Shown piece after piece: positions 1 through 32,415 of a stretch of 32,415 nucleotides of DNA. This stretch comes from Octopus bimaculoides. Taxonomy: Eukaryota. Under the pieces are notes generated by a model that had not been told where the DNA came from, did no database searches, and saw only the letters and a list, made by a program, of their open reading frames with translations. The DNA is taken from NCBI RefSeq assembly GCF_001194135.2, contig NC_068982.1, positions 179,622,420 through 179,654,834 of the forward strand, written 5' to 3'. Numbering within the stretch: the stretch's first letter is position 1; each line of letters starts with the position of its first letter. The position numbers were made by a program, and so were the translations under genes.

Positions 1-40
<40 letters not shown>

Positions 41-145
41 GCATACACATACACATGTTTTCATATATGTATTCGTTACACACACATACACACATACTAT
101 TAGTATGATTGTTTTTTTATATATTTATTGTTATTATATTTGGTG

Positions 146-416
146 CCCAGTCGGTCACGACGCTAAGTGTTCCAGTTGATCCGATCAACGGAACAGCTTG
201 ATCATGAAATTAACTTTCTCGTGGCTTAGCACTCCACAGACACATGTACCTTTAACGATTCAGTGTAACACAGATATTACTCATTTTTGCCAGGTAAGTA
301 GACTGGAGAAACGTGAAATAGTGTCTTTCGCAAGGACACAACAATCCGCCGACAATCGAATTCACAACCTTAGGCTCGTGATCCGACTACTCTAGCCACT
401 AAACTACGCGCCTCCA
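146..416 (-). mobile_element. tRNA-derived SINE, family C (diverged, near full length)
   Basis: Reverse complement starts GGAGGCGCGTAGTTTAGTGG (A box), has a degenerate B box, then TGTGTCCTTGCGAAAGACAC..CCAGTCTACTTACCTGGCAAAAATGAG, shared with copies at 16921, 17289, 17441 and 32235. Confidence 0.8.
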
Positions 417-536
417 TATATATTCTCTCCTGATGGCCCCATCAATTTGCTAGCATCCAGTATGCGGAACTTTCAACAGCTAGCATTTGCATCTACAAGT
501 GGTTTGTAAAAACTATATATATATATATATATATAT

Positions 537-845
537 GGAGTGGCTGTGTGGTAAGTAGCTTGCATACTAACCATATCGTTCCGGGTTCAGTCCCACTGCG
601 TGGCACCTTGGGCAAGTGTCTTCTACTATACTCTCGGGCTGACCAAAGCCTTTTGAGTAGATATGGTAGACGGAAACTGCAAAGAAGCCCGTCATGTATA
701 AATATATATGTGTGTGTGTTTGTGTGTATGTTTGCGTGTCTGTGTTTGTCCCCCCCACCACCACCATCGTTTGACAACCGATTTTGGTGTGCTTACTTCC
801 CCGTAACTTAGCATGGACGCAGTCAAATGACTGAAACAAGTAAAT
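537..845 (+). mobile_element. tRNA-derived SINE, family A, internally deleted
   Basis: GGAGTGGCTGTGTGGTAAG..CCGGGTTCAGTCCCACTGCGTGGCACCTTGGGCAAGTGTC head/core, internal TG tract, tail GCAGTCAAATGACTGAAACAAGTAAA. Homologous to 12549-12930 and 15661-16060 but lacks the segment between CGTAACTTAGC and ATGG. Confidence 0.85.
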
Positions 846-928
846 GAATATGTATGTATGTGTGTGTGTATGTTTGTGTGTGTGTATGTTTGTGTGTGTG
901 TGTGTGTGTGTGTAAAATACATTATACA

Positions 929-2132
929 TATTGGGTCATCCCATTAATAATGCGTTGTTTTCAATTGCATGAACTAAAAGTCAGAGGGGGGTCGGATAAA
1001 CTACCTGCATTAACTTGCTATAAAAGCCGGTAGTAATTTAACCTTATACTTATTCTTAGTGCAAGTTTTGAAGAATGCAGTTCAATTTTAACAGTTATTT
1101 TTTCAAAGCTATAATGTAGGTGACAAAGGAGCATATTCGGCATATTTTGCTTTTGAGTTCAATAAAGACAACGCAACGGAAAGCACGGGGAATGTTAATG
1201 CAGTATATGGGGATCGGGCAAATAAGCGTCGGCCAGTGTCAACGCTGCTTCCAGAATTTCCGAACCGGAAACTACAGCCTAGAAGACGAGCCTCGTCCTG
1301 GAAGATTTGTAGAGCACGATGAGGATCTCCTGCAAACTCTGGTGGAACAAAATCCCATCGTAACTGTTCAGGAACTAGCAGAGAAGCTTGGATTCGGCCA
1401 TCCAACCATTCATCGACGCCTGTGTTATCGGAAAAGTCAGCAAATTGGATTAATGGGTTTCTCACAAACTTTCCCAGTCTAATCGCGCGCAGAGTGAATG
1501 TGTGTTCTTCTCGCTGGCAAGTGCCGAAGATGGTGGGTAGGGAAAGGAGAAACACCGGCACCCAGGCTAAAGGTCTTCACCCACTAAGGTGTTGTTATCT
1601 GTTTGGTGGAATATGAAGCGTTTAGTCCACTTTGAACTTTTAAGCCCAAACCAAACGATAAGAAAAGAAATCCACTGCGAGCAGCTTGAGCGGCTAAAGT
1701 CAGTGCTAGAAGAAAAACGACCATCTTTGGTTTCAAAACGAAAGGTGTTCTTCCATCAGGATAATGCTCAGCCACATACAGCGAGGATGACATTCCAAAG
1801 GATGGAGCAGTTTGAATGGGAAACGATGTCCCAGCCCACCATATTCGCCGGACATTGCCCCATCTGATTATCATTTATTGCTCAGTCTTCAAAATCATTT
1901 GAACTGGAAAAAATATGAATTCTGTAGACGAGGTCAGAACAATACTGGAGGAGTATTTTTGTCACGGACAAGAGAATTTTGAGAGAGGGGCCTTGCAAGT
2001 CTACCAAATAGATAGAAGTGCATTGTAGAAAATGGAGAGTATACTTTAGATTAAAAAAGAACCTTGTTTATCTTAATTTTGAAAAATAAAAGAAGTATTA
2101 AAAAATCGCATTACTTATAGGATGGCCCAATA
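929..2132 (+). mobile_element. mariner (Tc1/mariner DD34D) transposon, defective
   Basis: Imperfect ~28-bp TIRs (TTGGGTCATCCCATTAATAATGCGTTGTTT at 931; AAAAATCGCATTACTTATAGGATGGCCCAA ending 2130) with TA at 929-930 and 2131-2132. Frameshifted transposase with HTH region (TKEHIRHILL..SLEDEPRPGR), WVSHKL (WVPHEL-like), LLSVWWN, FHQDNAQPH and YSPDIAPSDYH. Confidence 0.95.
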
Positions 2133-2764
2133 CATACGTGAGCCAGTGCGTGTGTATGTGTGTGTGTGTGTGCGTGCGTAGATAATATTCTTTTTATGAA
2201 CATAATACAAAACTATAACCAGGTTCGGACATTCACCCCATATTTTACGGCAAACAATAAATAATTACTCTTATCCACAAAAGAAGAGTAAATCGTTCCA
2301 TGAGATGAAATCAGCAAGAACAAGCTATCTCGAGTGTTAGAAAAATCAATTTGTTAATGGCACAAAAAATGCAAACTTCATTCAGAATCAGGAATCAAAA
2401 AAGCCGTTCAACGGTATTTCTGACAATAAGCACTCTTTGACTATTGCTCAGATTTGTGACCTACCCACTTGGTACAACAATTCCACTGTACAACTGATGT
2501 GTTTCATCGTCATTGATTTGTATGAAGTTGCACAGCATAAAACATTTAAACGTTATTCTGCGGCGAAGATATCTATCTCGTGTGCTTTCGTCTATTTTAT
2601 TGCACTTTCTATACATGTGCATCTGTTATTTATGCATAACTTTGAAAGACTTAACACTAACTTTAGTTTATTAATAATATACTGATCGTAAGTTGTACTG
2701 AAGGAATATAAAGATATTAAAACGGGTATTTGCCAGTCATAAAGAAGATGAAATAAATTTTTGG

Positions 2765-3120
2765 TAGGCGCAGATATAGCCATATGCTTAAAATGTTCAA
2801 TTCACAGCCACATAGTTTTGGGTTTCATTTCACTGTGCGATGCCTTGGGCAAGTGTATTCTACTACTGTGCCGAGCTGACCAATCCCTTGTAAGAAGAAT
2901 TGGTAGACGGAAACTTTATGGAGGCCCCTCGCATATGTTTGTGTTGTGTGCGAGTGTTTAACCTTCTATAACATCTTCGCACGAATTCGGTCGACTAAAG
3001 CGGTGACAAAACGCTGACAAAACTCACTGTAGCTCAGCGCTTTTGGAGACAACTGAGGGAAAATGTCCCTTATGTGAGAAACGGTTACAGGTTAGCGACA
3101 GAAAAAGCATCCGGCAAATT
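2765..3120 (+). mobile_element. old family-A-related SINE
   Basis: Degenerate head, GCCTTGGGCAAGTGTATTCTACTA core, TGGTAGACGGAAACT, and a tail-like GGTTAGCGACAGAAAAAGCATCCGGC related to the minus-strand tail at 10286-10385. Confidence 0.6.
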
Positions 3121-3298
3121 GTCAATACCTCAACAATATGCTTTTCGTTCAACTCGTGTTTGTAAGAAAACACGAACGTTAAACAACTGAACGGACTTAA
3201 CTTGAACCAGATTTGAGTCTTCACTCTTTATTTAACCTGGAGAATAATGATCTTTGTAAAACAGTACAAAATAATAAACTTTAACTGTCTTTTTCCAT

Positions 3299-3353
<55 letters not shown>

Positions 3354-3792
3354 CACACACACATGCACACACCATACACACAGGATAGACGTGTGCGCGC
3401 TTGAGTGTCTGTCTATGTACACATGTATGTTTATAGGTGAATGTTCTCGTGTGTGTACTTGAGTTAGTCTGTTCTGGTGGATATATCATTGTTACTAGTA
3501 TCACATATAGATATATAAAACTTTGTTTACTTTATTCTTGTACTTGTACAAATTCGGTTACGTCTGGTTCTTTTATACGAACCTTACAATGTCTGATTCT
3601 TCTTTATGCATCAGTCATTTTGTCTTTCAATAAAATATTTTGTCCAATAATTCCATGTTTCTACTTCCCCTTACAACAGTTCATCTACTTCCCGTTCTCT
3701 TCGTCAAAACTAGTTTCCGACGAATATGTTATTCAATTACTCTGGAATTTATTTCCTTTTCGGTTTCTCTATAAATTTTTTCCCCCTCGCAA

Positions 3793-4027
3793 GCGTAAGC
3801 ATGACTGTGTGATTAAGAAGCTCGCTTCACAGCTACATGATTTCGAATTCAGACCCACGGCATAGCACCTTAAACTCGGGACGACTGATACCTATTGAGT
3901 GAATTTGGTAAACAGAAACCGACAGAATAAGTACCGAACTTAGAAAAATAAACTCTGGAATCAGTTTGTTCGACTAAACCCTTCAGAGCAGTGCCCCAGC
4001 TTGGCCGCTGACTGAAACAAGTAAGAG
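3793..4027 (+). mobile_element. family-A-related SINE, degenerate and deleted
   Basis: Head GCATGACTGTGTGATTAAGAAGC; tail GTTCGACTAAA..GTGCCCCAGCTTGGCCGC..TGACTGAAACAAGTAAGAG matches the family A 3' end. Confidence 0.65.
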
Positions 4028-4527
4028 TTACAAAATAGAAGATAATCACATTGTAATTGTAAACTTCCCATTACTTGGTTTCAACGTACTTCTTATCATT
4101 TGATATTTCAATTCTTTTTCTCTTCCCCATTTTTAATAGATTTATTAGACCACACTTCTTTGATCGTTTTAAAATATTCAATCATATTTTTACCAACAGT
4201 CTTTTCGGTAATGTACTGATACATTTAACGCTTTCATATTCGGCATTGTAACTTTCCTCAAATTTTAAACCACATGCAAAATACATAATGATCGTATTTT
4301 CTCCTAAATATGGACTTAAACAGTCATAATTTATAATTCTACCACTACCACAACTAAATTTAGCATTGCCACTTCATCCACGTTTTCATTTTCAGCTTAG
4401 CATTTTCTTTCCTTCCTATTTTATCATGCTACATTCTGCTCAATACAACTGAAACACTTTTATAAACCAGTAAGCCAATATATAAAGTGACATACGCACG
4501 GACACGCATACATGTGTGTGCGCGCGC

Positions 4528-4572
<45 letters not shown>

Positions 4573-5434
4573 CATACAAACACACAGAGACACACACATG
4601 CATACATACATACATTCACACATACACACGCATATTTATACACACACAAATGCGTGCGTGTATTTGTGTGCAGATACACTATGTTAATAACACGCCCAGC
4701 CAAGGAGTCCTACTTCTGAAGTCTAAGACTATAATATATCTCCAGTATATCGCACTATGTTTAAATTAGTTAAAATATTAAAACAAGCCTCCTCTTTCTC
4801 TTTCTCTATGTGCAAATACTTACGATAAAATATATTTCTGGAAAGAAAAACTCATCTTATTTTATCTGGAAGCAAATAGTATTATTAGATCATTTTAATT
4901 AATAATTTAATTAGGTTTTACTATAGAAAATGATCTGGGAACGGCCGTCAGTTAATTAAATTAGAGAAGTCTTTCATTAATTGTGGAAAAGAAGAGAAAT
5001 TTTCTCATAGATGTATCTTAACACTATCCAATTGTACAACCGAAGTGTGAGATAAAAATTAAATAAGTGAGATCAGTTATAATCAATTTTCTAAATTAGC
5101 TTTTAAACAGAATAGACAAGAAAGTGTGAGAGTTGTAGCAATGAAGAATGACTGTGACAAGTTGTTTAGAAATGTCTTCTAAATTGAACTACATTTCAGT
5201 AGAGTTGCACATATCTTTACTAACAGAGCTGCCTTTTATTAAATGTTTGCATATGGTGTGTAAAATTATAACATAAAGTGTATGCATAAAGATAAGAGTT
5301 CGTATGTAAAAGTGTATTGACAGGCATTTTATGTGTATGTATCCAAGATGTATTAAAGATATTACTATTGAAGTGGAGATAAATTATATTTTGTGCACGT
5401 ACTAACGCACTTATGCCGTGAGTAGCTATCAATG

Positions 5435-5492
<58 letters not shown>

Positions 5493-5829
5493 GTACATAT
5501 ATTACATATACGTACACATATATGCATATGTATATAGGAACAGAGGGGGGTTGATAGATACATAAAGAGAGAGAGAGAGAGAGTGAGAGACATACATGCA
5601 AACACTGAGCTATACATAGACACAAAGACAGATTTCAATCAGTTGATTGTAGTAATTCATATTAAGAAACAACTCCATCTAACATAGTAATGATACTGGA
5701 TATTTATTGTTTTCTTGCAACAGGACTAAATGTTGTCATTCTCATTTCCTCACATAAGAGAGATTATACAGCCACATAGATTTGTGTGTGTGTATATGAG
5801 TGTATATGAGTGTTTGCGCGCGCGCGTAC

Positions 5830-5923
<94 letters not shown>

Positions 5924-6331
5924 TTATGTATTATGTATGTGTGTATACGTATGTATGTATGTATGTATGTATGTATATATGTATGTATGTATGTATACAC
6001 GTTGGTATGTATATTTGCATGTGTGTGTGTTTGCAACTAACGACGAGATGAGAAAGCGAAGCATAATGTGTTTATTCGCTTGATTCTCTAGAACGCAAGA
6101 AATTAAACGTATCTATGACGTTTCGAACTTTAGTTCTTCTTCGAAAAGTTTCATAATTAGAAAAAGGAAAAACTTGAAAGGAAAGAAAAATCGGAAGCAA
6201 CTTAGAAAGATGGGTGTTAGTTTGTGGTAGGTTTTATTTAAAATGGTACAAAATGAATGGATGAATGACCAGGAGTGACAGAAGGTTCATACGTACAAAA
6301 GCAACAAGGTAAGAACTGTGAGTAAATTATG

Positions 6332-6336
<5 letters not shown>

Positions 6337-6428
<92 letters not shown>

Positions 6429-7320
6429 AAGATGTATGTGTGCCCAAAGAAAGCATCAAGTGTGAAGATTGTGGATGTAAATTATGCGTGTGCTTCTGTG
6501 CGTGCATGTATGCATGTATGTATGTATGTACGTTTGTATGTGTTTGTGAACTATCAAAGCATGTGTGCGTGTTTCTTACAATGTTAGTGTGTGCAATGTA
6601 AACACTATATACTGATGTGAGTTTATAGCTATAGGGTGTATGAGTGTATACCTACGTGTGTACATTAGTGTGTGTGTGTGTGTTGTGTGTGTTGTGTGTG
6701 AGAGTGAGAGAAAGAGAAAGAGCTAATATGTATGAGTTTTGAAATTTGCACGCAAGCGTCTACGTATATGCGTGTGCATGTATGCGTGTGCATGTTTGCG
6801 TGTGTGTGTTATTTTTTAGTGTCCGTGTATATAATGTGAGCCCAGTGTGTGTGACTTTGTGTGAATAGATGTATTGTTGTGAAGTATGTCTATGTCTGTG
6901 TGTGAGTATGTATTTGTGCACGTAAATATGTGTGAGTGTGTGAGTATTGCCATGTTGTTTAACTGGACCACGTATACATAGATGTATGTAGTATGTATGA
7001 TTGTATGTGTGCGTTTAATGTGTGCGCGAATTGTTTAAGTGTGTATGTGTAATTGTTTGTGACTGCGTGCGCATTATGATTGGTGTGCTTATAAAGAAGT
7101 GATATAATTTGTAGAAGTGATATGGGTGATATGTTTGTGTTCCTGTTTTTATTTATGCTGTGTGTATGTATGTGGACGGAAAAGTGGTGCTTTTGAGTGA
7201 GTTTGTATTTTATGTGTATCTGGATGCATGTGGGTATGAATGTTTATGTATTTGTGTGCTGTGTGTGTGTGTGTATGTGTGTGTTTGTGTGGGGTGGAGA
7301 GGGTGAAGTGTTGATATACA
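6337..7320. repeat. pure (GT)n tract followed by ~0.9 kb of degenerate TG/TA-rich low-complexity sequence
   Basis: Read directly from the sequence. It abuts the 3' end of the minus-strand PLE relic. Confidence 0.85.
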
Positions 7321-7341
7321 AGAATAAATAGTAATGGTTTA

Positions 7342-8215
7342 GCCCGTAAGGAGTTGGTATTTAGAAATTGAAAATGAGTCCTTGCTCGTGTTGGAGGTGA
7401 GTGTCTGAAGAATCGTTGAAAGGGTTACGCTAAGCACGGAGAGATGCCGAGTGGAGTAATCTGCAGGGCGGAAGTGGCATGCAACTAAAAGTCATTACCA
7501 AGATGGCTGTCCTCAAGATGTTCTGTAAATCGATAAAATAAGCGTTGCCCCGTCTGTCTGAATTGTAGAGGGAAAGCCTTATGTATTAAATAAGATTGGT
7601 AGAAGTAAAGCTGGAGAAATTATTTGTATGGAAAAGATGTGGTTGAATTTGGTAAGGAAGGTGGTGTCGGAGAGAAAATGCAAACAAGGATGAGGGGAGC
7701 AAGAAGTTACCCAGAGTGCATGCTTGGGTAGAAAAGGAGCTACGCACATGTAGATCATGTAGATTACAGGCGCACTCAAAGAGGAGGAGTGATAGGTTGG
7801 GAAGATGTGGAAAGTGCTGAAGTCAGATAGAGGATTCGGAATGCACAGAGAAAACTGCACTGGAGAGCTAGTATTGAAAGATAGTAGGTATGAGGCAAAA
7901 GGAATGCGGTTGAAGAAGAGGTGGACGAGAGCGGAGATGCAGTCGACGTCACAAGCGTACGTGAGGGCAAATTTGACATGGCAAGGTTTACGTATCAAGT
8001 GAAGGGTTCAGCCATGTATTAAGATTGTATCACAAAACCATGGTCGCCGTTTTATAGACGATGGAAGTGGAGGAATTCAGCGTAGGAGAGGAAGTGAAAT
8101 CAAAGTAGAAATGAGTATCCGTGGGTTTGTAAAAAATGATGATAGTGAGGATAAAGGAGGGGTTATCTGTGTGAATAGCTAGGATATAAATTGCAGCAAA
8201 AATACTTAACACTTT
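7342..8215 (-). mobile_element. Penelope-like element relic (Neptune-type): RT thumb, Cys linker and GIY-YIG endonuclease
   Basis: Manual minus-strand translation across frameshifts: FYKPTDTHFYFDFTSS (PLE thumb, typically YRKPTDTHxYLxxxSxHP), TSCSPHPCLHFL (Cys linker), TNLI*YI..LY..QT..QRLFYRFTEHL..ACHF..EQGLIF..TPYGL (GIY-YIG C-terminus). Confidence 0.8.
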
Positions 8216-8239
8216 GAAGGAATGAATTGTGTTTTTAAA

Positions 8240-8510
8240 TGGTTAAATGGCTTTTCCACTATGTGATTGCTTCGCTTTCAACATTCAGCTGCATATCAAG
8301 CCATCTGATAAACACATACATACATACATGCATGCATACATACATACATACATACATACATACATACATACATACATACATTCATACATACATACAAAAA
8401 GAAACCAACCTACTAGCTCGCACATTACAAATACAATCTGTAAGCGGAACAGTAATATTATGCAAGACATTTTCTCAGATATAAAACGTGACATTGTTTT
8501 CGTTGTCTAC
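8240..8510 (+). mobile_element. 3' fragment of an R4/Dong-like RLE retroelement, interrupted by (TACA)n
   Basis: QKETNLLARTLQIQSVSGTVILCKTF is nucleotide-homologous to 28780-28860 (ACATTACA.ATACAATCTGTAAG.GGAACAGTAA.A.TATGCAAGAC), the C-terminus of the RLE element at 26129. Confidence 0.7.
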
Positions 8511-8700
8511 ATTCCAAAGATCTCATGGGGGGGGGAGGATTTAGGTAATTAAAAACAGAAAAGAACATGCATACGCACACACATACATACATACACACAT
8601 ACATACATACATACATACATACATACATCCATACATACATACATTTATACAACATCATCATCATCATCATCTTTTAAAATCCATTTCCCATTCTAGAATA

Positions 8701-8701
<1 letters not shown>

Positions 8702-8787
<86 letters not shown>
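8702..8787. repeat. (GT)n microsatellite
   Basis: Perfect dinucleotide tract. Confidence 0.95.
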
Positions 8788-8789
<2 letters not shown>

Positions 8790-9039
8790 GTGTATTGTTT
8801 TATGTTTCTTACAAAATGTAATTATCCAAAGACAATCTTTAGCGAAATAGCTGATGAGGACTAAATTTTCTTTTGTGTTCTTACCGAGTGTGCATATTTT
8901 TTTTCTCCTATGCAGTGTTTCGTTTATCTTGTGGCTAAACTATCTACGCCCCTAATCATATAAGGTTATATGATTAAGGAAAGTAGATAGTTTAACTATA
9001 AAATAAAGCTACCATATCTAAAAGAGGGCATCAAGTAAT

Positions 9040-9140
9040 TATTATTGTAACAAGATTCAACAGTTTGCCAAGAGGACTGAAACCTTGCGCAGTAGGTGAC
9101 CTTAGTTGAAATTGGATTCAAGCTACTTGAAGCCGATATC
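9040..9140 (+). mobile_element. possible CR1-group LINE 3' relic
   Basis: TRFNSLPRGLK followed, after a frameshift, by LKLD resembles CR1-type C-termini (LFNxLPxxLR...FKxKLD). Short and weak. Confidence 0.3.
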
Positions 9141-9462
9141 AATAATTCTCGTAGTGCAATACAGTATACTCCCCATATATGCATTTGATCGATATTCAAT
9201 ATAGCATGTCTTAGTTATTGATTGGTCGTGATATAAGTGATGTTCTTTAGAAAACATCGTGATTCGCTATAAAACAAGATATTAACAAAGTGACCTTCTA
9301 TAAACACAAGTTCAAACCACTACAGTAGCGATAATGTGTTTGCTTCCAATATTTGTGGAAACATTCACTTAGCTATTTTCTCAATTGAACAGTCATGTTT
9401 TTATATATAATTATATGGTACCTGTATCAATAATCATATATAGAATTCCGTAGGTAACTTAC

Positions 9463-9558
9463 CTGTAAGGTTATAATAAATGAGAAGGTCGCCATCGTTG
9501 TCCTGTTCACAGACACACTACTTTGGTTACACTGAGGCCCGAACTCTCCAAACCGACA
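9463..9558 (-). CDS. candidate 96-nt exon with an EGF/laminin-EGF-like start (CRFGEFGPQCNQS...)
   Basis: Minus-strand acceptor TTTCATATCTTTTATTACAG and donor CAG|GTAAGT; open in phase 0 with length divisible by 3. No partner exon identified. Confidence 0.3.
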
Positions 9559-10003
9559 CTGTAATAAAAGATATGAAATATATATTTAACTGCTATAAAA
9601 TTAAAACATTGGAATATTAGGATAATGGTTGTTAGAATAGTGAAGTACTGAGGAAGAAAAAGTAGTCCTTACTTAAAGAACAAAATCTCTTGTAAGGCTT
9701 AAACACCTTAGACTCTTGTTATCTCAAGAAGACAATGAACAAAGGATATCTAAAATACGATATCCACACAAACACAAAAACTACTATCATGTGGGTGTTA
9801 TAACGATTCGTAGTTGTTACACTGCATGATGATTTCAGTACCATATAAAGTACACCAGATGTTTATCGAAGTAACATAGCATAACAGGTGTCATCACAAT
9901 TTGTCAAACATGATTGATATCACCTCAATGTGTTATATATGACAGTTGTCATCTTAAGATGTTATATACAACTGATGTCACCTCATTATATTTAGTATAA
10001 CAA

Positions 10004-10223
10004 GGCGGCGAGCAGGCAGAATCGTCAGCACGCCAGGCGAAATGCTTAGCGGTATTTCGTCCCTCTTTGCATTCTGGGTTCAAATTCCTCCGAGGTCCAC
10101 CCTGCCTTTCATCCTTTTGAAGTCGATAAAATGAGCACCAGTTGAGTACTGGAGCTGATATAATCGATTTACTTCTCCCTCGAAATTGTTGGCTTTGTGC
10201 TAAAATTTGAAATCAATATATAC
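10004..10223 (+). mobile_element. tRNA-derived SINE, family B, with 10-bp TSD
   Basis: GGCGGCGAGCAGGCAGAATCGTCAGCACGCCAGGCGAAATGCTTAGCGGTATTTCG..GGGTTCAAATTCC; AGTATAACAA at 9994-10003 and 10224-10233. Confidence 0.9.
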
Positions 10224-10285
10224 AGTATAACAAATGTCGTCACCTCAGCATGTTATATGGTATTATATCTGTGAATGTAAGCATT

Positions 10286-10385
10286 ATCATCGTTTAACGT
10301 CCACTTTTCCATGCATGCATGGATCATATGGAATTTGTTGAGGCGCATTTTTTGCTACGGCTGGATGCTCTTTCTGTTGCCAAAA
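10286..10385 (-). mobile_element. retroposon 3' tail fragment
   Basis: Reverse complement GGCAACAGAAAGAGCATCCAGCCGTAG..CCTCAACAAATTCC..GCATGGAAAAGTGGACGTTAAACGATGA; its start is related to the tail at ~3085-3115. Confidence 0.55.
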
Positions 10386-10844
10386 CAAAGTTCTTCAAAT
10401 CACAAACTTCCATTTTGAAAAAGGACAAGTTAGATAATGAAATCTTAAGGGTGACCATCAGATGAGTCTTAGATGATGAGCTTCTTGGATAAGAGCTAAC
10501 TTGGAGCGAAACAACAACAGTCAGAAACTCGAGAATATAACAGCCCAGTTTTCGGTTTCAAATTGATTCCATTTCAAACAGCAAAACTTTATGGAACTAA
10601 AGAGACGAAGTAACTTCTCGTTTATTGTCTCATAATTGAGAAGTGTCTTTAGAATTGGTTGCCAACAATTTCCTCCTTTCCAACAACGGTAAATCGATGA
10701 ACATAAAGAAATATGTGTGAATATATGTGTGTTTACATACGTATGTACACGGGTGTGCACATGCAGGTGCGCCAATGTATCTGTGGATACACACATATAT
10801 ATGCACACACACNNNNNNNNNNATGTGGATACACACATATATAT

Positions 10845-10897
<53 letters not shown>

Positions 10898-10980
10898 CAT
10901 CCCCATCCTGATTGTAGTTCAATGACTGGAACTACCAAATATTGTGTCTATATACATACATACATGCATACATACATACG

Positions 10981-11023
<43 letters not shown>

Positions 11024-11340
11024 ATAGATATGCATACATATATACATGCTTATATACATACATATATGCATACATTCACAGAGACACACACACGCACACA
11101 AGAAATACATGCACCTACCCACATATATGTATTGTATCATATCTCTATCGCATTTATACAGTCATACACACACACACACATACATATGTATATGTAAGTA
11201 TTATATACGTGTGTGTATGAGTGTATAAATGAGAAAGAGATATGGTACAATTATAGATATATTTAGATAGACTACATATAAATATTGACGCATATAAATA
11301 AATACGTTTGTTAGCATGTAAGCGTGTATGTGCGTGTGTA

Positions 11341-11395
<55 letters not shown>

Positions 11396-11635
11396 CTATT
11401 TATGTATTATGTTGTGTCTGAAGGGTGGCTAATATGCGGGTTAAGTTGAAAGCAGATATTAAGAAAATCTAAAGAGATAGATAGAATGATCAAAGACAGA
11501 AAAGAGAAGAGAGAGAGTAGAAACAAGACAGAAGGAGGGGAAAAAAAAGCACCGTGGGGGTGGGTTTTTCTATAAGTCTTCGTTTTTACGAAATTAATAT
11601 ATTAATGGAAAATGGGCGGCCAAAACCGATTATGT

Positions 11636-11810
11636 ACAACAACAACAACAACAACGCCGACGACGACTACCGCTACTGCTGCTGCTACCACTACTAATAC
11701 TACAACTATTACTACTACTAACCCCACCACCACAACCACCTCCACCACCACCACCACCATTACTACTACTATTACTACTACTACTGCTATTGCTACTGCT
11801 GCTGCATCCA
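11636..11810. repeat. compound trinucleotide microsatellite (ACA/CGA/CTG/CCA/CTA)
   Basis: Successive in-phase triplet tracts; these produce the spurious poly-Thr/Val/Ser ORFs. Confidence 0.9.
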
Positions 11811-12080
11811 TAGCGATAGCTAAAGCAAATGGGAAACGGAAAGCAGCCATAACGAAAGAAATGGTAACAAGAGAAACGACTACAAAAACAGACCAAAAAC
11901 AACAACAGCCAGAATGACGACAGCATCAACAGATAACAAGTTGGAAATAAATCGAGAATTTGAATAATTCGGAAAAAATTATAAGTAAGCGTGTGAATGT
12001 GAGTGTACATGTTCGTGTGTGTGTGTGTGCGTGTGTGTGTGTGTGTGTGAGTTTATGTGCGCATGTATGGGTGCATGTCA

Positions 12081-12120
<40 letters not shown>

Positions 12121-12154
12121 GATATACATGTGTATGTATGTATATGTATGGTTA

Positions 12155-12186
12155 GACAGACAGACGGACGGACGGACGGACATGCA

Positions 12187-12220
<34 letters not shown>

Positions 12221-12307
12221 CATACGTACATACATACATAGAGACAAATAGACAGACAGACAAACAGACAGACAGGCAGACATAGACAGACAGACAGACA
12301 GACAGAC

Positions 12308-12381
<74 letters not shown>

Positions 12382-12385
12382 GCAG
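12155..12385. repeat. compound tetranucleotide microsatellite (GACG/TACA/GACA/GATA)
   Basis: Read directly from the sequence. Confidence 0.9.
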
Positions 12386-12548
12386 ACAGCTGACGAGTAG
12401 ATACTTCTGTTAATTGTAATCGAACGGTCCAGCATTCGAGGTATAGCACTTATTCAAAGCTAAGTCTTTACTCGGAGTTTTGTTGTTTCCAGGTGAGGAG
12501 CCAAAGAAAGTCTTACAAAGGAAGGTGAGACTTTTGTATAAAAGGTTA

Positions 12549-12930
12549 GGTTGTGTGCCAAGAAGCTTGCTTCCCAGTCCCATGGTTCCGGGTTCAGTCC
12601 CACTGCGTGGTACTTTATGCAAGTGTCTCCTACTATAGCCTCGGGCCGATCAAAGCCTTGTGAGTAGATTTGATGGACGGAAACTGAAAGAAGACCGTCG
12701 TATATGTGTGTGTGTATGTGTGTGTGTATCTTTGTGTGCGTGTGTCTTTGTGTTTGTCCTTCACCACCGCTTGAGAACTGGTGTTGGTGTGTTTACGTCC
12801 CCGTAACTTAGCGGTACGGCAAAAGACATCGATGGAACAAGTGCTAGACTTCAAAAAGAATAAGTCCTGAGGTTCGACAATGTACCCTTCAAGCATAGCC
12901 GCAGTCAAATGACTGAAACAAGTAAAAGAT
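12549..12930 (+). mobile_element. tRNA-derived SINE, family A, near full length
   Basis: CATGGTTCCGGGTTCAGTCCCACTGCGTGG..TATAGCCTCGGGCCGA..GACGGAAACTGAAAGAAG..CCCCGTAACTTAGCGG..GCCGCAGTCAAATGACTGAAACAAGTAAAAGA. Confidence 0.9.
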
Positions 12931-12964
12931 GGAAGATAAAAAAGATGCGCATAAAACCATCCGA

Positions 12965-13248
12965 ACATACATACATACATACATACATGTGTGTATGTGT
13001 GTACGCATGTATGTATGTATGTATGTATGTGGGTATGCATGTATGTATGCATGTATGTATGTGTGTACGTATGTATGTATGTACGTATGTACGTATGTAT
13101 GTATGTATGTGGGTATGTGTTTATGCTTGCATGTATGTATGGATGGATGGATAGATGGATGGATGGATGGATGGATGGATGGATGGATGGATGGATAGAT
13201 AGGTAGATAGATAGGTAGACAGGCAGACAGATAGCTAGCCAGCTAGCT

Positions 13249-13325
<77 letters not shown>
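12965..13325. repeat. compound tetranucleotide microsatellite (TATG/GATG/GACA/GATA)
   Basis: Read directly from the sequence. Confidence 0.9.
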
Positions 13326-13973
13326 TAGATGCAAACTCAGAAAACGCGATATCCATAGAGACATGCATGTTTTGTATCCATGCACGGGCTTTATATGCAC
13401 GTTGTGTGTGTATATATGAATTTACATACATATATAGACATGTACGTTGTGTATATACAGAGCTGCATACATAGACACATGTTATATTGTATATGTATTT
13501 CTACAATTCTATATATTCTTATACAAATCGCAGTAATCTTTATATGTATGTACCTTATTAAAAAACGCTTTGTTGCAACAGCTGGTCGACTATATTGATT
13601 TTGTTACTGAACCACATATTTCTAATCGATCACTGATAAGCTTCTCAATATTTTCTTTCAGTTCCCTTCGATTATATTTGCTCCATCGAGCTACCGTTAA
13701 ATATTTATATACATAAAACGGCTTAAATATCTACACATATACATCCACATTGTTGAAAACGCAGACAAATACAGTTAATATACACACGCACACAAACACC
13801 CTCAAATAGATATCGGCATATACATTCCATAAATAAGAATGTCAAAGCACAAGTACACACTAAACACACATTATATGCATACATGCATATATTCAAACAT
13901 GCATGCATACATGGATACACACACACATAACATTCTTGTAAAAGAGTTTTATCCCTTTTTGAATTTATTTATC

Positions 13974-14008
<35 letters not shown>

Positions 14009-14784
14009 NNNNNNNNNNNNNNNNNNNNNNNNNNNNNNNNNNNNNNNNNNNNNNNNNNNNNNNNNNNNNNNNNNNNNNNNNNNNNNNNNNNNNNNNNNNN
14101 NNNNNNNNNNNNNNNNNNNNNNNNNNNNNNNNNNNNNNNNNNNNNNNNNNNNNNNNNNNNNNNNNNNNNNNNNNNNNNNNNNNNNNNNNNNNNNNNNNNN
14201 NNNNNNNNNNNNNNNNNNNNNNNNNNNNNNNNNNNNNNNNNNNNNNNNNNNNNNNNNNNNNNNNNNNNNNNNNNNNNNNNNNNNNNNNNNNNNNNNNNNN
14301 NNNNNNNNNNNNNNNNNNNNNNNNNNNNNNNNNNNNNNNNNNNNNNNNNNNNNNNNNNNNNNNNNNNNNNNNNNNNNNNNNNNNNNNNNNNNNNNNNNNN
14401 NNNNNNNNNNNNNNNNNNNNNNNNNNNNNNNNNNNNNNNNNNNNNNNNNNNNNNNNNNNNNNNNNNNNNNNNNNNNNNNNNNNNNNNNNNNNNNNNNNNN
14501 NNNNNNNNNNNNNNNNNNNNNNNNNNNNNNNNNNNNNNNNNNNNNNNNNNNNNNNNNNNNNNNNNNNNNNNNNNNNNNNNNNNNNNNNNNNNNNNNNNNN
14601 NNNNNNNNNNNNNNNNNNNNNNNNNNNNNNNNNNNNNNNNNNNNNNNNNNNNNNNNNNNNNNNNNNNNNNNNNNNNNNNNNNNNNNNNNNNNNNNNNNNN
14701 NNNNNNNNNNNNNNNNNNNNNNNNNNNNNNNNNNNNNNNNNNNNNNNNNNNNNNNNNNNNNNNNNNNNNNNNNNNNNNNNNNNN
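14009..14784. other. assembly gap (N run) flanked by (AT)n
   Basis: Run of N; end coordinate approximate. Confidence 0.95.
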
Positions 14785-14841
<57 letters not shown>

Positions 14842-15660
14842 CACACACACACACACACACACAAATACACACACAGAGTTTCACCAGCAAGAATGTGGCC
14901 ATACTAGACCATCCTCTATGGAACGAGTACTGATTCAGTTTTGGTGAATAAGAGAGCTTGATAGCGTCATTCTTAGTGACGTTTCCTATCAAAAATTTGA
15001 CTAATTCTTTTGGAATCGCAAGTAATTGGTTATCCAAGTAATTCTTGAAAACATGTACAATTTTGAGTGAGTGTGTGTGTGTGTGTGTGTGTATATATGT
15101 GTGTACGTTTGCGTGTGCGTGCACGCGCGTGCGTAAAAATTACTGTAAGATCATTAGAAATAATCACCTACCATTTATAGCAATTTTCAGGGTTTTAACT
15201 GTTATTCATTTGTAGAGTGGGTTACGGACATATTAAATCTGCTTCTTTGATATGTGTTGTAGCTGTGTATGTGTGCAGTTGAGAACAATTAGATTGTCAT
15301 AGTCTTATAAAACGATGGTCACGAGGTTTGTTGTTCATGAAGGTACTTCGATCACGTCTGGAGAAGTGTCTAAATTGAGGTGTGAATGACGTCTGTCTGT
15401 GAACAGTTGAGAAGCGAAGAGTTAGTATTATATGTGTAGTGTTAGAGGTTACAGCAAGTGGTTTATTTAATGCACACAAGAGACTATAAGAAGCATAACC
15501 AGATTCTGACATATACGAGAGTTTGATAAGAATACTGATCAGAGACAGCCACAATCGACATCGGTGGCAATGATGTTAGTCTGAACAGAATGATTGTCAT
15601 GCCAAAAGTAAAAGGAGGTATAGAATGTAGAAATATATTTTCAGTATGATGTTTTCATGT

Positions 15661-15822
15661 AGGCGCAGGAGTGGCTGTGTGGTACGTAGTTTGCTTACCA
15701 TCCACATCGTTCCGGGTTCAGTCCCACTGCGTGGGCACCTTGGGCAAGTGTCTTCTACTATAGCCTCGGGCCGTCCAAAGCCTTGTGAGTCAATTTGGTA
15801 GATGGAAACTGAAAGAAGTCCG

Positions 15823-15859
<37 letters not shown>

Positions 15860-15908
15860 TGTGTCTAGAATAAGTATTAGNNNNNNNNNNGAAACTGAAA
15901 GAAGTCCG

Positions 15909-15945
<37 letters not shown>

Positions 15946-16060
15946 TGTGTCTAGAATAAGTATTAGGCTTACTAAGAATAAGTACGCGGTGTCGATTTTC
16001 TCGACTAAGGGCGGTGCTCCAGCATGGCCACAGTCAAATGATTGAAACAAATAAAAGAGA
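15661..16060 (+). mobile_element. SINE family A spanning a 10-N scaffold join with duplicated flanks
   Basis: AGGCGCAGGAGTGGCTGTGTGG head to ATGATTGAAACAAATAAAAGAG tail; GAAACTGAAAGAAGTCC..GAATAAGTATTAG occurs on both sides of N 15881-15890. Confidence 0.85.
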
Positions 16061-16717
16061 ATATAATATATAGTGATTTTTCAGGAGAGACGGCAACAGA
16101 ATCAAACAAAAATCAAACGAATCGCTTATTTACCGTTTAATTCTAGTTTACCAATTCTACACATATGAACAAATACATAAATTATAATACACCCTCATTG
16201 TCTGTATTTGAAGGTGTGAGGCCTAAAACAGAGAATAAAACTGCTTGCGGTGAGTGATTATTGGAGAGAAGAGACAGCTAAATGGTTCAGGGCTGATATA
16301 TCTACGAAATATCTCTTTGTTCTCGAGAATAAACAACATTAAATATCCTTAATACGGTTTTGATGAAAGTAAGAGCCTGAGGTTTGCAAGATAACTTAGA
16401 GAGATGTGTAATGAGGTGTAGACGTGTTGAGTGTGTGGGAAAAACGTGTCTGTTGAAGTTGTAAGTTATCAATTTGAAGTTGCTCTTATGTAAAATAAAG
16501 TTACGATAATGGTTTTAAGGGTACAAAAAAAGAAAAAAGAACCATTATACCGTAGTAAAATATTGAAATCTAAGATACATATGTGTATGCGTGTGTGTTT
16601 GTGTGTGTGTGTGTGTGTGTGCGTGCTAGTATGTATGAATGCATATATCCATATATATATATATATATATATATACAGAAAGAAAGAGAGAGAAAGACTA
16701 TTCATTTATAACTATCC

Positions 16718-16755
<38 letters not shown>

Positions 16756-16767
16756 NNNNNNNNNNNC

Positions 16768-16850
<83 letters not shown>

Positions 16851-16920
16851 ATAAACGTAAATATATGCATATATGTGAAGATGTAAATATATCTGCGCAC
16901 ACTCATATATTTATATATAT

Positions 16921-17090
16921 TGTGGTTAGTGGTTAGGGCGTTGCACTCATGTTCGTAAGAATGCGGTTTCGATTTCTGGACGGAGTGATGCGTTGTGCTC
17001 TTTTGCAAAACACTTCATTTCACGTTTCACCAGTCCACTCACCTGACAAATATGAGTAATCCTACGACGGACCCGCATCCCATCCAGGTG
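16921..17090 (+). mobile_element. SINE family C
   Basis: GTGGTTAGTGGTTAGGGCGTTGCACTCATG..GGTTTCGATTTCTGGAC..CACTTCATTTCACGTTTCACCAGTCCACTCA. Confidence 0.8.
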
Positions 17091-17288
17091 AGAAATATAT
17101 GAGCCTAATGCACAGGAAGGACCTTTGATCCTTTTTTTATTATTATTATTTTTTTAATTGTTTTTTTTTATATTAATTAATATGTATATTGATCCCCTTT
17201 GGGGGTCACTGGGGCGCTGCAGCCATGCAGCCATGCAGAATATCTAGGGCGAGGAAGCCTGGCGAAGTCCATCCCTCTTCCAGAGGCT

Positions 17289-17587
17289 AAATTCATTTCT
17301 ACGGCTGAGTGGACTGGAACAATGTGAAATTAAGTGTTTTACTCAAGAACACAACGGATTACCCGGTCCAGGGATCGAAACCACAATCTTACAATCATGA
17401 ATCCAACACTCTAACCACCAAACGACGCGTCTCCTCTAGTGGTACTCATTTCTACAGCTGAGTAGACTTGAGCAACATGAAGTGAAGTGTTGTGCTCAAG
17501 AATACAACGCATCGCCCGGTCCAAGAATCGAAACCACAATCTAACGATCGTGAGTCCAACACCCTAGCCACTAAGCCACACGCCTCC
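17289..17587 (-). mobile_element. two head-to-tail SINE family C units (17289-17434 and 17441-17587)
   Basis: Each ~145-bp unit reads TCATTTCTAC.GCTGAGT.GACT..CAAGAA.ACAACG..CCCGGTCCA.G.ATCGAAACCACAATCT..CCAACAC.CTA.CCAC..CGC.TCC on the plus strand. Confidence 0.85.
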
Positions 17588-17633
17588 ACGTATATATGTA
17601 TATGTGTATGTATGTACCTATTTCTCTCTCTCT

Positions 17634-17681
<48 letters not shown>

Positions 17682-17789
17682 ATCTATCTATCTATCTATC
17701 TCTTCCTATAGCTTGTAGTCGACGCAATACTTGCGAATGAAACAAAGTAGGCAGAAACCGTATCGAAAACCATCTCATGGACTCTACCT

Positions 17790-17960
17790 GTAATTCAAGG
17801 TCAATCTTTGTGACAGCCTGTCATGGTGATATTTTTACTTGAGAATTACATAAAGGATACACATGCCTGTGGAATACCCAGTCACTTATGCGTTATTTTA
17901 GAGAATAGGTTGTTCAGTCAATCGAACAACTGATTCGACATCGTCAAAACCAACGGAGAT
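17790..17960 (+). mobile_element. 3' half of an old family-C-type SINE
   Basis: AAAGGATACACATGCCTGTGGAATAC..GTTGTTCAGTCAATCGAACAACTG aligns to the reverse complement of 146-270. Confidence 0.5.
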
Positions 17961-17977
17961 CCATTTAACTGCATCGG

Positions 17978-18195
17978 AAGGCGGTAAGCTGGCAGAACCA
18001 TTACCACGCTGGGCGAAATGCCTAGCAGCATTTCGTCCTCCTTTGCATTCTGGGATTAAATTCTGCTGGGGTCGGTTTTGCCTTTTATCCTTTCGGGGTC
18101 GATAAAATACGTACCAGTTGAGCAGTGGGGTCCATTTAATTGACTTAGCCTTTCCCACGAAACTGCTGGTCTCGTGCCTAAATTTGAAACCAATA
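17978..18195 (+). mobile_element. SINE family B
   Basis: AAGGCGGTAAGCTGGCAGAACC..GGCGAAATGCCTAGC..CCTTTCGGGGTCGATAAAA..AATTTGAAACCAATA. Confidence 0.85.
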
Positions 18196-18328
18196 AATGA
18201 GTATGTGTTTAAGTATGAATGTGTGTGAATAAGTATGTTCCCAACCTTAGTTTTGTTCTCACTCCATCTTCATTACCTCCACTTATTTCTATGTCTTTCT
18301 GTATCTCTTTCTCTCTCTCCTTTTAATA

Positions 18329-18392
<64 letters not shown>

Positions 18393-18517
18393 GAATAATC
18401 AAAACTATAAATATGATGACATTTCAAGTATTAACTGTTTAACGTTTAAGACTTGATCAAAAGAAATGCACACGGGTACTTATAAAATGTATGTATATGC
18501 ATACATGTATACACATA

Positions 18518-18557
<40 letters not shown>

Positions 18558-18879
18558 TATATATGTATGTACATATGTATATATATATGTTTGTGTGTGT
18601 GTGTGTGTTCACGAAATGGATTTCTCATGTTGTATTGACACATTTGTGCCTAAAGATAGTATCATAGATACCAGTCTTTGATTTAATGATGTTAGTAATA
18701 TATGTAAATTTGTGTACATTGGACATTGCTGTAACTAATGCTCATCAGAAGTTCAAGCTGAACTTTCAGTTGTATCGATCAATTTTCTAAACAACGTTAA
18801 ATCATGGTCAAACATTGTTAAAGAATGATCTGATCCTTTTCGGTGTAAGAAGCAGGCATTAGTCTTCTGCCTTGTATCA

Positions 18880-19620
18880 TTCATTAAGTCTCTTTTCTTA
18901 ACTGAAGCCTATTTTCTTCAAAACCAATTTGATTGTGAAGACCTATAACTGTTGGGTGAGTGCCATATCTTTTAGCTAGAATTATTTTGAAACCTGAGAT
19001 AATTTGAAGGATCTTTCTGATCAGTCGTTGCCATTTCGGATGTGTCTCGACACTGCCTTTGGGTGTGAAGCAGTTGTGTATATTGTCCGCCATTACTTCA
19101 ACGGTGAACACAGTTAAAGTTATCAACGCATTACCGAAGATCTGCATTCAAGAGAATTTTACCATAACATGAAATACTATAACGCGAAACGTATTCACCG
19201 ACGACTTCCAAGTTACATCGAAAATAGGTTTAACGTTACAGATATTCACATTGCGGTACGATTTTCTAGAGCGCAACGCTTCTGTGATGCGGAGGATAGT
19301 ATTAAAACTAAATTTGTTCTCAAGCCTGACATCTCAATCACTTTTAATTCGGCCCTTTATCAGGAATTCATCTCATTTCTTTCTGGCTGAATCGGATATC
19401 TTCCGCGTTAGAAGTTCGACTGAGATATTTATTAAGTCCCACACTCATCGGTTTATCGATTTATAACGCTGCTAGACGTGTATCGTCTGAGTTGAGCTTT
19501 TGGCTCTTTGATGATGCTTGTATTGGTAGTGAAACAATCCAGTCGTTCAACATATGAAGGGACTACGATAATCTCAGAATAATGATAAATGATGTGAAAT
19601 TTAAACTTTTCATACTGACC
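18880..19620 (+). mobile_element. heavily decayed CRE-like non-LTR retrotransposon RT
   Basis: Frame-hopping translation gives, in order, RPITVG (RPIAVG-like, 18939), FGCEAVVYIVRHY (GGCEAAVHAVR-like, ~19060), NTITRNVF (FNTxxRD-like), and ISSALEVRLRYLLSPTLIGLSIYNAARRVSSELSFWLFDDACIG (ISSxxGVQQGDPLGPxLFxL..SELNxWYLDDAxIG-like). Confidence 0.6.
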
Positions 19621-20208
19621 GCAATCTAGGTCAACACAAAACCTAGTAAAAATATTCAGGCGTCAAGTTCTATGGGTTGTCGTCCCTCAACAACAAAACC
19701 AGTTGTTCTTCGAAGTACAGTTAGTTGGTTTTAGCATTCCAAGGATCTCGGCAAAAATACAAAATTTGCGTAACCTTAATATTGGTGGAATAAAACTACA
19801 TCAAGCTTTCCATTCTTAGGAACTGCCGGATGCCAAAATTGACTTATCTTGTAAGTATTCCCTCTATTATACTTGTTTCTTGTTTAACTGACTTTGGCCT
19901 ATTTACCAAAAAAATACTAGGGAAAATACGTGATGTTGGTTTGTTAAATGTTCTTATCTGAACACAAACTTCTTTTTATCATTGCGTAATGGTACTTTGG
20001 GATTTTGCATCACTCGAGATGCATCCTCCTATTCTGGTTAATTGAAGTTGGAAGGAAAAAGAAAATAGCTAAGGTGGCAAGTAGTGTGTGTGTGCAATTT
20101 TTAGCACACACAGCACACACATCTGCATACACACACAGCACACACATCTGCATACACACACACATCTGCATACACACAGACTCACATACATACACACAAA
20201 CATACATG

Positions 20209-20665
20209 CAGCTCTATATTTAAGAGATGAGGAATTATGTACATTATTTACATAATTCGGCTAATATACCCTCCAGCCTTCAGGACATTTCGAACAGGTA
20301 TTTTTCGATGTTATTATTATTATAATTATTATTATTCAAATCACTGCCTGGAATCGAACTCGGAATCTAGGGGTTAGTAGCCCGCACTCTTAACCACTAT
20401 GCCATATGGGCAATTATGGAGTGAATTTTAGGGCTTATAAATCTAATATTTTCCTATCCTTCCTTAATACCGGTTCCCATATGCTACTCATATCTGCACT
20501 CAGTCTCCTTAGGAGGTTGTGCCCTAGCATATGTGCTGCTTCTTTCAGTTTAGGCTCAATATATTAGAATCATTATTTACATTATTTACATTTGATGGAT
20601 ATTTGTCCTCATCTTGTTGTTAACGCAACGTTTCGGCTGATATACCCTCCTGCCTTCCTCATGAT
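20209..20665 (-). mobile_element. 5'-truncated copy of the PLE at 26994-28715, in partial tandem arrangement
   Basis: Reverse complement of 20341-20552 (AAACTGAAAGAAGCAGCACATATGCTAGG..GGAACCGGTATTAAGGAAGGATAG..ATTAGATTTATAAG..CCATAATTGCCC..TGGCATAGTGGTTAAG..GAGTTCGATTCC) matches ~28300-28520. It continues through (AAT)n, an HHR remnant and the tail. A second HHR/tail segment lies at 20571-20665. Confidence 0.9.
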
Positions 20666-20677
20666 AATAATAATAAC

Positions 20678-20752
<75 letters not shown>

Positions 20753-20765
20753 AAGAAGAAGAAGA
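20664..20765. repeat. (AAT)n then (AAG)n microsatellite
   Basis: Read directly from the sequence. Confidence 0.95.
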
Positions 20766-21773
20766 ATATATATGTATATATACATATATATGTGTGTGTT
20801 TGTGTGTGTGTGTGTGTATACATATGTATATGTATATGTGTGCGTGCGTATATGTATATGCATATGTACGTTAAAGTAGAACATTGGAATGGATGCTCAA
20901 CACCGTATTAGTGGATAAATAATTTCTTTATTTGTGAATTAAGTCTACCATTGGTTTCATGTTAAGAAGAGTAGGAAAATATTCAAGTATCTTAACAATT
21001 CTTCCAGCCGATCGCATGGAGAAAGGTGTTCGCCACCTTTCACAAATAAAGATATATATATATATATACATACACACATAAGGAATGAAAAGCAAACAAA
21101 ATCTTTAAAATACTATATAAAATGCTCAACTTTTTTACTCGCTCCCTACTTCTTAACCTATTCAGCCGAGTAAACACACAGTGAAATCACTAAAAGCTCT
21201 CTCTAACCGACACCATCTACTATTACTAAAACATTATTTCTGTCTCCCCTCTCTCTCTTTCTCTTTTTCTCCTTCTCTCTCTCTCACACACACATTCTCT
21301 CTGTCTCTCTTTATCTCCCAGCTACTACCCACCCTCAGAAAATCCAGCCTGTTTCTATAGCATCAAACAACCAGGTATGTCCTCCACCACTTCCACCACC
21401 ACCACCACCACCACCACCACCACAACCACAACCACCGCATCAATCCTCTCCGCCTACATGGAATGATGTAAATCACACACCTGCTAACGACATTTACATT
21501 AGGACCACAACTCCACCGATCACACATTAGCTTTCATCAGTACGGTTGGGCATTATCTGCACATTAACTCAACATTAGTTGCATATTAAGTGCACATTAG
21601 CTGCACACTGCAACAATATATTTCATACATGTATCACAGACACATTAATCGATCTGTGAACCATCCATGTCTCAGGAGCGATTGATTTATCGTTTTCACT
21701 ACTTTCTTCCAATTCTACAGTTTAACTTTTCTTTAACTACATACTTTGCTGTTCTCCTACAACACTGTCTCTG

Positions 21774-21826
<53 letters not shown>

Positions 21827-22087
21827 CTATCTATCTATCTATCTCATTTAACATTCTACCTATCAAACAACCTATCTATTTACCTACTTACCTACCTGTC
21901 ATCTAACTGTCTATTTATCTATTTTCTCATACATTTATTACATATCTGTCTGTGTCAAAGCCTATATCTACTTAACCACCTACCTACATGCTTACCTATC
22001 TACACACAGAAACACACACATGCATACATACATACATAAATATATACATATATACATACATATATACATATATATATGTGCATATAT

Positions 22088-22120
<33 letters not shown>

Positions 22121-22256
22121 NNNNNNNNNNNNNNNNNNNNNNNNNNNNNNNNNNNNNNNNNNNNNNNNNNNNNNNNNNNNNNNNNNNNNNNNNNNNNNNN
22201 NNNNNNNNNNNNNNNNNNNNNNNNNNNNNNNNNNNNNNNNNNNNNNNNNNNNNNNN
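22121..22256. other. assembly gap
   Basis: Run of N. Confidence 0.95.
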
Positions 22257-22475
22257 ATATAATATTCACGACTGTTTGATGATCGACATCGGGAAACTCT
22301 GAGTAACAGAGTTTTATTTTTGTTTTTTCTTTTGCTTTGTTTTGTTTTTCAGCTTCAATAAATTACGATTTTACTTTCTGTTCGGTATTCGAGTGTTATT
22401 TTATACACCTTGTTTTGTACCAATGTGGTTGCACGTGTACATGTGTGTGCATAAATATACATATATACATACATT

Positions 22476-22523
<48 letters not shown>

Positions 22524-23195
22524 AACATACATTATATATATATAAATATAATTATGTATGTATGTATGTATGTATGTGTATATCGATTGATCGATCTGTT
22601 TAATGCCTGCCTTTCTATAAAGCTATCTATATACTCATGTCTATGCATTTCTTTCTCTTCTTCTTCCACTATCTTCTTCCTTCTTCCAGTCTTTCCCTGC
22701 ACCTCATGCTATCTCCCAACCATCCTTCCCCCTGCTGTCTCTCAAAATAGGTAAACAGAGGAATATCACTTTCCACCCTCTGAAACATAGACACACATTC
22801 ACTCAGATAAAAGTGCGCACACACACAACACACATGAACACAGGTACACACACAAGCACACAGAGGTACACTCATACTAGTTCTATATTCTATTCCTTGT
22901 CGTATATTTACTCATGTAATAGTGTGTATATATGAATATGTGTGTACATGTATGTGTGTCAGTGAGTTTTAGTCTATGCATGAGTAAGTGTATAAGATTA
23001 TGTCTGTATGCGTGCCTGAACATATGAATATGTATGAATTTGAACTGGAGTGCATGCTAGTTTTTGAAATTTTTGTCTAAAAATACTGATTTATTTCTGT
23101 TTTACGTAAGTTCTACTCAGTCTTGTTGAAAATTTTCCGTGTTGTCTGGTAGTTGGTGCATCAAACAAAATAACTTGCAATATTTTGTTAGGGTA

Positions 23196-23359
23196 GGGTA
23201 ACGAGCTGGCAGAATCGTCCCTATTTACGCCCTGAATTCAAATTCCGCCGAGGTCAATTTTGCTTATCATCCTTTTGGGGTTGATAAATTGAGTATCAGT
23301 CAAATACTGGGTTGGTTATAACTGAACTTGCTGGCTTTGTGCCAAAATACGAAACCAAT
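23196..23359 (+). mobile_element. SINE family B, internally deleted
   Basis: ACGAGCTGGCAGAATCGT..GAATTCAAATTCCGCCGAGGTCAATTTTGC..GGCTTTGTGCCAAAATACGAAACCAAT. Confidence 0.8.
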
Positions 23360-23539
23360 GTTTCGTTAGGACTTTATATTCTAAGTTCAAAATCTGTCGA
23401 GTTCATTTGATTAAACTGACCTCAGTGCTCGACTGGTATTTTATGGACACCAGAAAGAGAAAAGGGTTCAACGAAATACTTCAACAAATCGGGCAATGGT
23501 ATTGGTTCAGTTTCCACTCTAGCTGTGTGTATACGGTTA

Positions 23540-24100
23540 GCGGTGGGGAAGAGCGAAAACGTTCACGAGGGAGCTCTGACCATTGACGAAGACGAACAGG
23601 TTTCAGGGGACTTTCTCATCGGGAAATTCAATGGGTAACTTTCAAAGATCCTTGTCCTCACAGTGCTGCCAGAGAGCGCATGCGATTCGGCATAAACTCT
23701 ACAGGCACGGAAGTGCAATCAGACGGACCTTCACAGTCCCTCACCAGAAAAGAAATGCAGCCGGTGGTACGTCAACCTCTGAGTGGTAGAGACGATTGGT
23801 GGTGGATACCAGGAATGTCGTTTTATGAGACTCTGAGCATCGATGAAGATCGACTGAGCAGCTTACTCTGCAGGACTTCCAGCTGAGCCACCTTATATAA
23901 TATCCGAAAATAACTAACTTGTAGTGCAACAGGATAGTGGGGTGGGATTGGAAATTGCTGGCTCGAGATAAATTCAAAGCACGCAGGTACCGTCAGCCGG
24001 GTCTGCCAGACGTACCAAGTTATGAAACCGTTTTGCACATACTCGTTCAGTGTTTGCGTGTAGCTGATTTGTGGAGCTATGGCGAATAGATGTTAACAGC
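23540..24100 (+). mobile_element. L1/Tx1-like LINE C-terminal (zf-RVT-type) relics, two diverged segments
   Basis: NFQRSLSSQCCQRAHAIRHKLYRHGS, then a second ETLSIDEDRLSSLL..ARDK..H segment ending ETVLHILVQCLRVADLWSY (ETxxHxLxxC...W knuckle). Confidence 0.6.
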
Positions 24101-24634
24101 AATAGCTAGGTTTGACGAGTAAATTGATATAACAGAAAGATATATTAATAACCAACCGTTGTGATGACATTGTATCCCATGGGCTTTATAGAACAGGCCA
24201 AGTGTACAACATATTTTCCCCGTCATAAATACATTTATACCGTTTTTTTTTAAGTAGTAACATGTAAATGTTATAAACATCAGGTAATCTTCATTTATGA
24301 AATGCGCGAGGTAAATACTTCAGAATCACACGTTGTTTCACTATATGTATTTATTTACCCACTGAAAACTTAACTGTCTTGGTTACGAAAACTGCTAGAT
24401 TCAGTGAAGAGACCATTCGTACAAATTTAACTCATGTTTAAAATCTGCACCACCCACCAGCATGGAATGACTATGAACTTGATACAACGTCTGAATTGAA
24501 AATTGCAGCGTGTGTAAATGTATACGCGTATGCGTGTATGGGTGGTGAAAGATACAGAAAGAGAGATAAAAAAAAGAGAGTAAGAAAGAAAGAGAGAGAG
24601 AGAGAGAGTGTGTGTGTGTGTGTGTGTGTGTGTG

Positions 24635-25596
24635 NNNNNNNNNNNNNNNNNNNNNNNNNNNNNNNNNNNNNNNNNNNNNNNNNNNNNNNNNNNNNNNNNN
24701 NNNNNNNNNNNNNNNNNNNNNNNNNNNNNNNNNNNNNNNNNNNNNNNNNNNNNNNNNNNNNNNNNNNNNNNNNNNNNNNNNNNNNNNNNNNNNNNNNNNN
24801 NNNNNNNNNNNNNNNNNNNNNNNNNNNNNNNNNNNNNNNNNNNNNNNNNNNNNNNNNNNNNNNNNNNNNNNNNNNNNNNNNNNNNNNNNNNNNNNNNNNN
24901 NNNNNNNNNNNNNNNNNNNNNNNNNNNNNNNNNNNNNNNNNNNNNNNNNNNNNNNNNNNNNNNNNNNNNNNNNNNNNNNNNNNNNNNNNNNNNNNNNNNN
25001 NNNNNNNNNNNNNNNNNNNNNNNNNNNNNNNNNNNNNNNNNNNNNNNNNNNNNNNNNNNNNNNNNNNNNNNNNNNNNNNNNNNNNNNNNNNNNNNNNNNN
25101 NNNNNNNNNNNNNNNNNNNNNNNNNNNNNNNNNNNNNNNNNNNNNNNNNNNNNNNNNNNNNNNNNNNNNNNNNNNNNNNNNNNNNNNNNNNNNNNNNNNN
25201 NNNNNNNNNNNNNNNNNNNNNNNNNNNNNNNNNNNNNNNNNNNNNNNNNNNNNNNNNNNNNNNNNNNNNNNNNNNNNNNNNNNNNNNNNNNNNNNNNNNN
25301 NNNNNNNNNNNNNNNNNNNNNNNNNNNNNNNNNNNNNNNNNNNNNNNNNNNNNNNNNNNNNNNNNNNNNNNNNNNNNNNNNNNNNNNNNNNNNNNNNNNN
25401 NNNNNNNNNNNNNNNNNNNNNNNNNNNNNNNNNNNNNNNNNNNNNNNNNNNNNNNNNNNNNNNNNNNNNNNNNNNNNNNNNNNNNNNNNNNNNNNNNNNN
25501 NNNNNNNNNNNNNNNNNNNNNNNNNNNNNNNNNNNNNNNNNNNNNNNNNNNNNNNNNNNNNNNNNNNNNNNNNNNNNNNNNNNNNNNNNNNNNNNN
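24635..25596. other. assembly gap
   Basis: Run of N. Confidence 0.95.
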
Positions 25597-25629
<33 letters not shown>

Positions 25630-25725
25630 CTATGTGGGAGAATATACAAAAAATAACAACAGACGAGGACAGGTGGTGTAAATAACAAAAGTATATATTA
25701 GTATGACGCTCGGGAATACGGAAAG

Positions 25726-25762
25726 TCTTTGACGTTTCGAGCTACGCTCTTCAACAGAAAGA
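25726..25762 (-). ncRNA. minimal type I hammerhead-like motif with variant core
   Basis: Minus strand: TCTTT CTGTTGA A GAGC GTA GCTC GAAAC GTC AAAGA, with perfect 5-bp stem I, 4-bp stem II and GUC cleavage triplet. Confidence 0.6.
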
Positions 25763-25882
25763 ATACGGAGACAAGGAGAAAAACACGGAGAAAAAAAATT
25801 GAATAGTGTTCAGTCAACGGTTAATCATAATAATGGCCGATCATAACAATGACTGACCGGAAGTTAGAAATTTTTATTTCAG

Positions 25883-25971
25883 GAGAGCTAAGAAAGGGGG
25901 AGATAACATACTATACATGCCGAAATCAGTTTCCAAGTCACAAGTTACCTGAAGATCATGTGTATTTGCAG
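25883..25971 (+). CDS. candidate 89-nt exon (xELRKGEITYYTCRNQFPSHKLPEDHVYLQ), product not recognised
   Basis: Acceptor AAATTTTTATTTCAG, donor CAG|GTGAGA, open in phase 1 to 0, non-repetitive sequence. Confidence 0.35.
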
Positions 25972-26128
25972 GTGAGACTCAGAGTAGCAAGAGACTGACA
26001 TGACTAAATTAAAATATCATTAATATCTACCATGGTGCTGAGTACTTTTTTTTGGCGACAATTGATACACATACATACATACATACATACATACATACAT
26101 ACGTAACAGATGTAGAGGCTCGAGATCA

Positions 26129-26993
26129 GTGCAAACAGCCTCCGAATGTCATATAGCCTCGCTCACACAGCACTTGTTAAACAACAGCAGCAAAAATAAA
26201 TACATTAACTTAATGATGAAAAGTGAAGAGAATAATAGCTGTCATGCCAGCAGCGAGCTCATCGGGAAGCATTCTCTTCCTGATGCCGTTCCACACAACC
26301 CCAAAACAGTCGGACTAACATACTTCAAAGAGAACCTGGATGTGAAACGCTCAGCACACCACCAAAAGAAAAAAAAAAAAAGAACATGCATGGGTAGGTT
26401 TCCCGAAGACTTGGAGACAGTAATATTGACATGATTCGTGACCACTACATCACATTACACTTCAAAGGGTACGCATTTGCGATCCAGAAACAAGAGATTG
26501 CTACTAAATACCTAATAAACAAAAGAGGCAGTTAACTTATTAGAGTTCCAAGATGCAATCGAAAGTGTAGATTATGTCATATTTCTGTGCGAAACATCAT
26601 ACATGTGATTAACAGCTGCCGAAAGATGTCAACCCTATGCGACATGACGTTGTCGCAAAAATAATATTCAATGTCATTCGGAAAAAAAAAGACTGCCCTG
26701 TAATATATAGAGAGAATCTCCCAGTTATTGAATACGTGCACAAAGATCAACACAAGGAATGCCAGTGGAACATTCCTGTCAAAACCTCTGTCAAGTGTAA
26801 ACGTAACAAGCCGGGTATTGATATTTGGGACGGACAACAAAAGTGTGTACCATCATAGAAGCCAGCGGTCCTGCTGACGTGAATATCTCTGAAAGTCAAA
26901 CAGAAAGAGGGTAAATATGGACAACTGTTTCGAAACCTCCAGCTTCTATACCCAGATTACAAGTTTACATTTATACGAACAATAATTGGAGTA
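26129..26993 (+). mobile_element. R4/Dong-like RLE non-LTR retrotransposon, C-terminal region (left part)
   Basis: FKGYAFAIQKQEIATKY; CCHC knuckle CRLCHISVRNIIHVINSC; RHDVVAKII; PD-(D/E)xK-type region NKPGIDIWD..IIEASGPADVNI..KEGKYGQLFRNLQLLYPDYKF. Multiple frameshifts. Confidence 0.85.
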
Positions 26994-28449
26994 CAGTTCT
27001 ATATTTAAGAGATGAGGAATTATTTACATTATTTACATTCGACGGATATTTGTCCAGCGGACAAGGGAAATGCTACAGTAGTGATGAACAAGTCTGACTA
27101 CTCTGAAAAATTGGCAAGTCTTATAAGTGATGGTAGCTAGAACAAAGAAAAGAAAGACCCAATTCAGAAAACAGAGAGGAAGTTGTCACAGATCTTGATC
27201 AAGAACAAGGATCACTTAACACCAATGAAGTACAGACAACTGATTCCACACCACAGTAGACTACCACACATGTACGGTCTCCTTAAGGTTCACAAAGATG
27301 GTATTCCATTAAGACCTATAGTGAGCTGTTGAGGTTCAGAATGTCATCCACTGAGCCGCTTCCTTGTGGATATAATCAGTCCATTAGCAGGAAAGTCAAC
27401 ATCGTACGTGAAGAATTCCACCCATTTCACAGAATTGATTCCAACCAGATGGTGAGTCTAGATGTGATAAGCCTGTTCACCAAAGTCCCAACTAGTGAAG
27501 CACTTTGGGTGATACAAGAAAAACTAGTGACAGACACCCATCTAAAAGAACTCACTAGTTTGCCAATAAGAAACTTGATGGAAATGTCGACCTTCGGTGT
27601 AGAAACTACTTACTTCAGTATGGACACTGATATATATCGACAAGAGGAGGGTTTAGCTATGGGTTCGCCATTATCACCGATAATAGCCAATATATTCATA
27701 GAATACTTTGAGAATTTGACTTTAAGATCAACACCACTAAAACCAACACTATGGTTACAATATGTTGATGACACCTTTATACTCTGGCCCTACCAGAAAG
27801 ATGTCCAAGTGCTGTTAGATCACGTGAACTCAATAAAGCCATCCATACAGTTCACAATGGAAAAGGAAAAAGACAATCAGCTGGCATTCCTGGACGTATT
27901 GATAACACGCACCAAGTATGGATTCAGGACATCCGTATACCGCAAGCCGACCTTTATTGGAAGATACCTCAACTTCATTCCCACCATCCATACAGTGTAA
28001 AGAGAGGGATTACTCAAAGTAATACAACACTTCACAAATATCTCCTTCAAGTAAAACCACCAATAGAAGAGAATATGACTAAACACTGCGTGTATTCCAT
28101 CCCATGCAGATGTGTTAAGTTATACAAAAGTGAAATATGTCGCCCCCTCAAAATAAGGGTAGAGGAACATCGCAAAGCTGTGACACGAAGAGATATTGAT
28201 AAATCGGGTATAGCTGATCATGTATGGAAAAATGGAGACCACCTCCCCCTGTGGGATGAAGTCAAAATAATTGACAGAGAACACCACTGGAAAATACGAA
28301 AACTAAAAGAAGCAACACATATGCTAGGACAAAACAACCTCCTAAGCAAACCGAGTGCATATATGAGCAGCATATGGGAACCGGTATTAAGGAAGGATAG
28401 AAAAATATTAGATTTATAAGCACTAAAATTCACTCCATAATTGCCCACG

Positions 28450-28522
28450 GGCATATGGCGTAGTGGTTAAGAGCGCGGGGCTACTAACCCCAAGATTCCA
28501 AGTTCGATTCCATGCAGTGACT
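28450..28522 (+). ncRNA. tRNA-like unit (A box/B box) in the PLE 3' region; not a functional tRNA
   Basis: A box TGGCGTAGTGG (28456-28466), anticodon-like stem-loop GGGG-CTACTAA-CCCC, AAGATTCC variable/T arm, B box AGTTCGATTCC (28501-28511). No convincing acceptor stem. Confidence 0.8.
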
Positions 28523-28617
28523 CGAACAACAATAATAATAATAATAGTAGTAATAATAATAATAATAACATCGAAAAATACCTTAGGAATGAGAACCCAG
28601 GTTCGAAATTTCCTCAA

Positions 28618-28663
28618 GACACCTAAAGAAGGCTGGAGGGTATATCAGCCGAAACTTTGTGTT
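28618..28663 (+). ncRNA. minimal hammerhead motif, mutated copy
   Basis: GACAC CTAAAGA A GGCTG GAGGGTATAT CAGCC GAAAC TTT GTGTT. Sister copies supply CCTGAA (20279-20284, minus) and GAAACGTT (20627-20634, minus). Confidence 0.7.
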
Positions 28664-28728
28664 AACAACAAACAAGATTTGGACAAATATCCGTCGAAAT
28701 TATGTAAATTATGTAAATAATTGGAGTA

Positions 28729-28880
28729 TTTGTTTTGTGAATAAATGCCTAACAGAAGAGCTTGGATTTTCCAAAAAAAATTAACCAACTGACACGTACA
28801 TTACATATACAATCTGTAAGTGGAACAGTAAAAATATGCAAGACTTTTCTCAAGTTTATAAATGTATCATAGTTCTCATT
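28729..28880 (+). mobile_element. continuation and 3' end of the R4/Dong-like element after the PLE insertion
   Basis: FVNKCLTEELGFSKK-INQLTRTLHIQSVSGTVKICKTF resumes directly after the TSD that closes ...RTIIGV at 26993. Confidence 0.8.
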
Positions 28881-30115
28881 ATCGTCATTCCAACGATGGA
28901 GTTTTATATCTTTCTTAGAAACAAGCTCCTTTCTCGGAGGAAGAATTTAAATACTAATAATCCAAAGGAGAAGAAAACACATATACGCACACACACACAA
29001 ACACACACGTATGTATGTATGCATGTATGTATGTATGTATTATGTTGTGAAGAATCGAAGCAGTTCTTTTATAATTATAACTCTTCGAATGATCAGTGTG
29101 TGAAGCATGCCTCCCCAATAATATTGAAGTCGACCTGTTAAAGCAGAGCATGGGGCTTATATCATTAATTTATGAACTGTAAGCAACAGCATACTACTGA
29201 GACTAGACTTCCCATGTCTTAAAATGATACTGAATGTCACAAAACAAACAAACAACGTAGAATGTGTGTTAAAGATCTAGGATAAAAGCTCTATGTATAT
29301 AAATCTATATTTAACACGAAGGCGACTGCGTGTTGTTTTAATTTATTATATTCCATTGAAGCATATCTGTCTTGAAGTGTTCCATGAAATTGCTAAGTAC
29401 AATTTCAAAGCCCTGATACTCATCTAGAAATGAAACGGAATTGAAGACAGGAGCTATTCCATACGAAACACTTGTGAGAAAAGCTCTTGTTAATATCGGA
29501 AATATACAATGTTTCAACAACTTGTTCTCTTCTCTCATTACTCGGACTTCTAAGAGAAGGATAGGTTAGATAGCTTCATATTATATAATGTGAACTAACT
29601 AGCAGTTTTCGTGTGACCTTCACCGAATGAGAAGAGAGAACAAAACAGACACTTTGGGACCGGCTTGAAAATATTATCCTTTAGGAGACTAATTTGAGTC
29701 CTCTAAATTGCTCAATTTGTTTAATAATAAGTTTATAAATTATATTACAAATAAACAATTGTGTGGAATATAACGTTTGGGCACGGAGTCGTATTAGTCA
29801 TGAACAAACATCTTAATTCATAAAACAAAATACAAAATACACAAATGTATATGTATATATGTACGTATGTATAGAGTGTGTTTAGTTTTCTGTGAGAAAG
29901 AAGACAAGGCCAATTTTTCTGGTAGTGGGTGGCTCGGAGCTTTTCTCCGATAAAACATCCTGCTCAAAGCATCAGATCTTTCTTTTTTTCTCACAGCAAA
30001 CTGAACTGGTTGAACTTATTCCACTTTGTGAACTTTACGTAAATATGATGTAATTACACGCATACACGCACAAGTGCACACAGACGCACATAGATGCACA
30101 CGTATACACACACAT

Positions 30116-30171
<56 letters not shown>

Positions 30172-30939
30172 CACATAATTGTATAATAATTGCATAACAT
30201 AACACACTGAATCGTTTAGCATCAAATCTATGTAAGTTTGATTGGTTAACTGCATAAGACTTTTATTTTATTTTTTCAATTTTCATTTTTGAACAAACAA
30301 AAAAACTGGCGAAATGTGACGCAGAACTAAACATTGATTTGATTTGATATGAATAAAGAGAATCTGGTAGCTTCAGTTTCTATGCTGTGTTAAATGACAG
30401 TAGACAATATTTTATGTTTGTTTACAAACAGTCAATGCCAAACCAGTCAAATACATTCACGTTATTGTTGCCATTTCAATGAATTAAAGACTATTAAAGT
30501 TCAGATTCGGGCATAATTTTATTTTGTTTTTAATTGTATAATAAACTTTTTCAGTATGTAGGTAAAAATTTGTAAACAAACAATGTTGAATCAAGCAGTG
30601 AATGGATGCCATCTTGTTGTTTTCATCATGGACTATATTAACATTTAAATATTTATCCGCACGATCCTAGTTCTTTTTTATTGCCTCCTTTGGATGGTGT
30701 GAAAGTCATTGCTAGGACGTATAAAATTCACTAACCTTAAGTAATTGAAGAATATCAAATATGATAGAAAGAAAAACCATAATTCTATGTCAACGTCGAT
30801 ACCATTAAATATAAAGGGAAGGATAACTTAGGTACGATGGAACATTAAGAGCGCGTATACGAAACACAGCAAATTTTTAAATAATTACATCTTGGTCTTC
30901 TTTTATCATACATATGTGTGCGTATGTATTTGTGTGTGT

Positions 30940-31167
30940 GTTATTTCTTTACTACCCACAAGGGGCTACACACAGAGGGGACAAACAAGGACAGACAAAC
31001 GGATTAAATCGATTATATTGACCCCAGTTCGTAACTGGTACTTATTTAATCGACCCCGAAAGGATGAAAGGCAAAGTCGACCTCGGCGGAATTTGAACTC
31101 AGAACGTAGCGGGCAGACGAAATACCGCTAAGCATTTCGCCCGGTGTTCTAACGGTTCTGCCAGCTC
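30940..31167 (-). mobile_element. SINE family B, well preserved
   Basis: Reverse complement CGAGCTGGCAGAACCGTTAGAACACCGGGCGAAATGCTTAGCGGTATTTCGTCTGCCCGCTACGTTCTGAGTTCAAATTCCGCCGAGGTCGACTTTGCC...GTAGTAAAGAAATA. Confidence 0.9.
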
Positions 31168-31295
31168 GTGTGTGTACATGGGTGCATGTATGTGTATGCG
31201 TGTATGTGTATGCGTGTATGTGTATGCATGTGTGTGTATGCGTGTATGTGTATATGTATGCGTGTATGTGTATATGTATGTGCGCGTGTGCGTTC

Positions 31296-31362
<67 letters not shown>
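31168..31362. repeat. (TATGTG/TATGCG)n then (GT)n repeat
   Basis: Read directly from the sequence. Confidence 0.9.
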
Positions 31363-31364
<2 letters not shown>

Positions 31365-32234
31365 TACAACCTGAATATTGCATGAAGGCACCAGACGTGT
31401 AATAAAATGGTGTCTGTGTCGTTTTCCTTGCATGAAATTATTAGTCGCTTATAAAAATTTATACTGTGTTGATTAAAAAATATTTATGTCACCAGATGGA
31501 GTACTTTTTTTTTTTGAGCTTAACTTCACAGAACAGTATACCAAGTATGTATGTATGTATGTATGTATGTATGTATGTATGTATGTCTATACACGCACAT
31601 ACATACATACATACATACATATGGGTGAGTAACATGGTTACAATACGTTACTACAAATAACTTTTTATCGCCTACTCTGCGAATTCGGTCAATTGCACAC
31701 TCCAGTTCAAAGAAAGGGAGGATCAAGGCTCCTTCCCGTGGCATAGATTCACGAACCCAGTATTCTGTGGTGTATGTATTCCCCACTGGACTGCATGCAA
31801 AAATTTTTTCCCCACGAGAGTTACGGATCCAAGTTATGAATTCATTTGCATACAACCAATCAGCACTCAACTATCAAACTAATTTATGAGCGCATAACAA
31901 GTGATGGGCGATAAAGTAAGGTCACTTGGGTAAGGAATGACCATGCTTCTTTTCTCCTTTAAGAATACTTGTTGTTCTTGTTTCAACCATGGCTGCCTCT
32001 GCGTAGTTATTTGCGTTGTTTACTTAGTAAAACAGTATGTGGAGAAGTTTGCTAGCACTTCACCTTCTACCCACATTTTCCCCATCCACATCTTTACTAT
32101 ATGGAGCCCTAACATGATCCGATGATAGGTGTAGGTGCAAATCTATCTAATTACTTCTCTCCTTCTAAAATCAAGCATAGCTTGGCGATCTGTCGTAGGG
32201 CGTGTTTGCTGACAAGATCAGGGTGAGTTCTGAT

Positions 32235-32360
32235 TGAATGGACTGGGAAAATGTGAAATAAGGTGTTTTGCTTAGGAATACAGCACATCGCCTGGCCCAG
32301 GAATCGAAACCACAATCTTACGATCATAAGTACAATTTAACCACTAAATCACGCGCCTCC
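32235..32360 (-). mobile_element. SINE family C, 5' part
   Basis: GAATGGACTGG..GTGAAATAAGGTGTTTTGC..CCCAGGAATCGAAACCACAATCTTACGATCAT..CCACTAAATCACGCGCCTCC. Confidence 0.8.
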
Positions 32361-32415
32361 GCGCATATTCCAGTTCCTAGACTGTACATGTGTGTCTATA
32401 CATCTATGTATATAT

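What the first reader, a model, noticed from the sequence alone, without database searches (positions are those of the whole stretch)
28300..28722. Penelope-like element with a built-in tRNA-like Pol III unit plus hammerhead in its 3' repeat
Seen: about 30 nt after the GIY-YIG stop (28419) come an A box, an anticodon-like loop (CTACTAA), a B box, (AAT)n, a minimal HHR motif and a TGTAAATAA tail. A separate insertion on the opposite strand (20209-20552) has the same ORF C-terminus fused to the same tRNA-like unit at the same junction. The tRNA-like part therefore travels with the PLE rather than being a one-off SINE insertion. Established: PLEs carry minimal HHRs in their pseudo-LTRs and form partial tandems; Schistosoma SM-alpha repeats combine a tRNA-like promoter with an HHR. 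Inference: an autonomous PLE may have captured a Pol III promoter. It could drive transcription of the downstream tandem unit and/or spawn tRNA-headed, ribozyme-containing SINEs or retrozymes mobilised by a PLE rather than a LINE. I do not know of this arrangement being described for cephalopod PLEs. The head may match a named octopus SINE (OK/OR1/OR2), which must be excluded.
Basis: partly seen in the sequence, partly recalled or inferred. Interest (0 to 1): 0.85.

Follow-up and report, generated by a model that had tools for sequence, protein, structure and literature searches.

The report
Penelope retroelement with built-in tRNA-like promoter
A family of octopus "Penelope-like" jumping genes carries, as an inherited part of its end-repeat, a tRNA-derived piece that looks like an RNA polymerase III promoter placed just before a self-cutting hammerhead ribozyme; this arrangement is not in the papers I could search, and it may mean these elements are transcribed in an unusual way.

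Summary
Window 26994-28722 is a 5'-truncated, decayed Penelope-like element (PLE). Between its endonuclease stop codon (28417-19) and its 3' end lie:
- a tRNA-derived unit with consensus A and B boxes (28449-28524);
- (AAT)n;
- a PLE-type minimal hammerhead (28617-28663);
- the priming tail.

The same ORF/tRNA junction recurs in copy B (20552-20209), on an Octopus vulgaris chromosome and in two short contigs. A homologous junction occurs in two further PLE families from another host. Thirteen of 14 heads seen sit directly 3' of a PLE ORF. The unit is therefore an inherited part of the pseudo-LTR, not a one-off SINE.

Corrections: the window's hammerhead is dead (CUAAAGA, ACUUU), whereas relatives have CUGAWGA...GAAACGUU. 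The unit does not fold as a tRNA. Only the promoter boxes and an upstream TTTATAA are conserved.

New finding: tRNA-bearing PLEs avoid T4 runs (Pol III terminators) through ORF and repeat, with 2 in 10.8 kb. Insect relatives without the unit have 32 in 5.2 kb.

Best reading: an internal Pol III promoter, which remains unproven. No SINE-like solo copies were seen in about 116 kb. I found no description of this arrangement in the searchable literature.

The parts
26981..26993 (.). Left copy of the direct repeat aataattggagta. It is the target-site duplication; its first 7 nt overlap the element's own terminal AATAATT, so the TSD is 6-13 bp.
   Evidence: Read directly. The same 13-mer is at 28716-28728.
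26994..27057 (-). Inverted 5' arm. It is the reverse complement of the element's tail, including the longer T2 end (...ctggacaaatatccgtcgaatgtaaataatgtaaataattcctcatctcttaaatatagaactg).
   Evidence: BLAST of 28680-28722 against 27056-27018 gives 88%. The same kind of arm is seen in L002, L004, L006 and L132.
27058..28419 (+). 5'-truncated, frame-broken PLE coding region. The RT fragment ORF is 27329-28000 and the C-terminal endonuclease ORF is 28075-28419 (CVYSIPCRC...EH motif).
   Evidence: Pfam RVT_1 E=2e-10. There are 1519 RT homologues and 62 EN homologues. The EN domain is not recognised by Pfam or PDB.
28413..28419 (+). TTTATAA, which overlaps the stop codon. TATAA lies 34-30 nt upstream of position +1 of the tRNA-like unit. 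It is conserved as non-coding sequence in family 2 and is an AT-rich variant in family 3.
   Evidence: Alignments.
28449..28524 (+). tRNA-derived unit (Arg-ACG-like by eye). A box 28456-66, anticodon-like loop 28481-87, B box 28501-11. It has no acceptor stem and a poor T stem.
   Evidence: Rfam tRNA scores 13.7 bits. ARAGORN finds nothing. The fold is no better than shuffles, z=+0.78.
28525..28569 (+). (AAC/AAT/AGT)n microsatellite inside the element. Its length is highly variable between copies.
28600..28609 (+). Second, B-box-like GGTTCGAAAT motif. It is conserved upstream of the hammerhead in all three families.
28617..28663 (+). PLE-type minimal type-I hammerhead, inactivated in this copy. 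Helix I 5' strand 28617-22; core CTAAAGA 28623-29 (family consensus CTGAWGA); bulged A 28630; helix II 28631-36 / 28645-50; GAAA 28651-54; CT 28655-56 (family CG); would-be cleavage after 28658; helix I 3' strand 28659-63.
   Evidence: The hallmarks are taken from PMC4209133.
28664..28722 (+). 3' tail ending at the short (T1) end ...TGTAAATAATT. It contains the AAGAT(G/T)...GGACAAATATCCG block that is conserved in all families.
28716..28728 (.). Right copy of the direct repeat aataattggagta.
20209..20552 (-). Copy B. It comprises the last ~39 codons of the EN ORF (stop 20437-35), the same spacer, the tRNA-like unit (A box 20404-20394, B box 20360-20350), (AAT)n, a tail with an internal deletion that removes most of the hammerhead, and the long (T2) end ...aaatatagagctg.
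   Evidence: BLAST gives 84% over 284 nt. tblastn matches EN residues 76-114.
20572..20740 (-). Partial upstream unit in direct orientation. It consists of (ATT)n plus the 3' half of the hammerhead and the tail (T1 end), lying 17-22 nt before copy B. Together they form a partial tandem.

Best explanation
The region is the 3' pseudo-LTR of a dead, 5'-truncated Penelope-like element.

In this PLE lineage (one family in octopus, two in another host) the pseudo-LTR is a fixed composite, in this order:
1. an AT-rich TTTATAA;
2. a tRNA-derived unit that keeps consensus A and B boxes but no longer folds as a tRNA;
3. a variable spacer or microsatellite;
4. a B-box-like GGTTCGAA;
5. a PLE-type minimal hammerhead;
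6. the tail from which the PLE reverse transcriptase starts, at two alternative ends.

Shown: this composite is inherited with the element. The ribozyme belongs to the known PLE min-HHR type. The window copy's ribozyme is mutated.

Inferred: the tRNA-derived unit acts on DNA as an internal (type 2) RNA polymerase III promoter. In partial tandems, Pol III would start about 5-10 nt before the unit and read through the hammerhead and tail into the next unit. No T4 terminator occurs anywhere in these elements, so transcription would stop only in flanking DNA. The hammerhead, acting as a dimer, would then cut off the promoter-bearing leader and leave the promoter at the 3' end of unit-length RNA. 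Schistosoma Sm-alpha repeats work the same way.
For: Inheritance with the element:
- The ORF/head junction is identical in window copies A and B, L002, L003 and L128.
- A homologous head lies between stop codon and hammerhead in families 2 and 3, aligned.

Conservation pattern:
- The columns invariant across 10 copies fall in ATGGC..A..G (A box), GTTC.A (B box) and the upstream TTTATAA/AAAA.
- Stems are not kept. The heads fold no better than shuffles (z +0.78 and -0.41).

Hammerhead:
- CUGAWGA, a bulged A between positions 9 and 10.1, G10.1-C11.1, GAAA, palindromic CG and GUU|G.
- Helix II is 92% paired with a C-G<->U-A compensatory pair.
- This matches the PLE min-HHR hallmarks in PMC4209133.

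Tail: two 3' ends occur in every family, as expected from two adjacent RT start sites (PMC11167929).

Terminator avoidance:
- tRNA-bearing PLE ORFs have 2 T4+ runs in 10.8 kb. Insect relatives with a hammerhead but no tRNA unit have 32 in 5.2 kb.
- In 2,500 in-frame codons, 1 run was observed against 7.6+-2.3 in synonymous shuffles (0 of 1000 shuffles as low). A4, C4 and G4 runs are as expected.
- Pseudo-LTRs with the unit have 0 T4 runs in five copies, and 1 in a sixth, inside an insertion. Pseudo-LTRs without it have 5, 9, 3 and 0.

Known parallel: the Sm-alpha precedent for Pol III plus hammerhead is described in PMC6765202.
Against:
- tRNA models fail on the unit.
- With one copy per family the T4 test is only modest: 1 observed against 4.8+-1.9, P~0.02.
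- Copies within a family share ancestry.
- No control with other TE ORFs of the same hosts could be made.
- T4 absence within the ~300-nt module alone is not significant.
- Some copies carry a 30-200 nt insertion between the A and B boxes (L004a, L132).
- No solo, head-started copies were seen.
- An uncapped Pol III RNA with a 5'-OH is a poor mRNA, so a separate Pol II transcript would still be needed for translation.
- The one PLE promoter studied so far, D. virilis Penelope, looks like a TATA-less LINE promoter (PMC2377424).
Confidence: 0.5

Rival explanations
1. Neutral passenger. An ancestral PLE of this lineage once received a tRNA-SINE or tRNA pseudogene insertion in its 3' UTR. The piece has since been copied along with the element without doing anything.
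For: - The tRNA fold is lost.
- Insertions and deletions inside the unit are tolerated in individual copies (L002a lacks the T arm, L132 has 200 nt between the boxes).
- No solo copies were seen.
- Related PLEs do well without it (L127, L130, L131, L132 minus-strand copy).
Against: - The unit is retained at the same place through the divergence of three families (EN 63-69% identical).
- Conservation is concentrated exactly on the A and B boxes and an upstream AT-rich motif, while neighbouring UTR sequence is unalignable.
- Its presence goes together with T4 avoidance across the ORF and pseudo-LTR.
- The damaged copies are dead copies and say nothing about the master elements.
Confidence: 0.2
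2. SINE or retrozyme factory. The main role of the unit is to produce short Pol III transcripts (head + hammerhead + tail). The PLE enzyme copies these into many tRNA-headed, ribozyme-bearing non-autonomous elements.
For: - The head-to-tail module holds every cis signal expected: promoter, ribozyme and RT start tail.
- It is free of T4 runs.
- Sm-alpha and animal retrozymes are precedents.
- O. vulgaris has 893 unclassified SINE families (PMC13282606).
Against: - None of 14 heads seen in about 116 kb is a clean solo unit. Thirteen follow a PLE ORF, and one (L002 6061-6118) is a fragment without a tail inside a head-to-head pair.
- The SINE that is abundant in the window (>=5 copies in 32 kb) has a different head and no PLE tail.
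- The sample is small, and most loci were fetched through the ORF, which biases towards ORF-linked copies.
Confidence: 0.15
3. The boxes bind TFIIIC without productive Pol III transcription. They would then act as a chromatin boundary or as an aid to a nearby Pol II promoter of the pseudo-LTR.
For: Conservation is limited to the A/B boxes, and extra B-box-like GGTTCGAA motifs are conserved further downstream.
Against: This does not explain T4 avoidance through the ORF. It has no direct evidence.
Confidence: 0.08
4. RNA-level tRNA mimic. The unit would fold in the PLE RNA and be recognised by RNase P/Z, a tRNA ligase, an export factor or the PLE reverse transcriptase.
For: Position in the 3' UTR near the RT start site. 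tRNA ligase RtcB circularises hammerhead-cut retrozyme RNA (PMC7229834).
Against: - There is no acceptor stem, and the T stem has 2-3 of 5 pairs in most copies.
- ARAGORN finds nothing, and Rfam tRNA is far below threshold or absent.
- Folding energy is no better than shuffles.
- No stem covariation is visible.
Confidence: 0.05
5. Ordinary one-off SINE insertion into this particular PLE copy.
For: None beyond the resemblance to a SINE head.
Against: The same junction occurs in independent copies in the window, in O. vulgaris, in other samples and in divergent families. The unit has no TSD of its own.
Confidence: 0.01

Closest known systems
Minimal hammerhead ribozymes in the pseudo-LTRs of Penelope-like elements (Cervera & de la Pena 2014, PMC4209133)
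   Same: - Type-I motif in the repeat that follows the RT-EN ORF.
[quoted passage not shown]
- A long helix II, a short helix I, and a 1-bp helix III with a palindromic CG that implies action as a dimer.
- Inverted and tandem copy arrangements.
   Different: None of the PLE papers I could search mentions a tRNA-derived unit or A/B boxes upstream of the ribozyme. The insect relatives fetched here have the ribozyme but not the unit.
Schistosoma Sm-alpha / Sj-alpha SINE-like repeats
   Same: A tRNA-like Pol III promoter and a hammerhead lie in one unit. After cleavage of multimeric RNA the promoter ends up at the 3' end of the monomer, so tandem copies are needed (PMC6765202 and PMC2770079).
   Different: - Sm-alpha is a short, non-autonomous, very abundant repeat with a canonical (loop-loop) hammerhead and a tRNA-Gln-like head.
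- Here the module is the end-repeat of an autonomous RT-EN element.
- The ribozyme here is the minimal PLE type, the head looks Arg-like, and no short derivative copies were found.
Animal non-LTR retrozymes (PMC7229834; bioRxiv 10.64898/2026.07.22.740005)
   Same: Hammerhead-bearing sequences related to PLE pseudo-LTRs and thought to be mobilised by PLEs.
   Different: Retrozymes are short tandem repeats expressed as circular RNA. No tRNA head or Pol III promoter is reported for them (0 occurrences of 'tRNA' as a promoter or 'Pol III'). No tandem short units were seen here.
tRNA-derived SINEs (SINE2) partnered with LINEs
   Same: A head with A and B boxes is followed by a body and a 3' tail shared with an autonomous retroelement.
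   Different: Here head and tail sit inside the autonomous partner itself, downstream of its ORF. The partner is a PLE, not a LINE.
R2 elements (Pol I co-transcription plus HDV-like ribozyme) and the D. virilis Penelope internal promoter
   Same: As in R2, a ribozyme would trim the element's RNA out of a transcript made by a polymerase other than Pol II (PMC6765202).
   Different: - R2 borrows the host rDNA promoter and carries none of its own.
- The only PLE promoter studied, D. virilis Penelope, resembles TATA-less LINE promoters (PMC2377424).
- Here the element would carry its own Pol III promoter.

Membership tests
Penelope-like element (canonical, C-terminal EN) | Reverse transcriptase domain | tested here: met
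   Pfam RVT_1 E=2e-10 on 27329-27997. 1519 homologues were found, many with RVT_1.
Penelope-like element (canonical, C-terminal EN) | C-terminal GIY-YIG endonuclease with cysteines inside the core | tested here: inconclusive
   The motif CVYSIPCRC..Y..E..R....EH is visible. One homologue (P0009) is named a GIY-YIG endonuclease by JGI. Pfam and PDB give no match.
Penelope-like element (canonical, C-terminal EN) | Pseudo-LTR / partial tandem / inverted 5' arm organisation | tested here: met
   Inverted tail arm at 26994-27057. Partial tandem at 20740-20209. Head-to-head pairs in L002, L004, L006 and L132.
Penelope-like element (canonical, C-terminal EN) | 'Tail' signature: two adjacent alternative 3' ends | tested here: met
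   T1 and T2 ends about 27 nt apart occur in all three families. Compare PMC11167929.
PLE minimal hammerhead (min-HHR) | CUGANGA and GAAA catalytic boxes | tested here: met
   Met in relatives (L001, L002 x2, L004, L006 x2). Not met in window copy A (CUAAAGA) or copy B (deleted).
PLE minimal hammerhead (min-HHR) | [quoted passage not shown] | tested here: met
   Bulged A, and GGCYGG/UCRGCC at 92% paired with one compensatory pair.
PLE minimal hammerhead (min-HHR) | Palindromic 15.2-16.2 (dimer helix III) | tested here: met
   A-CG-U within AACGTT in 6 of 10 copies. Window copy A has CT.
PLE minimal hammerhead (min-HHR) | Self-cleavage | not testable with these tools
   Needs in vitro transcription of consensus monomer and dimer.
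Rfam hammerhead families | Match to a curated covariance model | tested here: not met
   No hammerhead hit at gathering score or at E<=10, even on the canonical L002 copy. Minimal PLE ribozymes also escaped standard descriptors in PMC4209133.
tRNA gene | Cloverleaf recognised by tRNA finders | tested here: not met
   ARAGORN gives 0 hits. Rfam tRNA scores 13.7 bits against 29 and gives no hit in L006. Fold z = +0.78 and -0.41.
Pol III type-2 promoter (tRNA/SINE head) | A box and B box matching consensus at 30-60 nt spacing | tested here: met
   11/11 and 10/11 matches with starts 45 nt apart in copy A. The boxes are the conserved columns across families.
Pol III type-2 promoter (tRNA/SINE head) | Pol III-dependent transcription from the unit | not testable with these tools
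SINE (tRNA-derived) | Short non-autonomous copies that begin at the head and are flanked by TSDs | tested here: not met
   0 clean solo units among 14 heads in about 116 kb. The sample is small and partly biased towards ORF-linked copies.
Named octopus SINEs OK / OR1 / OR2 | Sequence identity of the head to a named consensus | not testable with these tools
The abundant SINE present in the window is different.
Sm-alpha-type SINE-like repeat / animal retrozyme | Short tandem units, each with a hammerhead; circular RNA | tested here: not met
   Only PLE-linked units were seen. Circular RNA is not testable here.

The most novel reading that the evidence does not exclude
The whole autonomous element, not just a short leader, is a Pol III transcription unit. 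The tRNA-derived promoter of an upstream pseudo-LTR would drive a terminator-free transcript through hammerhead, tail, the ~2.5-kb RT-EN ORF and the next pseudo-LTR. The hammerheads would then cut out unit-length template RNA. As far as I know (from my own knowledge, not from a search), this would be the first autonomous retrotransposon that carries and depends on its own Pol III promoter. It would also give a direct evolutionary route from PLE pseudo-LTRs to tRNA-headed ribozyme SINEs such as Sm-alpha.
Probability: 0.2. Interest if true: 0.9.

Novelty: new variant of a known kind. Interest (0 to 1): 0.64.

Why it matters
PLEs are the least understood class of eukaryotic retroelements. How their template RNA is made, and why they need tandem copies and ribozymes, is still open.

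A conserved Pol III-type promoter placed just upstream of the hammerhead, together with terminator avoidance through the whole element, gives a concrete and testable model. The model has three steps: transcription by Pol III, trimming by the ribozyme, and copying from the tail.

It also links two things so far described separately. One is the autonomous PLE. The other is the class of tRNA-headed, hammerhead-bearing non-autonomous repeats such as Sm-alpha and the retrozymes.

If the unit turns out to be an inert passenger, the finding is only an annotation detail of cephalopod PLE consensus sequences.

Tried and rejected
2. Rfam and ARAGORN. They gave no tRNA or hammerhead call on any copy. One search was swamped by microsatellite 'miRNA' noise.
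3. Metagenome scan with the hammerhead pattern CCTGAWGAAGGYYGGAGG. Nearly all 120 hits were chance matches. Only L011 has a complete ribozyme, and it has no tRNA unit.
4. Protein search with the translated module, meant to fish out solo copies. It found no candidates.
5. T4 absence inside the ~300-nt module as a Pol III signature. It is not significant against dinucleotide shuffles (P 0.3-0.9). A second-order Markov expectation also makes the ORF depletion look weak. The synonymous-codon shuffle and the insect comparison are the informative tests.
6. Host control for T4 avoidance. No other recognisable TE ORFs of useful length were found in the fetched loci.
7. L002 6061-6118 as a candidate SINE-like solo head. 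Rejected: it lacks the tail and is one arm of a head-to-head pair embedded in expanded microsatellite.
8. The head as the common octopus SINE. Rejected: the SINE present in the window shares only generic tRNA similarity (nhmmer E=3.6e-4 over 70 nt).
9. Literature searches for tRNA-like or Pol III features in PLEs, and for the OR1/OR2 sequences. Nothing relevant was found. PMC5785218 is not held.
Full report
**What is in the window**

Copy A contains, in order:
- an RT fragment ORF (27329-28000; Pfam RVT_1 E=2e-10);
- a C-terminal ORF (28075-28419) with the PLE endonuclease motif CVYSIPCRC...EH;
- the stop codon TAA at 28417-19, embedded in TTTATAA;
- about 30 nt further on, a tRNA-like unit (28449-28524) with A box TGGCGTAGTGG (28456-66), loop CTACTAA (28481-87) and B box AGTTCGATTCC (28501-11);
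- (AAT)n to 28569;
- a hammerhead-like stretch (28617-63);
- a tail ending ...TGTAAATAATT at 28722.

The element begins at 26994 with a 64-nt inverted copy of its own tail. It is flanked by the direct repeat aataattggagta (26981-93 and 28716-28).

Copy B (20552..20209, minus strand) has the last ~39 codons of the same ORF, the same spacer and the same head. It is 84% identical over 284 nt. A direct partial unit (20740-20572) precedes it, so the two form a partial tandem.

A strict A/B-box pattern hits only these two places in the window.

**Formal models do not call either RNA**

- ARAGORN finds no tRNA.
- Rfam tRNA reaches 13.7 bits against a threshold of 29 and gives nothing on the best-preserved relative.
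- No Rfam hammerhead family matches, even at E<=10 on a copy with a perfect core.
- The heads fold no better than shuffled sequence (z +0.78 and -0.41).

The unit is therefore tRNA-derived, not tRNA-like in structure.

**Relatives**

The EN ORF has 62 homologues and the RT fragment has 1519. I fetched the DNA around twelve of them.

Family 1 (octopus type, EN 81-83% identical, one at 69%):
- O. vulgaris chromosome OX597819.1 (L002);
- a 621-nt contig from another sample (L003);
- a Logan contig (L128).
- All three show the same stop-spacer-head junction.

Family 2 (EN ~63%): L001, L004, L129 and L132, from assembly ERZ21867824.

Family 3 (~65-69%): L006 (two copies) and Logan contig L005.

Families 2 and 3 also have a head with A and B boxes between stop codon and hammerhead. 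The heads of all three families share sequence outside the tRNA-derived part: CCAAAAATT before it and GCAGTGAC / ACAGGYGAG after the T arm. They align along their length. I read them as one ancient module, not as independent captures.

The ERZ host is not Octopus. The SINE that is common in the window is absent from 77 kb of its DNA.

Relatives without the unit also exist:
- a JGI contig (L127);
- a second PLE lineage in the same ERZ host (L132 minus strand);
- the insect relatives L130 (Leptinotarsa) and L131 (Macrosteles), which have the hammerhead but no A/B unit.

**The hammerhead**

Copies with intact cores read ...ACAC CUGAWGA A GGCYGG-loop-UCRGCC GAAA CG U U|GUG.... These features match the hallmarks that Cervera & de la Pena list for PLE minimal hammerheads (PMC4209133):
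- G10.1-C11.1;
- a long helix II and a short helix I;
- a 1-bp helix III with a palindromic CG, which implies action as a dimer.

On ten copies, helix II is 92% paired, with a C-G<->U-A compensatory exchange between families. The palindrome is kept in 90% of cells, and helix I is weak.

Window copy A has G5->A (CUAAAGA) and G16.2->U (ACUUU), so it is a dead ribozyme. Copy B has lost most of it.

All families show two alternative 3' ends about 27 nt apart. This fits the two adjacent internal RT start sites shown for a lizard PLE (PMC11167929). The element is thus a standard PLE in everything except the tRNA-derived unit.

**What is conserved in the unit**

Across ten copies of three families, the invariant or near-invariant columns fall in four places:
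- ATGGC..A..G (A box);
- GTTC.A (B box);
- an upstream TTTATAA, which is non-coding in family 2, AT-rich in family 3, and has TATAA about 29-34 nt before the unit;
- AAAA.T.

The stems are not maintained. There is no acceptor stem, and most T stems have 2-3 of 5 pairs. This pattern is what a DNA-level promoter would leave. It is not what an RNA mimic would leave.

The 3' half of the family-1 head and the loop CTACGAC in L128 resemble tRNA-Arg(ACG). That resemblance comes from my memory of the vertebrate gene and is a lead only.

**Terminator avoidance (new)**

Pol III stops at runs of four or more T.
- The ORF parts of the tRNA-bearing families contain 2 T4+ runs in 10.8 kb.
- The homologous ORF parts of the two insect relatives contain 32 in 5.2 kb, at similar T content.
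- In 2,500 in-frame codons, 1 run was observed against 7.6+-2.3 in 1000 synonymous-codon shuffles, and none of the shuffles was as low.
- A4 (70 observed vs 77.9 expected), C4 (20 vs 20.0) and G4 (7 vs 7.9) runs are as expected.
- The insect ORFs show no avoidance (25 vs 16.2).
- Phe codons are TTC:TTT = 56:12 in the tRNA-bearing families against 26:45 in the insects.
- Pseudo-LTRs with the unit have 0 runs in five copies, and 1 run in a sixth, inside a 200-nt insertion. Pseudo-LTRs without the unit have 5, 9, 3 and 0.

Caveats:
- With one copy per family the test gives 1 vs 4.8+-1.9 (P~0.02).
- Copies of one family share ancestry.
- The ~300-nt module alone is not significantly T4-poor.
- I could not find other TE ORFs of the same hosts to serve as a control.

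**Do SINE-like offspring exist?**

Profile searches for head and tail over the window and all eukaryotic loci (about 116 kb) found 14 heads. Thirteen sit directly 3' of a PLE ORF or ORF fragment. One (L002 6061-6118) is a tail-less fragment in a head-to-head pair. Tail-only copies are ordinary 5' truncations.

For scale, an unrelated tRNA-SINE occurs at least five times in the window alone.

Most loci were fetched through the ORF, which biases towards ORF-linked copies. The statement is therefore limited: no sign of an abundant derivative SINE.

**Mechanism**

Shown:
- The composite pseudo-LTR is inherited with the element.
- The ribozyme is of the PLE type.
- The priming tail has two ends.
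- The window copies are dead.

Inferred (about 0.5): the unit is an internal Pol III promoter. In partial tandems it would start transcripts that run through hammerhead and tail into the next unit. Dimeric hammerheads would then cut the transcript so that the promoter ends up at the 3' end of unit-length RNA. Sm-alpha repeats are described in the same terms (PMC6765202).

Whether Pol III reads the whole ORF is the boldest reading (about 0.2). It is suggested by the T4 avoidance. It leaves open how the protein is translated.

Rivals:
- neutral passenger (0.2);
- mainly a SINE/retrozyme source (0.15);
- TFIIIC binding without transcription (0.08);
- RNA-level tRNA mimic (0.05);
- one-off SINE insertion (refuted).

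**Comparison with what is known**

- PLE hammerheads, pseudo-LTRs, inverted arms and tails are known (PMC4209133, PMC8557442, PMC11167929).
- Pol III plus hammerhead is known for the non-autonomous Sm-alpha/Sj-alpha repeats (PMC6765202, PMC2770079).
- Animal retrozymes have been proposed as non-autonomous partners of PLEs (PMC7229834; bioRxiv 10.64898/2026.07.22.740005).
- The only PLE promoter studied resembles a TATA-less LINE promoter (PMC2377424).
- None of these papers, nor the recent O. vulgaris repeat annotation (PMC13282606), mentions a tRNA-derived unit or Pol III boxes in a PLE.
- I could not consult Repbase, Dfam or SINEBase, so the composite may already sit unremarked in a consensus.

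**Verdict**

- It is a new variant of a known kind.
- Interest is 0.64.

Noticed in passing
window 17595-17250 (-), 16921-17058 (+), 32360-32235 (-), 423-278 (-); L002 81-184: An unrelated, abundant tRNA-derived SINE (head ...GTGTGGCTTAGTGGCTAGGGTGTTGGACTCACGATCG...GGTTTCGATTC..., body ...GTATTCTTGAGCACAACACTTCA...). It is present as a tandem dimer at 17595-17250. It is absent from 77 kb of the second host's DNA. It may be one of the named octopus SINEs.
   Followed up: partly
window 28600-28609; L004 ~10640-10665; L006 ~11503-11525: A second, B-box-like motif GGTTCGAA(A/G)T is conserved 15-60 nt upstream of the hammerhead in all three PLE families, in two copies in families 2 and 3. Its role is unknown. 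It could be extra TFIIIC sites or part of the ribozyme's surroundings.
   Followed up: no
window 20209 (T2 end), 28722 (T1 end), 26994-27057; L001, L002, L004, L006, L129: Every family has two alternative 3' ends about 27 nt apart (...TAAATAATT, and a further ...TCATCTCTTAAATATAGARC). This matches the two adjacent RT start sites reported for a lizard PLE.
   Followed up: partly
L132 17412-16740 (-): A related PLE lineage in the same host (EN 72% identical to L004) has a decayed hammerhead but no tRNA-derived unit. Its pseudo-LTR contains 5 T4 runs in 344 nt.
   Followed up: partly
L132 11680-11878; L004 10513-10540: Family-2 copies carry an insertion (about 200 nt and about 30 nt) between the A box and the B box of the unit. 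L001 lacks it.
   Followed up: no
window 1120-1479 (+): An ORF with HTH domains of Mos1/mariner-type transposases (Pfam HTH_48, HTH_32, weak). It is a mariner-like transposon remnant.
   Followed up: partly
window 26440-26990: Short ORFs just upstream of copy A (for example 26637-26858) look like a fragment of another retroelement. Copy A seems to have inserted into or next to it.
   Followed up: no
window 10813-10822, 14009-14784, 15881-15890, 16756-16766, 22121-22256, 24635-25596: Six assembly gaps (1905 N in all), mostly inside microsatellite arrays. Some repeat copies may be hidden in them.
   Followed up: no
L130 ~5501-5545; L131 ~5696-5740: The beetle and leafhopper relatives have clear PLE minimal hammerheads (CCTGAAGA-T-GATTG...CAATC-GAAACGTCGTG; CCTGAAGA-C-GGGATC...GATCCC-GAAACGTTGTG). 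The L130 pseudo-LTR has a TATAAATA box instead of a tRNA unit.
   Followed up: partly
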